From: Nitrososphaerota archaeon | GTDB taxonomy: Archaea; Thermoproteota; Nitrososphaeria; PSMU01 | Assembly (NCBI GenBank): GCA_040290255.1 | Contig: PSMU01000001.1 | Span: 328,699-392,698 of the forward strand | Length of the DNA stretch: 64,000 bases | Direction of reading: 5' to 3' | Shown here: positions 1 through 64,000 of the stretch, piece after piece | Position numbering within the stretch: the stretch's first letter is position 1 | Layout of the letters: every line of letters starts with the position of its first letter | Translations under genes and position numbers: made by a program | Notes under the pieces: generated by a model | What the model was told of the DNA's origin: nothing | Seen by the model: the letters and a program-made list of their open reading frames with translations, nothing else | Database searches by the model: none

Positions 1-159
1 GGCGACTATGCGCTCTCCCTGCCCCCGAAGGAGCCGGAGGAGGAGGGGGCGCCGTTGGGCCAAGGCGAGCTCGAGGAGCTGCTGGCCCATGAGAGCCTGC
101 TGGAGCTGGAGGGGGGAGCGCTGGGCTACCACAGGGCGCTGGACCTCTATCCCTGGTGA
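1..159 (+). CDS. 3' end of unidentified gene entering from upstream of window (partial)
   Basis: Open frame from window edge to TGA at 157-159 (...GYHRALDLYPW*); no family recognisable. Confidence 0.25.
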   Translation, partial: GDYALSLPPKEPEEEGAPLGQGELEELLAHESLLELEGGALGYHRALDLYPW

Positions 160-1331
160 GCGTAGGCCCATATCCTCGCCAGGGCCGGCTCGAGGCCGCT
201 GTAATTGCCGACGCGGCGGGCCACCTCCTTGGCCCTCTCATGCAGGGGGCCCTTTAGCGCCCCGAGGATGGCTTCGCCCAGGGCCCCGGGCGTTAGCGTG
301 GCCTCGTGAAGCAGCTTGCCCACGCCCATGAGCTGCATCCTGCGCGCATTTCCTATCTGCTCGCTGTGCTTGCTGATGGGCACCACCACGCAGGGCTTGC
401 CGAGGCGAAGGCACCAGCTGAGCGTGTGATGGCCGCCCCTGCAGACGACGAGCTCGCTGAGGCGCATGAGGGCCTCTACATAGGGGCACCATTCCAGGTA
501 CCAGCCCCAGGGCATCCTCCTGGGCTCTTGGCTCCCGGCGGGCTCGGCGCCCACCACCACTACCCCCACCCTTCCGCGCAGCGCCTCGGCGGCCCTAAGG
601 TAGAGCGAAGTGAGCCGACGCCTGGAGGGGCCCGGGCCACCGGAGAGCAGCAGCACGAAGCCGCCCTCATTCAGGCCAAGCTCCCGGCGCGCCCTTTCCA
701 GGAGGCTTCCCTCGATCAGCAGCCCGTCGAGGATGGGTCCCACGAACTTAGCCCTCCTGAGGCTGATCGCGTTCACCACGTTCAGGTGCGATATCGTGTA
801 GGGCGGCGGATAATCGAGGATCAGCACTTCATCGGCGCGCGCTATGGCGAAGAGGCTGAGCGCCCCGAAGGCCTTTTCGGCCCACGAGAGCCTCTGCCTC
901 TCCGCCGAAGGAGGGGAGGAGAGCCACAGCTGGTTCCAGAGGGAGATGAGCGGCCTGCGAAGGGCCAGGGCGGAAGGATAGGGCGATAGCTTGCTGTCCG
1001 CCACGACCACGTCGGCGCGGGCTACGAGCCGGGCCTCGACGGCGACCTGGCGGGCGAAGAGCGGCGCGATGTCGGGCAGCTGCCTCACCGTCTTCTTCAT
1101 GGATACGTCTCCCGCCTCGCCCCAGCCCACATCGAGCACGGGGGAGGGGATGAGCAGGTCGACCAGCGGGCGCAGCAGCAGCGCGGCCTCGCCCGAGGCG
1201 GTGGCCGTAACAAGGGCCCCCTTCCTCTTCAGGCCTAAGATGAGGGCCGCGTCCCTCTTCGCGTGGCCGAGCCCCGTGCTGAAGACGGAAAAGTGGACCC
1301 TGACGCGCTTCAAATTTCGCCCGCGGGGCAA
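147..1331 (-). CDS. GT-B fold glycosyltransferase (GT1/GT28-like, MurG/UDP-glycosyltransferase type)
   Basis: N-terminal G-rich loop (FSTGLGHAKRD) and C-terminal CRGGHHT...SEQ..NA nucleotide-sugar binding motif typical of GT1/MurG-like enzymes. Confidence 0.65.
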   Translation of the reverse strand: MPRGRNLKRVRVHFSVFSTGLGHAKRDAALILGLKRKGALVTATASGEAALLLRPLVDLLIPSPVLDVGWGEAGDVSMKKTVRQLPDIAPLFARQVAVEARLVARADVVVADSKLSPYPSALALRRPLISLWNQLWLSSPPSAERQRLSWAEKAFGALSLFAIARADEVLILDYPPPYTISHLNVVNAISLRRAKFVGPILDGLLIEGSLLERARRELGLNEGGFVLLLSGGPGPSRRRLTSLYLRAAEALRGRVGVVVVGAEPAGSQEPRRMPWGWYLEWCPYVEALMRLSELVVCRGGHHTLSWCLRLGKPCVVVPISKHSEQIGNARRMQLMGVGKLLHEATLTPGALGEAILGALKGPLHERAKEVARRVGNYSGLEPALARIWAYAHQG

Positions 1332-1399
1332 GGGGGGCCGACGTTTAAGGCTGTCCCCGCGGCAAAAGCTTAATAGGCCACGAGCGCGCCGCGCAAGCG

Positions 1400-2362
1400 A
1401 TGATTTCGCTGGCCGGGCAGGTGCAGGAGGCGCGGGGCGTGAAGTTGGTGGAGCACGAGGGGCTGAAGAGGTGGACGGGCACCACGCTGGTGAAGCGCGG
1501 CTTCCCGGCCATGTGCAAGCATGGAGTCATCATGGATGTCACGAGCGTGGAGCAGGCCCAGATAGCGGAGGAGGCGGGGGCCGTGGCGGTGATGGTGCTC
1601 GATAAGCTGCCGTACGACGTGCGCAAGGCGGGGGGCGTGGCCAGGACGGCCAGCCTCAAGGTCATAGAGCAGATAATGGACCACATAACGATCCCCGTCT
1701 CGGCTAAGTGCAGGATCGGCCATGCCTACGAGGCCAGGCTGCTGGAGGAGCTGGGCGTGGACCTCATCGATGAGAGTGAGGTGCTAACGCCCGCCGACGA
1801 AGTTAACCACATCTGGAAGTGGGACTTCACGGTGCCCTTTGTCTGCGGCGCGAGGGACCTGGGCGAGGCGCTCAGGAGGATCCAGGAGGGGGCCAGCATG
1901 ATCAGGACGAAGGGCGAGCCCGGCACGGGCAATGTGGCGGAGGCCGTCAAGCACATGAGGCTCATCGGGAGGGAGCTCGCCCAGCTGCGTGGACTCTATG
2001 AGCTGGGCAAGATGGAGGAGCTGCTGGCGGTGGCCAGGGAGTACAGGATCTCGCCCGAGCTGACCATAGAGACGGCCAAGCTGGGCCGCCTGCCCGTCGT
2101 GAACTTCGCGGCAGGGGGGATCGCGACGCCGGCCGATGCGGCGCTGATGATGGCCCTGGGCGCGGATGGCATCTTCGTGGGCTCGGGCATCTTCAAGTCC
2201 GAGGACCCCATCGAGAGGGCCCGCGCCATCGTGATCGCCACGACCTACTGGGATGATCCCAAGACGGTGGCCGAGGCCCAGAAGATGGTCGATGAGAAAA
2301 AGTCCATGGCGGGAATAGCCGGCCCCGAGCTGGACCTGCGCATGCAGGAGAGGGGCACCTAG
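1400..2362 (+). CDS. pdxS: pyridoxal 5'-phosphate synthase lyase subunit PdxS
   Basis: Full-length similarity to PdxS/SNZ family (GVIMDV..., [35 protein letters not shown] motifs); start codon uncertain. Confidence 0.9.
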
Positions 2363-2363
2363 C

Positions 2364-2606
2364 CTACAGCTCTTCTTCCAGCCTAACGTACAGGATGTTA
2401 TTTCCCCTTATGACCACATGGCCCAGGTTGGCCAGGGGCCCCCTCGTGCCCTCCTCCTCCGCCTCCACCAGGTATAGGTTCATGTAGTCATCCGCCTTGA
2501 GCAGGCGGCCCCTGTACACCGTGTTGCTCTTCAGCTTGACCTCCACCCTCCTGTTGAGGCTCTTGTAGAGCAGCTGCAGCGGCTTCCTCATGTTGAGCGC
2601 GGGCAC
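2364..2606 (-). CDS. archaeal Sm-like protein (SmAP/LSm)
   Basis: 80 aa; KPLQLL...VEVKLKSN..YRGRL...DDYMNLYLVEAEE Sm1/Sm2 fold signature. Confidence 0.8.
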   Translation of the reverse strand: MPALNMRKPLQLLYKSLNRRVEVKLKSNTVYRGRLLKADDYMNLYLVEAEEEGTRGPLANLGHVVIRGNNILYVRLEEEL

Positions 2607-2658
2607 GAGCGGGGCTGCGGATGGCTGAGGTTAAAAAGCTACCGCCGAAGGTGGCCAG

Positions 2659-3513
2659 GTGGCCGGCGAGGAGAGGCTGAGGGAGCTCGCCAAGAGGGCC
2701 GGGATCCCCTCGCTCCTGGACCTGGCGCTCATGCCCGACGCGCTGCTGCGCGAGCAGGGGCTGACGGAAGAGGAGGTCCGCGAGCTCCGCGCCCTGCTCC
2801 GCGAGCGCCATGGGAAGGCGCTCGAGCCCCTGGAGCCGGCCCGCGCGCCGCCCAGGTTGGCGACGGGCTGCGCGCCCATCGACGGGCTGCTCGGCGGGGG
2901 CTTCCCGCGGGGCGAGCTGCTGGGGATCGTGGGCGAGAGGGGGGTGGGCAAGACGACGCTGGCCCTCCAGGCCGCGGCGCTGGAACTGGCGCGGGGGCCG
3001 CGGCGGCTCGTCGCTTACATCTACTCCTCGGGCGGCTTCAGGGCCGAGAGGCTCGCCCAGCTCATCTCCGCGCGCCGGCTCGGCGAGCCGAGGGAGCTGC
3101 TCGAGAGGCTTCTGGTGCTGAGGGCCCAGCAGGCCTGGCAGCTCTTCGCCGCGCTGGAGAGGCTCAGGCGCCTCTCCAACGGAGAGCTGCCGCTCGTAAT
3201 AGCCGACGAAGTGCACGGCTGCCTTGAGGCCGGCCCGGGGCTCGCGCCCTCGCCCATGGCTCAGCACGCCCTGCTGCTGGACTTCGTGGGCGAGCTCAGG
3301 AGGCTCTGCTCCTCGCTGGGCAGCTGCGGGCTGCTCATCGTGCCGCTCGTGCTGGACGAGAGGCTAGGCCAGAGAAAGCCTGCCGGTTATCGCTTCTCGT
3401 TCCCGCTTTATGGCTATCTTCTGCTGGAAAGGAGGGGCAGGGCCTTTCGGGCGCGCTGCTCGCTCACGCGGCAAGTGGCGCCCTACGAAATAGGGGAGGA
3501 GGGCCTAAAGTAG
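2659..3513 (+). CDS. RecA/RadA-family ATPase paralog (RadB-like)
   Basis: ATGC.PIDGLLGGGFPRGELLGIVGERGVGKTTLALQ Walker A region characteristic of RadA/RadB; short N-terminal HhH-like segment; shorter than bona fide RadA. Confidence 0.55.
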   Translation: MAGEERLRELAKRAGIPSLLDLALMPDALLREQGLTEEEVRELRALLRERHGKALEPLEPARAPPRLATGCAPIDGLLGGGFPRGELLGIVGERGVGKTTLALQAAALELARGPRRLVAYIYSSGGFRAERLAQLISARRLGEPRELLERLLVLRAQQAWQLFAALERLRRLSNGELPLVIADEVHGCLEAGPGLAPSPMAQHALLLDFVGELRRLCSSLGSCGLLIVPLVLDERLGQRKPAGYRFSFPLYGYLLLERRGRAFRARCSLTRQVAPYEIGEEGLK

Positions 3514-3780
3514 GGTGGAAAGCACTATGAGCGTGAAGAGCCAGGCCACCACGTAGGTGCCCGCGCCCTCGCTAAACCACCTGTTCCTCTCCTCCTGCGG
3601 GAGGTCCCGCGCCAGGATGAACCGGGCCAGGTAGTAGGTGAGCAGATAGCCCGCGAGGATCAAGGGGAGCGAGAGGTAGGCCAGCCCCTCTCCGCCCATG
3701 GCCACGATAAGGAAGGAGAGGAGGCCCATGGCCGCCCCGGCCGCGGCCCTGAGCCAGAAGATCCTATCCCTGGGCTTCAC
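3505..3780 (-). CDS. small hydrophobic membrane protein (hypothetical)
   Basis: 91 aa, three predicted TM segments; convergent with upstream gene; no family assignment. Confidence 0.3.
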   Translation of the reverse strand: MKPRDRIFWLRAAAGAAMGLLSFLIVAMGGEGLAYLSLPLILAGYLLTYYLARFILARDLPQEERNRWFSEGAGTYVVAWLFTLIVLSTLL

Positions 3781-3831
3781 GAGGCGGCCCCCGCCCTAAC
3801 TTTTATTAAGCTATGTCCCCGACGGCGCCCC

Positions 3832-4401
3832 ATGGCGGCGCTGGAGCGCACCAAGATCCTCGTTAGGGAGGTGATGAACAGCCCACCCATCACGCTCAAG
3901 GTGGGCTCCAGCGCGCTCGAGGCGGCCCGGCTGATGAAGAACATGCAGGTGGGCAGCGTCATCATCGTGAGAAGCGAAAGGCCCGTGGGCGTCGTGACGG
4001 ACAAGGACCTGGTAACGAAGGTGCTGGCCGAGGGCCGGGACCCGGGCAGCGTGCGCGTGGAGGAGATCATGTCCACCCCCCTGCCCACGATAGAGGCGGA
4101 CCGCGACATCCTGGAGGCGGCCAAGCTGCTCAGGGAGAAGGGCGTGAAGAGGCTGGGCGTGACGAGCAGGGGGCGGCTGCAGGGGGTCATCACCATGACC
4201 GATATACTGCTCGTCATGCCCGAGCTGGTCGAGATCGTGTCTGAGAAGTCGATGCTCAAGAGAACAGGGAGGGAGAGGGCGCCGGGCTACGTCACCGGCT
4301 ACTGCGACCGCTGCGAAACCTGGTCGGACTACCTCCTGGAGGTCGACGGCGAGTACCTCTGCGAGGAGTGCAGGCGTGAGGCCCCCACGCCCGAGGGCTG
4401 A
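3832..4401 (+). CDS. CBS-domain pair protein with C-terminal zinc ribbon
   Basis: Two CBS repeats (VREVM...PITL.., GVVTDKDLV; VEEIMSTP...GVITMTDIL) plus CDRC...CEEC. Confidence 0.7.
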   Translation: MAALERTKILVREVMNSPPITLKVGSSALEAARLMKNMQVGSVIIVRSERPVGVVTDKDLVTKVLAEGRDPGSVRVEEIMSTPLPTIEADRDILEAAKLLREKGVKRLGVTSRGRLQGVITMTDILLVMPELVEIVSEKSMLKRTGRERAPGYVTGYCDRCETWSDYLLEVDGEYLCEECRREAPTPEG

Positions 4402-4410
4402 GCCGCCAGC

Positions 4411-5757
4411 TTGCCGGGCCCGCGCCTGCTCATAAGGAACGCCCGCAGGCTTCTTCCCGATGGCGGCCTGGAGACCTGCCATCTTCTCTCGAACGAGCAG
4501 GGCCTGATCGAGTACATAGGGAGGCAGGAGCCTCCAGCCCAGGGGGAGGTGCTCGAGGCCGGCGGCCGCCTGCTGGTGCCGGGGCTCGTGGACGCGCACG
4601 TGCACCTAAGGGACTGGGGCGAGGCGCACAAGGAGGACCTTTCGACCGGCACGAAGGCGGCACTGGCCGGCGGCTTCACGACGGTGGCGGAGATGCCCAA
4701 CACGAAGCCCCCCATCACGGCCGCAGCGCTGCTGGAGCGGCGGTTCAGGGATATCAGGCAGAGGGCCTACTGCCACGTGGGCGTCTGGAGCTCCCCCTCC
4801 TCGCCCGCCGCCGCCGCCGAGCTGGCCGCGCTGGGCACGCTGGGCTTTAAGCTCTACCTGCACAGGCCGCTGGATGGCGCCGACTACAGCAGGCAAGAGG
4901 CCCTTGCCCCCCTCTTCGAGCAGGCCGCGCGCCTGGGCCTGCCGGTGGTGGTGCACGCGGAGCTGAGCTCGCTTCTGCGCCCGCTGGGAGAGGCCTACGA
5001 TGCCCACGAGCACGCCAGGGCCCATCCTCCCGAGGCCGAGCTTGAGGCGGTGCGCTCCGTGCTGGAGCTGAGCGCCCGCACGGGGACCAGGCTTCACATA
5101 GCGCACGTGAGCTTGGCGGGCTCCCTTCGTCTCATTCAAAGGGCCAGGGCGGAGGGGCGCGCGGTGAGCTGCGAGGCGACGCCCCACCACCTGCTGCTCA
5201 GCGCGCGGGAGCTGGGCCGCCTGGGCCGCCTGGGCATCGTGGAGCCGCCGCTGAGGCAGGCCAGGGATGCGGCCTCGCTGAGGAGGGGGTTGAAGAGCGG
5301 CCTCGTGCAGGTGATAGCCTCCGATCACGCGCCCCATGCCCTGGATGAAAAGGCCTCCCCCCGCCCCCCGCCGGGTTTTCCCGGGCTCGAGGTGGTGGTG
5401 CCCGTGCTCTTCACGTGGGCCAAGAGGGGGCTGCTGGGGCTGGGCGAAGTGATCCAGGCGCTCACCAGGTCGCCCTGCGCCCTCTTGGGCTTAAACGATA
5501 GGGGGGAGCTGAGGCAGGGGCTGAGGTGCGACCTCGCGCTCATCGACCTTAAGGCCGAGGGGATCCTGGACCCCTCGCGCTTCCTCTCGAAGGCAAAGTA
5601 CTCGCCCTTTTCGGGCTTTAAGTATGAGGCGGCGGTCCATGCGACGATCATAGGCGGAAAGGTCGCATATATAGAGGGGGAGGTGCTGGAGAGGCTGGGC
5701 GATGTCGTCAGGGGCCCCCTCGCTGCTCGTGGATTCCATGCTGGGGAGCCTGGCTAG
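4411..5757 (+). CDS. pyrC: dihydroorotase (cyclic amidohydrolase family)
   Basis: GLVDAHVHLRDWG metal-binding motif, HIAHVS, ASDHAPH; length about 440 aa consistent with type I DHOase/allantoinase family. Confidence 0.75.
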   Translation: MPGPRLLIRNARRLLPDGGLETCHLLSNEQGLIEYIGRQEPPAQGEVLEAGGRLLVPGLVDAHVHLRDWGEAHKEDLSTGTKAALAGGFTTVAEMPNTKPPITAAALLERRFRDIRQRAYCHVGVWSSPSSPAAAAELAALGTLGFKLYLHRPLDGADYSRQEALAPLFEQAARLGLPVVVHAELSSLLRPLGEAYDAHEHARAHPPEAELEAVRSVLELSARTGTRLHIAHVSLAGSLRLIQRARAEGRAVSCEATPHHLLLSARELGRLGRLGIVEPPLRQARDAASLRRGLKSGLVQVIASDHAPHALDEKASPRPPPGFPGLEVVVPVLFTWAKRGLLGLGEVIQALTRSPCALLGLNDRGELRQGLRCDLALIDLKAEGILDPSRFLSKAKYSPFSGFKYEAAVHATIIGGKVAYIEGEVLERLGDVVRGPLAARGFHAGEPG

Positions 5758-6214
5758 GAAGCTGAGGCTCTACGGGCTAGATGCCGAATACGAGCCCAGG
5801 GCCTCGGACCAGGAGCTGCTCTCGAGGGCGAGGGACGAGGGGAGGGTGCTCATCAGCTCGGACAGGGCGCTCGTCGCGCGAGCGAAGCGGCTGGGGGTTG
5901 CGGCCCTGCTCGTCGAGGCGGGAGGGGATGCGGAGGCCCTCGCCCAGGTCTTCCTGGGCCTGGGCCTTAGGCCCGAGGGCCTCTCGCCCGATAGGGCGCG
6001 CTGCTCGCGCTGCAACGGGGAGGTGGCCAGGGCCTCCAAGCGGAGCGTCAGGAACAAGGTGGCTCCGCGCACCTTCTCGGCCTACTCGGCCTTTTACATC
6101 TGCCGGAGGTGCGGCAAGGTCTACTGGGAGGGCGCGCACTGGAGGCGGATCCTGGCGCTGCACGGCCGCGTGCTAAAGCTCCTGGCCGCCGCTCGTTCAC
6201 GGCCCACCCTCTGA
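5738..6214 (+). CDS. Mut7-C/DUF82 PIN-like RNase domain protein with C-terminal zinc ribbon
   Basis: MLGSLARKLRLYGLD N-terminus typical of Mut7-C (PF01927) and CSRCNG...CRRCGKVYWEGAHW zinc ribbon; start taken at internal Met. Confidence 0.5.
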   Translation: MLGSLARKLRLYGLDAEYEPRASDQELLSRARDEGRVLISSDRALVARAKRLGVAALLVEAGGDAEALAQVFLGLGLRPEGLSPDRARCSRCNGEVARASKRSVRNKVAPRTFSAYSAFYICRRCGKVYWEGAHWRRILALHGRVLKLLAAARSRPTL

Positions 6215-6258
6215 GCGGGGTTTAAAACTTAATAATAAACCCAAGCCGGCCTCATCAA

Positions 6259-7503
6259 ATGGAGTCGTACGCCAAGGACTTCATAGCCTTGGAGCGACTT
6301 CATTCGCCTCCCGTGTGGGAGAGGCACATCGAGATCGTCGAGAGGAAGGGCAAGGGCCACCCCGACACGCTCATCGACTGCCTCGCGGAGGATGCCTCGC
6401 TCGCGCTGGCCAACTACTACTATAAAACCTACGGCAGGCTCCTCCACTACAACCTGGACAAGGGCATCATCGTCGGAGGGCGCTCGGCCCCCAGGTTTGG
6501 GGGCGGGGAGGTGCTGGAGCCCATCTATATCCTCCTGGCCGGGCGGGCGACGAGCAGCGTGGCGGTGGAGGGGAGGCAGGAGTTCATCCCCGTGGTGCCC
6601 CTGGTGCTGGGGGAGGCCAGGCGGTCCCTCAGCAGGCTGCTTCGCTTCCTAGACCCCGACAGGCACGTGGTCGTGGACTGCAAGGTAAAGCAGGGCTCCG
6701 GGGAGCTGATCAAGCTGGTGGGCGAGGGCAAGCTGGGCGCGGGGCCCGGCGTCCTGGCGAACGACAGCTCTCTGGGCGTGGGCTTCGCCCCGCTCAGCCC
6801 CCTGGAGGGGCTCGTGCTCAACGTGGAGAGGCACCTTAATTCAGAGGCGTATAAGCGCGTGCATCCTGAGGTGGGCGAGGACGTTAAGGTGATCGCGGTC
6901 CGGAGGGGGGATCAGGTGGAGCTCACGGTGGCCGCGGCCATGATCAGCCACCTCGTGAAGGACCGCGCACATTACAGGAGGATAAAGCAGGAGGTGGCCG
7001 AGGAGGTGCAGCAGCTGGCCCAGGGGCTGCTCCCCCAGGGCTACTCGCTGAAGGTGAACATAAACGCCGCGGACAGGGAGGAGGAGGGCTACTGCTACAT
7101 CACCGTGACGGGCACCTCGGCGGAAATGGGCGATGATGGAAACACGGGCAGGGGCAACAAGGCGAACGGGCTCATCACGCCCATGCGGGAGCAGTCGATG
7201 GAGGCCGTGGCGGGGAAGAACGCGCTGAACCATAGCGGGAAGCTCTTCAACCTCCTCGCGCAGCGCATGGCCGAAGAGGTCTGCCAGATCTCCGGCATAA
7301 GGGAGGCCTACGTGAGGCTCGTGAGCAAGATAGGCCATCCGCTGAAGAGGCCCCTGCTGGCCAGCGTGGGCCTCGTGCTGGAGCCGAGCGTCACCCTCGC
7401 TTCGGTGAGCGAGAGGGTGGAGAACGCCGTGCTGGCCAAGCTGGAGGAGCTGCCCCTGCTCACGCAGGAGCTCCTAAGCGGGCGCCTGCGCGCCGTCTGC
7501 TAG
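6259..7503 (+). CDS. mat: archaeal-type S-adenosylmethionine synthetase
   Basis: N-terminal ...KGKGHPDTLIDCLAED... and overall 414-aa architecture of archaeal MAT (PF01941); TATA-like tttaaaacttaataataaa upstream. Confidence 0.9.
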   Translation: MESYAKDFIALERLHSPPVWERHIEIVERKGKGHPDTLIDCLAEDASLALANYYYKTYGRLLHYNLDKGIIVGGRSAPRFGGGEVLEPIYILLAGRATSSVAVEGRQEFIPVVPLVLGEARRSLSRLLRFLDPDRHVVVDCKVKQGSGELIKLVGEGKLGAGPGVLANDSSLGVGFAPLSPLEGLVLNVERHLNSEAYKRVHPEVGEDVKVIAVRRGDQVELTVAAAMISHLVKDRAHYRRIKQEVAEEVQQLAQGLLPQGYSLKVNINAADREEEGYCYITVTGTSAEMGDDGNTGRGNKANGLITPMREQSMEAVAGKNALNHSGKLFNLLAQRMAEEVCQISGIREAYVRLVSKIGHPLKRPLLASVGLVLEPSVTLASVSERVENAVLAKLEELPLLTQELLSGRLRAVC

Positions 7504-8364
7504 CACATACGAGAGCGCCTCGGCCTCGCCGAGCTCCACTCCGAACCTCCTCCTGAAGAAGAGCAATATGTTCCTCACGTCCCTGCGGAGCAGCGCCAGG
7601 GCGTTGGGATGGCTGGAGGGCAGCGCCTGGGGCCAGTCGATGATCCAGCAGCCGCCGCTCCTGTCGCAGAGCACGTTGAAGGGGCTCAGGTCCGCGTTCA
7701 CCAGGCCCCCGCGATATGCCCTGCCTATCTGCTCCAGCAGCTGCCTGAGCATGAGCGCCGGGTCCGGCAGCTCCCTGACGCGCCAGAGCAGGTCGCCCTC
7801 CACCCTCTCGGCCACCACGGCGTGGAGCCTTCTGGCCACGGGCCTGGGCACCCTCACGCCCAGCGAGTAGGCCCTCTTGGCGTTCCTGAACTCCCTGGCG
7901 GCCGCCTCGATGCTGATGCGCAGCCACCCGCCCGCCTCGCCCGGGCCCACGTAGGCCCTCTTCCTCCTCACATCCCTGAAGCTCACCCTCCCTATCCTGT
8001 AGAGCTTTAGCGAGAGCGCCTCCCCCTTTTCGCCCAGGGCCTCGTACACGTCCGCCTCCTTGCCCATGCCCAGGGCCCGGCCCAGCGAGGTGATGATGCC
8101 CGCCTCCCTCAGCTCCTTAAGCGCGAGCGCATCGAGCCCCCTGCTCAGCAGCACGTAACCTCCCCTCAGCCTCGCGATATAGCGCCTTCTGTGCAACCGG
8201 CCCAGCTCCTCCTTCACCTTGGAGGGGCTGAGCCCCGTCAGGGCCACCAGCTCCCTTGTGCTTAGCGCCTCTCGCGCCCTCAGGGACCTTGCCCAGGCCT
8301 TCAGCAGCAGAAGCTGCTCTCGCCCCAGGCCTCCTAGCCCGGCGAAGAGCTCATGAAGCGACAA
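7474..8364 (-). CDS. rio2: RIO2-type serine/threonine kinase (N-terminal winged helix + RIO domain)
   Basis: N-terminal wHTH followed by RIO kinase motifs (EADVY, LKLYRIG..SFR, VNADLSPFNVL); 296 aa. Confidence 0.8.
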   Translation of the reverse strand: MSLHELFAGLGGLGREQLLLLKAWARSLRAREALSTRELVALTGLSPSKVKEELGRLHRRRYIARLRGGYVLLSRGLDALALKELREAGIITSLGRALGMGKEADVYEALGEKGEALSLKLYRIGRVSFRDVRRKRAYVGPGEAGGWLRISIEAAAREFRNAKRAYSLGVRVPRPVARRLHAVVAERVEGDLLWRVRELPDPALMLRQLLEQIGRAYRGGLVNADLSPFNVLCDRSGGCWIIDWPQALPSSHPNALALLRRDVRNILLFFRRRFGVELGEAEALSYVLADGAQAPA

Positions 8365-8370
8365 CCTGCC

Positions 8371-10002
8371 CTAGCGGGCCAGGCTGGGGGCCGTCAGCGG
8401 CAGGACCTGCCCCGTCCTCCTCCTCCAGGCCTCCCTGACGAGCCAGAGGTAGGCCGGCTCGGGGCTGAGGGCCTTGCTCGAGAACTCCGGATGGAACTGC
8501 GTCGCGAGGAAGGGCCTTCCCCTGAGCTCCGCGATCTCCACCCTCCTGCCATCCTCGCTGAGGCCCGAGAAGACCACGCCGGCCCGCTCGAAGGCCTCGC
8601 GGTAGCTCAGGTTCACCTCGTAGCGATGGCGGTGGCGGCGCCTTATGGTCGTGCTGCCGTAGATGGCATGGGCCAGCGTGCCCTCGAGGATCCTGACCAC
8701 GTGCGCGCCCAGCCTCATGCTGCCGCCCATCCTCTCCACCCCCCTCTGCTCGGGAAGGAGGTCGATCACGGGATGTGGCGTCTTAGGGTCGAGCTCCGTG
8801 GAGTTGGCCTCGGTCAGCCCCAGGTAGCTTCTCGCTATGGCGACCAGGCCCAGCTGAAAGCCGAAGCAGAGGCCCAAATAGGGAAGCCCCTCGCTGAGCG
8901 CGCGCTGGGCGGCCCTTATTATTCCCTCGCTTCCCCTCCTATCAAAGCCTCCGGGCACCACGACGGCATCATGGCCCTCCAGCAGGCCCGCCGCGGCCCC
9001 CTCCTCAAACCTCTCGGAGGGCAGCAGGTCGACCTGCACCTTCAGGCCGTAGTGCAGGCCCGCATGCTCCAGCGCATGTAGTACGCTCACATACGTATCC
9101 CTGGTGGCGGCATATTTGCCCACGAGCGCGATCCTGACCTCCCCCTGCGGCCTCAGGCAGGCCTCCATGAGCCTCTGCCACTCGCCCCAGGCAAGGGGCC
9201 TCTCTTCGAGCTCCAGCTTCCTGCTGATGACGCGGTGCAGGCCCTCCTCGGCCAGCACCTTGGGCAAGAGATAGACCGAGGGAAGGTCCGGGCTCGAGAT
9301 GACGGCCTCCTGCTCCACGTTCGTGAAGAGGCTGATCTTGGCCTTCGCCTCCCTGCTCAGGTAGCTCTTGGAGCGCACGATGATCACGTCGGGCTGTATG
9401 CCTATCCTCCTGAGCTCCTGCACGCTGTGCTGGGTGGGCTTGGTCTTCTGCTCGCCTCCCGCCTCCGGGGCGAGCGTGACGTGAACGAAGAGCGTGTTCT
9501 TGGCGCCCTCCTCCAGCCTCAGCTGCCTAAAGCTCTCCAGGTAGGGCAGGCCCTCGATGTCGCCTACGGTGCCGCCGCACTCCACGAGCAGGACCTCGGC
9601 GCCCGTCCTAGAGGCCAGCTCCCTGATCCTGCGCTTCACCTCGTCGGTGATGTGGGGGATTATCTGCACGCACTTGCCCAAGTACTCTCCCCTCCTCTCC
9701 CCCTCGATGACGCTCAGGTAGACCTGGCCGGTCGTGATGTTGGCCTCCTTGCTGAGGTCGAGGCCAAGGAACCTCTCATAGGTGCCTATGTCCATATCGC
9801 ATTCGCCCCCGTCCTCGGTCACAAAGACCTCGCCGTGCACATAGGGGTTCATGGTGCCGGCGTCCACGTTCAGGTACGGATCTATCTTCGCACATGAGAC
9901 GTTATAGCCCATGAGCTGAATGAGCTTAGCCGTCGAGGCGGTCACAACCCCCTTGCCCAGCCCCGACATCACTCCGCCAGTTACGAAGATGAACTTCCGC
10001 AT
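8371..10002 (-). CDS. pyrG: CTP synthase
   Basis: 543 aa, [19 protein letters not shown]-terminus, glutamine amidotransferase domain with GLCFGFQ catalytic Cys motif. Confidence 0.95.
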
Positions 10003-10042
10003 GGCCAGCTCCTCGCTCCTGCCTAAATTAACTTTACGCGCC

Positions 10043-10999
10043 CTACTCCCTCAGCGGGCCGGCGAGGTCCGCCAGGTCCACCCAGAGGCCCGCTATATCG
10101 AGGAGCAGGGAGCAGACGACGGCCAGCTCGGCCCCGCGGTTGGAGGAGAGCAGGGTGCCCGCCAGCTCCCTGGCGCGCTCATACGTCTCGTGCGCTGCGA
10201 GCGTGCGGCCCATATCCCTGGAGAGGAAGGCCCCAAAGGCCTGCTCCTGTCCTTCCTTAAGGAGGGCCAGCAGCCTGAGAAGCCCTTCCCCTTCATGCCC
10301 AAGGCGGGGCGCCTGAGCGAGCGCCACCGCCTTATCTCCTATTCCCTCGAGCAGCTGTGAGGCCACCCTGAAGTCCAGCAGCCGGAGCGGCGACAGGCCC
10401 AGCCGGAGCGCCAGCGAGGGGTCCGAGGCCGCGCCCCTCAGCAGCCTCACGAGGTAAAAATAGAGCCTATCCACGACCTCATCCTCGTCCAGCACCTTCT
10501 TGGGCTCCTCCCTTCCCAGGGCCGCCTCCAGGGCCCACCGCTGCATCTTGAGCGTGCTGACGTGCATCCTCCTCAGCGCCTGCTCCGGCGCTAGGCCCGA
10601 GGCATCGGCCATAACTCGCAGCAGCAGCTCGCCGTCCTCCTCGACCAGCTCCAGGCCCAGCAGTTTGGAGGTCAGGGCCCTTATCAGCTGCCTTGCCCCC
10701 TCGGCCATCCCCTTCTCGGCGCTAATGCGTATATCATCATATCCATCTAGGTATGCGGCGACGAGCTCGTTGTAGAAGGCCCCCTCCTGGCCCTGTGCAT
10801 ACCTCAGCGAGATCGACCTGCGGGCGGCCTGAGCCCCTTTCCAGGGCAGCAGCAGCAGCACCCTGCCCTCTATCCTGGCCTCAAGCGGGTCGCCCTTCTT
10901 AAGGCCCAGGGCCTTGGCCCACGCATGAGGAACCGCGACCACCAGCGAGCCGCCGCTCCTCTGAAGGCGCCTCAGCTCGGTCCTAGGCGCTTGATACAT
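10043..10999 (-). CDS. AbrB/SpoVT-domain + PhoU-like phosphate uptake regulator homolog
   Basis: N-terminal swapped-hairpin motif (GGSLVVAVPHAWAKALGLKKGDPLE) followed by helical PhoU-like repeats; start placed at internal Met whose ATG sits in an A/T-rich palindrome. Confidence 0.6.
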   Translation of the reverse strand: MYQAPRTELRRLQRSGGSLVVAVPHAWAKALGLKKGDPLEARIEGRVLLLLPWKGAQAARRSISLRYAQGQEGAFYNELVAAYLDGYDDIRISAEKGMAEGARQLIRALTSKLLGLELVEEDGELLLRVMADASGLAPEQALRRMHVSTLKMQRWALEAALGREEPKKVLDEDEVVDRLYFYLVRLLRGAASDPSLALRLGLSPLRLLDFRVASQLLEGIGDKAVALAQAPRLGHEGEGLLRLLALLKEGQEQAFGAFLSRDMGRTLAAHETYERARELAGTLLSSNRGAELAVVCSLLLDIAGLWVDLADLAGPLRE

Positions 11000-11011
11000 A
11001 TCAATATGTAT
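10994..11011. promoter_or_regulatory. 8-2-8 inverted repeat ATACATAT-CA-ATATGTAT inside A/T-rich divergent promoter region
   Basis: Seen directly; lies between the divergent PhoU-like gene and the pantoate kinase gene in an otherwise 68% GC context. Confidence 0.4.
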
Positions 11012-11067
11012 TGAATGTATGCAATATTGATAAGGTTTGCTCACGTGGTGGGCCCGTGCCCCCCTCC

Positions 11068-11997
11068 GTGCTCGTGCCCGCCCATATAACGGGCTTCTTC
11101 TATCCGCTGCTGGACTCACCGGATCCGCTACGCCAGGGCTCGCTGGGCGCGGGCGTCTCGCTGCAGATGGGCATGCGCACCGAGGCCGAGTTCCTTGAGG
11201 GAGAGCAGGGGAGCGTGGAGGTCTGGATAAATGGGGAGCAGGTCGAGGAGGCCCCCGTCAGCCGGCGCGTGGGCGAGCTGCTCCTGCTCTGGAGCCGGAA
11301 GAGCGGTAAGCTCGTCCTGAGGCATGAGGCCTACGCCCCCATAGGCGCGGGCTTCGGCATGAGCGGCGCGGCGGCGCTCGGCGCGGCCCTCGCGGGGGCC
11401 AGGGCGCTGGGCCTGGCCCTAAGGCCCCTTCAGCTCGCCCAACTGGCCCACCTGGTGGAGGTGGAGCAGCGCACGGGGCTGGGCACGGTGATAGCCGAGT
11501 ACTATGGAGGCCTCGAGCTGAGGCTCAGGCCCGGCGCGCCCGGCATAGGCCAGCTGATCAAGCTGAAGCTCGCCGAACCATATTACGTGCTGGCCTCGTA
11601 CAATGGGCCGATGAGCACCCGGGCCCTGCTCTCCAGCCAGGAGGTCCTGAGCGAGGTGAGGGCCCTTGCCCCTTCCCTCCTGGCGCGCCTGCTCAGGGAG
11701 CCCAGCGCCGAGCTGTTCATGAGGCTGAGCCACGAGTTCTCGCTCGCGCTCACCGGCGTGCCGGGCGCCGTGAAGGAGGAGCTGAGGAGGCTTAGGCAGG
11801 AGGGCCTGCTCATGGCCATGGCGATGTTCGGCCACACGTACTTCACGCTCGTGCCCGAGTCCCGGCTCGACGAGGAAAGGAGGAGGGCCTCGCAGCTGAT
11901 CGCGGGGCGCAGGCTCTACCTCGCCAGGGTGGATGAGGAGGGCTTGGAGGGAAGGCTGCTCTATGAGGATCCCGCCCAACCATCCCAGGGCCGCTAG
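11068..11997 (+). CDS. pantoate kinase (archaeal GHMP-family kinase, PoK)
   Basis: GHMP kinase motifs (PIGAGFGMSGAAALGAALA) and VPAHITGFF N-terminus typical of archaeal pantoate kinase; GTG start inferred; adjacent to PPS/panB/panE/coaBC. Confidence 0.6.
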   Translation: MLVPAHITGFFYPLLDSPDPLRQGSLGAGVSLQMGMRTEAEFLEGEQGSVEVWINGEQVEEAPVSRRVGELLLLWSRKSGKLVLRHEAYAPIGAGFGMSGAAALGAALAGARALGLALRPLQLAQLAHLVEVEQRTGLGTVIAEYYGGLELRLRPGAPGIGQLIKLKLAEPYYVLASYNGPMSTRALLSSQEVLSEVRALAPSLLARLLREPSAELFMRLSHEFSLALTGVPGAVKEELRRLRQEGLLMAMAMFGHTYFTLVPESRLDEERRRASQLIAGRRLYLARVDEEGLEGRLLYEDPAQPSQGR

Positions 11998-12739
11998 CCT
12001 TATCATCAGGGAGAGGCTGGTGGAGGCATACCGGCAGGGCATCGTCGCGCCCGAGGGGCTCCTCGCCCACGGCAGGGGGGAGGCCTTCGATTACCTTCTT
12101 GGCGAGAGGACCATACCGGAGGCGGAGAGCGCGATCGAGGCCGCCGCCGCGCTGCTCCTCCTGGCGGCCAGGCCGGTGATCTCTGTCAACGGCAACGCCT
12201 GCGCGCTTGCGGCCGAGGAGCTGGTCAAGCTCTCGAAGGTCACGGGCGCGCGCCTGGAGGTGAACCTCTTCTACAGGACGAGGCAGAGGGAGGAGGCGAT
12301 CGCGCGGCGGCTGAAGGAGGCGGGGGCCGAGGAGGTCTACGGCGTGGGCGAGCAGGCCTCGGCGACGATCCCCGAGCTCTCCAGCGAAAGGAGGCGCGTG
12401 GACCCCCGGGGCATCCTGGCGGCCGATGTGGTGCTCGTGCCGCTCGAGGATGGCGACAGGACCGAGGCCCTCAGGAGGCTGGGCAAGCAGGTGATCGCCA
12501 TAGACCTGAACCCCCTCTCCAGAACGGCCCGCATGGCCACGGTGACGATCGTCGATAACATCGTGAGGGCGCTGCCCCGGCTAGTTCAGGCCTGCGCAAC
12601 GCTGAGGACCCTAGGAAGGGAGGAGCTGGCCTCGAGGGTATCCTCCTTCAACAACGAGCGAAACCTAAGGGCCGCGCTGGCCAGGATCCTGGAGGGCCTG
12701 AGAAGGCTGGCGGGTGAGGAGGATGGCGGAGAGGGTTAG
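11963..12739 (+). CDS. 4-phosphopantoate--beta-alanine ligase (phosphopantothenate synthetase, PPS)
   Basis: Resembles archaeal PPS family (COG1701): ...LLAHGRGEAFDYLLGE..., PVISVNGN; gene context in CoA cluster. Confidence 0.6.
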   Translation: MRIPPNHPRAASLIIRERLVEAYRQGIVAPEGLLAHGRGEAFDYLLGERTIPEAESAIEAAAALLLLAARPVISVNGNACALAAEELVKLSKVTGARLEVNLFYRTRQREEAIARRLKEAGAEEVYGVGEQASATIPELSSERRRVDPRGILAADVVLVPLEDGDRTEALRRLGKQVIAIDLNPLSRTARMATVTIVDNIVRALPRLVQACATLRTLGREELASRVSSFNNERNLRAALARILEGLRRLAGEEDGGEG

Positions 12740-13592
12740 GAAGGTCTCGGTGCAGGACCTCTGGGAGAAGAAGGCCAGGGGCGAAAAGATCGTGATGGTG
12801 ACGGCCTACGATTATCCCTCGGCCAGGGCCGCGGAGGAGGCGGGCGTGGACGTGATCCTCGTGGGGGACTCGGGGGCCATGGTCGTGCTGGGCTATGAGG
12901 ATACCAGGCCCGTGACGATGGAGGAGATGCTCGTGCTCTCGAGGGCCGTGGCCCGGGGCGCGAGGAGGCCCCTGCTCGTCGGGGACATGCCCTTCATGTC
13001 CTTTCAGGCGGGCGTCGAGGAGGCCCTAAGAAATGCCGGGCGCTTTATAAAGGAGGGGGGCATGGATGCGGTGAAGATCGAGGGCGGCGCCGAGCAGGCG
13101 CGGGTGGTAAGGGCCCTGACCGAGGCGGGCATCCCCGTCATGGGCCACATAGGCTTCACGCCCCAGAGCGTGCCCATCTGGAAGGGCTACCGCTCCCAGG
13201 GCAAGAAGGCCGAGGACGCGCTCAGGCTGCTGGAGGATGCGGTGGCGCTCGAGGAGGCGGGCGCCTTCTGCATAGTGCTCGAGATGGTCACGGCCGAGGC
13301 GGCGGAGGCGATCACGGCCCGGCTCAGGATACCTACGATAGGCATAGGCTCGGGCCCCGGCTGTGACGGACAGGTGCTCGTGCTGCACGACCTGATCGGA
13401 TATTACGATAGGTTCACGCCCAAGTTCGCGAAGCGGTATGCCGATGTGAGGGGCATCGTGCTTCAGGCGCTGAGGGCCTATAGGGAGGAGGTGCTGGGGG
13501 GCCACTTCCCGGGCGAGGAGCATCTATTCAGGATGGAGCCCGGCGAGCGGGAGAAGTTCCTGGCCCGGCTGGCGGCGTGGAGGCGGGCATAG
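12714..13592 (+). CDS. panB: 3-methyl-2-oxobutanoate (ketopantoate) hydroxymethyltransferase
   Basis: KIVMVTAYDYPSA...VDVILVGDS...LLVGDMPF motifs of PanB. Confidence 0.9.
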   Translation: MRRMAERVRKVSVQDLWEKKARGEKIVMVTAYDYPSARAAEEAGVDVILVGDSGAMVVLGYEDTRPVTMEEMLVLSRAVARGARRPLLVGDMPFMSFQAGVEEALRNAGRFIKEGGMDAVKIEGGAEQARVVRALTEAGIPVMGHIGFTPQSVPIWKGYRSQGKKAEDALRLLEDAVALEEAGAFCIVLEMVTAEAAEAITARLRIPTIGIGSGPGCDGQVLVLHDLIGYYDRFTPKFAKRYADVRGIVLQALRAYREEVLGGHFPGEEHLFRMEPGEREKFLARLAAWRRA

Positions 13593-14500
13593 TGGGCGCC
13601 GGCGCGGTGGGCAGGCTCCTGGCCTGCCTGCTGAGCCTCGGCGGGGCCCGGGTGACGCTCTATGCCAGGGACGAGGCGAAGAGGAGGGCCCTGGAGCAGC
13701 AGGGGCTAAGGCTCGAGGGGCCGGAGGGAGTGAAAACGGCCAGCGTGAAGCTGGCCCGCGGTCCCGAGGAGCTGGCCGAAGCGGGCTTCGTCATCCTGGC
13801 CACCAAGGCGCACCAGCTGGAGGGCGCGCTGCAGGAGCTGCGCCCGGTGCTGGCCAGGGGCCCCTGCCTCGTGCTCGTGCAGAACGGCATGGGCTTTCAG
13901 GAGAGGGTGGCCCAATCCGTGGGGCCCGAGAGGCTGGTGGTGGCCTCGCTATATATAGGGGCCCAGCTGCGCGATGAGGGCAGCGTGCTGTATGCGGGAG
14001 GCAGCGATGTGGAGCTCGCCGCGCTGGCGCCCTCCGCCCGCGGCCGCCTGGAGGAGGCCTCTCGCCTCTTCGCGGCCGGCGGGCTTCGCGTGCGCATCAG
14101 GCAGGACTGGAGGGCCATGCTCTGGGAGAAGCTCATCGTGAATTCGGCCATAAATCCCATCACGGCGCTGAGCGGGCTCTCGAACGGCGAGGTGCTGCAG
14201 GTCCCCTCGCTTGCCCGGCTGCTGGTGCGCGTGGCGCACGAGAGCTATAGGGTCGCGCTGGCGGAGGGCATAGGGCCCTCCTTCACGGACCCCGCGGCCA
14301 AGGTGCTGGAGGCCTGCAGGAGCACGGCCTCCAACAGGTCCTCCATGCTACAGGACCTGCAGGCCGGCAGGAGGACCGAGGTCGACTTCATCAACGGATA
14401 CATCGTGGAGAAGGCCCAGGAGAGGGGCGTGGAGGCGCCTTTGAACCTGGCGCTTTATGCCCTGGTCAAGGGGAGGGAGAGGGCGCTTGGCGTCGGCTGA
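13577..14500 (+). CDS. panE: 2-dehydropantoate 2-reductase (ApbA/PanE family)
   Basis: N-terminal Rossmann GAGAVG and KPR family C-terminal domain; context. Confidence 0.75.
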   Translation: MEAGIVGAGAVGRLLACLLSLGGARVTLYARDEAKRRALEQQGLRLEGPEGVKTASVKLARGPEELAEAGFVILATKAHQLEGALQELRPVLARGPCLVLVQNGMGFQERVAQSVGPERLVVASLYIGAQLRDEGSVLYAGGSDVELAALAPSARGRLEEASRLFAAGGLRVRIRQDWRAMLWEKLIVNSAINPITALSGLSNGEVLQVPSLARLLVRVAHESYRVALAEGIGPSFTDPAAKVLEACRSTASNRSSMLQDLQAGRRTEVDFINGYIVEKAQERGVEAPLNLALYALVKGRERALGVG

Positions 14501-15719
14501 GGGCTATAGGCCCGCCTCGGAGATAAGGGGCACGAAGGGCAACCGGCTGCAGGGCGTGAATGTGATCCTGGGCATCTGTGGGAGCATAGCGGCGCTGGAG
14601 AGCTACAGGGTGGCCAGGGAGCTGATAAGGGAGGGGGCCGAGGTGTGGCCCGTGCTCACGCCCAGCGCCAGGAGGCTCGTGAGCGAGGAGGCGCTCTGGT
14701 GGGCCACGGGCAACAGGCCCATCACCCGGCTCACGGGCGCGCTGGAGCATGTGCTGCTGCTCAAGAAGCAGAACCCCGTCATGCTCATAGCCCCCGCCAC
14801 GGCCAACACGCTCGCTAAGATCGCGGCGGGCATCGATGATACGCCCGTCACGAGCCTTGCCTCCGTCGCCCTGGGCCTGGGCGTGCCGCTGCTCGCCGCG
14901 CCGGCCATGCACGAGCCCATGTACAGGAACCCCTTCGTGGCCCAGGCGATGAAGAGGCTGAGGGAGGCGGGCATCCTCTTCATCGAGCCCAAGGTGGAGG
15001 AGGAGAAGGCGAAGATGGCCGAGCCCGAGAGGATCCTGGAGGCCGTCGTGGCGGCGGTCAGCCCCCCGCTCAGGGGGCGCCGGCTGCTGATCACGGCGGG
15101 GCCCACCGTGGAGCACTTGGATCCCGTGCGCGTAATAACGAACAGGAGCAGCGGGCTGATGGGCCTTGAGCTGGCCAGGGAGGCGCGCAGAAGGGGCGCG
15201 GAGGTGACGCTCATCCTGGGCCCCACGCCCCTGGAGCCCCCGCCGGGCGTGCGCGTGCTCAGGGCGCTGAGCGCCTCCCAGATGGCGGAGCTCGTGGCCT
15301 CGGAGCTGGCCTCCGGCGAGTATCATGCCGTGCTCGCGGCCGCGGCGCCGGCGGACTTCAGGCCCACATCCCCTTCGAGGCGCAAGCTGGACAGCCGCGT
15401 GCGCAGGCTCAGGCTGGAGCTGGTGCCCACGCCGAAGGTCATCGGCCAGGTCAAGAGGCTGAGGCCCGGCGCGCTGCTGGTCGCCTTTAAGGCGGAGCCC
15501 AGCGCAAGCGCGCTGAGGAGGAGGGCGCCGCTGCTCTTCAAGGAGGCGGGCGCGGACCTCGTCGTGGCCAACGAGGCCGCGGAGGGCTATGGCCCGGGCG
15601 AAGTGCGCCAGAGGGGCTTCATCCTCGACCGGCAGGGCCGCAGGCTCTCCTTCGAGGCCGACAAGGCCTCGCTGGCCTCGCTCATCCTGGACCTGGTGCA
15701 GGAGAGGCTGAAGGCATGA
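14457..15719 (+). CDS. coaBC: bifunctional phosphopantothenoylcysteine decarboxylase/synthetase (Dfp)
   Basis: Flavoprotein N-domain (ILGICGSIAALESYRVAREL) and CoaB C-domain; true start probably GTG near 14556. Confidence 0.85.
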   Translation: MPWSRGGRGRLASAEGYRPASEIRGTKGNRLQGVNVILGICGSIAALESYRVARELIREGAEVWPVLTPSARRLVSEEALWWATGNRPITRLTGALEHVLLLKKQNPVMLIAPATANTLAKIAAGIDDTPVTSLASVALGLGVPLLAAPAMHEPMYRNPFVAQAMKRLREAGILFIEPKVEEEKAKMAEPERILEAVVAAVSPPLRGRRLLITAGPTVEHLDPVRVITNRSSGLMGLELAREARRRGAEVTLILGPTPLEPPPGVRVLRALSASQMAELVASELASGEYHAVLAAAAPADFRPTSPSRRKLDSRVRRLRLELVPTPKVIGQVKRLRPGALLVAFKAEPSASALRRRAPLLFKEAGADLVVANEAAEGYGPGEVRQRGFILDRQGRRLSFEADKASLASLILDLVQERLKA

Positions 15720-16273
15720 AGGGCCCGCTCTTCGCGCTCACGGGCCCCCCGGGCTCGGGCAAGACGACGCTGGCGCTGAGGCTCGTGCAGGACATAAGGG
15801 CCCAGGGCCATGCGGCGGGAGGCGTCATCAGCCTGGAGGTAAGGGAGGGCGGTAGGAGGACGGGGTTCGTGATGAGGGACCTGCTCACGGGCGAGCAGGA
15901 GCTCCTGGCGACGACGAAGGGGGGCCGGGGCCCGAGGCTGGGGCGCTACTTCGTGAACGTAGAGGGCATAGGCGGCTTCTGCAGGAGGGCCCTGGAGAGG
16001 GCCAGGCAGCAGGGCGGGCTGGTGGTCGTGGATGAGGTGGGGCCCATGGAGCTGCTGAGCGAGGAGTTCGTGGGGGCGGTGGAGGAGGCGCTGGGCTGGG
16101 GAAGGCCGCTGCTCGTGGTGCTGCACCAGAGGAGCGCCCATGCCCTGGCGAGCAGGATAAGGGCCAGCGCGAGGGCGCTCTACTCCCTGGCCGAGAGGCC
16201 CCCCGAGCTCGTGCGCCGGGAGCTGCTGGAGGCGCTGCTGGCCGAGCTTCGGGCGGCTAAGCCTTATTATTAG
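15716..16273 (+). CDS. THEP1-type nucleoside triphosphatase
   Basis: FALTGPPGSGKTTL Walker A, ...RRTGFVMRDLLTG..., VVDEVGPMEL Walker B; about 185 aa as in COG1618. Confidence 0.75.
   Translation: MKGPLFALTGPPGSGKTTLALRLVQDIRAQGHAAGGVISLEVREGGRRTGFVMRDLLTGEQELLATTKGGRGPRLGRYFVNVEGIGGFCRRALERARQQGGLVVVDEVGPMELLSEEFVGAVEEALGWGRPLLVVLHQRSAHALASRIRASARALYSLAERPPELVRRELLEALLAELRAAKPYY
16263..16272. promoter_or_regulatory. TATA-like element (ccttattatt) about 25 nt upstream of the likely GTG start of smc
   Basis: A/T-rich octamer in GC-rich context at the position archaeal TATA boxes occupy for leaderless mRNAs. Confidence 0.35.
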
Positions 16274-16292
16274 GGTGCGCGCGCCTCGCGCC

Positions 16293-19200
16293 GTGTTCAT
16301 AAAGCGCGTCGAGCTCCAGGGCTTCAAGTCGGTGGGCCAGCGCCCGCTCTCCCTGCAGTTGGAGAGGGGGCTCACCGTGATCACCGGCCCCAACGGCTCG
16401 GGCAAGAGCAACGTGCTCGACGCCATCGCCTTCTGCCTGGGCGAGTCAAGCCTCAAGAGGCTGAGGGCGAACCGGCTGAGCGCGCTCATTCACTCCTCCG
16501 GGGGCCGGGCGCTGGACCGGTGCCGGGTCTCGGTGACGCTGGATAACAACGACGGCGTCCTGCCCATCGAGGCGAGCACGGTGATCGTGGCCAGGGAGAT
16601 GGATGCGTCCGGCGAGAGCCGCTTCTACGTGAACGGCAGGAGGGTGAGCAAGGGCGAGCTGGAGGACCTGCTCTCCGCGGCGGGGCTCCTGCCCGGGGGG
16701 CTCTGGATGCTGCCCCAGGGCACCGTCACCAGGGTCGCGGACCTGAACCCCGTGGAGAGGAGGAGGCTCGTGGAGGAGCTGGCGGGCCTCGAGAGGTTCG
16801 AGGCGAAGAAGGCCGAGGCGCTGAAGGAGCTCGAGGAGGCGGACCGAAGGCTCGAGTTCCACAGGGGCCAGGTGGGCATCAGGAGGGAGGAGCTGCTGGA
16901 GCTCGAGGCGCAGAGGAACGAGCGGCTGAGGCTCCGGCTGCTGGAGAGGTACCTAAGGCGCCTAAGGGCTTCAAGGCTGGCCCAGGAGCTGCTGGAGCTC
17001 AGCGCCCAGGCCGAGGAGGCCGAGCGCGCGTTGGGCCAGAAGGAGCAGGAGAGGGCGAGGCTCGAGCAGGAGAGGGAGGCGCTGCTCGCCTCGCTGGAGC
17101 AGCTGGAGCGCCAGAGGCAGGGCCTGATGGCCTCGCTTGTCGGGGAGGGCAGGGGCCCGGCCGAGCTGGCCTACCTCATATCGGAGAAGGAGGGTAGGCT
17201 GGGGCAGCTGGAGAGGAGGAGGCAGGAGCTGGCCGAGGAGAGGGCAAGGCTGCAGGCCGGGCTCGAGGACCTGGCCCGGGCGCGGGCCAAGAACCTGGAG
17301 GAGAGGGCAAGGCTCAGGGGCGAGCTGGAGGCGCTGCGCCTAAAGCTGCGGGAGCTCGAAGGGGAGAAGCGCGCCAGGCTCTCACAGCTTAGGGCCGAGG
17401 AGAGGGAGGCGAGGAGGCTGAGCGCCCTTCTGGCGAGGAGGACCACGGAGCAGCAGAGGCTGGAGCAGAGGGCCAGGGCGCTGGCCAAGAGGAGGGATGC
17501 GCTGCTGGTCAGGTTCCTGGCCGAGCAGGAGAGGGCCAGGGCGCTGAGGGAGAGGATACAGGGGCTCGCGAGGAGGGTCCAGGAGGCCAGGGCCACGCAG
17601 GAGGCGCTGGAGAAGGCGCTGGCGGGGCTGGAGGAGCTCAGGGGCGGCGTCCTCAGCGAGGCGAAGCAGGAGAGGGAGGCCCTTGAGCGCCTGCACGCGA
17701 GGTGGGGCGAGGCCCTTCAGAACCTCTCCTTCGCGCAGAGGGCCCTGCAGGAGGGCTATGCGCTGCTGCTCTCCTCCGGCGAGAGGCTCGCGGGGCCGGC
17801 GGAGGCAAAGCTGGAGGAGCTCTATAGGAAGGGGGTCTGCGGGGAATACCTGGGGCGGCTGGAGGAGCTGCTGGGCAGCGCCGAGCCGGCGCTGCTCGCC
17901 GCGCTGGGCCCCTGGCGCTATGCGCATGTCTTCAGGGAGGCCTCGGCCCTCCCAAAGGCGCTCAGGCTGGCCGAGAGGCTCGACCTTCACCCCCTCCTTG
18001 CCTGCGCGGAGCTCGCCCCGGAGCGCCCTGCGCCCTTGCCCGAGGGCGCAAGGGCCTGGGTGGCGGAGCTCGTGGCGAACCCGGAGCTAAGGGGGCTCGT
18101 GCACAGGCTCTCCGGCGGGGCCCTCCTGGCGGAGGACAGGCGCTCGGCGCTCGCGCTGGCGCGGGAGGGCTACAGGGCCGTGCTTCAGGATGGGGAGCTC
18201 TATGAAGGCGGCGCCAGCGGGGCCCTTAGGCCCTACCTGCTGCCCCCCTCCCAGGCAAGGGCGATCACGTCGGACCTCAGGGCCCTGCAGGAGGCGGTGG
18301 GCCGGCTGCTGAACAGGGCGCTGGAGATGGTGAGGGAGGGCACGAGGAGGCTGGCCCAGCTGGAGAGGAAGGTGGCCCGCCATGCCTCGCTGGAGGGGGA
18401 GGCGCTGGCCTTCAGGAGGGTGGGCAGGAGGGCCCTCAGGGCCCTGGCCCAGCTCGAGGCGCTGCGCGCCAGGCTGGAGGAGAGGCTCGCCGCCCGCGAA
18501 AGGGCCCTGGGCCAGCTGAAGCAGGCGCTTGAAGCCCTCACGGCCAAGGGGCAGGAGCTGGAGGAGCAGCTCAGGGGCCTGACGCTGCCCGAGCTCCGCG
18601 AGGCGCTGCAGCGCTCTCAGGCTCGGCAGGCGCAGCTGAGGGATGAGCTCTTCGAGGTGGAGAAGCGGATGGGCGAGTGGAGGGGCCGGCTCCCGCCGCT
18701 GAGGGCCGAGCTGCGCACGCTGCTGGAGCAGGCGCGGCGCATAGCGGAGCAGGCCAGCCAGGCGAGGCTGAGGCTAAAGCAGCTGGCCCAGGAGCTGCCC
18801 AGGCTGGGGGGCGAGCTCGAGCAGGAGAGGCAGGCGCTCGAGGCGCTGGCCAAGGAGAGGGAGGCCCTGATGGAGAAGCTGAGGTCCATACAGCCGACCC
18901 TGGATGCCCTGGGCCAGGAGAGGGAGAGGCTGGAGCTGCGCAGGAGGGAGCTGGAGGCCTCGCTCAGCAGGCTGGACAGGGAGGCCTCGGCGCTCAGGGG
19001 GCAGCTGGCCCGGCTGGAGGCCAGAAGGGAGGCGGCCTCTCGCTCGCTGCAGGAGCTGGGCGAGGAGGCGCGCCCCCTGGCCGGCGAGGAGCTGGAGCGG
19101 GCGCTCTCGGAGCTGGAGCAGGAGAGGGCCTCGCTGGCCGAGCGCGTCAACATGGCGGCCGAGGAGGCCTATGAGGCCCTCTATAGGGGGTACCGCTCGC

Positions 19201-19751
19201 TCTCCCAGAGGCTTAGGCAGCTCGAGCTGGAGAGGGAGGCGATCGTGAAGGCGATAGAGGAGGTCGAGGCCCAGAAGAGGGGCGAGTTCCTGAAGCTCTA
19301 CACGCGCCTGAACGAGGGCCTGCAGCAGGTCTTCGCCGAGCTGACGGGGGGCACGGCCCGGCTCGAGCTGGAGGACCCCGAGACGATCTTCAACGGGGGG
19401 CTCTTCCTGCTCGCCTCCTTCCCCGGCAAGGATGAAAGGGAATCGAACGCGCTCAGCGGGGGCGAGAGGACGGCCGCCGCGCTCAGCTTCTCGCTGGCGG
19501 TGCAGGCGCTGAGCCCCTCGCCCATCCTCGTGCTGGACGAGGTGGACGCGCACCTGGACTACCAGAACGCGCAGCGGTTCGCGGAGGTGCTCGCGCAGAG
19601 GGCCCGGCAGAGGCAGATCATCGTCACGAGCCTCAGGGAGTCGATGGTGGCCGCCGCGGACTTGGTCTACGGGCTGTACAGCGTGGATGGCCTGACCAGG
19701 GCCGTGAGGTACAGGCCGCTGGTGGGGGTGAAGAGCGCTGGAGGGGGCTGA
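16293..19751 (+). CDS. smc: SMC chromosome segregation ATPase
   Basis: N-terminal FIKRVELQGFKS...GPNGSGKSN Walker A, long coiled coils, hinge, C-terminal LSGGE signature and DEVDAHLD Walker B. Confidence 0.9.
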   Translation: MFIKRVELQGFKSVGQRPLSLQLERGLTVITGPNGSGKSNVLDAIAFCLGESSLKRLRANRLSALIHSSGGRALDRCRVSVTLDNNDGVLPIEASTVIVAREMDASGESRFYVNGRRVSKGELEDLLSAAGLLPGGLWMLPQGTVTRVADLNPVERRRLVEELAGLERFEAKKAEALKELEEADRRLEFHRGQVGIRREELLELEAQRNERLRLRLLERYLRRLRASRLAQELLELSAQAEEAERALGQKEQERARLEQEREALLASLEQLERQRQGLMASLVGEGRGPAELAYLISEKEGRLGQLERRRQELAEERARLQAGLEDLARARAKNLEERARLRGELEALRLKLRELEGEKRARLSQLRAEEREARRLSALLARRTTEQQRLEQRARALAKRRDALLVRFLAEQERARALRERIQGLARRVQEARATQEALEKALAGLEELRGGVLSEAKQEREALERLHARWGEALQNLSFAQRALQEGYALLLSSGERLAGPAEAKLEELYRKGVCGEYLGRLEELLGSAEPALLAALGPWRYAHVFREASALPKALRLAERLDLHPLLACAELAPERPAPLPEGARAWVAELVANPELRGLVHRLSGGALLAEDRRSALALAREGYRAVLQDGELYEGGASGALRPYLLPPSQARAITSDLRALQEAVGRLLNRALEMVREGTRRLAQLERKVARHASLEGEALAFRRVGRRALRALAQLEALRARLEERLAARERALGQLKQALEALTAKGQELEEQLRGLTLPELREALQRSQARQAQLRDELFEVEKRMGEWRGRLPPLRAELRTLLEQARRIAEQASQARLRLKQLAQELPRLGGELEQERQALEALAKEREALMEKLRSIQPTLDALGQERERLELRRRELEASLSRLDREASALRGQLARLEARREAASRSLQELGEEARPLAGEELERALSELEQERASLAERVNMAAEEAYEALYRGYRSLSQRLRQLELEREAIVKAIEEVEAQKRGEFLKLYTRLNEGLQQVFAELTGGTARLELEDPETIFNGGLFLLASFPGKDERESNALSGGERTAAALSFSLAVQALSPSPILVLDEVDAHLDYQNAQRFAEVLAQRARQRQIIVTSLRESMVAAADLVYGLYSVDGLTRAVRYRPLVGVKSAGGG

Positions 19752-19812
19752 GCGCGAGCCGCAGCTGCCCCCCCTCCTGAGGCTGCTGCTCAACCCCCTG
19801 CTGCTGAGGAGG

Positions 19813-20391
19813 GTGAGGCCCTGGGAGGTGAACCTGCTGGAGGCCCTGCAGCAGCTGAGGAGCTATGCGGAAAGGCTGGGCCGCCCGCTGCCGCTCTACG
19901 GCCTGGCCGTGCGCTCCTCCTCGCTCATCTACAGGCTGAAGGTCGAGACGCTCTTCGAGGAGCCGGCCAAGAGGAGGGCCCCGCCGCGGGCCTCTTCGCT
20001 GGCCCCCCCGCCCATCCTGGACAGGCTGTCCATGCCCTTTAGGAGGGAGCCCGCGCTCGTGAGCGTGGAGGAGCTGCTGGCCGCCCTGGAGGAGCTGCTC
20101 AGGGAGGAGCCCTCGGCCCCCCAGGCCCCGCGCGCCCTTGAGCCCCTCGAGCAGCCCCAGCCCCAGGAGCTGCTCTCGGCCTCGCTCGCCCGCCACCTGC
20201 AGGAGCTGAGGCTTCGCATCCTGGAGCTCTCGGGCGTGAGGGGCGAGCTGCTCTTCAGCCAGCTCGTGGCCGGCCTAGGGGCGCAGGAGGCCGCCAGGGC
20301 CTTTCTCTGCCTCCTCTTCCTGGCCCAAGAGGGCGCCGTGCTGCTGGAGCAGCAGGAGGAGGAGATAAGGGTCGTGCCCGTGGGCGCATAG
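19813..20391 (+). CDS. scpA: segregation and condensation protein A (kleisin ScpA)
   Basis: RPWEVNLLEAL... N-terminal ScpA motif; immediately downstream of smc; start codon unresolved (frame stays open back to the smc stop). Confidence 0.65.
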   Translation: MRPWEVNLLEALQQLRSYAERLGRPLPLYGLAVRSSSLIYRLKVETLFEEPAKRRAPPRASSLAPPPILDRLSMPFRREPALVSVEELLAALEELLREEPSAPQAPRALEPLEQPQPQELLSASLARHLQELRLRILELSGVRGELLFSQLVAGLGAQEAARAFLCLLFLAQEGAVLLEQQEEEIRVVPVGA

Positions 20392-20429
20392 GCGGCCGCG
20401 GTTATATAGCTCCGTGCACGCTAAGGGGC

Positions 20430-20933
20430 ATGGGCGGCGACCTGGAGGCGGAGCTGGAGGCCCTGCTCTATGCCACCAGCGTGCCGCTGGGCCTGGATGA
20501 GCTCGCCGCCCACCTGGGCACCTCGAGGAAGAGGGCCGAGCGCGCGCTAAAGGCCGTGGCGCAGAGGCTGAACGCCACGCTGAGGGCCCTGAGGGTGGCC
20601 GAGTACCCGGGCCGTAAGTACATCCTGGAGCTCAGGCCCGAGTTCGGCCGGCTCGCCGCGAAGGTCTCGGGCAGAAGGCTCCTCCCGAGGGCGGTGCTGA
20701 ACACGCTGGCCTACGTGGCCTACTATCAGCCCATCAGCGCCTCCGAGCTGGCGCTGAAGAGGGGGAGCAGGGTCTATTCCCACCTGAAGGTGCTGGAGGC
20801 GCTGGGCTTCATAGCCTTCAGGAGGGAGGGGAGGAGGAGGCTCTGCTTCACCACCCCGCTCTTCGCGCGCTATTGGGGCCTGAGCGAGGACCCGGAGAGG
20901 ATGAAGAAGGAGCTCGCGAAGGTAAGCCTATAA
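20430..20933 (+). CDS. scpB: segregation and condensation protein B
   Basis: LEALLYATSVPL..., YVAYYQPISASEL wHTH repeats typical of ScpB; TATA-like ggttatatag upstream. Confidence 0.75.
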   Translation: MGGDLEAELEALLYATSVPLGLDELAAHLGTSRKRAERALKAVAQRLNATLRALRVAEYPGRKYILELRPEFGRLAAKVSGRRLLPRAVLNTLAYVAYYQPISASELALKRGSRVYSHLKVLEALGFIAFRREGRRRLCFTTPLFARYWGLSEDPERMKKELAKVSL

Positions 20934-20956
20934 AAGGGCTTCGCGGGCGGCCGGGC

Positions 20957-21343
20957 ATGGCCAGGAACATCCTCAAGCGCCGCCACACGGGGGCCAAGCC
21001 CAAGCCCTTCAGGGGCAGGAGAAAGCATGAGAGGGACAGGCCCCCCATCCTGACCCGGCTGGGCCCCCTGGAGGTGGTGAGGAGGAGGGCGAGGGGGGGC
21101 TCCTTTAAGCTGGGGCTGAAGAGCGCGGACTTCGCCAACGTGTACGATCCCGAGGCCAAGGCCGTAAAGAGGGCCAAGGTGATCAGGGTGCTGGAGAACC
21201 CCGCGGGCGGCGACCTGCAGAGGATGGGCATCATCACCAGGGGCGCCATAATAGAGACCGAGCTGGGCAGGGCAAGGGTCACCTCCAGGCCCTCACAGCA
21301 TGGCGTGCTGAACGCGGTCCTGCTGCCCAAGGAGGGGGCGTGA
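20957..21343 (+). CDS. rps8e: ribosomal protein S8e
   Basis: Basic N-terminus, RPPILTRLG, VRRRARGGSFKLGLKS..., GIITRGAIIET matches eS8 family. Confidence 0.8.
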   Translation: MARNILKRRHTGAKPKPFRGRRKHERDRPPILTRLGPLEVVRRRARGGSFKLGLKSADFANVYDPEAKAVKRAKVIRVLENPAGGDLQRMGIITRGAIIETELGRARVTSRPSQHGVLNAVLLPKEGA

Positions 21344-21645
21344 AGGACTACGGCCGCTATATCATATGGCTGGACTACCTTGACTCAAGGCTCAGCAGGG
21401 CCCAGGGCCGGCGCCTTCAGGTGAGCCGCTGCGTGCCCGCGCCCACGCTGGAGGAGCTGGCCCAGGCGGCGAGGGCGCTGGGCCTGGAGGCCGAGGCGCA
21501 GGAGGCCCGGCACCCCCGCCGACACCGCGTGAGGTCGGGCTATATCTCGGTGAAGAAGCCCGGCATGGGCAAGGGCCGGCTGCTGCAGGCCCTGGCCCAG
21601 GAGCTGGCCAGGATGAGGGGTGAGCGGGCAAGGCGAGGAGGCTAG
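21340..21645 (+). CDS. srp19: signal recognition particle protein SRP19
   Basis: IIWLDYLDSRLSRAQGRRL...NPTLEEL pattern of SRP19; GTGA overlap with rps8e stop. Confidence 0.7.
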   Translation: MKDYGRYIIWLDYLDSRLSRAQGRRLQVSRCVPAPTLEELAQAARALGLEAEAQEARHPRRHRVRSGYISVKKPGMGKGRLLQALAQELARMRGERARRGG

Positions 21646-21880
21646 GCCGGTGGGCAGGGCCCTTCACGTGGCCCACAGCGGCGCGCTCATCGTCAAGCTT
21701 CAGCGGCCCGTGCCCGTGGGGGCGGTGCTGGTGGATGAGCGCGGAAGGCCCGTGGGGAGGGTGACGTCGCTGCTGGGCCCCGTCGCGTCGCCCTACGCCT
21801 CCGTGAGGGTGATGACCGATAGAGTTAAAAGGGTGCTGGGCAAATACTTGTATCTCAAGCCAGGCTTGGCCCAGGGGTGA
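21620..21880 (+). CDS. gar1: H/ACA ribonucleoprotein Gar1
   Basis: GRALHVAHSGALIVKL..., VGRVTSLLGPVASPYASVR matches Gar1; conserved gar1-tfb adjacency. Confidence 0.75.
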   Translation: MSGQGEEARPVGRALHVAHSGALIVKLQRPVPVGAVLVDERGRPVGRVTSLLGPVASPYASVRVMTDRVKRVLGKYLYLKPGLAQG

Positions 21881-22818
21881 AGGGCTTGTTCAGCTCTGAG
21901 GAGAGGCCGAACTCATGCCCCTTATGCAAGCGGCCGCTCGTGGGCGACCCCGAGAAGGGGGAGGAGGTCTGCCCCCAGTGTGGCATCGTGCTGCAGGAGA
22001 GGCTCGTGGACGCCAGGCCCGAGTGGAAGGCCATCGACCTGGAGGAGAAGGAGAAGAGGGTGCGCGCGGGCTATCCGCTCACGCTCACGCAGCACGATTA
22101 TGGCCTCTCGACCTTCATACCCACCAACGATGCCGAGATGAGCGGCGTGAGCGCGGAGCTCAGGGGCGATGCCTACCGCCTCTCCAAGTGGCAGCGCAGG
22201 ATCAGGACCACGAGCCCGGAGGATAGGAGCCTCATGGCCCTGCTGAACCGCCTGAACGAAGCGGTCGAGGTGCTGCACCTGCCCGGGCACGTGGCGGAGA
22301 CGGCCGCGCACATCATAAGGTCGGCCGTGAAGACGAGGATCGCGAAGAGCAGGTCGGTCTCGGGGATCGTGGGGGCGGCCATCTATCTGGCCTGCAGGAA
22401 GTGCAATGTGAGCAGGATGATGGAGGAGATCAGCGGGCCCCTGCAGATCGACAGGAACCTGCTGGGCTACTATTACCGCTATTTGGTCCGCATGCTCGAG
22501 GGCAGCGCGGTGCCCCTGATCCCCATCGAGAACTACATAAAGAAGGTGACCGATAAGCTGGGCGCGGGCGCGGACGTGGAGCGCCTCGCGATAGAGCTCG
22601 CGAAGCGCACGAAGGACTCGGAGCTGGCGGACGGCAAGTCGCCCATGGGCCTCGCCGCGGCCTACGTTTACCTCTCGCTCATCCTGCTCAGCAAGCCCGT
22701 GCCCCAGAGGGAGGTGGCCGACGTGGCCGGCGTCACGGAGGTGACGCTCAGGAACAGGTACAAGGAGCTGCTGCAGCGCTATACGCTCGTGCAGGTGCTG
22801 CAGAGCGAGGAGCCCTAG
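21877..22818 (+). CDS. tfb: transcription initiation factor TFB (TFIIB homolog)
   Basis: N-terminal zinc ribbon CPLC...CPQC, two cyclin-fold repeats; 313 aa. Confidence 0.9.
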   Translation: MKGLFSSEERPNSCPLCKRPLVGDPEKGEEVCPQCGIVLQERLVDARPEWKAIDLEEKEKRVRAGYPLTLTQHDYGLSTFIPTNDAEMSGVSAELRGDAYRLSKWQRRIRTTSPEDRSLMALLNRLNEAVEVLHLPGHVAETAAHIIRSAVKTRIAKSRSVSGIVGAAIYLACRKCNVSRMMEEISGPLQIDRNLLGYYYRYLVRMLEGSAVPLIPIENYIKKVTDKLGAGADVERLAIELAKRTKDSELADGKSPMGLAAAYVYLSLILLSKPVPQREVADVAGVTEVTLRNRYKELLQRYTLVQVLQSEEP

Positions 22819-22821
22819 CCC

Positions 22822-23415
22822 ATGCGCCTGGCGGAGGCGAGGGCCGATGCCTTTAGGCGCCTAGCCAGGAGGGAGGGGTACCGCAGCAGGGCGGCCTACA
22901 AGCTGCTGGAGCTGGACAGGAGGTTCGGGCTCCTCGCGCCGGGCATGAGGGTGCTCGACCTGGGCGCGGCGCCGGGCTCATGGCTCCAGGTGGCCTCCAG
23001 CAGGGTGGGGCGCGGCGGCCTCGTGGTGGGCGTGGACCTCCTCGAGATAAAGCCCGTGGCCCCGAACGTGATCACGCTCAGGGCGGACCTGCGCGATAGG
23101 GCCCTCCTGGACCAGCTAAGGCCCCATGCCCCCTTCGACCTCATCCTCTTCGATGCATCGCCCAACCTCACGGGCATCGCGGAGGCCGATGCGCGCAGGC
23201 ATGGGGAGCTGCTGCTCTCGGCGGCGGGCCTGACGGCCGGGCTGCTGAGGGAGGGCGGCGCGGGGGTCTACAAGCTCTTCGAGCACCAGGAGCTGCGGGA
23301 GGCGGAGGCGGCGCTCCGGGCCCTCTTCTCCTCGGCGAGGCGCTACAAGCCCGGGGCCTCCAGGAGGAGGGGGAGGGAGCTGTACCTGGTCTGCAGGGGC
23401 TTCAGGGGAGCTTGA
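22822..23415 (+). CDS. rrmJ: 23S rRNA 2'-O-ribose methyltransferase RrmJ/FtsJ
   Basis: RSRAAYKLLELDRRFGL..., VLDLGAAPGSW, VGVDL motifs. Confidence 0.8.
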   Translation: MRLAEARADAFRRLARREGYRSRAAYKLLELDRRFGLLAPGMRVLDLGAAPGSWLQVASSRVGRGGLVVGVDLLEIKPVAPNVITLRADLRDRALLDQLRPHAPFDLILFDASPNLTGIAEADARRHGELLLSAAGLTAGLLREGGAGVYKLFEHQELREAEAALRALFSSARRYKPGASRRRGRELYLVCRGFRGA

Positions 23416-24553
23416 GCGCCGCCTCCAGCAGCGCCTCGGGCGGGGCCTCGGTCCTGAGGCCCGTGGGATCAAGGCTGGTGCGCGCGCTCCTCCAGCCCCC
23501 CTCGGCCAGCAGCTGAAGGAGCCCCTGGAGAGGGGGCGAGCTCCTCCTGAGCCTTCTGCCCAATTCGGCCAGCGTATAATAGCCCACCGGCAGGCCCGCC
23601 TCCTGTAGCGCCGTGGCCAGCAGCCTCTCGGCTTGGGGATACGCGCCCCTGGGCATGCGGGCCAGGGCCTCCGAGAGCAGGCGGGCATCGAAGAGGGGCC
23701 CTATCCAGAGCGGGCCCGCCCTGCTCACCTCCCTCCCGCAGGAGGCGCAGGCCGCCGGCGGCTCCTCGGAGGCATAGCGGTGCAGGCCCGCTGCACAGCG
23801 CACGTAATACCCCATGCCCTTGGCCGCTTCATCCGCCCTCGCGGCCCCCCTCTCGAAGGCCACGAAGGCCCTGATGTAGTGCCTGGTCACGTGGGCGAAG
23901 AGGGGCCTTATGCCCCCCTCCAGCCTCATCGCGGCCTGCGCGCTGGCGCCGTAGAGGAGCCGGACCGCGATCTCCCTGGCCTCCTCGCACCTCAGCGAGG
24001 TGCCCCCATACCTCCTCTTGGCCACGAGCGGGTGAAGGCCCATCAGCGCGGCCGTGTCCGTGGCGGAGAAGGCCAGCACGCCCCCCAGCCGCACGGCCCT
24101 CAGCCCCGCCTCCAGGAAGGGCGCGGGGGAGCCGAAGGGGTCTATATCGACCACGAGGAACCGCTCCCCCCTTCTCGCCCTCTCCGCCATGAGGTAGACC
24201 GCCTCCTCCACGGTGAAGGAGCAACGGGCCTCCACGCCGTTGAGCCGCGCCGCCTCCTTGGCCAGCTCGATGGCATAGGGGTTCAGGTCGTTGAGGTGGG
24301 CGAAGTCCATGCCCGCCTCCACCAGCACCCTGAGCCCCCTGGCCCCCACGCCCGCGAGCGCGTCCAGGTAGTTATGAGGGGGCGGCGCCAGCTGCCTGAG
24401 CGCGCCGCAGAGCAGCACCGTGACATCCCTTCCCAACCTGGCATGGGGGTTGAAGAAGGCCGGCGCGGCCGGCGGGGCCGGGGAGCTCAGCGAGCCGCTC
24501 GGCACGAGCAGCCTGGTGCGCCCCTCCACATATTCGCTGAGCTCGGCCCCCAT
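23402..24553 (-). CDS. trm1: tRNA (guanine26-N2)-dimethyltransferase Trm1
   Basis: Trm1 family architecture with ...DLNPYAIELAKEAARLNGV... SAM-binding region and C-terminal Cys cluster; start at internal Met 24553. Confidence 0.8.
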   Translation of the reverse strand: MGAELSEYVEGRTRLLVPSGSLSSPAPPAAPAFFNPHARLGRDVTVLLCGALRQLAPPPHNYLDALAGVGARGLRVLVEAGMDFAHLNDLNPYAIELAKEAARLNGVEARCSFTVEEAVYLMAERARRGERFLVVDIDPFGSPAPFLEAGLRAVRLGGVLAFSATDTAALMGLHPLVAKRRYGGTSLRCEEAREIAVRLLYGASAQAAMRLEGGIRPLFAHVTRHYIRAFVAFERGAARADEAAKGMGYYVRCAAGLHRYASEEPPAACASCGREVSRAGPLWIGPLFDARLLSEALARMPRGAYPQAERLLATALQEAGLPVGYYTLAELGRRLRRSSPPLQGLLQLLAEGGWRSARTSLDPTGLRTEAPPEALLEAALKLP

Positions 24554-24556
24554 GCC

Positions 24557-24585
24557 AAGCTTTAAGCCCCGGCCGCATATATTAT
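24557..24585. promoter_or_regulatory. interleaved divergent TATA-like elements (gctttaagcc for rnhB; gcatatatta read on minus strand for trm1)
   Basis: Two A/T-rich boxes inside the 34-bp space between the trm1 start (24553, minus) and the likely rnhB GTG (24588), each about 25-27 nt from its own start codon. Confidence 0.35.
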
Positions 24586-24587
24586 GC

Positions 24588-25229
24588 GTGCTGCTGGGCG
24601 GCGTGGACGAGGCGGGCAGGGGGGCCGTCCTGGGCCCCCTCGTGGTGGCCGGCGTCTGCCTCAGGCCCGATGCGCTTACCCTGCTGCGCGGGCTGGGCGT
24701 CAGGGACTCCAAGAGGCTCACGGCATCGGCCAGGCAGCGGCTCTTCCCCCTGCTCCTAAGGGCCTGTGTGAGGGTGGAGGTGGAGGAGCTGCCCCCCTCG
24801 CTGGTGGACAGCTATGTGGCGGGCCCGCAGGGCCCTAGGGGGCTGAACAGGCTCGAGGCGCTGGCGATGGCCCGGGTAATAGCCCGGCTGGGCGCTACGA
24901 GGGTCTACGTCGACAGCCCCGACCTAAGGCCCCTAAGGTTTAGGAGGCAGCTCAGGGAGGCGCTGAAGAGCCCTCCCAGGCTCACGGTGGCACACCATGC
25001 GGACGGCCGCTACCTGCCCGTCGCCGCGGCCTCCATCGTGGCCAAGGTGCTCAGGGATAGGCGCCTGGCCGAGCTTAGGGCCCATGGGGAGGTGGGCTCG
25101 GGCTATCCGGCCGATCCCGCCACGAGGCGCTTCCTCGCCTCCTGGCTCGCGCGCCACGGGAACCCGCCCCCCTTTGCCAGGAGCAGCTGGGGGACGCTCA
25201 AGAAGCTAAGGGCGCCGCGCCAGGATTAG
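24588..25229 (+). CDS. rnhB: ribonuclease HII
   Basis: VLLGGVDEAGRGAVLGPLVVAG N-terminus and DSK..., RNase HII C-terminal motifs; GTG start inferred (ORF-track ATG at 24552 would overlap the trm1 start). Confidence 0.8.
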   Translation: MLLGGVDEAGRGAVLGPLVVAGVCLRPDALTLLRGLGVRDSKRLTASARQRLFPLLLRACVRVEVEELPPSLVDSYVAGPQGPRGLNRLEALAMARVIARLGATRVYVDSPDLRPLRFRRQLREALKSPPRLTVAHHADGRYLPVAAASIVAKVLRDRRLAELRAHGEVGSGYPADPATRRFLASWLARHGNPPPFARSSWGTLKKLRAPRQD

Positions 25230-25892
25230 CAGGTGCTCCTTATCGAAGGGCTCGAGCCTGACCCTCTCCTCGACCCTAAAGCCGGCCGCCTGAAGCTTTG
25301 CCTCCTCCTCGCCGAAGATCCTCTCCGCGCTCTTCACGGCATCGATGCTCCTGGCCTTCACGATGAGCAGCAGCGCCCCTCCCTCCGCCAGGTAATGCTC
25401 GGCGTTCAGCAAGGCGATCTCGGTCTCATCGGGCTGCGCTATATCGCAGTAGAGCGCATCGGCCAGCCTGTCGATGGAGGCGTAATGCGTGGGCCTCCTC
25501 GCATCCTCCACGATGGGCACGACGTTTCTCCTGTGGCGCACCACCCTTTCATAAAGCTCCCGCACCACCCGCGGCGAGACCTCGACGGCGAAGACGAGGC
25601 CGCGCTCCCCTACGATGTCCGAGACGTGGCTCACGGTGGTGCCGGAGGCGGCGCCGAGATACAGCACGCAGGCCCCCGGCCTTATGGGCAGCGCGCGAAG
25701 GCCGTTGATGAGCGCGGCGGCCAGCTTGCTCCTGAAGGGATCCCAGAGCCTGAACTCCTCGCCCTCATGCCTTATCAGCGCTTCGCCATAGACGCTGGTG
25801 CCCGGGGCCAGGTTCTTGGTCAGGGGCCGGCTTCCCCCACCTTCCTCGCCCCAGAAGACGCCGGGGAACCTAGCGTCGGGCTTCACGTCCAT
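25206..25892 (-). CDS. flpA: fibrillarin-like rRNA/tRNA 2'-O-methyltransferase
   Basis: ...VYGE...RLWDPFRSKLAAA..., VLYLGAASGTTVSHVSDIVG SAM-binding motif. Confidence 0.9.
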   Translation of the reverse strand: MDVKPDARFPGVFWGEEGGGSRPLTKNLAPGTSVYGEALIRHEGEEFRLWDPFRSKLAAALINGLRALPIRPGACVLYLGAASGTTVSHVSDIVGERGLVFAVEVSPRVVRELYERVVRHRRNVVPIVEDARRPTHYASIDRLADALYCDIAQPDETEIALLNAEHYLAEGGALLLIVKARSIDAVKSAERIFGEEEAKLQAAGFRVEERVRLEPFDKEHLLILARRP

Positions 25893-25895
25893 GGC

Positions 25896-27083
25896 CTACG
25901 CGCGCCTGCGCCGCTTATAGCCCTTCTCCCCCCTCTTGGCGGGCAGGGGGGGCTTGGCGTACTTCTGCCTCAGCTCGGCCAGCTTCTCCTCCAGCTTCGC
26001 CTTCAGGCCCTCCTCTGCCTCGCCCTTGAAGTAATCGATGCGGGCGGCGATGGCGAGCAGGTTCGCGAAGAGCCTGGCTATCTTGCCCCTCTGCCACTTC
26101 GGCGCGCCGTGCACGAGCGGGTGCTGAAAGAGGATGCCGTGCTTGGGGGGCCTCGTGCCGGTCCTCAGGGCCCTGAAGAGCGCCTTCTCCGCGCCTAAGA
26201 CCTGTATCGTGCTGGCGGGGAGGCTGGCCAACCGCTCTAGGCTGCCCACCTTGGCCAGCAGCTTCGCGCCCACCAGCGCGCCCACGAGCTGGGTGATGTT
26301 CGGCGCCAGGCGCTCCATGTTCCTCTGCACATAGGAGGAGAGCTCCCTCCTAAGGGCGAGCATGCTCAGCAGCAGCCCGGCCAGCGCGGCCACCTCCCTC
26401 AGGTCCTCCTCCCTGACCTCCGCCCCCTTGCTCTCCCTCGCCGCCCTCGCGAGGGCCTCGGCCTCCTGCGACCCCAGCCCCAGCCTCGCCAGGGCCGCGG
26501 GGGCGATGAGCTCCCTCCTGCCTATCGCCTGAACGACCCTGGCATAGAGCTCCATGTCCGTGACGCGCAGCTCCAGCTCGGGAAAGTGAAGGCCGTACCA
26601 CTCCCTGAGCCTGGCCCAGAGGATGTTAGAGGCCTTATCCAGCTCCTCCACGGCCCTCACGGCCTCTATGACGTGCCTCTCGGGCTTGGCCGCGAACTCC
26701 CTGAGCCTCCTCTCCAGCCTCTCCAGCGCGAACGCCCTTATCAGCTCAAGCGCCTCCCCCTCCCCTTGGGCCAGGCCGGCCTGCTGCAGGAGCTTGGGCC
26801 TGAGGGCCGTGAGCTGCCTCCAGGCGGCGGGCTCGATGGTCCTGGCCCTGAAGCCCCTGCGCTGCGCGAGCTGCACGAGCCCCGAGGTGGGCACGCCCAG
26901 CTCCTCGACCCTTAGCCCCCTCGCGCGCTCCAGCAGCTCGGCCACCTCCCTGACCTCCTCCCCCTCCAGGAGCCTCTCCAGCGCGTAGACCCTATCGGAG
27001 GCGAAGGGCTCATAGTCCAGCAGGTCCCCCTGGGGCCCCACGAGTGCTATTCCTCCCTCGAGCGGCAGCAGATAGGCCTGCAC
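25896..27083 (-). CDS. nop5: C/D box snoRNP protein Nop5 (Nop56/58)
   Basis: NOP5 N-domain, coiled-coil and Nop domain (GAEKALFRALRTG...KHGILFQHP), KKE-rich tail; directly upstream of flpA. Confidence 0.9.
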   Translation of the reverse strand: MQAYLLPLEGGIALVGPQGDLLDYEPFASDRVYALERLLEGEEVREVAELLERARGLRVEELGVPTSGLVQLAQRRGFRARTIEPAAWRQLTALRPKLLQQAGLAQGEGEALELIRAFALERLERRLREFAAKPERHVIEAVRAVEELDKASNILWARLREWYGLHFPELELRVTDMELYARVVQAIGRRELIAPAALARLGLGSQEAEALARAARESKGAEVREEDLREVAALAGLLLSMLALRRELSSYVQRNMERLAPNITQLVGALVGAKLLAKVGSLERLASLPASTIQVLGAEKALFRALRTGTRPPKHGILFQHPLVHGAPKWQRGKIARLFANLLAIAARIDYFKGEAEEGLKAKLEEKLAELRQKYAKPPLPAKRGEKGYKRRRRA

Positions 27084-27297
27084 GGCCTTAACTGCGGGCG
27101 GGCGTTATAAAAGATGGGCGCCGGGCCAACTTAACTTAATAAGCGCAAGGGCCCCCAACCTTTTGCCCTTGACGGGGAAGGCGGCTGGCGCTGCCGCTGC
27201 TTCTGCTCTTCGCGCGCTGCGGCTTGCCAGAAGGCTGCGCTGGGCCCCTGCTCGCGTCACGGCTCAGGTTTAAAGCCAGGCGCCGGCCGGTCTGGGC

Positions 27298-28209
27298 ATG
27301 CCTTCGCTTGAAACGGAGCTGGTGGGCCTTAGGCTGAAGCACCCCTTCATGAATGCCTCCGGCTTCTACGGCATCACGGCGCCGCTGCTAAGGCGCGTCT
27401 ACGAAGCTGGCGCCAGCGCCGTCCTGACCAAGTCCACCAGCCTCCGCCCCGTGGCGGGCTATGATAACCCCACGATGGTCGAGCTGGCCGTCGGATACCT
27501 GAACGCGATAGGCCTCTCGAGCCCCGGGGCGGAGGAGCTGGCGAAGGAGCTCTCCTCCCCCCTGCTCTCGGGCGTGCCGGTTATAGCGAGCATCTTCGGC
27601 TCCAGCCCCGAGGAGATGGCGGCCGCGGGGGCCCTCTTGGCCCAGGTGCCCTGCGTAAAGGCGCTCGAGATCAACCTCTCCTGTCCTCATGTCAGGGGCG
27701 TGGGGCTGGAGGTGGGCTCGGACCCCGACCTCGTGGCCGAGATCACGCACCGGGTCAAGGCGGCCGTGAGGGTGCCGGTGATCGTGAAGCTGAGCCCCAA
27801 CGTGGCGGATATAGTAGAGATCGCCGCGGCGGCGGAGAAGGCGGGCGCCGACGCCCTCACGGCCGTCAACACGCTGAAGGCCCTGGCCGTGCATCCGGAG
27901 CTCAAGAGGCCCCTGCTCTCCCATGCCTACGGCGGGCTCTCGGGCCCCGCGCTTAAGCCCGTGGCCCTGCGCTGCGTCTACGAGCTCTACGAGCACGTGA
28001 AGGTCCCCATCATAGGCTGCGGGGGCATAGAGGGCCCGCTGGACGCCGTGGAGTTCCTGCTCTGCGGGGCCAGGGCGCTTCAGGTGGGCTCGGCCCTCGC
28101 CAAGAGGGGCCCGGGCCTATTCTCGGAGCTGGCCCAGGGGCTCGCTTCTTATATGGAGAGGGAGGGCTTCCGTGATATAGGGGAGCTGGTGGGGCTGGCG
28201 CATGGCTGA
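27298..28209 (+). CDS. pyrD: dihydroorotate dehydrogenase catalytic subunit (class 1B)
   Basis: ...FMNASG..., NLSCPH, IIGCGGI motifs. Confidence 0.9.
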   Translation: MPSLETELVGLRLKHPFMNASGFYGITAPLLRRVYEAGASAVLTKSTSLRPVAGYDNPTMVELAVGYLNAIGLSSPGAEELAKELSSPLLSGVPVIASIFGSSPEEMAAAGALLAQVPCVKALEINLSCPHVRGVGLEVGSDPDLVAEITHRVKAAVRVPVIVKLSPNVADIVEIAAAAEKAGADALTAVNTLKALAVHPELKRPLLSHAYGGLSGPALKPVALRCVYELYEHVKVPIIGCGGIEGPLDAVEFLLCGARALQVGSALAKRGPGLFSELAQGLASYMEREGFRDIGELVGLAHG

Positions 28210-29023
28210 GCACTATCACAGGCGCGTGCTCATAGAAGCGGCTCAGAGGAGGGATGAGAATACCGTGACGCTGCTCTTCAGGGACGGGGCCTGCTCCAGG
28301 GCCAGGCCAGGGCAGTACGTGATGCTCTGGGCCCCGGGCAGGGGAGAGTTTCCGCTGAGCCTCTCCCACGCATATCCCGGCGAGGGGCTGGCCGGCGTGA
28401 CGATAAGGGCCAGGAGCGAGAGGGCCCGCGCCTTTCTGGGGCTGAGCCCGGGCGAGGCCGTAGGCATCAGGGGCCCCCTGGGGACCTCCTTCAGCATCAA
28501 GGACGGGCGAGCGCTGCTGGTGGGCGGGGGCACGGGGCTGGCGCCGCTGCACCTCCTGGCCCGGGAGCTGGCGCTGCAGGGCCCGGGTCCCACGCTGATC
28601 GCGGCCGCCCGGACCTCCTCTGAGCTGCTCTTCAGGGAGGAGCTCGAGGCCCTGGCCGCGGCGGGCCGCCTCAGGCTGATCTATGCGACGGAGGATGGCA
28701 GCGCCGGCCAGCGCGGCCTGGCCACGGACGTGTTCGAGCAGGAGCTGAAGAGGGCAGCCCCCTCGGCGGTCTACGCCTGCGGCCCCGAGCCGATGGTGGC
28801 GCGCATCGTTAAGAGGGCGCTGGAGCAGGGCCTATATGTGGAGGCCAGCCTGGAGCGCCCCTTCAAGTGCGCCCTAGGGGCCTGCGGCGCCTGTGGCCTG
28901 GGCCGTTACCTGCTCTGCAGGGAGGGGCCCGTGCTGGGGCCAAGGCAGCTGGCGGAGGTGGCCGACGAGCTCGGCATATATACCAGGGACCACAGCGGCA
29001 GGAGGGTAAAGCTGCACGCCTAA
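28202..29023 (+). CDS. pyrK: dihydroorotate dehydrogenase electron-transfer subunit
   Basis: FAD/NAD-binding fold and C-terminal C..CALGACGAC 2Fe-2S ligands; overlaps pyrD stop. Confidence 0.85.
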   Translation: MAEHYHRRVLIEAAQRRDENTVTLLFRDGACSRARPGQYVMLWAPGRGEFPLSLSHAYPGEGLAGVTIRARSERARAFLGLSPGEAVGIRGPLGTSFSIKDGRALLVGGGTGLAPLHLLARELALQGPGPTLIAAARTSSELLFREELEALAAAGRLRLIYATEDGSAGQRGLATDVFEQELKRAAPSAVYACGPEPMVARIVKRALEQGLYVEASLERPFKCALGACGACGLGRYLLCREGPVLGPRQLAEVADELGIYTRDHSGRRVKLHA

Positions 29024-29081
29024 CCGCTCGCGGGGAGGTCCGTTACAAAAGCTTAAATCCCCAGTTCGCAGCTGGCGCATA

Positions 29082-29228
29082 ATGAGCACCGTCCAGGTCG
29101 AGGAGCCGCTCGAGGAGCTCCTGCCCCTGTGCGAGGCGAACCGCCAGCTGGTCGTCAACCCGCTGGCCTACGCCGCCAACGCCCACTTTAGGGTGGGGCC
29201 CCTCAGGCTCATAGACAAGGCTCCATAA
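29082..29228 (+). CDS. small 48-aa ORF (hypothetical), translationally coupled to downstream gene
   Basis: ATG preceded by TATA-like aaagcttaaat about 27 nt upstream; TAA stop 1 nt before next ATG; below ORF-track size cutoff. Confidence 0.25.
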   Translation: MSTVQVEEPLEELLPLCEANRQLVVNPLAYAANAHFRVGPLRLIDKAP

Positions 29229-29229
29229 T

Positions 29230-29730
29230 ATGGCAGAGCCGGAGTATAGGGATAGAGAGCTGGAGAACCTCCTGGGCCAGTTCCTAGTGGCCTCCTTTCA
29301 GAGCGAAAAGCTGGCCGAGCTGATCTACGACAGGCTGCGCTTCAGGAACACGGCCAAGGAGATGAAGGTGCTGCTGACCAGCAGCTTCAGCTCAAGGCCC
29401 CCGCTGCTCATCACGATAAGGGTGGAGCCCTATAACCCGCTTCCACAGGAGAAGGGGCAGGCCGAGGCCGAGGCGCTCAGGGCCTTCTGCGTGCTGGAGA
29501 GCCCGCCGCTCCACGTGGCGCCCGGCGATGTTAAGAATGAGGTCGAGGAGATCGTGGCCGGCAGCCTGAGGTGGTGGAGCAGCCAAGGGCACCACCATTA
29601 CCTTAAGCTCGACGAATGGCGCACATCGATCTACTTGGTGACGGCCAGGGACTATAGGGAGGCCAGGGAGGTGCACAGGATCCTGCAGGCGCTCGAAGCT
29701 AAGAGGAAGGGCGAGGCCTCGGGCCCCTAG
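29230..29730 (+). CDS. hypothetical protein (166 aa)
   Basis: Clean ORF with plausible codon usage; no family recognised. Confidence 0.4.
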   Translation: MAEPEYRDRELENLLGQFLVASFQSEKLAELIYDRLRFRNTAKEMKVLLTSSFSSRPPLLITIRVEPYNPLPQEKGQAEAEALRAFCVLESPPLHVAPGDVKNEVEEIVAGSLRWWSSQGHHHYLKLDEWRTSIYLVTARDYREAREVHRILQALEAKRKGEASGP

Positions 29731-29793
29731 GCCCCGCTCTGCTGCCAATTTTTCGAAAGCCTTAAAAGAGGTGAGCCTGGGCTATGGGCCAGC

Positions 29794-29961
29794 ATGGTAA
29801 TACATGGCTCAATCACCAAGGCGGGCAAGGTCAGGGCGCAGACGCCCAAGATACCGCCCAGGCCCAAGAAGAGCCCCATACCGAAGCACAGGGTGGCCAG
29901 AAACTACCACGTTAGGTTCCTGCTGAAGAGGAGGCCCGGGCAGCGGGCGCCGGGCGGCTAG
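29794..29961 (+). CDS. rps30e: ribosomal protein S30e
   Basis: 55-aa product MVIHGSITKAGKVRAQTPKIPPRPKK...RVARNYHVRFLLKRR matches eS30 (HGSLTKAGKVR.QTPK); not in ORF track (<60 aa). Confidence 0.75.
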   Translation: MVIHGSITKAGKVRAQTPKIPPRPKKSPIPKHRVARNYHVRFLLKRRPGQRAPGG

Positions 29962-29997
29962 GCTCACCTTTAACTTAACCCCCTTGCTTATCCTGTC

Positions 29998-31332
29998 GTG
30001 GAGCAGGACCCGCTACAGGGCTATACGGGCGAGGCCAGGAGCTACCTGGAGCGCAGGGGGGTAAAGGTGGGCGACCTGCTCAGGCTGAGGTTCAGGGGCG
30101 CCGAGATCAAGGGCACGTTGATGCCCCGCTATGGGCTGTACGCGGAGGCCAAGCTCGTGATCAAGCTGCCCAATGGGTACAATGTGGGCATCGACCTGGC
30201 CAGCATAGAGGGGCTGGAGAAGGCCGGCGAGGCAAGGGCACCTTCCTTCATCCCTCCTCCTTCGCCCTCGCCCCCTCCCTCGCTGCCCAGGGTCCGCCTC
30301 ATAGGCACGGGCGGCACCATCGCGAGCAGGATCGATTATGAGACGGGGGCCGTGCACGCCTTCCTGGACGCCTCTTCGCTCTACTCATCCTACCCCGAGC
30401 TGGCGAGCGTAGCGCTGCTGGAGCCCGTGCAGCTGTTCAACCTCTACAGCGAGGACATAGGCCCTGGGCACTGGAGCAGGATGGCGGAGGAGATCTGGAG
30501 GGGCGGAGAGGAGGCCCAGGGCTTCGTGGTGGCCCACGGCACGGACACGATGGGCTACACCGCGGCGGCGCTCAGCTTCTCGCTCAGGCACTTGGACAGG
30601 CCCGTTGTGCTGGTGGGCGCGCAGCGCTCCAGCGATAGGCCCTCCTCCGATTCCTTCACGAACCTGCTGGCCGCGATAAGGTTCGCCGCCCAGGCCCCCT
30701 GCGCGGGCGTCTTCGTGGCGATGCACGAGAGCCCCAGCGACCAGAGGATCGCCGTGCACCTGGGCACGCGGGTAAGGAAGTGCCATACCAGCAGGAGGGA
30801 TGCCTTCCGCTCCATCTCCATTCCCCCCGTGGGATATGTGGAGGGCGACAGGATCGCGCTCAGGCCCGGGCTCAGGGCCAGGGGGGAGGGCAAGGGGGGC
30901 GGGCTGCTTAACAAGTTCGAGGAGAGGGTGGCGCTGTTGAAGTTCTATCCGGGCATGAGGCCCGAGCAGCTGCTCTGGCTAAAGGAGGCGGGCTATAGGG
31001 GGGTCGTGCTGGAGGGCACGGGCCTGGGGCATGTGGCGCACCACCTTATCCCCGCGCTCAGGGAGCTGAGGGAGAGGGGCCTGCTGGTGGGCATGACCTC
31101 ACAGACGATCTGGGGCAGCCTGAGGATGACCGTGTATGAAACGGGCCGCAGGCTGCTGGAGGCGGGCGTGGTGCCCCTGAACATGATCCCCGAGACGGCG
31201 CTGGTGAAGATGATGTGGGCGCTGGGCAACGCGGGGAGCAGGGAAGGGGCCCTGGAGCTCCTGATGGAGCCCATCGCGGGCGAATTCCTCGAGAGGGAGG
31301 TGGCGGGCGGCCATGGCAGCGGCTCCGAGTAG
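29998..31332 (+). CDS. gatD: Glu-tRNA(Gln) amidotransferase subunit D
   Basis: Asparaginase-like domain (LIGTGGTIAS..., HGTDTM) with GatD N-domain; followed by gatE. Confidence 0.9.
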   Translation: MEQDPLQGYTGEARSYLERRGVKVGDLLRLRFRGAEIKGTLMPRYGLYAEAKLVIKLPNGYNVGIDLASIEGLEKAGEARAPSFIPPPSPSPPPSLPRVRLIGTGGTIASRIDYETGAVHAFLDASSLYSSYPELASVALLEPVQLFNLYSEDIGPGHWSRMAEEIWRGGEEAQGFVVAHGTDTMGYTAAALSFSLRHLDRPVVLVGAQRSSDRPSSDSFTNLLAAIRFAAQAPCAGVFVAMHESPSDQRIAVHLGTRVRKCHTSRRDAFRSISIPPVGYVEGDRIALRPGLRARGEGKGGGLLNKFEERVALLKFYPGMRPEQLLWLKEAGYRGVVLEGTGLGHVAHHLIPALRELRERGLLVGMTSQTIWGSLRMTVYETGRRLLEAGVVPLNMIPETALVKMMWALGNAGSREGALELLMEPIAGEFLEREVAGGHGSGSE

Positions 31333-33241
31333 CGAAGGCGGCCTGAAGGTGGGCCTGGAGGTCCACCAGCAGCTGGCCACGAGGCACAAGCTCTTCTGCG
31401 CCTGTCCCACGCAGGGAAAGGCCGCCCAGGGGCCGGTGGTGGTGAGGAGGCTCAGGCCCACTCAGAGCGAGCTGGGCGAGATAGACCCCGCGGCCAGGTA
31501 TGAATTCGAGAGGGGGCTCGAGTACAGGTACATCGCCCCTCCCGAGCTCAGCTGCCTCGTCGAGCTCGACGAGGAGCCGCCCAGGGAGCTCAACAGGGAG
31601 GCGCTGGAGGCCGCGCTCCTGGTGGCGCTGAGGCTCAGGGCCACGGTCGTAGATGAGGTGCACGTGATGAGGAAGATCGTGATCGATGGCTCGAACACCA
31701 CGGGCTTTCAGAGGACGGCCGTCATCGCGCTAGGGGGGTGGTTTGAGCATGCGGGCAGGAGGATAGGCGTGCAGACGATAACGCTCGAGGAAGACTCGGC
31801 CCGCCTCGTGGAGGCGGGCGAGGGCTACAGGACCTTCAACCTTGACCGGCTGGGCCTGCCCCTGGTGGAGGTTTCGCTGGAGCCCATCTCAGGGCCGCCC
31901 GCGCTCGTGCAGGAGGTGGCCCTGGCGCTGGGCAGGATCCTCAGGTCCACGAGGAGGGTCGCGAGGGGGCTGGGCACCATCCGGCAGGACCTCAACATCT
32001 CCTTGGGCGGGGGGCCCGTGGTGGAGGTGAAGGGCGTGCAGCAGCTCGAGCTCGTGGGCAAGGTCGTGGACTACGAGCACAGGAGGCAGCTCTGGCTTCG
32101 CAGGCTGGCGCAGGAGCTGAGGGGCATGGGGTTCGAGGAGAGGGCGAAGGAGCTGAGGCCCCTTGAGGTGACGCCGCTGGTGCTGGGGGGCTCGGGCCCG
32201 CTGGCAAAGGCGGCGGGCAGGGGCGAGCCCGTCTTTGCCCTCCCGCTTCCCCTCTTGGCCGGCAGGCTGGGGAGAGGGCCCTCGCCCGACCTGAGGTTGG
32301 GCCTGGAGCTGGCCGACGTGGCCAGGGCCTTCGGCCTTGGCGGCATAATCCACTCGGACGAGCTTCCGGGCTACGGGCTGGAGGGGGGCGCGGTGGAGCG
32401 GATCAGGGCCCAGCTGGGGCTCGATGCGCGCGACGGCTTCCTGCTGCTGGCCGGGCCCCAGCCCAGGCTCTTCCTGGCCCTGGAGGCCCTGGCCAAAAGG
32501 GTTAGGGCGCTGGGCGAGGGGGTGCCCGCGGAGACCAGGGGGCCCACGCCCGAAGGGCGAACGCGCTACCAGCGCCCGCGCCCTGGCGCGGCGAGGCTTT
32601 ATCCTGAGACGGACATACCCCCCATACCCGTGCCTCGAGCCTGGCTCAGGGAGCTGGAGGCGGCGCTGCCGCCGGGCTGGGAGGAGGAGGTGGCCCGGCT
32701 CAGGGCCCTCTACGGGCTCAGCGCCCAGCTGGCCGAGAAGCTCTACGATAGCGACTACCTGGCGCTCTTTGAGGCCCTCTGCGCCCCTCGGCGCCTCGCC
32801 CCCTCCTTCGTGGCCTCTCTTCTCACCGATGGCCTCGTGACGTTGAGGCGAGAGGGCCTGCCCGTGCAGGAGGTGGAGGAAACCACGCTCAGGGAGCTCG
32901 TCTCGCTCGTGGAGCAGGGCAGGGTGGCGAAGGAGGCGGCGCTCGACCTGCTGCGCGCGAAGCTGAAGGGGGGCTACGCGACGGTACAGGAGGCCCTCGA
33001 GGCCCTGAAGATCAGGCCGATGGGCGAGGAGGAGCTGAAGGCCCACCTGAGGCGCCTGGTGGACAGAAACGAGGAGGTGATAGCCCAAAGGGGCGAGAGG
33101 GCCCTCTCCGCCCTGATGGGGGAGGCCATGGCGGAGCTAAGGGGCAGGGCCGACGGGGCGCTTGTAAACAGCCTGTTAACCCGGCTGCTCAAGGAGAAGC
33201 TCGAGCAGCTGGGCCGGTCCCAAAAGGTTAAAAGCAAATAA
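31313..33241 (+). CDS. gatE: Glu-tRNA(Gln) amidotransferase subunit E
   Basis: GatE/GatB-like architecture (LKVGLEVHQQL..., AspRS-like insertion, C-terminal YqeY-like tail). Confidence 0.9.
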   Translation: MAAAPSSEGGLKVGLEVHQQLATRHKLFCACPTQGKAAQGPVVVRRLRPTQSELGEIDPAARYEFERGLEYRYIAPPELSCLVELDEEPPRELNREALEAALLVALRLRATVVDEVHVMRKIVIDGSNTTGFQRTAVIALGGWFEHAGRRIGVQTITLEEDSARLVEAGEGYRTFNLDRLGLPLVEVSLEPISGPPALVQEVALALGRILRSTRRVARGLGTIRQDLNISLGGGPVVEVKGVQQLELVGKVVDYEHRRQLWLRRLAQELRGMGFEERAKELRPLEVTPLVLGGSGPLAKAAGRGEPVFALPLPLLAGRLGRGPSPDLRLGLELADVARAFGLGGIIHSDELPGYGLEGGAVERIRAQLGLDARDGFLLLAGPQPRLFLALEALAKRVRALGEGVPAETRGPTPEGRTRYQRPRPGAARLYPETDIPPIPVPRAWLRELEAALPPGWEEEVARLRALYGLSAQLAEKLYDSDYLALFEALCAPRRLAPSFVASLLTDGLVTLRREGLPVQEVEETTLRELVSLVEQGRVAKEAALDLLRAKLKGGYATVQEALEALKIRPMGEEELKAHLRRLVDRNEEVIAQRGERALSALMGEAMAELRGRADGALVNSLLTRLLKEKLEQLGRSQKVKSK

Positions 33242-33257
33242 CTTCACGGAATTTGCA

Positions 33258-33704
33258 ATGGCTTCGCCGCCTATAAGGCTCAGGATGAAGATAGGAGCAA
33301 ATGAAGTGGAAATAGAGGCCCCCCTGGAGCTCTGGGAGGAGGCCATGGAGAAGGTCGACCTGCTGCTGGACAGGATCACGCAGGCCTCCGCCGCGGGGCC
33401 CACGACCCCCGCTCCCCCCAGCTCGCCCCCCGAGCTCCCCTCCGTCAAGATCGACCCGAAGATGTCGCTGACGGAAATACTCGAAAGGTTCTTCTCGGAC
33501 CCCTGGGGCAGCAAGCCCCGGCGCCTGGGCGATGTTAGGTCGGTGCTGCACTCCTATGGCCTCACGTACCCTAAATCCTCGGTGGCCGTGGCGCTGCTGC
33601 GCCTTGCCCAGGCGGGCAAGATCAGGCGGTTCAAGGAGGGCAACGAGTACGTGTACGTGGCCGCGCATCCTCCTCTTTCATCGCCCCCTGAGGCCGTGGC
33701 ATGA
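33258..33704 (+). CDS. hypothetical protein, paralog 1 of a three-member family (N-terminal beta domain + Pro-rich linker + C-terminal wHTH)
   Basis: IRLRMKIGANEVEIEAP aligns with paralog 3 VRIVLRHGDWTIEVEAP; C-terminal wHTH-like ...VAVALLRLAQAGKIRRFKEGNEYVYV. Confidence 0.5.
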   Translation: MASPPIRLRMKIGANEVEIEAPLELWEEAMEKVDLLLDRITQASAAGPTTPAPPSSPPELPSVKIDPKMSLTEILERFFSDPWGSKPRRLGDVRSVLHSYGLTYPKSSVAVALLRLAQAGKIRRFKEGNEYVYVAAHPPLSSPPEAVA

Positions 33705-34228
33705 GCGAGGAGATAGAGGCGGAGCTCGTCATCGGCGAGGTGAGGACAAGGTTCAGGGGCCCCGCCGAGAGGCTCATGTCCTTCCTGCTGGAGTTCGCCG
33801 CTAAGTACGTGCCCCAGCTGCAGCTGGCCTCAAAGCTCTGCCTCAGCTATTCGCTGGCGGAGCTGGCGGAGAAGTTCGGCGACTACGTAAAGATAACGCC
33901 CGAGGGCCCCCGCGTCATGGCGGACGAAAGGCTCTCGGACAAGGCGCAGGTGGCGCTGCAGCTGCTGGCCCAGCGGATCGCCAAGGAGCTGGGCAGGGCC
34001 CCCACGGACGCCCTTCAGGTCAAGGAGATCTGCCAGCTCACGGGCCTAAAGGAGAAGTCCGTGAGCTCCCGGCTGAGCGAGATGAGCTTAGAGCAGCACG
34101 TGGAGAGGGTGAAGGAGGGGAAGGCCGTAAAGTACAGGCTGGCAACGCTGGGCATAAAGTGGCTCGAGGAGTATATCAGGAAGCAGCTGAAGGCCCCTGC
34201 CCCGGCGGCCTCTTCTGTATATACGTAA
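33701..34228 (+). CDS. hypothetical protein, paralog 2 (N-terminal beta domain + C-terminal wHTH)
   Basis: ATGA overlap with paralog 1; similar domain order; wHTH-like LTGLKEKSVSSRLSEMSLEQHVERVKEGKAVKYRL. Confidence 0.5.
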   Translation: MSEEIEAELVIGEVRTRFRGPAERLMSFLLEFAAKYVPQLQLASKLCLSYSLAELAEKFGDYVKITPEGPRVMADERLSDKAQVALQLLAQRIAKELGRAPTDALQVKEICQLTGLKEKSVSSRLSEMSLEQHVERVKEGKAVKYRLATLGIKWLEEYIRKQLKAPAPAASSVYT

Positions 34229-34658
34229 AGCGCCTGGGCTCGCCCCTTCGCGCCAGCAGCCCCTCCCTCACGAGCTCCGCCAATACGTGAGCTATGGCGG
34301 AGCGGTCATAGTTGTAGCCCCTCTTCCTGAGCTCTAGGTCCACCTCGCTCAGCACCCTCTCTTGGGAGAACCAGCCCTCGCTCCAGAGCCGCTCCACGAG
34401 CCCCCTGCACGTCGCCGCCGGCTTGAGGGGCTCGGCCCTGGCCTCCTGCTCCAGCTTTGGAGGGGGCTGGGCCCTGGCCATCCCGGCCAGCACGTCTTCG
34501 ACCACCTCCCTAACCCTGGCCGCCGGCGCCTCCACCTCGATCGTCCAGTCGCCGTGCCTCAGCACTATCCTTACCTTCTCGGGCTCCTCCTGCTTGCGCT
34601 CAGGGGTCCCCGCGCCCTCATCTTGTTGTTGCGCATCTTGCGCAACATTTATAAGCAC
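34176..34658 (-). CDS. hypothetical protein, paralog 3 (low-complexity N-term, beta domain, C-terminal wHTH)
   Basis: VRIVLRHGDWTIEVEAPAARVREVVEDVL matches paralog 1; wHTH-like ...AIAHVLAELVREGLLARRGEPRRFTYI; GTG start uncertain. Confidence 0.45.
   Translation of the reverse strand: MLINVAQDAQQQDEGAGTPERKQEEPEKVRIVLRHGDWTIEVEAPAARVREVVEDVLAGMARAQPPPKLEQEARAEPLKPAATCRGLVERLWSEGWFSQERVLSEVDLELRKRGYNYDRSAIAHVLAELVREGLLARRGEPRRFTYIQKRPPGQGPSAAS
34628..34646. promoter_or_regulatory. perfect inverted repeat GTTGCGCA-TCT-TGCGCAAC in bidirectional region with TGTTGTTG repeats
   Basis: Seen directly; lies at the 5' end of paralog 3 and upstream of the nurA-like gene. Confidence 0.3.
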
Positions 34659-34705
34659 GGCACTTGCACCTGTTGTTGGGCAACTTGAACAACCAAATAA
34701 AGCTT

Positions 34706-35653
34706 ATGGCCGTCCTTGACCCTCCTCTCCCCTTCAACGCGGGCCTGGAGGAGCTGGTGAAGGCGGAGGTGATCTTCCTGAGGGGGGAGCAGGAGCCCGA
34801 GCCGCTCTTCGCGGCGCAGGGGGGGCCTCTCTTTCGCCGCGTTTCGGGCGAGGGCAGGGGCGCCCGGGTGGCGGCCGTCGACTCCTCCTGCAGGAGGATA
34901 GGCGAGACGCTCAGGGGCACCATCTACGCCACAAGGGTCGCCTGCGTGCTCTGCCGCGAGAAGAAGGTGCTGGGCCACATGAGGCTGGGCCCCTTCCTGA
35001 GTTACCTGACCGACGATATGCTGGCCAGGCTCGCGCGCCCGCTGCCGCTGCAGGATCTGCTGGCGGTGGACCCAGGCTTTGCTGAGAGGTTCCTGAGGCG
35101 CATGGCGGAGAGGTGGCTGCAGCGCCAGCTGGTGTTGGAAGGGGAGCTGGACTACTTGCTAATCGATGGTCCGCTGACCTTTCCCCTGCCCGAGCCCCCG
35201 CCCTATGGCCTGAGGGCGCTGCTCGATGAGGCCAGGAAGAGGGGCACGGCGCTTTTGGGCCTATCGAAGACGACGCGCCTCAGGGCGCTGATGAAGGCCC
35301 TCTCTTATCTGGGCCGCGCTGAAGATGCGCCCTGCTACATGAAGGTGAGGGAGCCGGATGCGGGGGCCATAGCCACCTACGTGGTGCGCCTCACCAAGGG
35401 GGGCGAGTGCTTCAGGCTGGACCTGGATGAGCGGGCCTGCACGATCGAAGGGGCGCTGCTGGACCTGAGGCGCAACGATGCCCTGACCGCGGGCTATCCG
35501 GAGGGGCTCCGGCTAGCCCATCACCTCTGCGTCATAGGCGACGTGGATATGGCCTCGGTGGCAAGCTACATCATGGCCAAGCTGGGCGCCCAGCAGGTCT
35601 CCTTCCTGCCGAGGAGAAGGCTGCTCCTCCCCGTGCCGGGGCCCAGGGCATGA
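34706..35653 (+). CDS. nurA: NurA-like nuclease (tentative)
   Basis: AAVDSS (motif I-like Asp) and LLIDGPL (DGS-like motif) plus tight ATGA coupling to a HerA-like ATPase; assignment by motif recollection and context, not alignment. Confidence 0.5.
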   Translation: MAVLDPPLPFNAGLEELVKAEVIFLRGEQEPEPLFAAQGGPLFRRVSGEGRGARVAAVDSSCRRIGETLRGTIYATRVACVLCREKKVLGHMRLGPFLSYLTDDMLARLARPLPLQDLLAVDPGFAERFLRRMAERWLQRQLVLEGELDYLLIDGPLTFPLPEPPPYGLRALLDEARKRGTALLGLSKTTRLRALMKALSYLGRAEDAPCYMKVREPDAGAIATYVVRLTKGGECFRLDLDERACTIEGALLDLRRNDALTAGYPEGLRLAHHLCVIGDVDMASVASYIMAKLGAQQVSFLPRRRLLLPVPGPRA

Positions 35654-37101
35654 AGCTGCTGCAGAAGAGGGGCGATGAAGTGCTCCTGCTCTGCTCGCCG
35701 CGGGAGGAGGTGAGCCTGGGCGAGTACCTCTCGGTGAGCGATGGCGGGGGAAGGGCGCTGATCGTCCAGGCCTATGAGCAGTCATACCTCGAGTACCCGG
35801 GCATGCTGGAGGAGCTGGTGAGGGAGGAGATCGTGGAGTCGCTGGGCCAGGGCGAGGAGCGGGATCCCCTGGAGATAAGGAACTTCAACCAGCTGCTCAG
35901 GGACCTAAAGCTGGTGAGGTGCAAGGTGAGGGGCGTGCTGAGCGGCGGCAGGCTGAGCCTGGAGGCGGGCTGGCTTCCATCCAGGTCGAGGGCGCTGGTG
36001 AGGAGAGTGAGCATGCCCGAGCTGCTCCGCGCCCAGGGCGTGCAGAGCCGGAGGCCGCTGAAGCTGGGCGAGGCCCAGGGGGAGGAGCACTCCATCTGCT
36101 GGGAGGACCTGGATGGCAAGCTCACGCTCATCCTGGGCAGGAAGGAGACGGGCAAGTCGCACCTGGCCAAGCTGCTGGCGACGGGCCTTGTCCAGGCCGG
36201 CGCGGGCGTGCTCGTCTTCGACATCAACAACGAGTACCTGGCCCTGACCAAGGCGGAGGAGCTGGAGGGCCGGGCCCAGGCGCTCACGCCCTCCTCGAGC
36301 CTGCTCTTTTCGCTTCAGGGCCTGGGCCTCGGCGTCATGGTCAGGATCGTGGAATGGGCCCTCGAGACGCCCGCCATTTCGGTAAGGGAGTTCGCGCGCC
36401 TCTGGAGGGCCTGTGAGGCCGAGGGCCGGCTCACGCTCGATGCCCTGCTCGAGAGGGCCGAGCAGGCGCGCATGAACGAACACGTGAGGGAGGCGCTGGT
36501 ATCGAGGCTGCTGGCGCTCAGGGGCTCCAGGCTCTTCTCTGAATGGCCTAAGCCTCCGGAGCTCTCCTCGCTCTTCTACCGGGAGGGCGGGCAGCTGACC
36601 GTGCTCGCGCTGAGGCACCTGAGCAGGCTCCAGAGGCGCATCCTCGTGGAGGCGCTGCTGGGCAAGGCCCTGGAACTGCTGAGCCTGGAGCGCATCCCGC
36701 CCATCTTTGTCCTCGCGGAGGAGGCCCACCTGTATTTGGGCGAGACGCACTGGGACGACCTGATCACCAGGATGAGGCACTACGGCATCTTCCCCATCTT
36801 CGTCACCAACCAGCCCGACGCGGTGCCCGAGACGGTATACCGGCAGCTGGACAACCTTTTCCTCTTCAACGTGAATAGCGAGAGGGATGTCGAGCGCATC
36901 AGCGCCTGCCTGGGGCTCGATGCGCAGTCCACGGCGGCCATAGCCAAGGGCCTCCCGATGGGCCACTGCCTCATCGTGGGCCTCGCCTCCCATGGCCTGC
37001 CGGTGGTGAGCAGGATAAGATCGCTGGGGGCGGAGGCGGGCGGCGCCACCCGCAGCTTCCTGGCATGGCAGCAAAAGGCTATTAAGCAAAGCACCTCGTA
37101 G
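35650..37101 (+). CDS. herA: HerA/FtsK-superfamily ATPase (HerA-like)
   Basis: N-terminal HAS-barrel-like segment, Walker A GRKETGKSH, Walker B IFVLAEEAH(LY) typical of HerA/FtsK clade. Confidence 0.7.
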   Translation: MKLLQKRGDEVLLLCSPREEVSLGEYLSVSDGGGRALIVQAYEQSYLEYPGMLEELVREEIVESLGQGEERDPLEIRNFNQLLRDLKLVRCKVRGVLSGGRLSLEAGWLPSRSRALVRRVSMPELLRAQGVQSRRPLKLGEAQGEEHSICWEDLDGKLTLILGRKETGKSHLAKLLATGLVQAGAGVLVFDINNEYLALTKAEELEGRAQALTPSSSLLFSLQGLGLGVMVRIVEWALETPAISVREFARLWRACEAEGRLTLDALLERAEQARMNEHVREALVSRLLALRGSRLFSEWPKPPELSSLFYREGGQLTVLALRHLSRLQRRILVEALLGKALELLSLERIPPIFVLAEEAHLYLGETHWDDLITRMRHYGIFPIFVTNQPDAVPETVYRQLDNLFLFNVNSERDVERISACLGLDAQSTAAIAKGLPMGHCLIVGLASHGLPVVSRIRSLGAEAGGATRSFLAWQQKAIKQSTS

Positions 37102-37110
37102 CGGGCCAAG

Positions 37111-37818
37111 TTGTCGCGCCAGCTGAGGGCGACGCTGGAGAGGCTGGCGGGCCACATAGCGCTGCACTCGAACCCCTCATCCGTGCTCCGCCAGCTCAGG
37201 CTGAGGCTTCATCTCAGCCTGACGGAGATGGCGCGGCTCATGCGCATATCGCCCTCAATGGTCTGCGACTACGAGAAGGGCAGGAGGCAGCCGGGCCTCG
37301 GGTACGTGAAGAGGTACGTGGAGGCCATTTCGGTTAAGCTCTCGGAGCTGCAGAGGGGGGCCACGCTGGAGGGCCTGGAGTTCACGGAGCGGCTCAACGA
37401 GGCGATCATGGCCATCGGCGACTACCAGAACTCGATCACGGTGCAGCGCGCGCTGGAGGCGCTGGGGGCGCAGCCCCTGACGCGCTATGAGCCCCAGGCC
37501 CCCCTGTACGGCTACACCGTGCTCGACAGCCTGAAGGCGATCAGGGCCCTGAGCGGCTTCGAGTTCCTGTATATCTTTGGCTCTAACGCGGAGAGGGTCC
37601 TGGTCTTCACGAGGGTGGGCCTGGGCAGGTCGCCCATGGTGGCCGTGAGGATCTCGCCGCTGAAGCCCAGGCTGGTGGTGGTCCACGGGCCGCTGAAGGT
37701 GGACCCCCTGGCCGTGGAGCTGGCCGAGAGGGATGGCGTGGCGCTGGCCCTCGCCGAGAAGCCCGAGGTTAAGGAGCTGGTGGCGGGCCTGCAGAGGGCC
37801 TTCGCCGAGGGCCTCTAG
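37111..37818 (+). CDS. XRE-family HTH transcriptional regulator with C-terminal domain of unknown function (COG1395-like)
   Basis: LSLTEMARLMRISPSMVCDYEKGRRQP Cro/C1-type HTH; conserved archaeal two-domain architecture. Confidence 0.55.
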   Translation: MSRQLRATLERLAGHIALHSNPSSVLRQLRLRLHLSLTEMARLMRISPSMVCDYEKGRRQPGLGYVKRYVEAISVKLSELQRGATLEGLEFTERLNEAIMAIGDYQNSITVQRALEALGAQPLTRYEPQAPLYGYTVLDSLKAIRALSGFEFLYIFGSNAERVLVFTRVGLGRSPMVAVRISPLKPRLVVVHGPLKVDPLAVELAERDGVALALAEKPEVKELVAGLQRAFAEGL

Positions 37819-37819
37819 C

Positions 37820-38614
37820 TTGGCCCCCTGGCTGGACGTGGGCGGCCTGGCCGTGGTGGGGCTCCTGGCCCTGGCCTCTTATGCGTTAAGGGCGCTCACG
37901 CCGGGAGGGGCGCTGCTGGGCTTCCTCCTCGGGTATACCACCTGGCTGGCGGGAGGGCTGCGCTGGTTCCTCCTCTTGCTCGTGACCTTCGCCGCCACGG
38001 TGCAGGCCACGAGGGCGGGCTACCGCCTGAAGAGCCTGAAGGGCATGGCCGAGAAGAGGAGGGGGGCCAGGGGCTGGCTGAACGTGCTGGCGAATGTGGG
38101 CCCCTCCAGCCTGATGGCCCTGCTCTTCGTCCTGGCCCCCTTCCCGGCCACGCCGCTGCTCTTCACCTCCTTCCTCTGCGTCGCCCTGGCCGATACCGTC
38201 GCCACGGAGCTGGGGGGGCTCTCGAGGGGCCCTCCAAGGCTCATCACGCGGCCGTGGGTGAGGGTCCCCCCCGGCACATCGGGGGGCGTGAGCGGCCTGG
38301 GCCTGGGCGCCTCGCTTCTGGCGGCGGCCCTCTTCTCGCTCATGGCCTGGCTGCTGGGCGTGGTGGAGCCCACGCCGCTCGCCTGGTTCGCCGTCTGCCT
38401 AGGCGGCTTCTTGGGCGCGCTGCTCGATAGCCTCCTGGGCGCCACCCTTCAGGAGAGGTTCCTCTGTCCCAACTGCGGCCGCGTGGTGGAGGAGCGCGTG
38501 CACTGCCTGAGGCTCTGCGAAAGGAGGAGCGGCATCCCGGGCCTCGATAACAACGTGGTGAATATCCTGGCGATAGCCCTGGGGGGCCTGCTGAGCCTGC
38601 TGCTCTTCAGCTGA
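37820..38614 (+). CDS. DUF92-family integral membrane protein (tentative)
   Basis: Multi-TM protein; TTG start immediately after the preceding stop; resemblance to DUF92/TMEM19 family by memory only. Confidence 0.45.
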   Translation: MAPWLDVGGLAVVGLLALASYALRALTPGGALLGFLLGYTTWLAGGLRWFLLLLVTFAATVQATRAGYRLKSLKGMAEKRRGARGWLNVLANVGPSSLMALLFVLAPFPATPLLFTSFLCVALADTVATELGGLSRGPPRLITRPWVRVPPGTSGGVSGLGLGASLLAAALFSLMAWLLGVVEPTPLAWFAVCLGGFLGALLDSLLGATLQERFLCPNCGRVVEERVHCLRLCERRSGIPGLDNNVVNILAIALGGLLSLLLFS

Positions 38615-40052
38615 TGGCCAGCGCGCCGCGCAGGAAGCCCTGCAGCTCCGCTATGGCCATGCGCTGCTGCTGCATGCTATCCCTCTCCCTCACGGTTACG
38701 GTATCGTCCTTCAGCGTCTGGCCATCTATCGTGATGCAAAAGGGCACGCCCAGTAGGTCGGCCTTCCTATACCTCCTGCCGATGCTGCCCTCCTCTTCGT
38801 AGAGCACGTCGAAGTCCAGCTCCAGGGAACCCTTTATCGCCCTGGCCTTCTCCGGCATGCCCTCCCTCTGCACGAGCGGGAAGATGGCGACCTGGAGGGG
38901 CGCCAGGTACGGCTTCAGGGCCAGGACCCTTCTCCCCTGCTGCTCGCGCAGGCTCAGCTCCAGCAGGGCATATAGGCTCCTATCGATGCCCATCGAGAGC
39001 TCGAAGATGTGCGCCATGAGCTTGGTCCCCGCATCCTCCACGAGCAGCTCCTGGCCGCTGATCCTTGCATGGTTCGTCAGGTCATAATCCCCCCTATAGT
39101 TGCAGGCGACGAGCTCCAGCCAGCCCACGCTGGTCAGGGCCTCCAGGTCAAAGGCCTGGCGCGAGTAGAAGGCCCTTTCATCCTCGCGCAGCAGCCTGAA
39201 CCTCAGCGCCTCCGCCGGGAAGCCCGCCTTTATGTAGAAGCGCTGCAGGAGCGCCAGGTAGTAGGCGATCAGGGGGTGCTCCACAATTCCCCCCTCCACC
39301 AGCTCCCTCACGCTCACCTCCTTCATGCTGTTCCCATCGTACAGGCGCAGCCTATCCTCGAGGTAGGGCGCGAGCTTCGGCACGGCCCTCTGGGCCGGGT
39401 TGAAGAAGACCTCCATCTCCGCCTGGTAGAACTCCCGGAGCCTCAGGAACCCCTGCCGAGGCGAGATTTCGTTCCTGAAGCTCTTCCCTATCTGCGCGAT
39501 GGCCTGGGGGAGCTTAAAGCCCAGCGTCTTGTAGAGCGTGAGGAAGTCGACGAAGATGCTCTGGCAGGTCTCGGGCCTCAGGTAGCACTCCTCGCCCCTG
39601 GGCCCTATCAGGACCTTGAACATCAGGCTCACCAGGAAGGGCTTCGAGAGCCCGCCGCCGCAGCTGGGACAGGTCACCGCGCTCCTCTCCAGCAGCGCGC
39701 CCAGCTCCTCCAGCGAGCCCCCCTCGGGGAACTCGATGCCCGCCTTCTCCCACAGCAGCTTATCGGCCCTGAAGTAGCCGCCGCAGCGCTCGCATCTGAC
39801 GGTAGGGTCCACGAAGCTCTTCAGATGCCCCGAGGCCTCGAAGACGCTCCTGGGCAGTATGGCGCAGCCATCGAGCTCCAGCATCCCATCCCTCCTGAAG
39901 ATCTCCCTCCTGAGCAGCTGCACATACCTGTGCTTAAGCAGCGTGCCCAGGGGGCCATAGTCCCAGAAGCCGGCGGGCGTGCCCGAGTAGATCTCTGCTG
40001 CCGGAAAGAAGAAGCCGTGTTGCTTCGCATAGCGCTGCAGCTCCTCGAGCAC
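38607..40052 (-). CDS. glyS: glycyl-tRNA synthetase (archaeal/eukaryotic alpha2 type)
   Basis: MLEELQRYAKQHGFFFPAAEIYSG...GFWDYGPLG N-terminus and class II motifs. Confidence 0.9.
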   Translation of the reverse strand: MLEELQRYAKQHGFFFPAAEIYSGTPAGFWDYGPLGTLLKHRYVQLLRREIFRRDGMLELDGCAILPRSVFEASGHLKSFVDPTVRCERCGGYFRADKLLWEKAGIEFPEGGSLEELGALLERSAVTCPSCGGGLSKPFLVSLMFKVLIGPRGEECYLRPETCQSIFVDFLTLYKTLGFKLPQAIAQIGKSFRNEISPRQGFLRLREFYQAEMEVFFNPAQRAVPKLAPYLEDRLRLYDGNSMKEVSVRELVEGGIVEHPLIAYYLALLQRFYIKAGFPAEALRFRLLREDERAFYSRQAFDLEALTSVGWLELVACNYRGDYDLTNHARISGQELLVEDAGTKLMAHIFELSMGIDRSLYALLELSLREQQGRRVLALKPYLAPLQVAIFPLVQREGMPEKARAIKGSLELDFDVLYEEEGSIGRRYRKADLLGVPFCITIDGQTLKDDTVTVRERDSMQQQRMAIAELQGFLRGALAIS

Positions 40053-40089
40053 GCCGGCCGCTGGCGGCGCGTTAATTAAAGCGTTCGGC

Positions 40090-40254
40090 CTACTTCGCCA
40101 CCACGACCTTGGCGATGGGCGGCCTCACCTTCCTCAGCACGCGGTACCCGCAGATGCACCTTATATCGGGCAGCTCGGCCAGGTCCTCGGCCCTGTTCAG
40201 GGCCCCGCACCTGACGCACTGGTACACCAGGCCCTTTATCTTCTCCGAGCTCAC
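40090..40254 (-). CDS. rpoP: DNA-directed RNA polymerase subunit P (Rpo12/RpoP)
   Basis: 54-aa product VSSEKIKGLVYQCVRCGALNRAEDLAELPDIRCICGYRVLRKVRPPIAKVVVAK: Y.C.RCG...RC..CGyr.L.K.R zinc ribbon; GTG start; TATA-like ttttaag upstream; absent from ORF track. Confidence 0.65.
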   Translation of the reverse strand: MSSEKIKGLVYQCVRCGALNRAEDLAELPDIRCICGYRVLRKVRPPIAKVVVAK

Positions 40255-40276
40255 GGGCTCGCCGGGGCTTTCCCGC

Positions 40277-41401
40277 TTAAAACGTTTTCCTCTTGAGGGC
40301 CCAGCCCCTCACCTCCCGGGCCACGCGCCTCACGTCCGCGGCGCCCATCCGCGGGTGCAGCGGCAAGGAAAGCACGCAGCGGGCCGCCCTCTCCGCGTTG
40401 GGCAAGCTAACGGCGCCGTAGCGCTCGCGGTAGAAGGGGAGCCTGTGCAGCGGCGTGGGATAGTAGACCCTGGCCTCTATGCCCCTGCCCTCCAGGTGCA
40501 GCAGCAGCTCATCCCTCCCTTCCTCCACGAAGATCGTGAAGGCCGTCCAGGAGTGCTCGCAGTACTCCTTGACGCGAGGCAGCCTTATGTACGGCACCCC
40601 CTCCAGCTCCTCCATGTAGAGCTGGGCCAACCCCCTCCTCCTCCTGAGCAGGGCCGCTGCCCTCCTCAGCTGCGCAAGCCCCAGGGCCGCCAGCGGCTCG
40701 GGCAGGCGCAGGTTCAGGCCCAGCGCCTCAGTCTCATAATGCCTCCAGGCGCCGTGGTTCCTGATGAGCCTGAGCCTCCTGGCCAGCTCCGAGGCCTGCG
40801 CTATAACTGCCCCTCCCTCGGCGGTGGTGATGAGCTTAGTGGGGTAAAAGCTGAGGCAGCCCAGGTCGCCCAGCGTGCCCGCGCATCTTCCCCTGTACTT
40901 CGCCAAGAGCGCCTGGGCGGCATCCTCGACGATCCAGAGCCCCCTGGCCTGCTTCAGCTTCAGCAGCGCATCCATATCGCAGACATGCCCATAGAGGTGC
41001 ACGGGCAACAGGCCCTTCACGCCCTCCAGCTGCCGCTCATCCAGGGAAGCCGCGTCCAGGCAGTAGGTCTCCAGCTCTATATCCGCGAAGACGGGCACGC
41101 CTCCCAGGGCCACCACGACGTTGGCCGTGGCGGGGAACGTCAGCGCGGGCACGAGCACGCGATCTCCTGGCCTGAGCCCCAGGGCCAGCAGCGCGGCATA
41201 AAGGGCTGAGGTGCCCGAATTGAAGGCCACGACCTCCTGCGCGCCCAGCAGCTGCGCCAGCGCGCGCTCGAAGCGGCCCACATAGGGCCCCCCTTGGGGC
41301 GAGGCGCTGGTCAGCAGCCCGCTCCGCAACGGTGCCGCGATGGCCCTCCTCTCGGCCCTGCCCAAGTAAGGCGCGGCGATCCTTATCCTCCTAGCCGCCA
41401 A
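40277..41401 (-). CDS. DegT/DnrJ/EryC1/StrS-family PLP-dependent (sugar) aminotransferase
   Basis: ...FNSGTSALYAAL...GDRVLVPALTF..., VEDAAQAL, SFYPTKLITTAEGG motifs. Confidence 0.8.
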   Translation of the reverse strand: MAARRIRIAAPYLGRAERRAIAAPLRSGLLTSASPQGGPYVGRFERALAQLLGAQEVVAFNSGTSALYAALLALGLRPGDRVLVPALTFPATANVVVALGGVPVFADIELETYCLDAASLDERQLEGVKGLLPVHLYGHVCDMDALLKLKQARGLWIVEDAAQALLAKYRGRCAGTLGDLGCLSFYPTKLITTAEGGAVIAQASELARRLRLIRNHGAWRHYETEALGLNLRLPEPLAALGLAQLRRAAALLRRRRGLAQLYMEELEGVPYIRLPRVKEYCEHSWTAFTIFVEEGRDELLLHLEGRGIEARVYYPTPLHRLPFYRERYGAVSLPNAERAARCVLSLPLHPRMGAADVRRVAREVRGWALKRKTF

Positions 41402-42044
41402 GCCTCCTCACCAGCTCCACCACGCGCCTCAAGGCCCCCTCCAGCAGCTCGGGCCCTATGCCGGGCACGCCGCAGGCCAGGGCCAGCACATGGTTCGTGG
41501 AGCCCGTCACCTTTGTCCTGTTCGCATCCCTAAAGGGATAGACATGCATTACGCCCAGCTCATCGGCCAGGACCACGCTCTTAGCCGTGAGCACGACCTC
41601 CCTGCCCGTTATGTCCACAAAGAGCTCGCCCTCGCGCGCCCATCTCAGCCGCGGCACGCCCCTCACCCTTGCCAGGTCATATAGGCCTATCGCGATCAGC
41701 GTCTCGGCCGAGGCAAGGTTGCCCGCATCGACCACGTTGTTTATGCTGGGCAGGCCGCCCCTGAGCAGGAGCCTCCTGACCAGGCTCTCCGAGGAGGGCC
41801 TCTGCTTCGTGGGGTCGATGCCCAGCCTCCAGTAGAAGTCCCTATAGGCCCTGACCACGGGATGCTCCTTCAGGGAGGTGAGGTCCAGGTTGAGCCCCCG
41901 CCTTAGGGCCTGAAGTTCCTGCTCAAACCCATAGCCCGCCTCGAGCACCCTGGCCCTGAAGCTCAGCGCCCTCACGGCGAGCCCCGGAAAGCGCGCGGCG
42001 AGTTCCTCCTCTATGGGCACCGGAAAGGGCTGGGGCTCAGCCAA
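41391..42044 (-). CDS. stand-alone B3/B4 tRNA-binding domain protein
   Basis: ...RAYRDFYWRLGIDPTKQRPSSESLVRRL...NNVVDAGNLASAETLIAIGLYDL pattern of PheRS beta B3/4 domain. Confidence 0.65.
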   Translation of the reverse strand: MAEPQPFPVPIEEELAARFPGLAVRALSFRARVLEAGYGFEQELQALRRGLNLDLTSLKEHPVVRAYRDFYWRLGIDPTKQRPSSESLVRRLLLRGGLPSINNVVDAGNLASAETLIAIGLYDLARVRGVPRLRWAREGELFVDITGREVVLTAKSVVLADELGVMHVYPFRDANRTKVTGSTNHVLALACGVPGIGPELLEGALRRVVELVRRLGG

Positions 42045-43092
42045 AGCGCGCCAGCTCCTGGGCCCAGCGCGCCAGCCTCTCCCTATACGGGGCCACGAGC
42101 GCGTCGAGGGCCTTGGCCAAGGCGAGCTTCAGGTCCATGGGATGCAGGCGGCCGCCCATATAGTCCTCCCTGAGCTGCTCGTAGCGCTCGTAGGTCACAT
42201 CGCCGCCCTTTGATGCGGGCCTGCTCACCTCCAGCACGGGCCTAAGGCGGAAGACGATGAGCTTGGCGAGCGCGAGCACGGGGTTGAGCTCCTCCTGCTG
42301 AGGGGGGCACCAGGCCTCCTTTAGCTTCCTGGCCATCTCCTCGGCCGAATCGTGCACGAAGAGCGCGCTCTTGGGCTTGGACTTGCTCATCTTGCTCGAG
42401 ATGATCATATCCATCCTCTCATCCTCGTCCAGCCCCTCCCTATGCGGCGGCAACAGGCCCGGCAGGAGCTCGTGGTGAAGCGCTATGGGGGCCCTCCAGC
42501 CCAGCTTGGGATAGACATCCCTGGCCAGCATGTGCACCTTCCTCTGGTCCATGCCGGCATGGGCCACATGGACGCCCAGGGCCCTTATATCTAGGGCCTG
42601 CATGAGGGGGTAGAGGTAGTGGGCCACCGCCAGCCCCTCGCCGGCCCTCCTGCCCATGATCGTGAGCGCCCTCATGGCCCTCCTGAGCGGGGTCCTTAGG
42701 GCCAGCCTCACCAGCTCCTGCCAGTACTCGCGGTAGCTCTCATACAGGTCGGAGCCGAGGATGCATTCGACCCCGGGAGCGAAGAGCTCGAAGGCCTCCT
42801 TATAGTAGCTGGCGGCCTCCCTGATGAGCTCCCAATCCCCGCCCATCTTCTCGTTTATTACGCTATGCCAGTCGGCGAGGAAGACCTTGCAGCGAAAGCC
42901 CGCCTCCTGGAAGTCCCTTATCTTTATGCCCGAGATGAAGAGCGTGCCCAGGTGGAGCGGGCCTGAGATCTCGAAGCCTATATAATGCCCTGGCCTCTCC
43001 TCGGTTTCGAGCAGCAGCCGCAGCTCCTGCTCCGTTACCACCTCCTGCGTGGGGGGCCTGAGCAGGGCCTGCATGCGCGAGGCAGGGTCCAC
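42037..43092 (-). CDS. tyrS: tyrosyl-tRNA synthetase
   Basis: Class I HIGH-like (GPLHLGT) and KMSKS motifs; archaeal-type TyrRS length. Confidence 0.9.
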   Translation of the reverse strand: MDPASRMQALLRPPTQEVVTEQELRLLLETEERPGHYIGFEISGPLHLGTLFISGIKIRDFQEAGFRCKVFLADWHSVINEKMGGDWELIREAASYYKEAFELFAPGVECILGSDLYESYREYWQELVRLALRTPLRRAMRALTIMGRRAGEGLAVAHYLYPLMQALDIRALGVHVAHAGMDQRKVHMLARDVYPKLGWRAPIALHHELLPGLLPPHREGLDEDERMDMIISSKMSKSKPKSALFVHDSAEEMARKLKEAWCPPQQEELNPVLALAKLIVFRLRPVLEVSRPASKGGDVTYERYEQLREDYMGGRLHPMDLKLALAKALDALVAPYRERLARWAQELARFG

Positions 43093-43116
43093 GGCCCGAG
43101 CCTTCGCGCACTTCTA

Positions 43117-43482
43117 TTATCCTTTTCCCGAGGCCAGCGCGAGGAGCAGCGAGAGCGCGAGCAGCGCTGCCAGCGCCACCGAGATGCCGCCGTATGCGAT
43201 GGCGATAAGATAGGCCCCCAGGGCCCCGAAGGAGAGGAAGGCCACGGCCTGGTAGAGGTGCGCCAGCAGGCTAGTTGCCAGCGTGGAGATGATGAGCGCT
43301 CGCCAGCGCTCGTTCATCTTTCCCTTCCTCACCAGGGCGTAGAGCGAGAGCAATGAGGCGGCGCTGAGCGCCAGCAGCCTGGCGCCGCCCTGGCCCAGGA
43401 GCACCGCGATGGCCCAAAAGGCTGCGTTGGCCAGGAGCGAGGCCAGCAGCAGATGAAGCCCCCTCACGCCCCTCCTGGGCAA
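43117..43482 (-). CDS. small integral membrane protein (hypothetical)
   Basis: 121 aa, 3-4 TM helices; no family recognised. Confidence 0.4.
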   Translation of the reverse strand: MPRRGVRGLHLLLASLLANAAFWAIAVLLGQGGARLLALSAASLLSLYALVRKGKMNERWRALIISTLATSLLAHLYQAVAFLSFGALGAYLIAIAYGGISVALAALLALSLLLALASGKG

Positions 43483-43625
43483 TCCCTGTTAAAAGCTGCT
43501 GCGGTGGCCGGCATGTGCCGGAGCGATCGTCCAAAAAAAAGGGAATATAGGGCACAAAATTGACCAAGAGGGGTTCTAAGAGCCGGGAAGTGCTGTCCCC
43601 TTAACTTGGAATCCTTTGCGTTAAG

Positions 43626-43637
43626 CCTAATATCATA
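43626..43637. promoter_or_regulatory. TATA-like element (cctaatatcata) about 28 nt upstream of the TTG start of the secreted-protein operon
   Basis: A/T-rich box at canonical distance for a leaderless transcript; an A8 tract and the palindrome CCGGCATGTGCCGG lie further upstream (43513-43546). Confidence 0.4.
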
Positions 43638-43658
43638 TGCTCCCGGGGGCCGTTAGGC

Positions 43659-44105
43659 TTGGAGCGTAGGCTAAGGACCAAACTGGTGGCCGCAGTTCTT
43701 CCTCTGCTAATCCTCCTAGGGGCAAGCGCCGCGTATGCCGTGACCATATCTCTCAGCAGCTCTAACGTAATGCCGATAGGGGGCACGGGACTCGTTACCG
43801 TGAATTGCCCAGCACAACCCTGCGCGGTGAGCAAAGTAACTTGGACGCTGGACACCTCACCTCCCTTCTACGTAGCCAGCGCAACCGTGTCCTGGACGCC
43901 CAGCCAAGATGGAGACTACCAGGTCTGCGTAAACCTCTATGGTAGCGATGGCAACCCGCTCAATAATGGAAGCGGCTGCATCACCAAACGCTTACCTGGA
44001 GGCACGGCTACAAGTACCACCGTGCCCTTCTCTGGGACGGGCTCGTCGAGGCCAAACCCAAGGGATATCTATAAGGTGGAAGTGATAATAGTCCAGACTC
44101 CTTGA
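43659..44105 (+). CDS. small secreted beta-rich protein, paralog A (Sec signal peptide, AYA cleavage site)
   Basis: TTG start; signal peptide LVAAVLPLLILLGASAAYA; mature N-terminus ISLSSSNVMPIGGTGLVTV paralogous to next two genes; Ser/Thr-rich; lower GC. Confidence 0.55.
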   Translation: MERRLRTKLVAAVLPLLILLGASAAYAVTISLSSSNVMPIGGTGLVTVNCPAQPCAVSKVTWTLDTSPPFYVASATVSWTPSQDGDYQVCVNLYGSDGNPLNNGSGCITKRLPGGTATSTTVPFSGTGSSRPNPRDIYKVEVIIVQTP

Positions 44106-44482
44106 GAAGACTTTTTTTGCTGCTGCTTCTCTCAATTATCTTAGCCCCGGCCTACGCGCTCTTAATAAGCCCCGTAAATGTCCAGCCCGCCGAAGGCATA
44201 AGGGTGGACCTCACGCGCCCCCTCAACAGCTGCTTTGAAGTAAAGGGGCTCGCCTTTTCCTTCAGCGCCACGTCCATAACCTCCGTCACGATAACGGTTT
44301 TTAACACATGCAACTCTCGAGAAACGGCGGATGTCTTGATTACCTGGTACCTAAGGGATGGGAGCTCTTTACAGACTCATATGACCATTCAGGTGCCCGG
44401 GCTGGGAACCAAGGCTGGCTCCGCCGCTTTATCCAACCCCATTCCCTTCGCCTCCCTGATTAAGGTGGTCGTGAATGTCTAG
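44102..44482 (+). CDS. small secreted beta-rich protein, paralog B
   Basis: TTG start overlapping previous stop; signal peptide ...ILAPAYA; mature SPVNVQPAEG... Confidence 0.55.
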   Translation: MRRLFLLLLLSIILAPAYALLISPVNVQPAEGIRVDLTRPLNSCFEVKGLAFSFSATSITSVTITVFNTCNSRETADVLITWYLRDGSSLQTHMTIQVPGLGTKAGSAALSNPIPFASLIKVVVNV

Positions 44483-44918
44483 AACTAGGACTTCGGCCGC
44501 GCTGTTCTTCGCGGGCCTGCTGCTCTTATTGATGGCCACCCCCTATGAGGCCTTCTCATCCCTGCTTGCCATCTCCACCATTAGGCCGGTGGGGGGCTCC
44601 GGCCTTGTACCCGTGCCCAAGGACGGCGTGCTGATGATCCGCATAAGCCTAAGCATGGGGGGAAACCTGGCCGATGATCGCATAAATCGGTTAGATATAG
44701 CGCTGCGGGCCTCGGACCCCAGCTACTCCTGCCCCGGCGGCTCGCGGTGTTATACGCTCGCCTATACGCTATATCTGGATAACTCCCTTTCGAGCTCCCG
44801 CAGCCGCGCCGTTTCGGTAACCACTACGGCAACTACAATCACCTTCAGCTTTTCTCCGCTTAATCAGGCCGGCGCGCAAAACCTCTCCATAATAATTAAC
44901 GTGGTGAGAAGTTCATGA
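44475..44918 (+). CDS. small secreted beta-rich protein, paralog C
   Basis: ATG overlapping previous stop; signal peptide AALFFAGLLLLLMATPYEA; mature ISTIRPVGGSGLVPV matches paralog A. Confidence 0.55.
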   Translation: MSRTRTSAALFFAGLLLLLMATPYEAFSSLLAISTIRPVGGSGLVPVPKDGVLMIRISLSMGGNLADDRINRLDIALRASDPSYSCPGGSRCYTLAYTLYLDNSLSSSRSRAVSVTTTATTITFSFSPLNQAGAQNLSIIINVVRSS

Positions 44919-45355
44919 TGAAGCGCGAGGCCTTCCTCCTCGGCATGGGCCTTCTCCTAACGGCCTATGGCGGCTATGGGCTGGCGCAGCGCCTCACGCT
45001 CTACTATGTAGCCTCTGGCTCCATGGAGCCCTACTTGCCCACAGGGAGCTTAATATTGGTTGAGCGCGGCGCCGTGCCCGCGGCCGGCGACATAGCGCTA
45101 GTGAACTATTACGGTGAGCCGCTCGTGCATAGGGTCGTGCGGGTAGACCCGAGCTCGGGCATAATATGGCTTACCGCCGACGCGCAGCCGGGCTTCGTTC
45201 AGCAAGCAAAGCTGAGGGATTTAATCGGCGTCGTCGTCCTGGCATTGCCCTACTTTGGCTATATGGCCATGCTTGCAAGGGCTTACCCCTGGCTTACTAC
45301 AGCTATGCTGGGAGCGCTTATATCGCTAATCCTATTGAGGTGGATTAAGGGGTGA
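44915..45355 (+). CDS. signal peptidase I, archaeal/ER (Sec11/SipW) type
   Basis: N-terminal TM, SGSMEP box B with nucleophilic Ser, GDIALVNYYGEPLVHRVVRV box D His, C-terminal second TM as in SipW; ATGA overlap with upstream gene. Confidence 0.75.
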   Translation: MMKREAFLLGMGLLLTAYGGYGLAQRLTLYYVASGSMEPYLPTGSLILVERGAVPAAGDIALVNYYGEPLVHRVVRVDPSSGIIWLTADAQPGFVQQAKLRDLIGVVVLALPYFGYMAMLARAYPWLTTAMLGALISLILLRWIKG

Positions 45356-46632
45356 GGAGGCCCCTCAAGGCGCTCCTTACGCTCGCGCTGCTCTTTCCCC
45401 TACTTGCTCATCCCTCCCATGCCATCGCTTCGGTGACCGTCGACGTCCCCTTTCAAATATCAGCCACGCTTGATGGAAGGCCGCTGCTGATAAGCGGCGC
45501 GGCGCAGGTCTCCGGCACGCTGTGCCTGCCCCTGCTCGTGTACGCTTCTCCTCTAGAGCGCTATGCCTTCGAGGGCTGGTATGTTAATGCCACGCGCATC
45601 TCAACGGGCTCCTGCCTAAGCGTAAGCGAGGGCAGCTACCTGGCGCACTACAAGCCGCAGTTCCTGGTGGGCCTGGCCTCGGATCCGCCGGGCCTCCTCT
45701 CGACGAGCCTTTGGGCAAATGCGAGCGAGCCCACGCCCATTTCCCTTCCGACGCAGATAGAGCGAGAAGGGGTGAGGGCCAGGCTTATCGCCGCTTACTT
45801 CAACGGATATCCCCTTCCAATAATAAACGGGAGCATCGTCATAGGCGTAAGGGCCCCAGCCCTAATAACCCTGGCCTATGAGAAGTTCGTGAGGATAACC
45901 ATCATGGGCCCTAACTTCACGCGAGAGCTCTGGGCCAGGGCCGGAGCGCCGATAGCCCTACCGCTTCCTGATTATGTGCCCGTAGCCGAGGGCGCAAGAT
46001 TACGGCTGGTCGCAGCGTATGCTGGGCAGACAGAGATAGGCCGAACCTACATACCCGGCGAGCCCGTGCTCATAGCCGCGGCCTATGTAAGGCAATATTA
46101 TGTGAGGGTAAGCTCGCCCCAGGGGGCTTTAGTTGAGGGCTGGTATGATGAAGGCACTCAGCTCAGTATATCCGCGCCTGAGATGATAAGCATGGGCCCC
46201 GGCAGGAGGCTGGCCTTCCTGGGCTGGAGCGGCATAAACTACACGGGCAGCAGCCTCGGCTTAACTGTACGGGCTCCGATCAACGCCACGGCCCTGTACG
46301 AGCTCCAGGTGGAGGTTCAGCTAATGACTCCCCTGGGAACTTCGAGCTACTGGATAGGAGCGGGGAAGACGATGGCCCTCAGCCTGCCCACCTCCCTTCC
46401 CGCCTCCCTCGGCTTCGTCAGAAGCCTGGTGGGCGTAACGATGAATGGAAAGAGCCTGCCAGTAGATAAGGGCATAATCATGGTTACCCCCCTCGAGCCC
46501 TCGATGGTGGTGGCGCAGTATTCGCTCTCACTGGACCCTCAGGGCCTCCTAATACTTGCAGGGATTGGGCTGCTCATTTCGGCGCTTTACCTCGGCCTGA
46601 GCAGGGCCAAGAAGAGGGAGAAGCCCGATTAG
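45352..46632 (+). CDS. large secreted protein with C-terminal TM anchor and basic tail (surface-anchored)
   Basis: GTG start overlapping SPase stop; signal peptide ...LAHPSHA; repeated F/L.GW motifs; many N-x-S/T sequons; C-terminal LLILAGIGLLISALYLGL + SRAKKREKPD. Confidence 0.6.
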   Translation: MRRPLKALLTLALLFPLLAHPSHAIASVTVDVPFQISATLDGRPLLISGAAQVSGTLCLPLLVYASPLERYAFEGWYVNATRISTGSCLSVSEGSYLAHYKPQFLVGLASDPPGLLSTSLWANASEPTPISLPTQIEREGVRARLIAAYFNGYPLPIINGSIVIGVRAPALITLAYEKFVRITIMGPNFTRELWARAGAPIALPLPDYVPVAEGARLRLVAAYAGQTEIGRTYIPGEPVLIAAAYVRQYYVRVSSPQGALVEGWYDEGTQLSISAPEMISMGPGRRLAFLGWSGINYTGSSLGLTVRAPINATALYELQVEVQLMTPLGTSSYWIGAGKTMALSLPTSLPASLGFVRSLVGVTMNGKSLPVDKGIIMVTPLEPSMVVAQYSLSLDPQGLLILAGIGLLISALYLGLSRAKKREKPD

Positions 46633-46732
46633 GCGCGTACCTCCGCGGTCTGACGGCTCCTTAGCGAGCTAAGCAGGGGAAGGGCCCCAGCAGGTATGTC
46701 TCGATTATAATGTCTGGTGGCCGGGCGCGCGC

Positions 46733-47281
46733 CTACCTGGAGGCCAGCTGGCCGGAGAGCAGCAGCCCCCAGGCGAGCACCGGATAGACGATCATCCTCT
46801 CGATCCCTCCCCTGCCCAGGCCCAGGTCCACGTTGGCCAGGAAGAGCAGCAGCGAGAGCAGGCTGAGGAGGCCCAGCAGCAGATGTAGCGGCCTTAGGGC
46901 CGGGGGCGAGATGCGATACGAGGAGAGCGCGGCCAGCCCCGAGAAGAGGAAGGCGATGAGCGAGAAGAGGCCATGTAAGAGGCCGAAGCGCTCGTTGAAG
47001 AGGCCCACGCCCAGGGCGCCTATGCCCGCGAGCGCGAGCAGCAGCCTAAAGATCCTGCCGTAGCCTTCGCCCAGCCAGTAGCTGCCCGCCAGCACGAGCA
47101 GGCCCAGCAGCGAGACCGAGCCGTTGAAGGCCCAGGCGGAGGGGCCCACGCCCAGGTCGCTGATGAAGTTCTGGGAGACGCTGTAGTCCGGATAGAGGGC
47201 CTCCGCGGCCAGCAGGCCCAGCAGCAGGAACTGGATCACGCCCACCGAGAAGGCAAGGGAGGCAAGGTGCACCCTGTTCAT
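46733..47281 (-). CDS. integral membrane protein (DUF998-like, tentative)
   Basis: 183 aa from internal Met MNRVHL; 5-6 TM helices; ISDLG motif reminiscent of DUF998; longer ORF-track version would overlap the polB promoter. Confidence 0.45.
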   Translation of the reverse strand: MNRVHLASLAFSVGVIQFLLLGLLAAEALYPDYSVSQNFISDLGVGPSAWAFNGSVSLLGLLVLAGSYWLGEGYGRIFRLLLALAGIGALGVGLFNERFGLLHGLFSLIAFLFSGLAALSSYRISPPALRPLHLLLGLLSLLSLLLFLANVDLGLGRGGIERMIVYPVLAWGLLLSGQLASR

Positions 47282-47339
47282 GCCAAGGCCCTGGGGGGTT
47301 AGGTTTATATGCGCTCGCAGGGCCCGAGCGGCACACGAT

Positions 47340-49874
47340 ATGTTCGAGGGCGGGGGAACGGTCGCGGCGAAGCTCCGGCAGCTCACCGCCCATACGAGCA
47401 ACCTCCCGCCCTCCATGCTCGTCTCCGCCACCTATAACGGCGAGCAGGCCGTGGCCGTGCTGAAGTTCTACGAGCCCTCGGGCCAGCGCATCTATCTCTG
47501 GTACGACAGGACGGGGCACAGGCCCTATTGCTATACGCTGCTGGGCCTTGAGGAAACCAGGGCCCGGCTCAGGGGCTTCATGGACCTGAGGTTCCAGGAG
47601 GAGGAGAAGTATGACCTGCTGGAGGATAGGCCCAGGAGGGTCACGAAGATCGTCGCGCCCGACCCGCTCACCATAGGCGGGGGCAAGAAGTCCGTCAGGA
47701 ACGATATAGAGGCCTGGGAGGCCGACATAAAGTACTATGAAAACTACCTGTATGATAATAACCTGCACGTGGGCGCCTTCTACCGCATCGTCGACGACGT
47801 GATCCAGCCCGTGCCCTATGAGCTGCCGCAGGAGGTCGGCAGGGTGCTCGAGGAGCTGCTGCAGGAGAACGAGAGGGAGCTGAGGGACTACATCAAGGAG
47901 TGGGCGGTGCTGCTCAACCAGCCCCTGCTGAACTTCAAGAGGCTGGCCCTCGATATAGAGGTGGATGCCGGCGGCCTGAACCGCGTGCCCGACACGGCCG
48001 AGGCCAAGGAGAGGGTGCTGGCGATAGGGCTGGTGGGCAGCGATGGCAGAAAGGAGGTGCTGCTGCTCAGGAGGGAGAGGCCGCTGGGCGAGAAGGGCGG
48101 GCTGGAGGCCAGCGTCATCCCCTTCGAGGACGAGCGCGAGATGCTGCTCTCGGCCTTCGAGAGGATGATGGAGTACCCCTTCGTGGTCACGTTCAACGGC
48201 GATGACTTCGACCTCAACTACCTGTACCACAGGGCGCTCAGGCTGGGCATTCACAGGGAGGCGATCCCCATCACGATGGGCCGCGACTATGCCGCGCTGG
48301 CGCACGGCGTGCACATAGACCTCTACCGCACCTTCGTCAACAGGTCCATCCAGAACTACGCCTTCGGCAGGAGGTACACGGAGCACACGCTGGAGGGCGT
48401 GGCGGAGGGGCTGCTGGGCGAGGGGAAGCTGGAGTATGAGGGGCGCCTGGAGGATCTCCCGCTGCTCTCGCTCGCCCAGTACTGCTACAGGGATGCCCAG
48501 CTCACGTACCAGCTGACCTCCTTCGACGATGAGGTGCTGCTGAAGCTGCTGACGGTCATCGCGAGGATAGCGAAGCTGCCCATCGATGACGTGGCCCGGC
48601 TGGGCGTCTCGCAGTGGATAAGGAGCATGATGTACATGGCGCACAGGCGCCAGGGCTACCTGATACCCAGGAAGGACGATTTGGCCAGGAAGGGGGGCGC
48701 CTCGTCGGAGGCCGTCATCAGGGGCAAGAAGTACAAGGGCGCGCTGGTGGTGGAGCCCAAGTCCGGCGTGCACTTCAACGTAAAGGTGCTGGACTTCGCC
48801 TCGCTGTACCCCAGCATCATCAAGGTCTTCAACCTCTCATATGAAACGGTGCGCTGTCCCCATCCCGAGTGCAGGGCCAACGTCATCCACGAGACCGACC
48901 ACTGGGTCTGCACCAAAAGGAGGGGCATCACCTCGCTGCTGATCGGCAGCCTGAGGGACCTCAGGGTCAAGTACTACAAGCACCTCGCCAAGAGCCCGGG
49001 GCTCAGCAGGGTGGAGAGGAGCTTTTACTCGGTCATCTCCCAGGGCCTCAAGGTGATCCTGAACGCCGCCTACGGCGTCTTCGGCTTCGAGGAGTTCCCC
49101 CTGTACTGCCTGCCCGTGGCCGATGCCACGGCCGCGATAGGGCGCTACATCATCAGCAGGACGATCGAGCAGTGCGGGACGCTGGGCGTCGAGGTGGTCT
49201 ACGGCGACACCGACAGCCTCTTCATCAAGAGCCCCGCCGAGGAGCCCGTGGAGAGGATCAGGAGCTGGGCCGAGGCGGAGCTGAGGGTCGAGCTGGAGCT
49301 GGACAAGGTCTACAAGTACGCCGCCTTCAGCGGCAGGAAGAAGAACTACTTCGGCGTGCTGCCCGATGGCTCCGTGGACATAAAGGGCTTGACGGGCAAG
49401 AAGTCCCATACGCCCCTCTTCATAAAGAAGCTCTTCCAGCAGGCCCTGCAGTACTTGGGCGAGGTGAACACGCCCGAGGACTTCATGAAGGCCCGGGAGA
49501 GGACCAAGGAGCTGCTGCGCGAGGGCTACCTGCAGCTGAAGGAGAGGAAGGTGCCGCTGGAGGAGCTGGCCTTCAGGGTGATGCTGGGCAAGAACCCCGA
49601 GGAGTATGCGGAGACGACGCCCCAGCACATAAAGGCGGCCCGGCTGCTGCAGGAGAGGGGCAAGGAGGTGAAGGCCGGCGACATCATCTACTTCGTGAAG
49701 GTGATGGGCCCGCTGGGCGTAAAGCCCCTGGAGCTCACCAGGAAGGAGGAGGTGGACGTGGACAAGTACGTGGAGTTCCTCAAGGGCACCTTCGAGCAGG
49801 TGCTCGATGCCCTGGGCTATGACTTCGAGGAGCTGATGGGCGCCAGGAGGCTGGAGGAGTTCTTCGTCAGCTAG
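47340..49874 (+). CDS. polB: family B DNA polymerase
   Basis: Exonuclease motifs, DFASLYPSII (motif A), KVILNAAYG (motif B), YGDTDS (motif C); start at MFEGGG with TATA-like gtttatat about 30 nt upstream; no intein-sized insertion. Confidence 0.9.
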   Translation: MFEGGGTVAAKLRQLTAHTSNLPPSMLVSATYNGEQAVAVLKFYEPSGQRIYLWYDRTGHRPYCYTLLGLEETRARLRGFMDLRFQEEEKYDLLEDRPRRVTKIVAPDPLTIGGGKKSVRNDIEAWEADIKYYENYLYDNNLHVGAFYRIVDDVIQPVPYELPQEVGRVLEELLQENERELRDYIKEWAVLLNQPLLNFKRLALDIEVDAGGLNRVPDTAEAKERVLAIGLVGSDGRKEVLLLRRERPLGEKGGLEASVIPFEDEREMLLSAFERMMEYPFVVTFNGDDFDLNYLYHRALRLGIHREAIPITMGRDYAALAHGVHIDLYRTFVNRSIQNYAFGRRYTEHTLEGVAEGLLGEGKLEYEGRLEDLPLLSLAQYCYRDAQLTYQLTSFDDEVLLKLLTVIARIAKLPIDDVARLGVSQWIRSMMYMAHRRQGYLIPRKDDLARKGGASSEAVIRGKKYKGALVVEPKSGVHFNVKVLDFASLYPSIIKVFNLSYETVRCPHPECRANVIHETDHWVCTKRRGITSLLIGSLRDLRVKYYKHLAKSPGLSRVERSFYSVISQGLKVILNAAYGVFGFEEFPLYCLPVADATAAIGRYIISRTIEQCGTLGVEVVYGDTDSLFIKSPAEEPVERIRSWAEAELRVELELDKVYKYAAFSGRKKNYFGVLPDGSVDIKGLTGKKSHTPLFIKKLFQQALQYLGEVNTPEDFMKARERTKELLREGYLQLKERKVPLEELAFRVMLGKNPEEYAETTPQHIKAARLLQERGKEVKAGDIIYFVKVMGPLGVKPLELTRKEEVDVDKYVEFLKGTFEQVLDALGYDFEELMGARRLEEFFVS

Positions 49875-51093
49875 CGCCCAGGAAGGAGGCCAGGCGGGCC
49901 AGCGCCTCCCTTATCCTTTCAACCCCCTCGCTCACGAAGGTGAGCCTTACATGCCCCGCGCCTGCGGCGCCGAAGTAGTTGCCGGGCACGACGGCCACCT
50001 TAATGCCCTCCAGCGCCCTGCGGGCGAGCTCCTCCTCGCTGAGCCCCAGCGCCTGGAGATAGCCGCGCAGCTCGACGAAGAAGTAGAAGGCCCCCTCGGG
50101 CCAGGCGAAGCCCGCCTCGGGCAGCAGGCGCTCCAGGGCCCTGCCCATCGCCTCCCTCCTCTCCCTGTAGGCCGGCAGCACCAGCTCCTCTATGTAGCGG
50201 TCCCTGCCCTCCCACGTGTAAAAGGCCAGGGCCAGCGTCTGGCCCAGCAGGCTGGGCATGAGCGTCACCAGCTGCTTCAGCTTCTCGCACCGCTCGATGA
50301 TGGGCCTCGGGCCCACCAAGAAGCCTATCCTGGCGCCGGGCGCGTTCAGCTCCTTGGAGGCCGTGAAGCAGGAGAGCGTGCTCTCCTGGGGGCCGTGGGC
50401 GAGGGCATAGGCGTGCTCGCCCTCATACAGGATCCTGCGGTAGGCCTCGTCGCTGAGCAGGAAGAAGCCCCCCTCCTGCGCCAGCTCCGCCAGGGCCCTG
50501 AGCTCCTCCCGCCTCAGGACCCTGCCCGTGGGGTTATCGGGCGAGGCGTAGATGAGCAGCTTCGTCCTCCTGCTCATCCTCTCCTTCACCTCCTCGAGCG
50601 GGAGCCGGTAGCGCCCCTCCCTCCTCATCCTCACGAAGACCGGCCTCGCGCCCGCAAACCTGACCAGGTCCTCGTAGGCCACGTAGGTGGGGTCGAAGAG
50701 CAGCGCCTCATCGCCGGGCTCCAGCAGCACCTGCGTGGCCAGGAAGAGGGCCTCCTGGCTCCCGTCCGTGACGAGCACCTGCTCGGGGCCCACGTCCACA
50801 TGGGCCCTCTGCCTTAGGTCCGCCGCGAAGGCCTCCCTGAGCTCATACAGCCCCGCCGTCTCGCCATAGGTGTAGGCGCCCACCCCTCCCTTCCGCAGGT
50901 GCCCAAGCCAGCGCTCGAGCACCTCCTGGGGAGGCGGAAAGCTGGGGGCGCCGCCGCCCAGCGAAATTATCTCGTGCCTGGCCTGGCTCTTCGCGATGAG
51001 CCTGGCGATCTCCCTTATGGGCGAGCCCCTGATCTCATCGACCCTGCTGCGCAGGGCCGGGGGAGGAAACATCGAGCTCGCCCCGTTGGCCAT
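49867..51093 (-). CDS. class I/II PLP-dependent aminotransferase (AspC family)
   Basis: Fold-type I aminotransferase pattern (...LGGGAPSFPPP..., YGETAGL..., SKE lysine region). Confidence 0.75.
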   Translation of the reverse strand: MANGASSMFPPPALRSRVDEIRGSPIREIARLIAKSQARHEIISLGGGAPSFPPPQEVLERWLGHLRKGGVGAYTYGETAGLYELREAFAADLRQRAHVDVGPEQVLVTDGSQEALFLATQVLLEPGDEALLFDPTYVAYEDLVRFAGARPVFVRMRREGRYRLPLEEVKERMSRRTKLLIYASPDNPTGRVLRREELRALAELAQEGGFFLLSDEAYRRILYEGEHAYALAHGPQESTLSCFTASKELNAPGARIGFLVGPRPIIERCEKLKQLVTLMPSLLGQTLALAFYTWEGRDRYIEELVLPAYRERREAMGRALERLLPEAGFAWPEGAFYFFVELRGYLQALGLSEEELARRALEGIKVAVVPGNYFGAAGAGHVRLTFVSEGVERIREALARLASFLGAS

Positions 51094-51119
51094 TTATATA
51101 ACTCTATGGCCACCCCCGC

Positions 51120-51965
51120 ATGGGCTACGCGCAGCTCTACCTCTCGGGGGGAGGAGGGGGCTGGGGCAGCGGGCCCGGGCTCAGGTTCTTCGGGGCGCCC
51201 TACGAGGCCACCACCAGCTTCCGGCCGGGCTGCAGGTTCGGGCCCGCGGCCTTCAGGCAGGCCCTGATGAACGTGGAGGTCTACTCGCCCAGCAGGGACT
51301 TCGACCTGGAGGAGAGGAGCGTCAGGGACCTGGGCGACTTTAGGGCACAGGGCGAGTTCCCTCAGGTGAGGAGGGCGCTCGGGGCGCTCTGCGAGGAACT
51401 GCTGCGAGAGCCGGGGCCCGTCCTCATGGTGGGCGGCGAGCACCTGCTCACGCTCGGCTCCTTCCCGGCCTCGGGCGCCCAGTGCCTGCTGGTCTTCGAT
51501 GCGCACCTGGACCTCAGGGAGGAGCTCCATGGGCTCCGGTACAGCCACGCCACCTTCCTCAGGCGGCTGATGGAGGAGGGCGCTGCGCAGCTGGTGCACG
51601 TAGGGGCCAGGGCAGCATCGAGGGCCGAGTGGGAGGAGGCGAGGAGGCTCAGGGCCAGGCTGCACCCCCTTCACGCGCTGGATGCGCGCGCCGCGAAGGA
51701 GCTCAGGGATGAGCTCTCTCCCTTCAGCCGGCTCTACCTCTCCGTGGACCTGGACGTCTTTGACCCCTCGGAGGCGCCGGGGGTGGGCAACCCCGAGGCC
51801 GGGGGCCTGAGGTTCAGGGAGTTCGTGGCCCTGCTCGAGGCCCTGGAGGGAAAGGAGGTGAGGCTCTTCGATATCGTCGAGCTCTGCCCTCCGTATGATG
51901 CGGGCGGCATCACCTCCTGCCTGGCCGCCAAGGTGGCCGTGGAGGTCGCGGCGAGGCTCCTCTAG
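51120..51965 (+). CDS. speB: agmatinase/arginase-family ureohydrolase
   Basis: GAPY...RPGCRFGPAAFRQ, GGEHLLTLG, VFDAHLDL, SVDLDVFDPSEAPGVGNPEAGGL metal-binding motifs. Confidence 0.8.
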   Translation: MGYAQLYLSGGGGGWGSGPGLRFFGAPYEATTSFRPGCRFGPAAFRQALMNVEVYSPSRDFDLEERSVRDLGDFRAQGEFPQVRRALGALCEELLREPGPVLMVGGEHLLTLGSFPASGAQCLLVFDAHLDLREELHGLRYSHATFLRRLMEEGAAQLVHVGARAASRAEWEEARRLRARLHPLHALDARAAKELRDELSPFSRLYLSVDLDVFDPSEAPGVGNPEAGGLRFREFVALLEALEGKEVRLFDIVELCPPYDAGGITSCLAAKVAVEVAARLL

Positions 51966-53779
51966 CGAAAGCCGGGGCGCTGTGAGAGCAGCCTGGGCAG
52001 CGCCAGCGGCCTATAGGGCTTGCCCTCGCACTCCCTCCTGATGCGGGCTATCAGCTCCTCCAGCGACATCCTCTCCACCTTCCTCTGGGCCCTGACCCTC
52101 ACGGGCAGGGGCCCCCCGCCCAGCTCCTTCTCGCCCAGCACCACGATGTAGGGGATCCAGGCCACCTCCGCCTCCCTTATCTTCCTGCTCACGCTCCAGT
52201 CCCTGTCGTCCACGTCGGCCCTGATGGAGGCCCCCTCGAGGCTCCTCTGCAGGGCCAGGGCCGCATCGACATAGGGCTGGGAGAGGGGCACGAGCCTGAC
52301 CTGCACCGGGCAGATCCATGTGGGCAGCGAGGGCGGCTCCCTCCTGAGGGCGGTGTCGAAGAGCAGGAACAGGAAGCGCTCCAGCGTGCCCAGGGGGGCG
52401 CTGTGCAGTATGACGGGCCTCTTCTCGCTGCCATCCCTGTCCGTGTAGGAGATGCCGAACCGCTCCGCGTTGCCCACGTCTATCTGCACCGTCGCCACCT
52501 CCCTCGGCTCCCCCCTCTCGTCGATGATGTGATACTCTATGTTGAGCACCCAATAGTACCCCGCCTCCTCGGGGTACTCCGCCACGAGCGCGGGCTTCCC
52601 CTCCACCTCCAGCAGCTGCCTGAAGAAGGGCCCCTGCTCCTCCAGCAGGCGCCTGCCCCTGATATTATACAGCGAAACGTACTCCCTGCCCAGCTCCCTG
52701 ATCTGCCCGTAGATGAGCCTGTGCAGGGCCAGGAAGACGCCCTTCGCCTCCTCGAGGTCCCGGCAGAAGACGTGCAGGTCGGGCATGCTCATCTTCCTGA
52801 CCCTAAAGCCCAGCAGCAGCTCGCCTGACTGCTCGAGCCTATAGCTGTCGGCGATCTCGAAGGCGCCGAAGGGCAGGTGCCTATAGCTCAGCGTCCAGTC
52901 CCTTATCATGCTGAACTGCTGGAAGCAGGCCGCATACCTGAGCACGTAGCTGCGCGGGCCCACCCTGAGCTGGTACATGCGCTGGCCGAAGAGCTGCGCG
53001 TGCTCCCTTATCGCCTTCTCCTCCAGGCTGAACATGTTCGTGCCCTGCACGAAGTAGACCGGGAAGTCCAGGCGCTGCACCAGCTGGGCCACGTAATCGG
53101 CCGCGAGGGCCAGCATGAGCGCGCCCTCCGGCCCATAGCGCAGGTGGCCCAGGTCCGAGGCCCTCTCCCACGTTATGCCCATCCTGACCATCTGCCTGAT
53201 GAACCTGGGCTCCCTCCCCTCGCCCCTGATGCCCAGCGCCTCGCGCTCCACGAGCCGGCGAAACTCCTCGAGCCCGGCATAGTCGAAGCTCGCTGGGTCG
53301 TGCAGCCGGCCATCGAGGCCTAGGATATAGTAGAGCTTCCTGGGGGCGGCCTGGGCTTGGGTCCCTTCCTCCCCCTCCTCGTAGACCTTGAGCTGCTCGG
53401 CCAGCGGATGCCCCTTCACGCGCAGCGTAAAGCGCTTCGTCCAGCCAAAGGGCGCGAGGGAGGCCTCGACGCCCCTTTCCTCCAGCAGGGCTCGAAGCCG
53501 CGCCAGCTCCCTCTTCGCCTCCTCCGGGGGCGCAAGCCGGTTCGAGAGGTGCGCATAGGGGTACAGCAGCACCCGTGCAGCCTTAAGCTGCTGGGCAAGG
53601 CCCGCCAGGTCGGCCGCGGCCCTGCTTGCGCACCTTTCACCATCGCCCTCCTCCACGCTGATGAAGGCGACGAGCCCCTCCCCCATGCTCCCCCCGCGGG
53701 CCCGCTCCTCGGCCCCGCTCACCTCGGGCGCGAGGGGCTCGTATTCGAAGGCCTCGACGTGAAAGATGAGCAGCCTCAT
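51962..53779 (-). CDS. thrS: threonyl-tRNA synthetase (archaeal type with N-terminal editing domain)
   Basis: 605 aa; class II catalytic core and anticodon-binding domain; archaeal-specific N-terminal domain. Confidence 0.9.
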   Translation of the reverse strand: MRLLIFHVEAFEYEPLAPEVSGAEERARGGSMGEGLVAFISVEEGDGERCASRAAADLAGLAQQLKAARVLLYPYAHLSNRLAPPEEAKRELARLRALLEERGVEASLAPFGWTKRFTLRVKGHPLAEQLKVYEEGEEGTQAQAAPRKLYYILGLDGRLHDPASFDYAGLEEFRRLVEREALGIRGEGREPRFIRQMVRMGITWERASDLGHLRYGPEGALMLALAADYVAQLVQRLDFPVYFVQGTNMFSLEEKAIREHAQLFGQRMYQLRVGPRSYVLRYAACFQQFSMIRDWTLSYRHLPFGAFEIADSYRLEQSGELLLGFRVRKMSMPDLHVFCRDLEEAKGVFLALHRLIYGQIRELGREYVSLYNIRGRRLLEEQGPFFRQLLEVEGKPALVAEYPEEAGYYWVLNIEYHIIDERGEPREVATVQIDVGNAERFGISYTDRDGSEKRPVILHSAPLGTLERFLFLLFDTALRREPPSLPTWICPVQVRLVPLSQPYVDAALALQRSLEGASIRADVDDRDWSVSRKIREAEVAWIPYIVVLGEKELGGGPLPVRVRAQRKVERMSLEELIARIRRECEGKPYRPLALPRLLSQRPGFR

Positions 53780-53991
53780 GCCGGGGCTCCGAACCTCAGC
53801 CTCTCCAGCAGCCTCTCGCCCTTGGTCCTCTTCTTATAGTCCCTATAGTGGGCCCTGCAGAGGCAGCAGCGCGCGCCGGCCTCGGCGAGCACGAGGCCCG
53901 CCGCCCTCACCCGCGCCGAGGGGAGCGAGCGCACGGCCGGCGCGGAGCAGCCCTGCACGGAGCAGGAAGCGCCCTTCGCGACCCTCCCCAC
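53776..53991 (-). CDS. small Cys-rich (zinc-ribbon-like) protein, translationally coupled to thrS
   Basis: 71 aa, C..QGC...CCLC; ATGA overlap with thrS start; TATA-like cttttTAGG about 24 nt upstream. Confidence 0.35.
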   Translation of the reverse strand: MGRVAKGASCSVQGCSAPAVRSLPSARVRAAGLVLAEAGARCCLCRAHYRDYKKRTKGERLLERLRFGAPA

Positions 53992-54048
53992 GGTCGCACC
54001 CTCATCCTTACCCTAAAAAGCCTTAACCCGGGCCGCACAGGGCGGGGC

Positions 54049-54615
54049 TTGCTCAACCGGTTCAGGGAGCTCTTCGCGAGGGCGCTGACGCCCATGGCCC
54101 TGGCGCTGGCGAGGGCGGGCCTGAGGCCGCTTCATGTTACGCTGCTCTCGCTGCTCCTGGCGCTGCTCGCGCTGCCCGCGCTGCTGGGCCTGCTGCGCCC
54201 CGCCCTGCCGCTCGCGGCCCTGCTCCTCCTGGGCTCCGGGCTCCTGGATGCGTTGGACGGCCAGCTCGCCAGGGCGCTGGGCGCGGAGTCAAGGAGGGGG
54301 GCCTTCCTGGATTCCACCTTCGACCGCCTCTCGGAGGGCGCGATCTACATAGGCCTGGCGGCCGGCGGCTGGGTGCCCGCCTACCTGGCCACGCTGGCGC
54401 TGCTGCTCTCGCTCATGGTGAGCTATGTGAGGGCCCGGGCCGAGGGGCTGGGCGTGCAGCTGAAGGGCGTGGGCTTCGCGGAGAGGGCCGAAAGGCTCCT
54501 GATCCTCTCGCTCTCCCTCCTGCTCGGCTATCCGGCGCCGGGCGCCGTGCTCGTCGCGCTGCTCTCCGCCCTGGCCCTGGCCCAGAGGATATGGGCCGCG
54601 CTAAAACAGCTTTGA
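54049..54615 (+). CDS. CDP-alcohol phosphatidyltransferase family membrane protein
   Basis: D-G-x2-A-R-x8-G-x3-D-x3-D motif (DALDGQLARALGAESRRGAFLDSTFDRLSEGA), multi-TM; TTG start inferred from TATA-like ctaaaaag about 30 nt upstream. Confidence 0.7.
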   Translation: MLNRFRELFARALTPMALALARAGLRPLHVTLLSLLLALLALPALLGLLRPALPLAALLLLGSGLLDALDGQLARALGAESRRGAFLDSTFDRLSEGAIYIGLAAGGWVPAYLATLALLLSLMVSYVRARAEGLGVQLKGVGFAERAERLLILSLSLLLGYPAPGAVLVALLSALALAQRIWAALKQL

Positions 54616-54888
54616 GGGGAGCCTCCTCTCCTCCTCGGCCCTGACCTTCACCACGCCGAAGTGCACCGCGCAGGAGACGCAGTAATACTTCATGATCGGC
54701 ATGCGGGGCACATAGGCGCCCTTCTCCTTGAGCTCCCTGGCCAGCATCGGGTCCACCGGCGAGACGAAGCTCGTCACCTTCTTGGCCTTATCCCTGGGGA
54801 TGAGCGCCCCGCAGTTCGTGCAGTGCACCAGGTCGGACCTGCCCTTGCCTCCCTTAGCCCTTCCCCTGTTCTTCCTCTTCTTTGGCAC
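54601..54888 (-). CDS. rps26e: ribosomal protein S26e
   Basis: PKKRKNRGRAKGGKG...HCTNCGALIPRDKAKK...YYCVSCAVHFGVVKVR matches eS26; GTG start with TATA-like tttattta about 25 nt upstream. Confidence 0.75.
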   Translation of the reverse strand: MPKKRKNRGRAKGGKGRSDLVHCTNCGALIPRDKAKKVTSFVSPVDPMLARELKEKGAYVPRMPIMKYYCVSCAVHFGVVKVRAEEERRLPSKLF

Positions 54889-54947
54889 GGCCTCAGCTTC
54901 TCGCCGCCGTAAATAAACGTTATTAGACCTGGCCATAACCGCTGCGG

Positions 54948-55874
54948 ATGCCCTACTTCACGCTCGTGGGCCACATCACGCTGGATTACATCTTCCAGGA
55001 GGGGAGGCTGAGGTACAGGGGGCTGGGGGGCCCGCCCTCGTATGCCTCCGCGCTTCTCCAGGCGGAGGGCGAGAGGGCCTACGTGATCACGAAGCATGGG
55101 CCCAGGCCGCCGAAGGAGTGGGCGCTGCTGCTGGCCATGGGCAGGATGGCGCTCGCGCCCGGCTATGAGGAGCCCAGCAGGCCCACCACGAGCTTCAGCC
55201 TCAGCTACAGGAGGGGGCGGCGCAGGGTGAGGCTGCTCGCCTACTGCGCGCCCATCGCGCCCCAGCAGCTCGTGCAGGGGCCCATGGACGTGGCCCTGAT
55301 ATCGCCGGTGATGAAGGAGGTGGACGAGGGCGCGCTGGCCATACTTCGCTCGAGGGCCCAGCTGAGCCTGCTGGACCCTCAGGGCCTGCTGAGGAGCGCG
55401 GATGAAAGGGGCCGCTGCCGCCTTTCCCCTCCGCCCTTCAACCCGCTGCGCTATGCCGATTACGTGAAGCTCGGTGGCGAGGAGGCCGAGGCGCTCCTGG
55501 GCCCCCTCGCGCCCGCCGAGGCCCTCGAGAGGCTGCTGGCCCGAGGCGCCAGGGGCATCCTGCTCACGGGCAGGAGGGAGGTCTACCTGAGGGTGGGCGG
55601 CGCGGCCTACCATCTGCCCCTTCCCAGGGTCCGCGCGCTGGACCCCACGGGGGCCGGGGATATCTTCTGCGCCTCCTTTCTCCTAGGCCTGGTGCGCAAG
55701 GGAGATCCCCTGCTCGCCCTGGCCGGCGCGGCGGTTCAGGCCCAGGCGGCGGTGAGGTTGGGCCTGGGCATAAGGAAGGTCCTGGCGCTGAAGGAGGCCC
55801 CCTCGCTCATGGGCAAGGGCCTTATGAGGAGGGCCGAAATCCTGCTGCAGCGGCTCAGGAGGCTAAGCGGCTAA
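54948..55874 (+). CDS. PfkB-family carbohydrate/nucleoside kinase
   Basis: Ribokinase-like fold with DPTGAGD signature. Confidence 0.7.
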   Translation: MPYFTLVGHITLDYIFQEGRLRYRGLGGPPSYASALLQAEGERAYVITKHGPRPPKEWALLLAMGRMALAPGYEEPSRPTTSFSLSYRRGRRRVRLLAYCAPIAPQQLVQGPMDVALISPVMKEVDEGALAILRSRAQLSLLDPQGLLRSADERGRCRLSPPPFNPLRYADYVKLGGEEAEALLGPLAPAEALERLLARGARGILLTGRREVYLRVGGAAYHLPLPRVRALDPTGAGDIFCASFLLGLVRKGDPLLALAGAAVQAQAAVRLGLGIRKVLALKEAPSLMGKGLMRRAEILLQRLRRLSG

Positions 55875-57313
55875 TAGGCCTTGCCGAAGTAGGCAATGAC
55901 GGAGGGCCCGGTGCCGCAGTAGATGCAGCCCTCCTGCACCTCCTCGGGCTTAAGAGGTATGAGCCTGATATCGGCGCCCGTCTCCTGTTTTATGCTGGCC
56001 TCGCACTCGCCCGACCCGCACCAGGGCGCCGCGATGAAGCCGCCGAGCTCGCTCAGCGCGCGCCTGAACTCCTCATAGCCCTTGACCCTGTGCGTGAGCC
56101 TCTCGCGCACCTCCCTGGCCCTCCTCCTCAGCTCCTCCTGTATCTCTTCTAGGAGCCGGGCGGCCCTCTTGGGCGCCTGGGCGGCCTGCACCTTCTCCTT
56201 CTGCAGCGTGTCCCTCCTGGCCAGGATGCACGTGCCCTCCCGGACATCCCTGGGCCCCACCTCGAGCCTCAGCGGCACGCCCTTGAGCTCCCAGTCGTTG
56301 AACTTCCAGCCGGGCGTGTGCCAGTCCCTGGCGTCCAGCTCGGCCCTGATGCCCTGCTCGAGCAGCGCGCGGTGCAGGGCCCTGCAGTGCTCCAGCACGG
56401 CCTCCTTCTCCTCCTCCTTATAGTAGATGGGCACGAGCACCGCCTGAATGGGCGCGATCCTGGGCGGCAGCACGAGCCCCCTATCATCGCCGTGCAGCAT
56501 GAAGACGGCGCCCAGGAGCCTCCACGAGACGCCCCAGGAGGTCTGCCAGACGTACTCCCACCTGCCCTCCCTGCTCAGGTACCTTATCTCAAAGGCCCTG
56601 GCGAAGCGATCCCCTAGATGGTGGGAGGTGCCCAGCTGCAGGATGGTGCCATCGGGCATGACGCCCTCGAGCGTGAGCGTATAATCCGCGCCCGCGAACT
56701 TCTCCCTCTCCGACTTCCTGCCCGCCAGGGGGGCCAGGGCCAGCTCCTCGACCATGAACTCCTCATAGGTGCGCAGCATGAGCAGGGCCATCTCCTCCGC
56801 CTCCTGCCTCGTGGCATGGGCCGTGTGCCCCTCCTGCCAGAGAAACTCCGAGGTCCTGATGAAGGGCTTCGTCATCTTTATCTCGGCCCTCAGCACGGAG
56901 TTCCAGAGGTTCAGCTTTATGGGGAGATCCCTGTAGCTCTTCACCACCCTGGCCAGGTGGGAGTAGATGATCGTCTCCGAGGTGGGCCTTATAGCGAGGC
57001 GCTCGCTCAACCTATCATCGCCCGCCTCCGTGACCCAGAAGACCTCGGGCACGAAGCCCTTGAAGTGCTCCGCCTCCCTCTTCAGCAGGCCCTCGGGGAT
57101 CAGCAGCGGATAATAGGCGTTCCTGACGCCCAGCCGCTTGAGCCTGGCATCGAGCCCCCTCTGAATGAGCTCCCAGATGGCGTAGCCATAGGGCCTGAGG
57201 ATGATGAAGCCCTTGACGTCCGCGTAATCGGCCAGCTCCGCCTTCACGATGAGCTCCGAGTACCACTGGGGAAGGGCCTCGGCCTTCTTGTACCGAAGCC
57301 CCAGCTCGCTCAT
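55871..57313 (-). CDS. proS: prolyl-tRNA synthetase (archaeal/eukaryotic type)
   Basis: 480 aa; class II motifs, C-terminal zinc-binding domain CGSGEC...CIYCG. Confidence 0.9.
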   Translation of the reverse strand: MSELGLRYKKAEALPQWYSELIVKAELADYADVKGFIILRPYGYAIWELIQRGLDARLKRLGVRNAYYPLLIPEGLLKREAEHFKGFVPEVFWVTEAGDDRLSERLAIRPTSETIIYSHLARVVKSYRDLPIKLNLWNSVLRAEIKMTKPFIRTSEFLWQEGHTAHATRQEAEEMALLMLRTYEEFMVEELALAPLAGRKSEREKFAGADYTLTLEGVMPDGTILQLGTSHHLGDRFARAFEIRYLSREGRWEYVWQTSWGVSWRLLGAVFMLHGDDRGLVLPPRIAPIQAVLVPIYYKEEEKEAVLEHCRALHRALLEQGIRAELDARDWHTPGWKFNDWELKGVPLRLEVGPRDVREGTCILARRDTLQKEKVQAAQAPKRAARLLEEIQEELRRRAREVRERLTHRVKGYEEFRRALSELGGFIAAPWCGSGECEASIKQETGADIRLIPLKPEEVQEGCIYCGTGPSVIAYFGKAY

Positions 57314-57399
57314 GGCGCCCCATTTCGCCCCGCGCTTAAAGCTTCTTGTGGGCGGCCTAGGCCTTAGCTAAATATGTAGGGCCCCTAAGGCGGGAGGGG

Positions 57400-58212
57400 T
57401 TGAAGGCCAAGGCCGGGGCGCTCCTCTTCCTCCTCCTGGCGCTCCTCCCACTTCCCTCGAGCGGCGCGCAGGTCACGCAGGTCTCGATCCTGCTGGACCC
57501 GACGGGCTACGCTTCGGTGAGCATGCTGGTGAGCTTCAATTCGAGCGAGGCGATCGCGCTCGTGCCCATGGTGGGCCGGCCGGACCTCTTCACGCTCACG
57601 GCCCGGGATGCGGGGGGCCAGCAGGTGCCCTTCAACCTGACGGACACGAGGATAAGCCTCCTGCTCCTGGGCGTCTCGTCGCCCGTAAAGTTGAGCTACT
57701 ATACCTCCAACCTCACGGCGAAGAGGGGGCCCATGTGGAACGTCAGCTTCGTGGCCCCCGCGCCCACCACGCTCACGCTGCCCCAGGGGGCCGTGTTGAT
57801 CTCCGTGAACCGCCTCCCCCAGGATGTGTCGACGGCCAACGGCGCCACGCAGCTCCTCCTGGCGCCCGGCCCCTGGTCCATCTCCTACTTCCTCAGGCCC
57901 CCTCCTCCAGCTTCGGCCGGCTTCCCGTACCTGCTCGTGGCCGGCGCGACGGGCGGCGCGGCGGTGAGCCTTGCCGTGGCCCTGGCCTACATCAGGCTAA
58001 GGAGGAGGAAGGGCGAGGCCCGCCTCCGGCCCGATGACAGGCGCATCCTGGACTTCCTCAGGGCCATAGGGGGGCAGGCCTATGAGAGCGACATCGTGCG
58101 CGAGCTGAACCTGCCCAAGACCTCGGTGTGGAGGGCGATAAAGCGCCTCTCGGATGCGGGCCTGGTGAGGGTCGAGAGGGAGGGCAACAGGGTGAAGGTG
58201 ATTGCCAAGTAG
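57400..58212 (+). CDS. membrane-anchored winged-helix transcription regulator with N-terminal extracellular domain
   Basis: TTG start with TATA-like ctaaatat about 27 nt upstream; signal peptide; about 170-aa beta-rich ectodomain with N-x-S/T sequons; single TM (YLLVAGATGGAAVSLAVALAYI); cytoplasmic RLRRRKGE + MarR-like wHTH (ILDFLRA...SDIVRELNLPKTSVWRAIKRLSDAGLVRVE). Confidence 0.6.
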   Translation: MKAKAGALLFLLLALLPLPSSGAQVTQVSILLDPTGYASVSMLVSFNSSEAIALVPMVGRPDLFTLTARDAGGQQVPFNLTDTRISLLLLGVSSPVKLSYYTSNLTAKRGPMWNVSFVAPAPTTLTLPQGAVLISVNRLPQDVSTANGATQLLLAPGPWSISYFLRPPPPASAGFPYLLVAGATGGAAVSLAVALAYIRLRRRKGEARLRPDDRRILDFLRAIGGQAYESDIVRELNLPKTSVWRAIKRLSDAGLVRVEREGNRVKVIAK

Positions 58213-58215
58213 GCG

Positions 58216-58262
58216 GGAAACGTTCCGAAACGGGTTCCTGCTGGAGGCCTTTTATAAGGCCC
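58216..58262. promoter_or_regulatory. operator-like repeats (GGAAACGTTCC, GAAACGGGTTCC) followed by palindromic TATA element GGCCTTTTATAAGGCC
   Basis: Seen directly between the wHTH regulator stop (58212) and the ATG (58286) of the secreted coiled-coil protein. Confidence 0.35.
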
Positions 58263-58285
58263 CGTGCAGCTCCTCCACGAGGGAA

Positions 58286-60010
58286 ATGGCCACCAGGCCC
58301 ATCCTCGCGGCCCTGCTGCTGGCGCTGCTCACGCTCGCCGCCTTTGCGCCCCTGGCCAGCAGGGCTTCGCCTCCCCAGGAGGGCAAGCAGGCCGCGCTGC
58401 AGGCGCTTCAGGCCGTGCTGCAGGGCCTGCAGGACCTCAGGCAATACCTCTCGAGCACGAACGCCGGCGCCCAGGCGCTTCAGGCCCTGGATGGCGCGAT
58501 CGCCAACCTCCGGGCCACGATCGAGATCGTGAACGCCACGGGCGATGCAAGGGCGGCCGAGGCCACGCTTGCCTATGAATCCTCGCGGCTGGCGCAGCTG
58601 CTGGGCGCTCTTGGGCCTGGCGCGCTCGGATCGGAGAGGCTGCAGAGGGCGCTTCAGCTCGCGCAGGGGAGGGCGGCGGAGCTCTCCCAGCAGGTGGGCC
58701 AGCTGCCCTCGGGCCCGCTGAGGTCCTCGCTGCTGCGGCTCCTTCAGCAGGCGAACCAGAGCCTCGCCCAGGCCTCCGGCCAGCTGCAGCAGGGCAACGT
58801 TTCGGGCGCCGCCCATGCGCTGGTCCAGGCCAAGGCGCTCTTGGGCCTCGTCAACGCGGCCCTCTCCAGGCATTTAGGGCAGGAGAGGCTGGAGAGGTAT
58901 GGGCCTCAGGCGAGGGCCGCGCTGGAGAGGGCGCTGGCCAGGCTGCTGGAGAGGGCCTCAAAGCTGAAGGCGCAGGGCCTGGGCGCCCAGGCCCTCCTGC
59001 TGCTGGAGAGGGCCCTCGAGCTGGGCAAGGGCGCCGGCCGGTTGCTGAACAGCTCGGACCTGCAGGGCGCGATCTCCGCGCTGGCCCAGGCCGAGGAGCT
59101 GCTCGAGGAGGCGGAGGAGCACGCGGGCGAAGCACGGCAGGCGCTCTCATCGCTCACCGAGAGGGCGCAGGAGCTGGGCGATAAGTTAAGCGAGCTGGCC
59201 GCACGGCTGGCCTCGGCGCAGCTGCCGCCGGAGAGGCGGGCCCTGGCCAGCTCCCTGCTCTCCAACGCCACGGCCGCGCTGAATGGGGCCCTTATGGCGC
59301 TTGCGCAGGGCAGGCTCAAGGACGCCTCCCTGCTCTTGGACCGAGCCTCCTCGCTGCTGGCCCAGCTGCTGCAGCTGCTGGAGAGCGGGGGCCGGGGCTC
59401 GATAGGGGAGGCCCGGCTGGAGATAAGGGCGCGGCTCACGCCCCAGCAGCTCCGGCTCGAGATAGAGAATGCCGGCCAGGAGGCGGCCACGCTCATCTAC
59501 ATCAGGCTGCTGGACGCGGCCGGCGCCGAGGTGGCCCTCACGTGGTCCTCCTCTTGCCTGGGCACGCTCGCGCCCGGCGATAGGGCCAAGTGCGCGGCCC
59601 AGCTGCAGGCCCGGCCCAATCAGGCCTACACGCTCGTGGTGGGCGCGAAGCCCTCCTCCTCGCCCAACGTGAGCGAGATAAGGCTGCCGCTCCTGGCCCA
59701 GGCCGCGGCGCTGGGCCTGCTGAAGTTGGAGGGCGAGATAAAGGGCAACCTGTTGGAGCTCAAGCTGGAGGCCGAGCACGCGGCGTTCACGATAGAGGCG
59801 ATTAGGGTGCTGACGCCCTCCCATCAGGAGCTGCAGCTGAGCTGGGTTAGCCCCTGCCCCAGCTCCCTGGCCGCAGGGCAGAGCGCGGAGTGCACGGCCA
59901 CGGCCTCCTTTGTGGCCGGCCAGCCCTACATCGTGCTCGTGCAGGCGAGGTCCGAGGGAGGGGCCAGCATGATGCTCCAGCTCATCCTGCTGGCGCAGCA
60001 CGAGGATTAG
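58286..60010 (+). CDS. secreted coiled-coil (Ala/Leu/Gln-rich) protein with two C-terminal Cys-containing beta-sandwich-like repeats
   Basis: Start at MATRPIL with signal peptide ...AAFAPLASRA; about 400 aa low-complexity helical region; C-terminal repeats each with conserved Cys pair. Confidence 0.55.
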   Translation: MATRPILAALLLALLTLAAFAPLASRASPPQEGKQAALQALQAVLQGLQDLRQYLSSTNAGAQALQALDGAIANLRATIEIVNATGDARAAEATLAYESSRLAQLLGALGPGALGSERLQRALQLAQGRAAELSQQVGQLPSGPLRSSLLRLLQQANQSLAQASGQLQQGNVSGAAHALVQAKALLGLVNAALSRHLGQERLERYGPQARAALERALARLLERASKLKAQGLGAQALLLLERALELGKGAGRLLNSSDLQGAISALAQAEELLEEAEEHAGEARQALSSLTERAQELGDKLSELAARLASAQLPPERRALASSLLSNATAALNGALMALAQGRLKDASLLLDRASSLLAQLLQLLESGGRGSIGEARLEIRARLTPQQLRLEIENAGQEAATLIYIRLLDAAGAEVALTWSSSCLGTLAPGDRAKCAAQLQARPNQAYTLVVGAKPSSSPNVSEIRLPLLAQAAALGLLKLEGEIKGNLLELKLEAEHAAFTIEAIRVLTPSHQELQLSWVSPCPSSLAAGQSAECTATASFVAGQPYIVLVQARSEGGASMMLQLILLAQHED

Positions 60011-61342
60011 CTACCTCATCCTTATATAGGCATAGGCCTCCGTCTGGGACTCGAAGCAGTAGAGGACCCTCTGGAAGGGCCTCCTCAGCTCCCTGACCTC
60101 CTCCCTTACCCTCTCGGGCTCCTCGCCCTTCACCACCCTGGCGATGAGCCTGGCTATCTCCTTCATCTCGCCCTTCCCCATCCCCAGCCTCGTGACCTCC
60201 TGCGTGCCCAGCCGGATGCCCGAGGGGTTCCGGTAGTGCAGTCCCTTCTGAATGTCCCCGTAGAGCAGCTGCCTGTTCACGATGATATTCGCCCTCTCGA
60301 GCCTCCTCTCCGCATCGCCCCCCAGGCAGTACCTGGAGACGTCCACGGCCACCTGATGGCTCTGCGTGAAGCCCCTGCGCTCGCCCACCACATCCAGGCC
60401 CTCCTCGTGGAGCGCCTGGGCCAGGGCCCTCGCGTTCTCCACGACCCTCAGGCAATACTCGCGGCCAAAGGCGAGCATCTCGGCAAAGGCGAGCGCCTTG
60501 CCCGCCACGTGGTGCAGGTGGTGGTTCGAGACGGTGGCCGGGAAGGTGGTGGCCTTTATCACCTCGCCATTCCTTTCATCGCTCACGATGGCGCCCCCCT
60601 GGGGCCCCGGTATGGTCTTATGGGTGCTCATCGTCATCACCCTTGCCCCCTCCCTGAGGGGATCCTGAAAGAGCCCGGCCGCCACCAGCCCGGCCACGTG
60701 GGCGGCATCATAGCAGACGAGCGCGCCCACCTCCTCGAGCGCGGGGGCCAGCTCCTTCAGCGGCTCGGGAAAGAGGATGAGCGAGCCGCCGAACATGGCG
60801 ATCCTGGGCGGCTTATTGGCCCTGGCCATCTCCCTTATCTTGACCCTCGCGGCGTCCACATCTATCTGCAGCTCCTCATCATCGAAGGGCATGTACTGGA
60901 CGTCCAGCCTGCTCACGAAGCCGGCCGTGCCCCTCACCCTCTCGGGGCCCATGGAGACGTGCCCCCCCTTCACGATGGGCTTCACCAGCATGACGTCGCC
61001 CGCCCTCGCGAAGGCGCTGTAGACCACGAGGTTCGCGACGAGGCCCGAGGTCGGCCTCACGTCGGCAAAGGGGGCCCTGAAGAGCTGCTTCGCCAGCTCT
61101 ATGGCGATCTCCTCGGCCCTATCTATGTAGGTGCAGCCCGCGTAGACGCGCTCGCCGGGCCATCCCTGCGGGGGCTATGCCCTCTCCGCGTACCTGTTGC
61201 CGAAGTCGCTGGCGAGCGCCTCCCTTACCGCCGGGCTGGGCACGTTCTCCGAGGCGATCAGCGGAAGCGCCTCGCTGAACCACCTGTGGTGGCGCTGGAG
61301 CAGCTCCAGCACCTCCTCATAGTACTCCCTCGGCCCCTTCAT
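60011..61342 (-). pseudogene. glyA: serine hydroxymethyltransferase interrupted by an in-frame TAG (6-codon insertion in conserved core)
   Basis: N-terminal 56 codons (MKGPREYYEEV...LIASENVPSPAV...NRYAE) end at TAG 61175-61177; frame continues ...PPQGWPGERVYAGCTYID... into the 349-aa ORF; removing 18 nt (61166-61183) restores consensus NRYAEGWPGERVYAGC. Confidence 0.6.
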
Positions 61343-61425
61343 GGCGCACCCTGCCCTGGGCCCATGATAACCTTTGCCCCGGCCAGGCCCCTCAAGGTTA
61401 TTAGCCAGGGCCTCGCCGCCGTGGC

Positions 61426-62610
61426 GTGCCCGTCAGGATAGGCATCTATGGCAAGACGAACGTGGGCAAGACCACCTTCTTCAGCGCGGCGACGCTGCTG
61501 AGGGCCGAGATCGCGAACTATCCCTTCACCACCAAGCAGCCCAACGAGGGCATCGCCCACGTGCTCACGCTCTGCGTGCACAGGGAGTTCAACGTGGAGG
61601 ATAACCCCTCGAACTCGGCCTGCAGGGATGGCTGGAGGTTCATACCCATCACGCTCATAGACCTGCCCGGCCTCATAAAGGGCGCCTGGATGGGCAAGGG
61701 CCTGGGCAACCAGTTCCTCAGCGTGGCCGCGCAGAGCGATGCGCTCATACACGTGGTCGACGCCTCGGGCAGCGTCGATGCGGAGGGCCGCATCACGGAG
61801 CCCGGCATGGGCGACCCCCTCGCGGATATAGCGGACGTGGAGCAGGAGCTGGCCATGTGGTACATGAAGCTGATCGAGGCCAATAGGGAGAAGGCCGCGA
61901 AGCTGGCCGAGAGGCAGGGCCTGGCGAAGGCCCTGGAGGAGGTGCTCTCGGGCATAAAGGTGAAGGCCGCGCACGTGGAGCTGGCGCTCAAGGCCACGGG
62001 GCTGAGGCCCGAGGAGTTCGCGAGGTGGGATAAGGACAGCCTGAGGGACTTCGCCTGGGTGCTCAGGGACGTGAGCAAGCCCACGCTCATCCTGGCCAAC
62101 AAGATGGACCTGCCCTACAGCGAGGAGAACTTCGAGAGGATCAGGAGGGAGTACAAGGACATGCTCGTGGTGCCCGCCAGCGCCGAGGCGGAGCTCGCGC
62201 TCAGGAGGGCCGAGGAGAGGGGCCTCATACGCTACATACCGGGCGAGGAGAGGTTCGAGGTGCTCAGGCCCGGGGAGCTCACGGAGCAGCAGAGGAGGGC
62301 GCTCGAGTACATAAAGCGCATGGTGCTCGAGCGCTTCATGAGGACCGGCGTGCAGTTCGCGCTGAACGTGGCCGTCTTCAAGCTGCTGCGCATGAACGCC
62401 GTATACCCCGTCTCGGACCCCCGCAAGCTCACGGACAGCAGGGGGAGGGTGCTGCCCGACGTCTTCCTGGTGCCCGACGGCATGACGGTGAAGGAGTTCG
62501 CGGAGCTCATTCACAGCGAGCTGGCCAGGGGCCTTCTTTACGCCATAGATGCCCGCACGGGCCTTCACCTGCCCGTGGACTATAAGGTGAAGGACAGGGA
62601 CGTGCTCTCG

Positions 62611-62637
<27 letters not shown>
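61426..62637 (+). CDS. Obg-family GTPase (Ygr210/OLA1-like) with C-terminal TGS-like domain
   Basis: GIYGKTNVGKTTFF G1, DLPGLIKGA G3, NKMD G4; C-terminal TGS-like segment; GTG start 25 nt downstream of aaggttatta. Confidence 0.75.

Positions 62638-64000
<1,363 letters not shown>

Follow-up and report, generated by a model that had tools for sequence, protein, structure and literature searches.

A five-gene module with its own signal peptidase as a candidate donor-strand surface fibre system in Thermoproteota

To our knowledge, all archaeal donor-strand fibres characterised so far (threads, bundling pili, cannulae, Tafi and AbpX) have been assigned to a single TasA superfamily. Fibre loci linked to a signal peptidase I (SPase) include tapA-sipW-tasA of Bacillus, haloarchaeal Tafi with TafD, whose deletion abolishes the fibres (PMC11821415), and AbpX, whose larger loci combine minor subunits, a tip protein, an SPase I and DUF5305 (bioRxiv 10.64898/2026.01.04.697558). 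The initial annotation of the DNA studied here proposed a locus of the same logic, and our data agree with it in that respect. It had also credited the bundling pili of Pyrobaculum with a dedicated SPase, which is not borne out for P. calidifontis: the original paper reports none near the operon (PMC9245690), and a later preprint describes AbpA-type genes in general as "often" co-localised with SPase I.

The locus lies in a 64-kb window (the whole stretch of DNA that was analysed) from a hot-spring archaeon and comprises five genes, all on the + strand. The open reading frame list gives three small secreted proteins, P1 (43659..44105; a 148-aa precursor with a TTG start), P2 (44102..44482; 126 aa) and P3 (44475..44918; 147 aa), followed by an SPase I of the ER/archaeal (Sec11/SipW) type (44915..45355; 146 aa) and P5 (45352..46632; 426 aa). 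Consecutive genes overlap by 4, 8, 4 and 4 nt, the tight coupling that had been noted at the outset, and the flanking housekeeping genes indeed offer no explanation for the locus. An A/T-rich, TATA-like element read from the sequence, TAATATCATAT (43628..43638, + strand), precedes the P1 start by about 28 nt and is a possible promoter, which would make the operon transcript leaderless or short-leadered. Scans of the window for tRNAs and Rfam families returned no match, and searches of its proteins against Pfam and NCBIfam returned none for P1–P3 or P5.

All three small proteins open with a signal sequence in which a hydrophobic core follows a charged n-region and leads to a site of A-x-A type (AYA|V in P1, AYA|L in P2 and AFS|S in P3). 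The P1 signal peptide is a Sec signal of 27 aa ending in AYA; Tat export was considered and rejected, since the RR in its n-region departs from the Tat motif and is not conserved. Removal of the signals would leave mature proteins of 121 aa (P1; 12.5 kDa, pI 6.2), 107 aa (P2; pI 8.0) and 119 aa (P3; pI 9.6). The three had been described as paralogous Sec-secreted beta proteins, and the secretion signals agree with this; the paralogy is blank in pairwise BLASTP, which found no similarity among them, and emerges from profile comparison. With classes defined by gene position and alignments trimmed of signal peptides, hhalign matched the P1 class to the P3 class (96.8%, E 2e-10, the GG[TS]G motif falling within the alignment) and to the P2 class (97.6%, E 2.9e-12, with the alignment starting only at P1 position 30), while P2 and P3 matched weakly (34%). 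Hidden Markov models of the three classes also cross-hit one another, and we regard P1, P2 and P3 as remote paralogs visible at the profile level only. P3 retains the N-terminal extension with a GGSG hinge, whereas P2 lacks the GG[TS]G motif and has a different N-terminus.

The SPase has one N-terminal and one C-terminal transmembrane (TM) segment and carries ASGSMEP (Ser36), HRV (His72) and TADAQP (Asp89) motifs that are invariant in three orthologs, making Ser36, His72 and Asp89 candidate catalytic residues. It matches Pfam Peptidase_S24 (PF00717) at 1.4e-6, above the gathering score, and human SEC11C (7p2q) and SEC11A at 5.8e-5 and 7e-4, as expected of the ER/archaeal-type enzyme first proposed. 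Its score against TIGR02228 (2.5e-8, 33.9 bits) falls below the cut-off of 51.85, marking it as a divergent protein, and the suggestion of a SipW ortholog fails outright (25.4 bits against NF046067, cut-off 190). The box [ST][GS]SM[EQSN]P occurs nowhere else in the window, and only four loci turned up when genomes were scanned for the SPase motif. The subfamily to which the enzyme belongs is small (25 clusters) and tied to the module, inside which its gene lies wherever the locus reaches far enough.

P5 carries a signal peptide and, towards its C-terminus, a TM helix (residues 396–419; 46537..46608, + strand) that is helical in the AF2 model, hydrophobic and conserved in orthologs, in agreement with its first description as an anchored secreted protein. 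Between them, at about residues 28–394, lie five beta-grasp domains in tandem that resemble the InlB B-repeat, with six N-x-S/T sequons, and a short basic tail follows the helix. The repeats are of the InlB B-repeat/MucBP-like (PF18998) kind, being about 70 aa long and tandem, with an F-x-GW motif and a predicted B-repeat fold; this predicted fold is that of the stalks of Gram-positive adhesins, with a TM anchor added. P5 is thus a candidate membrane anchor, stalk or adhesin.

The order P1-P2-P3-SPase-P5 is kept in about 15 independent loci and at least four genomic contexts, so the five-gene arrangement is not a product of chance. These loci come from Ca. Caldarchaeum/Caldarchaeales-like, Bathyarchaeia, Nitrososphaerota and other Thermoproteota metagenome-assembled genomes (MAGs), and the module is horizontally scattered. 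A profile search with the P1 family gave 64 matches at E<=1e-3 among 1.84 billion representatives; two distant members (P0061 and P0053) lie on contigs too short to provide gene context. Reduced versions also occur: an Acidilobaceae MAG (locus L015) encodes P1-SPase-P5, with P1 as the sole small subunit, and a Thermoproteota MAG (L037) encodes subunit and SPase only, without P5. Subunit and SPase are the core of the module, and the minimal abpX-SPase locus of P. abyssi offers a parallel (bioRxiv 10.64898/2026.01.04.697558).

Conservation in the P1 family peaks at the cleavage site and over the 21 mature residues that follow it, with the consensus A-[YFW]-[AS]|V-x-[IL]-x-L...GGTG conserved in 33 sequences. 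In P1 this amphipathic extension, directly after the SPase I site, is VTISLSSSNVMPIGGTG (43740..43790, + strand), a candidate donor strand with V1, I3 and L5 followed by the GGTG hinge. It is the best-conserved segment of the family (2.70 versus 2.14 bits per column), hydrophobic occupancy is 0.82, 1.0 and 1.0 at positions 1, 3 and 5 and 0–0.2 at positions 2, 4 and 6–9, and GGTG is 88–97% conserved. Its pLDDT is below 50 in the AF2 monomer, and a mature N-terminus that is strictly amphipathic yet predicted to be unstructured in the monomer has the look of a donor strand. The donor strand of the Mth60 fimbrin has been reported to show the same "open" behaviour in AlphaFold (PMC11821415).

We put at about even the prospect that the module makes a Sec- and SPase I-dependent surface fibre or adhesive assembly of donor-strand type, built from an undescribed subunit family and analogous to the Tafi, AbpX and TasA loci. 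Judging from their sequences, P1, P2, P3 and P5 would be exported by Sec, and the operon SPase would then cut P1–P3 at the conserved A-[YFW]-[AS]|V, freeing Ig-like domains of about 12 kDa with an amphipathic N-terminal extension (V-x-I-x-L) and a GGTG hinge. The extension of one subunit may dock onto the next as a beta strand. As the only one of the three that reduced loci keep, P1 is probably the major subunit; P3, with extension and hinge, and P2, with its different N-terminus, may be minor, adaptor or terminal components. The predicted five-domain rod of P5 on its TM helix would hold the assembly at the membrane, span the pseudo-periplasm or act as an adhesin. The fibre is supported by the operon with its export signals, the conserved gene order, the Ser/His/Asp set of the SPase, the paralogous subunits and the P5 anchor, and the module, self-contained and horizontally transferable, most likely builds a thin fibre or an adhesive stalk.

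Counted against a fibre are the closed P1 monomer, the lack of any structural or sequence link between P1–P3 and a known pilin or fibre subunit in our searches, and the absence of genes for a DUF5305 accessory protein, chaperone, usher and ATPase from the loci examined. The AF2 model of P1 (pLDDT 79, pTM 0.76) is a seven-strand Ig-like beta sandwich over residues 18–120 with no obviously missing strand, and the jelly-roll core fold of the TasA superfamily is not what the model displays. Its best structure matches are generic Ig domains, together with the small lipoproteins Cj0090 and DUF1425; TasA-superfamily and pilin structures are missing from the matches listed, so that the TasA/AbpA-like or pilin fold entertained by the initial annotation finds no counterpart there. 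The "TasA-like" label fails at the profile level as well, for neither TasA (PF12389) nor DUF1102 (PF06510) matched P1–P3 or any of 32 family members at E<=1. Searching PDB sequences with a family profile gave noise only (MS2 coat protein, Fab chains), and weak profile matches to giant Big_13, PKD and fn3 proteins were set aside as no more than generic Ig-like relatedness.

A sandwich that is complete, and hence needs no partner to finish its fold, would suit a surface complex that is not filamentous, in which P5 is the anchored adhesin or stalk and P1–P3 are Ig-like accessories in fixed stoichiometry on P5 or the S-layer (for example, a cap or ligand-binding head), their conserved N-terminal segment docking onto P5 or being recognised by the SPase. 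We consider such a complex unlikely, though a contender: the nearest structures to the P1 model are non-polymeric Ig domains and small lipoproteins, P5 resembles a classical adhesin stalk, and the three paralogs are fixed in order and number in most loci. Yet the existence of L037, without P5, and L015, with one small subunit, implies that subunit and SPase function as a pair in the absence of the proposed partner; strand-donating subunits typically have an amphipathic extension with a glycine hinge; and all characterised loci of such architecture make fibres (PMC11821415; bioRxiv 10.64898/2026.01.04.697558).

The conservation beside the cleavage site could partly reflect recognition by the SPase, and it is compatible with P1–P3 being non-structural proteins, secreted or pseudo-periplasmic, that bind metal, glycan or another ligand or protect the envelope, with a special SPase needed only for an unusual site (aromatic at -2, beta-branched at +1) that the housekeeping enzyme handles poorly. 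TasA itself needs SipW owing to an unusual residue near its site (PMC10269814), and the fold matches of P1 include carbohydrate-binding and Ig accessory domains. We nonetheless hold this explanation to be improbable, since P1–P3 have no evident conserved ligand-binding motif or catalytic residues, conservation reaches 21 residues beyond the cleavage site, and three co-transcribed paralogs and an anchored rod protein would be left unaccounted for.

A type IV pilus-like or chaperone-usher-like system with further machinery encoded elsewhere is very hard to credit: one ortholog, the P1 of locus L012 (MKKA|LVLL), would fit a class III signal-peptide pattern by eye, but that motif is not conserved in the family, unlike A-[YFW]-[AS]|V, which follows the hydrophobic core; mature P1 is modelled as all-beta with no N-terminal helix; the locus peptidase is of family S26 rather than an aspartic prepilin peptidase; no locus encodes a class III signal peptide, prepilin peptidase (PibD), ATPase, PilC-like platform, chaperone or usher; and P1 has a confidently modelled C-terminal G strand (residues 112–120), which the pilin Ig fold lacks.

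Returning to the donor-strand fibre, P1–P3 are, on profile searches and the predicted fold, an undescribed subunit family distinct from TasA, Tafi and AbpX. More tentatively, and with less than even confidence, we suggest that they form a new, non-type-IV class of archaeal surface filament, in which Ig-like subunits of about 12 kDa unrelated to the TasA superfamily would have converged on an SPase-exposed donor-strand logic without chaperone or ATPase; a B-repeat rod would tether the fibre, and the module would pass horizontally between hot-spring Thermoproteota, perhaps carried by mobile elements. Should P1–P3 polymerise, fibre building by SPase-gated strand donation would be a general strategy, evolved repeatedly, that needs neither ATP nor chaperones, and the thermostable subunit of about 12 kDa would be the smallest of its kind known, attractive for structural work and biomaterials. 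If they do not, the module is still a clean archaeal example of a substrate-dedicated signal peptidase. It is unannotated and rare, with about 60 sequence clusters among 1.8 billion representatives, and it occurs in uncultured Caldarchaeales and Bathyarchaeia, the cell surfaces of which are barely known.

Among described systems, Tafi of Haloarcula and Natrinema and the Sec-type taf-like clusters of Thermococcus, Pyrococcus and Archaeoglobus likewise comprise 5–7 genes with a dedicated S26 SPase, two or three paralogous secreted subunits of 150–200 aa and a larger secreted or anchored protein, have Sec signal peptides in their non-halophile versions, and use no ATPase, chaperone or usher (PMC11821415, PMC12337348). 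The subunits described here are smaller (107–121 aa mature), have no DUF1102 match and give generic Ig-like structure matches; the SPase has two TM segments and lacks an Ig-like C-terminal domain; and a B-repeat rod with a single TM segment at its C-terminus is the candidate anchor. The dedicated SPase I and paralogous subunits of taf-like and AbpX-like architectures are thus present, whereas a regulator and DUF5305 (TafG) are absent, the latter matching no protein of the window and missing from the Pfam lists of related loci.

As in tapA-sipW-tasA of Bacillus, an ER/archaeal-type SPase I lies between secreted matrix or fibre proteins that are its presumed substrates, a fibre subunit has an N-terminal strand, and an accessory protein provides anchoring; however, the SPase here is not a SipW equivalog, P1–P3 have no TasA/Peptidase_M73 similarity, and P5 has no TapA-like domain. 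The Mth60 fimbriae of Methanothermobacter, compared here by description, share a Sec-exported fimbrin of about 15 kDa and a four-gene operon (PMC10370314), and the accounts consulted describe an AlphaFold monomer with an outward-facing N-terminal strand and self-assembly without ATPase (PMC10370314, PMC11821415); the parts of the description used here mention no SPase for that operon (PMC10370314). Sulfolobus threads (Saci_0406) and Pyrobaculum AbpA are also Sec/SPase I-processed donor-strand filaments of Thermoproteota with paralogous minor or cap neighbours (PMC9715654, PMC9245690), but their subunits are larger (about 180 aa) and have 11 strands or a jelly roll, and neither P. calidifontis nor S. 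acidocaldarius has a locus-encoded SPase.

The AbpX loci of Thermoproteota differ in their SPase, which has about ten TM helices rather than two, and in their subunits: P1–P3 have pI values of 6.2–9.6, only about 5% Asp+Glu (precursors), V/I/L at positions 1/3/5 and a predicted Ig-like fold, and hhalign found no relation between them and an AbpX-like pair in one of our loci (L039). With AbpX the module nevertheless shares a core of subunit and SPase to which minor subunits and an anchor or tip may be added (bioRxiv 10.64898/2026.01.04.697558), an amphipathic N-terminal extension after the SPase I site, and hyperthermophilic Thermoproteota hosts with signs of horizontal transfer.

Our analysis revealed five ORFs on the + strand of the window (43659–46632), encoding three small secreted proteins (P1, 43659–44105, 148 aa with a TTG start; P2, 44102–44482, 126 aa; P3, 44475–44918, 147 aa), a signal peptidase I (SPase; 44915–45355, 146 aa), and a larger anchored protein (P5; 45352–46632, 426 aa). 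Since successive genes overlap by 4, 8, 4, and 4 nt, they form a single tightly coupled operon, as the initial annotation had observed. The A/T-rich TAATATCATAT, which precedes the P1 start by ~28 nt, could plausibly serve as an archaeal TATA element. The module is most economically read as a surface fibre or adhesive assembly that depends on Sec and SPase I and whose subunits would polymerize; we give this reading roughly even credence.

The housekeeping genes that flank the operon encode, on its upstream side, a class I aminoacyl-tRNA synthetase, a B3_4-domain protein, and a DegT-type aminotransferase and, on its downstream side, DUF998, a family B DNA polymerase, and ThrRS. Its G+C content (58% over 44001–46000 vs. 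65–70% on either side in the surrounding 64 kb) could reflect horizontal acquisition, or merely the composition of secreted proteins rich in Ser, Thr, Ile, and Asn. Matching NCBI entries were found for P3, the peptidase, and P5, all titled ‘hypothetical protein’ (‘Nitrososphaerota archaeon’ MAG). P1 and P2 as encoded in the window have no exact copy in the protein collection. The P2 start differs between gene callers (121 or 126 aa), and P0001, the P1 homologue nearest to it in the database and encoded on a 208-kb ENA contig, differs at a single residue in the conserved C-terminal strand (DIYKVEV in the window, DINKVEV in P0001). A divergent gene next to the operon (43117–43482, − strand) encodes a 121-aa multi-TM protein and has a counterpart (117 aa) at the same position in L036, a syntenic relative of the window; since it is missing from the other module loci, it is probably not a module component. 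No tRNA genes and no Rfam families above gathering score were found in the whole 64-kb window, and its numerous long antisense ORFs (e.g., the 575-aa ORF at 47046–48773 on the − strand, which overlies the DNA polymerase gene) are the usual high-G+C artefact.

The P1 family is rare: a word-indexed search of 5.8 billion proteins returned 6 clusters, and a HMMER search of 1.84 billion representatives returned 64 matches at E ≤ 1e-3, ~50 of which are secreted proteins of 130–160 aa with the P1 design. The P1-P2-P3-SPase-P5 order is found in L036, and the full module occurs in Nitrososphaerota, Thermoproteota, and Ca. Caldarchaeum MAGs (L007–L011, L013, L014) behind a 1553-aa FtsX-domain protein, in a Bathyarchaeia MAG (L035) with a TraG/TrwB-like ATPase and a gene for a DNA methyltransferase as neighbours, and on a JGI metagenome contig (L038), where it follows a polysaccharide flippase gene. 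The full gene order is also carried by many short hot-spring metagenome contigs (L012, L017–L033), and reduced loci are present in an Acidilobaceae MAG (L015; P1-SPase-P5 only) and a Thermoproteota MAG (L037; subunit and SPase only). This recurrence far exceeds chance. The recurrent order, the reduced versions, and a module-bound SPase together make this a self-contained, mobile module with a core of subunit and peptidase.

Several of these loci have distinctive neighbours. In the Caldarchaeales-like MAGs of L007–L011 (1000–7675), the FtsX-domain protein upstream of the module is 1553–1570 aa long with a large extracellular N-terminal region, and two uncharacterised proteins (339 and 296 aa) are also upstream. 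The L035 neighbours are a 636-aa TrwB/TraG-like ATPase (2332–4242, − strand; faint Pfam matches) and an N6_N4 DNA methyltransferase (1–878). The L037 pair lies near a 438-aa protein (8847–10163, − strand), the C-terminus of which, read by eye, looks like a tyrosine recombinase, with HTH genes close by. The module may be carried on integrative or conjugative elements.

At the N-termini of P1, P2, and P3, a basic n-region is followed by a hydrophobic core and a small-x-small site, with predicted cleavage (slash) at AYA/V, AYA/L, and AFS/S, respectively, giving mature proteins of 12.5, 11.4, and 12.5 kDa with pI 6.2, 8.0, and 9.6. The initial annotation described them as paralogous, which held for profiles but not for BLASTP, where the three showed no similarity to each other. 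When subunit classes were set by gene position, signal peptides trimmed, and the mature sequences compared by hhalign, the P1 class matched the P3 class (96.8%, E 2e-10) from residue 5, with a GG[TS]G motif common to both, and the P2 class (97.6%, E 2.9e-12) only over the core, starting at P1 residue 30; the P2–P3 match was weak (34%). Single-class HMMs from mature sequences also matched members of other classes. These profiles show the three to be remote paralogs, among which P1 is the central form. Two proteins matched in the HMMER search, P0057 (256 aa) and P0062 (248 aa), each carry the P1-like domain twice in tandem after one signal peptide, as a natural duplication.

The cleavage region of 33 P1-family sequences follows the consensus A(76%)-Y(70%)-A(82%)/V-x-[IL]-x-L-x-S-x-x-V-x-x-[IL]-G-G-T-G-x-V-x-V, with F, W, L, or H at position −2 where Y is absent. 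Mature positions 1–17 are more conserved than the remaining protein (2.70 vs. 2.14 bits per column), hydrophobic residues occupy positions 1, 3, and 5 at frequencies of 0.82, 1.00, and 1.00 and positions 2, 4, and 6–9 at 0–0.2, and GGTG is conserved at 88–97%. The best-conserved P1 segment is thus predicted to form a perfectly amphipathic strand that leads into a glycine hinge. It resembles the AbpX donor strand with its W2/L6/L8/A10/I12 pattern (bioRxiv 10.64898/2026.01.04.697558), and Mth60 likewise has an ‘open’ N-terminal strand in AlphaFold monomers (PMC11821415).

The AlphaFold2 model of mature P1 (input alignment of 6 sequences; pLDDT 79, pTM 0.76) places residues 18–120 in a seven-stranded beta sandwich and leaves the amphipathic N-terminal segment unplaced (residues 1–16, pLDDT <50). 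Top Foldseek matches were Cj0090 (1.8e-4) and DUF1425. Among 32 family members, none matched Pfam TasA (PF12389) or DUF1102 (PF06510), and Pfam matches were sub-threshold noise only (fn3, PKD, Filamin, Big_13); the few large proteins matched by the P1 profile are multi-Ig surface proteins. Given the Ig-like model and the lack of TasA/DUF1102 matches, the subunits form a small separate Ig-like family, with TasA-superfamily membership undetectable. The candidate TasA-like or bundling-pilus system proposed initially is partly supported: the kind of system stands, the TasA-like family does not. The monomer model itself speaks against a fibre, as its sandwich is closed and requires no additional strand, and it resembles no known fibre subunit. 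We consider a non-polymeric surface complex rather unlikely.

The SPase carries serine (ASGSMEP), histidine (HRV), and aspartate (TADAQP) boxes, and Ser36, His72, and Asp89 are invariant across three orthologs just 34–38% identical to the window enzyme. Since it also passes the Pfam Peptidase_S24 gathering score and matches human SEC11C (5.8e-5) and SEC11A (7e-4) in the PDB, it is a divergent ER/archaeal-type signal peptidase I; TIGR02228 (archaeal SPase I) matched below the model’s cut-off. This agrees with the type first assigned to it, although identity as a SipW ortholog was rejected (25 bits vs. a cut-off of 190). Its subfamily is small (25 clusters at E ≤ 1e-5), and all members with visible context lie inside such a module. 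SPase I usually recognizes positions −3, −1, and +1, which would not explain P1 conservation reaching +21, and non-structural secreted proteins with a substrate-dedicated SPase strike us as an improbable account of the module.

Besides its signal peptide, P5 carries six N-glycosylation sequons, and it ends in a C-terminal TM helix with a short basic tail. Its AlphaFold2 model (pLDDT 82.5) is all-beta over residues 28–394, with five repeats linked by long strands and then a helix (396–419), and three of seven orthologs matched PF18998 (‘divergent InlB B-repeat’; best 1.6e-4). The repeats, sequons, and single TM helix make P5 an elongated, glycosylatable rod tethered by that helix. Neither a TapA/AbpB-like nor a DUF5305 identity fits. 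The L038 ortholog (477 aa, L038:5594–7027) has a cytoplasmic C-terminal zinc ribbon after the TM helix (PF13240, 1.7e-5), which hints at an intracellular partner or some regulation.

In a surface fibre or adhesive assembly, the locus SPase would cleave subunits that are then linked via donated N-terminal strands. P1 would act as the major subunit; minor, adaptor, or terminal roles would fall to P2 and P3, and P5 would serve as a membrane anchor, stalk, or adhesin.

In the Bacillus tapA-sipW-tasA operon, SipW processes TasA and TapA. Haloarcula Tafi fibres need the locus peptidase TafD, and Thermococcales and Archaeoglobales carry taf-like Sec-dependent clusters (SPase, 2–3 DUF1102 subunits, a ~300-aa protein, and DUF5305) (PMC11821415; PMC12337348). 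AbpX loci encode an SPase I and DUF5305 alongside minor subunits and tip proteins, with a minimal abpX-SPase pair in P. abyssi, and TasA, AbpA, AbpX, CanA, threads, and Tafi have been united as a jelly-roll ‘TasA superfamily’ (bioRxiv 10.64898/2026.01.04.697558). The P. calidifontis bundling-pilus operon, initially cited as a precedent for a dedicated SPase, has no such gene nearby according to its original description (PMC9245690). In L039 (3492–6140), a more distant SPase relative (379 aa, long multi-TM N-terminal region) is preceded by secreted proteins of 183 and 238 aa with mature N-termini LWSDQLTV and LWKDQLDV (LW[SK]DQL). These N-termini fit the published AbpX-type strand, and L039 resembles the AbpX-type loci of the 2026 preprint (bioRxiv 10.64898/2026.01.04.697558); hhalign found no relation between the two secreted proteins and P1–P3. 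SPase-linked archaeal and bacterial fibre loci are already known, and what is new here is an undescribed, rare subunit family from uncultured hot-spring Thermoproteota. The module resembles those loci in its dedicated SPase, its small subunits, which are paralogs and share a conserved amphipathic N-terminus, its anchored accessory protein, and its lack of an ATPase, chaperone, or usher, but differs from them in all component families: DUF5305 is absent, the subunits are Ig-like, ~12 kDa, and not acidic, the SPase is short with two TMs, and the anchor is a B-repeat rod.

Follow-up and report, generated by a model that had tools for sequence, protein, structure and literature searches.

A conserved five-gene archaeal cassette encoding small Ig-like secreted proteins, candidate minimal pilins of the strand-donation kind

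Background

To our knowledge, all archaeal fibres built by strand donation in the absence of a chaperone (bundling pili, threads, cannulae, Tafi and AbpX) first came to light between 2022 and 2026, and each of them came from a cultured organism by way of cryo-EM. The signature of Tafi (or taf-like) and AbpX loci is a dedicated signal peptidase I, with or without a DUF5305 protein, lying beside two to three small paralogous pilins, a tip protein and an anchor (PMC11821415, PMC12337348, bioRxiv 10.64898/2026.01.04.697558). In the Tafi system, the pilins are TafA/TafE or DUF1102 proteins, and the other parts are the signal peptidase TafD, the DUF5305 protein TafG, the tip TafC and the anchor TafF (PMC11821415, PMC12337348). 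AbpX of Pyrodictium abyssi is a solved donor-strand fibre (bioRxiv 10.64898/2026.01.04.697558; PDB 9SJ2, 9RHP), and the TasA fibre is held together by donation of an N-terminal strand without chaperone or usher (PMC9245690).

Here, we analyzed a window of 64,000 nucleotides (the whole stretch of DNA under study) from an uncultured Thermoproteota archaeon, and concentrated on three small genes that an initial annotation had described as tandem pilin-like paralogs. These genes form the front of what appears to be an operon of five genes that is complete in itself and encodes a thin surface fibre. By analogy with the systems above, such a fibre is the most likely product of the cassette, and the best reading, to which we give a little better than an even chance, is that the small proteins are a minimal family of pilins joined by donor-strand complementation.

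Results and discussion

Organization of the cassette

Open reading frame calling placed gene A at 43659..44105 (148 amino acids), gene B at 44102..44482 (126 amino acids) and gene C at 44475..44918 (147 amino acids), all on the forward strand, with TTG, TTG and ATG as their respective start codons. They open a cassette that spans positions 43659-46632 and continues, on the same strand, with a signal peptidase gene (gene 4, 44915..45355, 146 amino acids) and a gene called as encoding a 426-amino-acid protein (gene 5, 45352..46632). All five genes are co-oriented, and their stop and start codons overlap throughout, as TTGA between A and B, ATGTCTAG between B and C, ATGA between C and gene 4, and GTGA between gene 4 and gene 5. 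The three reading frames, their starts and their overlaps are as first annotated, and the chain extends by its GTGA into the fifth gene. The stoichiometric co-expression that had been deduced from the overlaps does not follow, since overlapping stop and start codons do not imply equal output. Known fibres of the strand-donation kind contain one subunit in large excess.

The TTG start of A is well supported, because position 43659 is its earliest possible start downstream of an in-frame stop, and because a 73% identical ortholog of A, at locus L007, has an ATG exactly there. An A/T-rich TATA-like box read from the sequence, TAATATCATAT (43620..43638, forward strand), lies about 25-30 nt 5' of this TTG in a block that is kept in L007; it is a putative archaeal promoter element, and its spacing to the TTG means that the mRNA would be leaderless or have a short leader. 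An Rfam search of the window returned no match.

Protein A and its family

Protein A belongs to a family of about 70-81 clusters of proteins, 120-160 amino acids long and without annotation, whose members have in common a Sec signal peptide, an A-(Y/F)-(A/S) cleavage site, an amphipathic N-terminal segment of 9-14 residues, a GGTG motif and an Ig-like beta-sandwich core. In A itself, the signal peptide covers residues 1-27 (43659-43739, forward strand) and ends with AAYA|V; it is followed, on the same strand, by the amphipathic segment VTISLSSSNVMPI (residues 28-40, 43740-43778), by GGTG (residues 41-44, 43779-43790) and by the core (residues 45-148).

The cleavage site is highly regular: position -1 is Ala or Ser in all 70 family members compared, position -3 is Ala, Val, Ile or Gly in 67 of them, and position -2 is aromatic or aliphatic. 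Downstream of it, the family column statistics give hydrophobic fractions of 0.90, 0.96 and 1.00 at positions +1, +3 and +5, with polar residues in between (Ser, Thr, Gln or Asn at +2 and +4), and the segment keeps this alternation and its fixed length even in members whose sequence there differs. GGTG itself is present in 40 of the 70 members, and most of the others have near-variants. On these sequence features, cleavage by a signal peptidase I is predicted to expose an N-terminal amphipathic strand.

Signal peptides had been annotated on all three proteins, and A, B and C indeed each begin with a positively charged n-region and a hydrophobic core; the n-regions are short and the h-regions strongly hydrophobic, which is Sec-like. 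Tat export was rejected because the RR pair present in A and B is not conserved in the family, and cleavage after GGTG was rejected because the c-region would then reach about 17 residues, too long for a signal peptidase I. At the other end of the protein, the proposed C-terminal beta-strand tail was borne out by A, in which the strand Y.VEV.IV is conserved and is confidently modelled by AF2.

Proteins B and C, two divergent paralogs

The signal peptide of B comprises residues 1-19 (MRRLFLLLLLSIILAPAYA|L, forward strand). Cleavage had been proposed after AYA, AYA and YEA in A, B and C, respectively; the canonical site stands family-wide, and the YEA of C would place a Tyr at -3. Orthologs of C show (A/V)-(F/L)-S|S/T, so that this protein is probably cut two residues beyond YEA, after residue 28, at AFS|S.

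The same annotation held that the mature N-terminus is conserved in all three proteins. This is retained for A and C, which have a GGxG motif in common (PIGGTGLVTV in A, PVGGSGLVPV in C) that is kept in orthologs of both genes, including the C orthologs of loci L002, L005, L008, L012 and L014. In C the motif is GGSG (residues 40-43, 44592-44603, forward strand), and the N-terminal strand is also kept. GGxG is absent from B, whose N-terminus aligns with those of A and C no better than chance, and B orthologs bear a different motif, N-V-x-P...R-P-D/E.

Whether the three genes are paralogs depends on the method of comparison. Pairwise BLASTP among A, B and C found no similarity. Alignment of family profiles over the mature regions with hhalign paired A with B at 95.5% probability (E 1.5e-8) and A with C at 90.8% (E 1.2e-6, the GGxG region included), and the A-family HMM matched B and C orthologs with E-values from 8.5e-12 to 2.6e-4. 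On the proteins of the window, the same HMM gave C only 0.068 and B 0.43, yet ranked them second and third among 448 open reading frames. The annotated paralogy is therefore kept as a distant one, which on sequence grounds is visible by profile comparison only.

Within the cassette, conservation is highest for A, at 42-47% identity between orthologs versus 18-31% for B and C, and B is the fastest evolving. Five of the eight SNPs relative to L006 fall in B. The wide gap in conservation between A and the other two suggests one major subunit, A, and two minor ones. We propose B, a divergent paralog, as a candidate adapter, tip or terminator, and C, likewise divergent and with the N-terminal strand and GGSG retained, as another candidate minor subunit. 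The AF2 model of C, built with two close homologs only, has a pLDDT of 41.6. A and C carry one N-x-S/T sequon each.

The signal peptidase and the large protein

The product of gene 4 has the boxes SGSMEP, GD, HRV and ADA, conserved in all orthologs, and membrane segments at its N- and C-terminus. It matches Pfam Peptidase_S24 above the cut-off (1.4e-6) and SEC11C in the PDB at E 5.8e-5, with the Ser and His boxes (SGSMEP and HRV) aligned; its match to TIGR02228 (sigpep_I_arch, 2.5e-8) falls below the curated cut-off, which makes it a divergent member of that family. By these features, gene 4 encodes a dedicated Ser-His signal peptidase I of the Sec11/SipW type.

The product of gene 5 is beta-rich; it has a signal peptide at its N-terminus, F-x-G-W motifs that recur, and at its C-terminus a transmembrane helix (hydropathy segment 391-419) followed by a basic tail, RAKKREKPD. 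Searches of Pfam, NCBIfam and the PDB gave no match to it, and a BLAST comparison against itself detected no internal repeat. Its orthologs, 426-475 amino acids long, occupy the same position in every cassette. By analogy with TafF, we propose that it is the membrane anchor or base of the fibre, or else a tip adhesin.

Conservation of the cassette in other archaea

The cassette is conserved in hot-spring archaea. The order A, B, C, signal peptidase, large protein is shared by six or more archaeal lineages that have diverged from one another, among them MAGs of Caldarchaeales and Desulfurococcales: it is found at L002/L009 and L008 (Ca. Caldarchaeum and Thermoproteota MAGs), L005, L012 (a Desulfurococcales MAG) and L014/L015, with protein identities of only 18-47%. 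The signal peptidase ortholog is in the same position in L002, L005, L008, L012 and L014, and a signal peptidase I also stands beside family members in L010 and L011. More generally, distant members of the family, 21-28% identical to A, adjoin a paralog and a signal peptidase I as well. At L010, the signal peptidase I that neighbors a distant family member is fused to DUF5305, and at L011 a 313-amino-acid protein combines an N-terminal family domain with an extra domain, a tip-like layout. A locus search with a six-member alignment gave matches in two GTDB genomes only.

A proposed route to a surface fibre

The adjoining signal peptidase I, the conservation of the cassette, the DUF5305 fusion and the Ig-like sandwich with its unstructured N-terminal extension (see below) together strengthen the pilin reading. 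In the assembly that we envisage, A, B and C would be exported by the Sec pathway and cut after A-(Y/F)-(A/S) by the operon's own signal peptidase I, which would free an amphipathic N-terminal strand of 9-14 residues, with the glycines of GGTG or GGSG as a hinge between it and a small Ig-like beta-sandwich. The free strand would then enter the sandwich of the next subunit, and the polymer would form without a chaperone, as TasA, AbpX, thread and Tafi fibres do. The major subunit would come from A, which is the first gene and the most conserved one, C and B would serve as adapter, initiator or terminator, and the C-terminally anchored 426-amino-acid protein would tie the fibre to the membrane or form its tip. 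We infer three parts of this scheme: the insertion of the strand in trans, the major and minor roles of the subunits, and the anchoring role of the large protein.

A more specific proposition, to which we lean somewhat less than halfway, is that the GGTG proteins are unrecognised minimal archaeal strand-donation pilins of a single Ig-like domain, independent of or very remote from the TasA superfamily, and built by a portable cassette of five genes, one for the major subunit, two for minor subunits that evolve fast, and one each for a membrane anchor and a private signal peptidase of the Sec11 type. In that case, one more lineage would be added to the surface fibres of Thermoproteota. If the cassette does build a strand-donation fibre, such fibres would reach Caldarchaeales, Desulfurococcales and unnamed hot-spring lineages. 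The family would have been missed by homology searches, and could be found by the combination of A-Y-A, an amphipathic strand of 9-14 residues, GGTG, an Ig-like core and an adjoining signal peptidase I. Its subunit would be the smallest of its kind and, being derived from a thermophile, would suit in vitro assembly and work on biomaterials. The cassette further favors the view that fibre loci with unrelated subunit families can be recognised by their private signal peptidase I.

Structure of A and the placement of its N-terminal strand

The AF2 model of A is a confident seven-strand sandwich, with pLDDT values of 84-94 from residue 61 and lower values over residues 45-60. In this single-chain model, residues 22-44 have a pLDDT below 50, and the N-terminal segment is left unplaced or disordered, which is compatible with donor-strand complementation and is not proof of it. 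The 50 Foldseek matches listed for the A model against the PDB are generic Ig-like sandwiches (4gio, 3o0l), and TasA, AbpA, AbpX, thread and TafE are not among them.

Several observations bear on whether the strand acts in trans. The seven-strand sandwich may already be complete, so that the acceptor groove is putative, and the mature subunits, of about 105-121 amino acids, are smaller than any characterised archaeal pilin of the strand-donation kind. The GGTG could also be a tight turn that gives a hairpin in cis, as in the N-terminus of the MS2 coat, which the A-family profile weakly resembles: against PDB sequences, this profile reached E 1.9e-4 for an engineered tandem dimer of the coat only, and 0.04-0.07 for single coats. 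We judge this similarity to be due to chance or convergence, but keep it in view as a structural warning that the hairpin could form in cis.

These points are the core of the strongest alternative, in which A, B and C are secreted or surface Ig-like proteins, such as adhesins or binding modules, that do not polymerise, that need a dedicated signal peptidase, and whose N-terminal segment is simply the first strand, packed in cis via the GGTG turn. The generic nature of the sandwich agrees with it, as do the weak fn3, Filamin and PKD similarities that are all that Pfam reports for the A family, the span of the weak MS2 similarity across the GGTG hairpin turn, the occurrence of the family's core motif, Y.V.V.D..N, in giant Ig-repeat proteins, and the failure of profile searches against the PDB and of hhalign against AbpX to reveal homology to solved fibre subunits. 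However, AF2 was free to pack the segment in cis and did not, and the length and hydrophobic alternation of the segment are conserved despite drift in its sequence. Moreover, the recurring set of two to three paralogs, a signal peptidase I (fused to DUF5305 or not) and a larger protein that is either anchored or of two domains is the make-up of known fibre loci, unlike ordinary secreted-protein loci (PMC11821415). We therefore hold the alternative to be unlikely, at roughly one chance in four, and prefer donor-strand complementation in trans.

Comparison with described fibre systems

The pilin-like, strand-donating nature first ascribed to the three proteins is partly supported, by the locus context and by the model of A, and a link in sequence or fold to solved strand-donation pilins was not found in the searches reported here. 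In layout, the cassette resembles Tafi: in both, two to three small secreted paralogs with a beta-sandwich fold are compactly clustered with a dedicated S24/S26 signal peptidase and with a larger protein that has a membrane anchor at its C-terminus. The DUF5305 domain fused to the signal peptidase of L010, an Lrp-type regulator upstream of one relative of the cassette, like TafB, and the Sec-type signal peptides on the subunits of non-halophilic Tafi versions add to the likeness. In contrast, the cassette subunits have no DUF1102 or TafE match in Pfam or PDB profile searches, and are shorter when mature than the 150-200 amino acids of Tafi pilins. Gene 4 is minimal, lacking the second extracellular domain and the four transmembrane helices of TafD, and the window cassette has neither a DUF5305 gene nor a Tat motif, the Tat signal being restricted to haloarchaeal Tafi.

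The thread subunit Saci_0406 of Sulfolobus acidocaldarius is processed by signal peptidase I into an N-terminal tail and a beta-sandwich head, and its co-transcribed paralog Saci_0405 has been proposed as a cap or minor subunit (PMC9715654). Unlike the cassette, the thread locus has no dedicated signal peptidase; thread shows no sequence match to the A family, and has isopeptide bonds and heavy glycosylation, which are not predictable for the cassette subunits from sequence. The Mth60 fimbriae of Methanothermobacter (mth58-61) are alike by description, with a small Sec-dependent fimbrin, a four-gene cluster, self-assembly in vitro and a modelled strand-donation fibre (PMC10370314, PMC11821415), but a signal peptidase is not reported in the mth58-61 operon. 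The bacterial chaperone-usher pilins FimA and PapA also have an Ig-like subunit, an N-terminal extension with alternating hydrophobics, and several paralogous subunits per operon, whereas the cassette has no periplasmic chaperone, usher or outer membrane, and the relation is one of analogy only.

The likeness to AbpX concerns the N-terminus. TYA|QWSETLSLSATI-STGS-LDV in AbpX and AYA|VTISLSSSNVMPI-GGTG-LVTV in A present, in the same order, an aromatic residue at -2, a donor strand of 12-13 residues, a hinge of small residues (STGS versus GGTG) and the first core strand, and AbpX-like loci also include a signal peptidase I, minor subunits and tip proteins. AbpX shows no significant homology to the A family, however, and differs from it in being acidic (about 15% Asp/Glu, pI about 4), whereas mature A has 6 Asp/Glu in 121 residues (5%). 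The aromatic residue at +2 and the acidic one at +4, which serve calcium-mediated complementation in AbpX, are both missing from the A family, and the AbpX-associated signal peptidase I has ten transmembrane helices. A metagenome scan with AbpX, aimed at an AbpX family profile, found nothing. As for the tapA-sipW-tasA operon of Bacillus subtilis, it too combines genes for secreted fibre subunits, for a SipW/Sec11-type signal peptidase of their own and for a protein with an accessory or anchoring role; the cassette differs from it in having three paralogous subunits, a small Ig-like sandwich versus the jelly roll of about 230 amino acids in TasA, and a gene 5 unrelated in sequence to TapA.

These likenesses raise a second alternative, namely that A, B and C do belong to the TasA superfamily, as strongly reduced proteins of the AbpX/TasA-like type, and the operon a diverged tapA-sipW-tasA or abpX-type locus. 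AbpX is the best single-sequence PDB match of A (E 0.1), with the same N-terminal layout and a collinear but insignificant alignment (...P(G)...V.V.F/W.L...V.V.LY(N/D)..GN). A SipW/Sec11-type peptidase lies next door, and TasA homologs recognisable by Pfam have been reported in Caldarchaeales (PMC9245690). Against this, A, B and C match neither PF12389 nor any other Pfam or NCBIfam model, profiles A1 and A3 searched against the PDB miss all of AbpX, AbpA, TasA, CanA, thread and TafE, and hhalign of the family against AbpX gives a probability of 3%. With the Foldseek result and the missing AbpX hallmarks, we regard this membership as improbable.

Finally, a type IV pilin or archaellin-like nature of A, B and C, in which a prepilin peptidase would process the hydrophobic N-terminus as a class III signal peptide and the filament would retain it as its core, is effectively refuted by the absence of a class III signal: the N-terminal helix plus beta domain of the A model and a Pyrobaculum type IV pilin at Foldseek rank 10 (TM-score 0.32, a low value) agree with it, but no [KR]-G/A|hydrophobic motif precedes the hydrophobic stretch, a canonical A-x-A follows it, no PilB/PilC-type ATPase or platform gene lies nearby, and the adjoining peptidase is of type I.

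A five-gene cassette of recurrent order

The small secreted proteins A, B and C are encoded on the plus strand at 43659-44105 (A; 148 aa, start TTG), 44102-44482 (B; 126 aa, TTG) and 44475-44918 (C; 147 aa, ATG), and direct reading of the sequence bore out the ORFs, start codons and overlaps (TTGA, ATGTCTAG and ATGA) of the initial annotation. The chain of overlaps runs beyond these three ORFs, as gene 4 (44915-45355, plus strand; 146 aa) overlaps gene 5 (45352-46632, plus strand; 426 aa) by GTGA; the unit therefore consists of five co-oriented, tightly packed genes. TTG 43659 is the earliest possible start in the frame of A, and its use is supported by a 73%-identical ortholog that has ATG at exactly this position and conserves the A/T-rich, TATA-like block lying about 25-30 nt upstream. 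The sequence context suggests a leaderless or short-leader transcript.

The sequence of gene 4 is that of a Sec11/SipW-type (Ser-His) signal peptidase I: it scores above the Pfam S24 cut-off, matches TIGR02228 at 2.5e-8 (below that model's curated cut-off) and aligns with human SEC11C at 5.8e-5, SGSMEP and HRV included. The large, membrane-anchored product of gene 5 matched nothing in Pfam, PDB or self-BLAST. F-x-(G/E/R/K)-W motifs recur in it, two in the window copy and five in the L002 and L008 orthologs, and resemble InlB B-repeat-like surface domains.

The cassette's neighbours are, on one side, a membrane-protein gene transcribed away from it along with tyrosyl-tRNA synthetase and, on the other, a DUF998 gene transcribed towards it along with a family B DNA polymerase. 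A 575-aa ORF inside the polymerase gene is one of many long ORFs antisense to real genes (for example, 40109-41209, plus strand, and 47046-48773, minus strand), which we rejected as genes, being artefacts of the 62-70% G+C content. G+C is 54-61% across the cassette (43500-46500) versus 62-71% in the flanks, a drop that may be due to the Ser/Thr/Asn-rich composition or to the cassette having been acquired by transfer.

The gene order A-B-C-peptidase-large anchored protein is widespread among related loci. Relatives were found in a Candidatus Caldarchaeum MAG (L008), hot-spring Thermoproteota and Nitrososphaerota MAGs (L001-L004, L009), a metagenome contig (L005), L014/L015, and a Desulfurococcales MAG (L012), where an Lrp/AsnC regulator (L012 6418-6846) lies directly upstream. 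The flanking genes differ from lineage to lineage, and the cassette thus behaves as a portable module. Two far more distant relatives of A (21-28% identity) were placed on contigs L010 and L011. The former carries two paralogs, then a signal peptidase I fused to DUF5305 (L010 1286-2650); the latter carries two paralogs and a signal peptidase I, then a 313-aa protein (L011 1854-2795) whose N-terminal domain matches the A family (5e-7) and whose extra C-terminal domain is unrelated, apparently the layout of a tip subunit. Both the peptidase-DUF5305 fusion and the upstream Lrp/AsnC regulator have been reported from Tafi and AbpX-type fibre loci.

Cleavage site and mature N terminus of the A family

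We built a profile from A and its first six homologs and ran it on 1.84 billion representative proteins; it matched 81 clusters, about 70 of them proteins of 120-160 aa with the same build. The members found are nameless or called 'hypothetical protein' only, and no Pfam or NCBIfam model covers the family. Column counts over 70 aligned members, which describe sequence features only, gave A or S at -1 in all 70, A, V, I or G at -3 in 67, and Y, F, W or L at -2 in 65; judged in this way, the family members are canonical Sec/signal peptidase I substrates. The segment after the cleavage site is 9-14 residues long in these 70 proteins, with hydrophobic fractions of 0.90, 0.96 and 1.00 at +1, +3 and +5 and polar residues between. 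Behind it stand a hydrophobic residue, then GGTG, which 40 of the 70 carry exactly and most others as a near-variant, and then x-V-x-V-x-x-P. We read the mature N terminus as an amphipathic beta-strand that a glycine hinge joins to the body.

Strand and GG(S/T)G are kept in C and its orthologs; B and its orthologs lack both and have another N-terminal motif instead. The proposed three-way alignment of mature N termini therefore holds for A and C, with their common strand and GGxG, and fails for B. Cleavage of C after YEA, also proposed, would put Tyr at -3, and the orthologs indicate a cut after (A/V)(F/L)S. A Cys pair, CPxxxC (A residues 50-55, CPAQPC; 43806-43823), lies directly after the first core strand and corresponds to the family column C..P...C; the family's archaeal subgroup conserves it, with Cys at the first position in 26 of 70 members, and it likely forms an extracellular disulfide-closed loop.

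Distant paralogy and unequal divergence

That A, B and C are paralogs, as first described, is not apparent from direct BLASTP among them, which found no similarity, and emerges from profiles. With mature regions only, hhalign aligned the A family with the B family at 95.5% probability (E 1.5e-8) and with the C family at 90.8% (E 1.2e-6). An HMM of the mature A family matched B orthologs at 8.5e-12, 1.7e-6 and 2.6e-4 and C orthologs at 3e-6 and 2.5e-4; on the window's own proteins it gave 0.068 for C and 0.43 for B, second and third best among all 448 window ORFs. From these profiles we conclude that A, B and C are paralogs of long standing, now strongly diverged.

Identity between orthologous cassettes is 42-47% for A, 23-31% for C and 18-25% for B, a pattern that would be expected for one constrained major and two freer minor subunits. 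Stoichiometric co-expression, claimed earlier from the overlapping codons, is not supported, since archaeal operons often contain such overlaps and the pattern of conservation favours unequal roles. A 99.7%-identical contig (L006) differs from the window by eight SNPs over 3.3 kb, five of which fall in gene B (44102-44482), 11.5% of the span (binomial P ~8e-4). All five are protein-changing (R73P, E74Q, D77N, K104M and stop to Gln), the last adding two residues while being synonymous in overlapping gene C. Among the orthologs B also diverges fastest, and these data suggest that an exposed subunit is under diversifying or relaxed selection. As called, the L014 ortholog of B (L014 7504-7878) has no signal peptide (MFISSLNASK...), probably through a wrong start call or else because the copy is truncated.

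Predicted fold and comparison with strand-donation fibres

A single-chain AlphaFold2 model of A, built with six sequences (mean pLDDT 73), renders the signal peptide as a helix and residues 45-148 as seven strands; block means of pLDDT are 55 and 70 as far as residue 60, then 84-94. It leaves residues 22-44, a stretch that includes the mature N-terminal segment and GGTG, unplaced (pLDDT <50). The predicted structure is an Ig-like core with a free N-terminal segment.

Loci of this type are known from published work. The haloarchaeal Tafi and the taf-like clusters of Thermococcales and Archaeoglobales hold two to three small paralogous pilins, together with a dedicated signal peptidase (TafD), the DUF5305 protein TafG, and a tip as well as an anchor bearing a transmembrane helix at its C terminus (PMC11821415, PMC12337348). 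AbpX-like loci encode a signal peptidase I, a DUF5305 accessory protein, minor subunits and tips (bioRxiv 10.64898/2026.01.04.697558), and the Bacillus fibre operon is tapA-sipW-tasA (PMC9245690). Tafi, AbpX and TasA fibres all rely on chaperone-free N-terminal donor-strand complementation (PMC11821415, PMC12337348, bioRxiv 10.64898/2026.01.04.697558, PMC9245690). The N terminus of AbpX, a solved fibre subunit, reads TYA/QWSETLSLSATI-STGS-LDV..., and that of A, AYA/VTISLSSSNVMPI-GGTG-LVTV..., with the parts in the same order; the self-complemented AbpX construct of the authors has its core start at this very point (bioRxiv 10.64898/2026.01.04.697558).

In Pfam, PF12389 and DUF1102 gave no match, and a PDB search with both A profiles found no fibre subunit. 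The best PDB match of the single sequence A is AbpX, at a non-significant E of 0.1; hhalign of the A family against AbpX gives 3% probability, and the family shows none of the AbpX hallmarks, namely an acidic composition, an aromatic residue at +2 and an acidic one at +4. With no significant sequence, profile or hallmark match, membership in the Tafi, AbpX or TasA families is not established. Papers cataloguing archaeal strand-donation fibres name AbpA, AbpX, CanA, threads, Tafi/DUF1102 and Mth60, none of which fits the A family.

We favour, with moderate confidence, a new and very small pilin family working like the TasA, AbpX and Tafi subunits. Its established basis is the cassette and its conservation, the identity of the peptidase, the cleavage-site and strand statistics, the distant paralogy deduced from profiles, and the modelled Ig-like core with its free N-terminal segment. 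On this basis, the N-terminal strand of a subunit would insert in trans, major and minor roles would be divided among A, B and C, and the large protein would act as anchor. The A family is a useful and testable case, though not one to startle specialists, who have explicitly predicted more such fibres.

In the main rival reading, to which we give clearly less credence, the proteins are Ig-like surface proteins that do not polymerise, and their N-terminal strand folds back in cis by way of a GGTG turn. Such a geometry exists, GGTG being a beta-hairpin turn in the MS2 coat, and the A-family profile (alignment A3, about residues 38-98 of A) weakly matches the N-terminal hairpin of MS2/fr phage coats (GGTGDVTVAP...V.EW...Y.V.V). 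The match scores E 0.04-0.07 for single coats and reaches 1.9e-4 only for an engineered tandem dimer, and the resemblance is probably due to chance. It is improbable that the A family is a reduced but true member of the TasA superfamily, a question of ancestry and not of mechanism, which overlaps with the strand-donating pilin family favoured here rather than competing with it. Type IV pilins are excluded.

Two A-family matches of 248-256 aa (P0074 and P0088) contain tandem family domains, the second without the N-terminal strand and GG motif; together with the L011 protein, these natural two-domain versions could be adapter or tip subunits.

Follow-up and report, generated by a model that had tools for sequence, protein, structure and literature searches.

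A candidate type-I transmembrane winged-helix regulator and its secreted helical-repeat partner form a recurrent gene pair in Thermoproteota

Two adjacent genes of a Nitrososphaerota archaeon, here called p1 and p2, belong to a gene pair that recurs in distant archaeal lineages. The product of p1 combines an all-beta ectodomain, a single transmembrane (TM) helix and a winged helix-turn-helix (wHTH), p2 codes for a secreted helical-repeat protein, some relatives of p1 carry a helical module fused into the same polypeptide, and a GAAAC/GTTCC motif recurs at a particular position in these loci. We tentatively read p1 as a type-I transmembrane one-component transcription regulator that controls its secreted partner p2, an interpretation that we consider plausible and hold with some reserve. 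Ammonia-oxidising archaea and related lineages occur in abundance worldwide, yet characterised transcription regulators are few among them. The analysis turns an odd gene pair into a defined family with an ectodomain, a partner and a predicted DNA target (GAAAC/GTTCC, present as GTTCCGCT repeats in Nitrosopumilus), and the model, if true, would offer a handle on the regulation of surface and envelope proteins in these archaea. The features of the locus are given below, with coordinates counted along the window, i.e., the whole 64-kb stretch of DNA that was analysed.

57362-57390, + strand: probable p1 promoter, with TATA-like CTAAATAT (57368-57375) within the inverted repeat CCTTAG...CTAAGG
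57400-58212, + strand: p1, 270 aa, TTG start, predicted single-pass membrane protein of type I that ends in a winged helix
57400-57468, + strand: p1 signal peptide, aa 1-23, probable cleavage SGA/QV (hydropathy; A-Q junction kept in homologues)
57469-57897, + strand: p1 extracellular beta-sandwich domain (predicted), aa 24-166, bearing the family signature (AF2, profile search)
57928-57993, + strand: p1 transmembrane helix, aa 177-198, followed by RLRRRK (hydropathy, AF2 helix)
58024-58209, + strand: p1 cytoplasmic wHTH (predicted), aa 209-270, recognition helix PKTSVWRAIKRL (Pfam, AF2)
58217-58238, + strand: tandem repeat GAAACGTTCC-GAAACGGGTTCC resembling an operator; 11 nt separate its end from the p2 TATA box
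58246-58261, + strand: p2 promoter, palindrome GGCCTTTTATAAGGCC around the TATA box TTTTATAA, 28 nt before the ATG and identical in the relative L001
58286-60010, + strand: p2, 574 aa, ATG start, secreted protein with helical repeats and two Ig-like domains
58286-58366, + strand: p2 signal peptide, aa 1-27 (hydropathy peak aa 5-25)
58373-59383, + strand: p2 helical-hairpin array (predicted), aa 30-366, ~12 helices, Leu/Ala/Gln-rich (AF2, composition)
59423-59695, + strand: p2 beta repeat 1, Cys424/Cys436 (repeat alignment; poorly modelled by AF2)
59717-59965, + strand: p2 beta repeat 2, Cys524/Cys536, generic Ig-like sandwich (AF2 pLDDT ~75)

Both open reading frames are present as outlined in a preliminary description of this DNA and have the look of coding sequence (GC3 of 0.92 in p1 and 0.90 in p2 vs. 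a GC2 of 0.50). The TTG start of p1 lies about 25-30 nt from its TATA-like element, and the promoter block CTTAGCTAAATA is kept in the 71%-identical relative L001 while its flanks diverge. At the N-terminus a hydropathy peak (aa 5-23) is found together with the SGA/QV cleavage-type site, which is conserved in homologues; a prepilin-type N-terminus (KAG/A) was also considered and was dropped, because homologues do not keep that site and because p1 contains a globular domain and a C-terminal TM helix. The ectodomain is indeed rich in sequons, as had been claimed: all four N-x-S/T sequons of the protein (N47, N79, N104, N114) fall within it, vs. 1.05 expected from shuffles (P ~0.009). The cytoplasmic tail contains 20 K+R vs. 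10 D+E. Hydropathy, the positive-inside rule and the restriction of sequons to the ectodomain thus form the basis on which the topology foreseen earlier, i.e., a signal peptide, the ectodomain outside, one TM helix and the wHTH inside, is supported as a prediction.

The C-terminal domain had been called MarR-like, a label that holds loosely, in the sense of a winged helix. Residues 211-263 match Pfam DUF7343 (PF24034), an archaeal winged helix of unknown function, with 28.7 bits, a narrow margin over the cut-off of 27.6, and several other wHTH families are matched at E-values of 1e-5 to 1e-3, while the MarR models stay below their thresholds (MarR, PF01047, 17.3 vs. 24.6 bits; MarR_2, PF12802, 26.1 vs. 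27). The MarR fold takes ~140 aa, with N- and C-terminal dimerisation helices flanking the wHTH; the cytoplasmic part of p1, with 72 aa, is modelled by AF2 as three helices plus a wing of two strands and lacks the dimerisation helices. Across 21 homologues P239, W244 and R249 never vary, and K240, R245 and L250 are almost as constant. Since this recognition helix is near-invariant while the ectodomains drop to 25% identity, a conserved DNA target is to be expected.

The ectodomain is modelled by AF2 as all-beta with a pLDDT of ~90. A profile search recovered 622 cluster representatives (clustered at 50% identity), 422 of them at E ≤ 1e-10, and relatives are found in 301 species genomes of Nitrososphaeria, Bathyarchaeia and Thermoprotei. 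The ~140-aa N-terminal beta domain has a set of conserved residues (G36, Y100, K108, W113, P128, P140, G157, Y163), all of which p1 shares. About two thirds of the top 154 members end in the motif PKT[TS]xWRxxKRLE, DUF7343 is found in 70 of 150, approximately one third lack a wHTH and terminate right after the TM helix, and some contain CARDB or Big domains, which are typical of surface proteins. The expectation that the ectodomain would fall outside known enzyme families was borne out: it has no sequence match in Pfam or PDB even at E ≤ 10, and 36 ectodomains of the family searched against Pfam at the same threshold gave no match either, including to Ribophorin_I (PF04597) and the M1 N-domain (PF17900). 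At the level of fold, Foldseek retrieved N-domains of M1 peptidases and ribophorin I (E 5e-6 to 1e-3), the latter as the human protein in OST complexes (6s7t_E at E 1.7e-5; 6s7o_E over 320 columns). M1 aminopeptidase N-domains and ribophorin I/Ost1 share a beta-sandwich with the ectodomain, but the resemblance is one of fold only: p1 has no sequence relationship to them (hhalign against the genome's own M1 N-terminal region gave a probability of 0.2%), no HEXXH catalytic domain of the M1 peptidases and no OST context. The Pfam entry for DUF7343 spans the 60-aa wHTH alone and is silent on ectodomain, partner and target, and no paper in the literature collection searched mentions this domain. 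Searches of that collection on DUF7343, PF24034 and wHTH regulators anchored in the membrane of Thaumarchaeota likewise yielded no account of the p1 family. We propose that the ectodomain-TM-wHTH proteins of Thermoproteota constitute a large, new and uncharacterised family.

For p2, gene callers place the start at a TTG (58202, 602 aa), but the ATG at 58286 opens a canonical signal peptide 28 nt past the TATA box, and L001 shares both this box and its spacing from the ATG, whereas the sequence between the two is not conserved. We therefore take this ATG as the start, and the product has 574 aa instead of the 575 aa given before. Secretion and two Cys-pair beta repeats, here read as Ig-like, remain from the preliminary description of p2, whereas its long coiled coil is replaced by approximately 12 antiparallel helices, each 20-50 residues long and connected by short loops (single-sequence AF2 model, pLDDT 64), which are predicted to form helical hairpins or bundles. 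The protein has 6 sequons vs. 1.4 expected (P ~0.002). The second beta repeat resembles filamin, DsbD-alpha and FlaF/FlaG-type sandwiches in Foldseek (E 4e-4 to 2e-2), and the number of copies varies, with two in p2 and L001 and one in the relatives L004 and L088. Against Pfam nothing in p2 was better than E 0.008, and its C-terminal repeats stayed below the thresholds for CARDB/Ig-like surface domains (Ig_GlcNase 16.7 bits vs. a cut-off of 26.3; FxLYD and choice-of-anchor D also below cut-off). Its orthologues give matches to the SbsC spectrin-like repeat and to YfdX; spectrin-like/SbsC-type and YfdX-type proteins are, like p2, secreted antiparallel-helix arrays, although all of these matches lie under the curated Pfam cut-offs. 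A word-indexed homology search with p2, either as a single sequence or as a three-sequence profile, returned p2 itself only, probably because its low-complexity helices swamp the word index, and orthologues were located via the neighbourhoods of p1 homologues instead.

Eighty related loci were gathered with a 6-sequence alignment, a sample biased to Nitrososphaeria with P[KR][TS][TS]xWRA[IV][KR]. Directly 3' of the p1 homologue, p2 orthologues are found in L001 (55% identity), L004 (phmmer E 6.5e-53) and L088. In 55 of 81 loci a gene for a secreted helical protein directly follows the p1 homologue, with overlapping start and stop codons where read, a figure that is inflated by relatedness because most of these loci are from Nitrosopumilaceae. 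The partner family of Nitrosopumilales aligns with p2 by hhalign (probability 93%, E 2.4e-7, 214 columns; reversed controls < 2%). In a Bathyarchaeia locus (L084) the order is opposite, with the secreted helical protein directly upstream of the p1 homologue. Moreover, in 21 family members, about a fifth, the ectodomain is joined to the TM helix through a fused helical module of 120-140 aa, though its comparison reaches a probability of 24-55% only and likeness between helical-repeat proteins can be compositional. The adjacency persists at p1 identities of 25-39% and across base compositions, the window and L001 being GC-rich and L004, L088 and Nitrosopumilales AT-rich. A partner gene or fused module is thus a trait of many, not all, relatives, with p2 taking this place in the window; in ~12 Nitrosopumilus loci a 116-aa secreted CxxC protein stands in place of the helical partner, and it shows no homology to the Cys-pair beta repeats of p2 (probability 0.7%). 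The suggested co-occurrence of the two genes accordingly stands, and judging from the sequences compared, the p1-p2 pairing is real and extends well beyond local synteny.

The palindromic TATA box that had been attributed to p2 was confirmed at 58250-58257, inside GGCCTT-TTAT-AAGGCC, and the region 58213-58262, singled out in the preliminary description, holds a conserved and statistically unusual operator-like element. Its GAAAC/GTTCC cluster occurs nowhere else in the window (2 matches vs. 0.09 expected) and is lacking in the promoter region of p1, while a cluster of four pentamers arose in none of 200 random sequences built from the dinucleotide transition frequencies of the window. The cluster is conserved in L001, and related clusters lie at partner or operon promoters in L004, L084 and 67 Nitrosopumilales loci. 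Within 920 kb of related loci GAAAC-N0-6-GTTCC has 42 matches, of which 31 are located 200-600 nt 5' of the family gene, the position of the operon promoter in Nitrosopumilales, and 4 just downstream of it. The regions upstream in the 67 Nitrosopumilales loci keep GTTCCGCT (twice), GTTTCA and TGTTCC almost unchanged amid variable flanks. The motif is absent from the partner-less loci L002, L005, L007, L008 and L085-L087, and in L088 it is weak, with one degenerate copy. A scan of the window for sigma-70 promoters and terminators was set aside as uninformative for an archaeon.

A link to the fibre locus at 43659-46632, suggested previously, found no support: housekeeping genes (PolB, aminotransferase, arginase, ThrRS, ProRS) lie in between, in the same order as in L001, the p1/p2 loci of Nitrosopumilales have unrelated neighbours, and the fibre locus has no share in the GAAAC/GTTCC cluster. 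The low-GC stretch at 43.5-46.7 kb was also considered as rRNA and rejected, as it is protein-coding, and Rfam at gathering thresholds gave nothing in the window. As a separate observation, the neighbouring SHMT gene has an apparent 18-nt bulge-helix-bulge mini-intron, which would add a case to the few spliced archaeal protein-coding genes; a metagenome scan for further copies of the insert gave 20 unrelated GC-rich matches, none in SHMT context.

In the mechanism that we infer, which extends to DNA binding by p1 itself, the direction of regulation, the contact between ectodomain and p2 and the nature of the signal, the signal peptide of p1 would be removed, leaving the beta-sandwich domain outside the cell and the basic winged helix at the cytoplasmic face of the membrane. 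Held there, the winged helix would bind the GAAAC/GTTCC repeats that immediately precede the p2 BRE/TATA and would thereby control the output of p2, a secreted and probably glycosylated helical-repeat and Ig-domain protein. The ectodomain may in turn read p2 or its assembly state, which would give a feedback circuit acting on a component of the envelope or of the extracellular space. Several aspects run counter to this model. The linker between TM helix and wHTH has ~12 residues in p1, so that DNA would have to approach the membrane very closely; the wHTH is minimal and without dimerisation helices, yet the site looks dyadic or tandem; and the p1/p2 operon of Nitrosopumilales is headed by a gene for a 95-aa HTH_45 (Sso10a-like) protein, which could be the motif binder. 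The weak motif in L088 and the Conexivisphaera relatives in which a p1 homologue has no adjoining partner also weigh against it.

This HTH_45 gene would also suit p1 and p2 as parts of the envelope, e.g., a sub-S-layer anchor or scaffold, with the wHTH tethering nucleic acid or a cytoplasmic partner and the motif bound by a soluble factor such as HTH_45. The family members without wHTH imply a role of the ectodomain that is independent of DNA binding, and the CARDB/Big domains and the sub-threshold SbsC/YfdX matches are in keeping with such a structural role. We nevertheless regard it as unlikely, since a near-invariant recognition helix and a co-conserved motif in loci without an adjoining HTH_45 gene (no small wHTH gene adjoins the motif-bearing loci of the window, L001, L004 and L084) are what a sequence-specific regulator predicts, and a generic tether would not need such conservation. 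Alternatively, p1 could be an inactive factor parked in the membrane, where a signal sensed by the ectodomain, possibly with p2 involved, would trigger cleavage within the membrane or close to it, so that the winged helix of 70 aa could act in the cytoplasm. Release of tethered regulators by regulated intramembrane proteolysis is well documented, as for the anti-sigma factor RsiV (PMC4183432), the gene directly after the family gene in a Thermoprotei locus (L085) encodes a membrane Lon-type protease, and the linker, very short in p1, reaches 50-80 residues in Nitrosopumilales homologues, so that action at the membrane is not obviously what its length was selected for. However, the Lon adjacency is a single case, no conserved protease gene adjoins the module in the 81 loci and none lies beside p1 in the window, and no cleavage motif was identified, which leaves regulated release with a small chance.

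That p1 and p2 are unrelated neighbours and the motif an ordinary promoter element of p2 is improbable and was already disfavoured: the genes do have separate promoters in the window and several Conexivisphaera relatives keep a p1 homologue without an adjoining partner, but the adjacency recurs across distant lineages, once with opposite gene order, fused versions exist, and the motif is confined to this site in the window. The Foldseek matches raise the further idea that the ectodomain is distantly related to the N-terminal domain of ribophorin I/Ost1 and that p1 aids the oligosaccharyltransferase AglB in glycosylation at the membrane, its winged helix contacting ribosomes or RNA. Ribophorin I has the same topology (signal peptide, lumenal beta domain, one TM helix, cytosolic tail) and its tail contacts ribosomes/RNA, but M1-peptidase N-domains, which have no glycosylation role, match as well or better, sequence signal is lacking in Pfam (E ≤ 10) and PDB, no glycosylation genes are conserved nearby in the 81 loci, and the tail of p1 is a wHTH of DNA-binding type; we consider this idea extremely improbable.

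Returning to p1 as a membrane-held regulator of p2, a broader claim would be that the secreted helical-repeat protein, the type-I receptor with its DNA-reading winged helix and the GAAAC/GTTCC operator (with the Sso10a-like protein in Nitrosopumilales) form an undescribed, conserved archaeal signalling module, found in practically every marine and soil ammonia oxidiser among the archaea examined as well as in Bathyarchaeia, and serving as their main route from the envelope or surroundings to transcription. To our knowledge, little other signal transduction is recognised in ammonia-oxidising archaeal lineages; we nonetheless see this wider claim as speculative and somewhat unlikely.

Both bacteria and archaea have regulators that work while bound to the membrane, and transmembrane transcription regulators are operationally defined by a predicted TM region together with a predicted DNA-binding domain (Demey et al. 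2023 census, PMC10269533). Both are predicted in p1, the former from hydropathy at aa 177-198, the adjoining RLRRRK and the AF2 helix, the latter, on the cytoplasmic side, from DUF7343, the positive-inside rule and the sequons confined to the N-terminal part. Among archaeal factors, ArnR and ArnR1 of Sulfolobus acidocaldarius resemble the proposed p1 as membrane-bound regulators of surface-structure genes; they are archaellum regulators, and ArnR is described as having its HTH in the N-terminal region and being anchored by TM segments (PMC13286277, PMC4858521). No homology of p1 to ArnR was detected. We know of no extracellular domain or secreted partner of ArnR. In architecture p1 resembles the regulators ToxR, TcpP and CadC, which similarly are single-pass proteins with an extracytoplasmic domain and a winged helix in one polypeptide, an arrangement by which an outside signal reaches the promoter without a phosphorelay. 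ToxR and TcpP work with the co-encoded extracytoplasmic partners ToxS and TcpH. The ectodomain of p1 and p2 are unrelated in sequence to the ectodomains and partners of these proteins, and Pfam Trans_reg_C has no match in p1, which sets it apart from the ToxR/CadC type. Whereas ToxR and CadC begin with a cytoplasmic OmpR-type wHTH, followed by a TM helix and a C-terminal periplasmic domain, the order is reversed in p1, with a cleavable signal peptide, the N-terminus outside and a C-terminal wHTH of the DUF7343/ArsR-MarR-TrmB type. If the model is true, p1 would represent a one-component pathway from the outside to the promoter with a membrane orientation opposite to that of the bacterial ToxR/CadC proteins.

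The genes considered here and their housekeeping neighbours are arranged as follows:

55871-57313, minus strand: ProRS, housekeeping neighbour
57400-58212, plus strand: p1, 270 aa, the membrane protein with a C-terminal winged helix-turn-helix (wHTH)
58217-58238: operator-like element GAAACGTTCC-GAAACGGGTTCC, with its end 11 nt before the p2 TATA box
58250-58257: p2 TATA box TTTTATAA, within the palindrome GGCCTTTTATAAGGCC (58246-58261)
58286-60010, plus strand: p2, 574 aa, secreted helical-repeat protein (start taken as ATG 58286)
60011-61342, minus strand: SHMT (glyA), housekeeping neighbour
near p1 and p2: YGR210-like GTPase, housekeeping neighbour

Both open reading frames are as the preliminary description had them, with GC content by codon position as in real genes (GC3 of 0.92 for p1 and 0.90 for p2; window GC ~67%). 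Hydrophobic segments were found in p1 at aa 5-23 and 177-198, the second directly followed by RLRRRK; all four N-x-S/T sequons (1.05 expected, P ~0.009) lie between them, and the net charge of the last 72 residues is +10. Hydropathy, sequon placement and the charged tail thus bear out the topology proposed beforehand, i.e., a signal peptide, a sequon-rich ectodomain, one TM helix and a wHTH inside the cell. The winged helix was located by Pfam at aa 211-263 (DUF7343, 28.7 bits, cut-off 27.6), with MarR_2, TrmB, HTH_20 and other wHTH models scoring just under their cut-offs and only weak similarities to ArsR, Sta1 and Lrs14 in NCBIfam. In an AF2 model with six homologues as input, the all-beta ectodomain and the wHTH each reached a pLDDT of ~90, the signal peptide, linker and TM helix being of low certainty, and the C-terminus matched ArsR, MarR and AspA-type winged helices (Foldseek against PDB). 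p1 falls under the operational definition of transmembrane regulators (PMC10269533) and scores above the DUF7343 threshold, and it was not assigned to MarR, ToxR/CadC, Ribophorin_I or Peptidase_M1_N; of the "MarR-like winged helix" first described, the winged helix stands, and "MarR-like" applies loosely.

The closest named relatives of p1 in homology searches were Conexivisphaera and other Nitrososphaeria, the source archaeon being uncultured. A word-indexed search with p1 retrieved only five relatives, all of the same architecture and annotated as 'uncharacterized membrane protein', 'MarR family' or 'helix-turn-helix'. When 1.84 billion cluster representatives were scanned with a profile restricted to the ectodomain, 622 proteins matched at E<=1e-3 (422 at E<=1e-10), and in nearly all of the best 150 of these 622 the ectodomain adjoins an N-terminal hydrophobic segment. 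About two-thirds of the top 154 family members end in a wHTH with PKT[TS]xWRxxKRLE; of the others, some stop right after the TM helix and some are contig-truncated fragments. In Pfam, 70 of 150 members had DUF7343 and an occasional one CARDB or Big domains, and the ectodomain itself drew no match even at E<=10. Named members belong to Nitrososphaerota, Bathyarchaeia and Thermoprotei, and a pattern scan in which a single genome stood for each species gave confirmed relatives in 301 genomes. Among the best 80 of these, Nitrosopumilus, Nitrosarchaeum and further ammonia oxidisers predominate. In structure comparisons (Foldseek, PDB) the ectodomain resembled the beta domain at the N-terminus of M1 aminopeptidases (E as low as 4.6e-6) as well as ribophorin I of the human OST (E 1.7e-5), and profile searches returned no sequence relationship to PDB sequences or to the M1 peptidase of the same genome. 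Because the fold matches come without a sequence relationship, the ectodomain is, as judged by these comparisons, a family new at the sequence level whose fold is of a known type, and not an enzyme; membership in a known enzyme family, which the preliminary description treated as decisive against its proposal, was seen in neither Pfam nor PDB sequences.

Gene callers start p2 at TTG 58202. We take ATG 58286 as its start, with a promoter of its own, because the TATA block and its distance to the ATG are conserved in L001, the locus of a relative with a 71% identical p1 and the same gene order. In the alignment of the two loci this block, which contains the palindromic TATA box already described, and one upstream block are nearly identical, and the 28 nt between TATA box and ATG are poorly conserved. 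The p2 protein has a strong hydrophobic N-terminal segment, six sequons where 1.4 would be expected, and two Cys pairs (424/436 and 524/536). The coiled coil originally attributed to it is predicted as about twelve helices with short loops and not as one long coil.

The pairing of p1 and p2 is real, by four lines of evidence. Clear p2 orthologues, with the helical region and C-x11-C beta domain in common, lie directly downstream of p1 homologues in L001 (55% identity), in the AT-rich Nitrososphaeria genome of L004 (p1 38% identical; phmmer E 6.5e-53) and in L088 (p1 39% identical), the beta domain being present twice in the window and L001 and once in L004 and L088. A tight three-gene unit with the family gene (the p1 homologue) in the middle occurs at 55 of 81 loci, most of them Nitrosopumilales; the family gene is preceded by a 95-aa HTH_45 (Sso10a-like) gene whose end overlaps its start by 4 nt, and directly followed by a gene for a secreted helical protein (264-435 aa) whose start overlaps its stop at the loci read. 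The profile of this helical family aligned with that of p2 at 93% probability (E 2.4e-7, 214 columns; reversed-sequence controls 1-2%, column-shuffled ~0.1%). At L084, a Bathyarchaeia locus, the gene directly upstream of the family gene encodes a secreted helical-repeat protein of 326 aa. Finally, 21 family members carry a fused module of 120-140 aa between ectodomain and TM helix, comprising two helical hairpins (pattern A..A[YF]..G.Y..A), whose profile weakly resembles the p2 and partner families (24% and 55%; reversed controls <1%). Most of the loci belong to one family, so that 55 of 81 is more than the count of independent cases, and the argument is carried by the cross-lineage cases. The proposed co-occurrence has exceptions: no partner gene adjoins the family gene at four loci (two from named Conexivisphaera sp. 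and two with just the label Thaumarchaeota or Nitrososphaeria archaeon), at a Thermoprotei locus and at two more.

As a separate observation, about a dozen Nitrosopumilus loci have a 116-aa secreted beta protein (CxxC; GCVSC motif) in the slot of the helical partner, directly downstream of the p1 homologue (L021, L025, L026, L034, L040, L047, L053, L060, L062, L074, L075) and ahead of a radical-SAM-type and a GTP-cyclohydrolase-like gene (assigned by eye from translations); no relationship to the p2 beta repeats was detectable.

The operator-like element holds both matches to GAAAC-N0-4-GTTCC in the window (0.09 expected). No other site in the 64 kb has at least three of GAAAC, GTTTC, GTTCC and GGAAC within 30 nt, and 200 random sequences generated from the window's dinucleotide transition frequencies contained no cluster of four pentamers. 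L001 retains the element as GGAACGTTCC-GAAACCCGTTCC, L004 has GTTTC-N9-GAAAC-N5-GAAAC at the same intergenic position, L084 has GAAAC-N5-GAAAC-N4-GTTCC immediately before the helical-protein gene, and L088 a single degenerate copy. In Nitrosopumilales (L009-L083) a promoter element with a strong conservation footprint heads the HTH_45/membrane wHTH/secreted-protein operon, ~60-110 nt upstream of the HTH_45 gene, with the consensus GA-AAC-N5-GTTCCGCT-N3-GTTCCGCT-N5-GTTTCA-N3-TGTTCC. Across 67 distinct sequences its blocks are >90% conserved, the flanks being variable. Among 42 matches to GAAAC-N0-6-GTTCC in 920 kb of related loci, 31 precede the family gene by 200-600 nt, the operon promoter position in Nitrosopumilales, and four lie just downstream of it; the motif was not found near the family gene in partnerless loci. 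By this distribution the motif tracks the promoter driving the partner gene.

The preliminary description also linked the pair to a nearby fibre locus, presumably this stretch:

43659-46632, plus strand: lower-GC stretch (58-63% vs ~67%)
44915-45355, plus strand: S24/S26-type signal peptidase, within this stretch

Its other genes code for three small secreted proteins rich in beta structure (148, 126 and 147 aa), none with a Pfam match, and for a membrane protein of 426 aa whose TM helix is C-terminal, successive genes overlapping by 4-8 nt; the stretch may resemble TasA/SipW-like or archaeal bundling-pilus loci. The link is not supported: housekeeping genes in conserved order lie between, the motif is absent there and the module has unrelated neighbours elsewhere.

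Two observations concern the housekeeping neighbours. Between the divergent ProRS and p1, the block GCTTAAAGCTTCTTG (57333-57347) is kept in L001 in differing intergenic surroundings and might serve as the minus-strand promoter of ProRS. The SHMT gene contains an in-frame TAG within an 18-nt insert, and that of L001 a frame-shifting 19-nt insert at the same point:

Window, 61166-61183, minus strand: GCGG / AGA / GGGC-AUA-GCCC / CCGC / AGG
L001, 11755-11773, minus strand: GCGG / AAA / GGGU-UUCC-ACCC / CCGC / AGG

On visual reading, each insert can be fitted to a relaxed bulge-helix-bulge, in which GCGG/CCGC forms the central helix, the two bulges are 3 nt long and the inner hairpin shows a single compensatory pair change from one locus to the other. 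The ViennaRNA minimum-free-energy fold of the surrounding ~100 nt does not show this arrangement. Cuts after nucleotide 2 of each bulge remove exactly 18 or 19 nt (giving ...RYAEGWPGERVY...) and restore RYAE|GWPGERVY, and the spliced SHMT aligns gap-free to the best-matching solved structure, PDB 4uqv (RYAEGLPGKRLY; E 4e-119). A metagenome scan found no further copies. As a candidate mRNA mini-intron of a protein-coding gene in Archaea, the insert merits separate study because, to our knowledge, few cases of archaeal pre-mRNA splicing exist beyond cbf5. Such splicing was first shown for that gene (PMC2738675).

In the best-supported reading, p1 would be a type-I transmembrane one-component regulator, with the ectodomain outside and the wHTH on the inner face binding the repeats upstream of BRE/TATA and so controlling the secreted partner, which would feed back via the ectodomain; in fused variants the covalently attached helical module would do so. 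That p1 regulates p2 is proposed mainly because the motif follows the partner's promoter and the recognition helix of the family wHTH is nearly invariant, as expected of a conserved DNA target. In archaeal promoters generally, a site on the upstream side of the TATA box would point to activation.

Four rival explanations were weighed. The wHTH might instead be released by regulated proteolysis, at which a Thermoprotei contig hints in a single case (L085, a Lon_C-domain protease of 661 aa directly after the p1 homologue, 4888-6873, plus strand). A structural role in the envelope would leave the motif to another factor; HTH_45 heads the Nitrosopumilales operon, and the motif is kept in four lineages without an adjacent HTH_45 gene, which favours p1 as its binder. 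A ribophorin-like glycosylation accessory would agree with the ribophorin I fold match, to be set beside the failed Ribophorin_I assignment. Lastly, p1 and p2 could be unrelated neighbours, as the partnerless loci might suggest, a view to which the cross-lineage pairing and the fused modules are opposed.

The literature searched contained no account of the ectodomain family, its partner or the motif. As a class, membrane-bound one-component regulators are well established, in bacteria as in archaea (PMC10269533). Among the archaeal ones, ArnR is reported to combine an N-terminal helix-turn-helix with transmembrane anchoring (PMC13286277, PMC4858521), whereas the wHTH of p1 is C-terminal.
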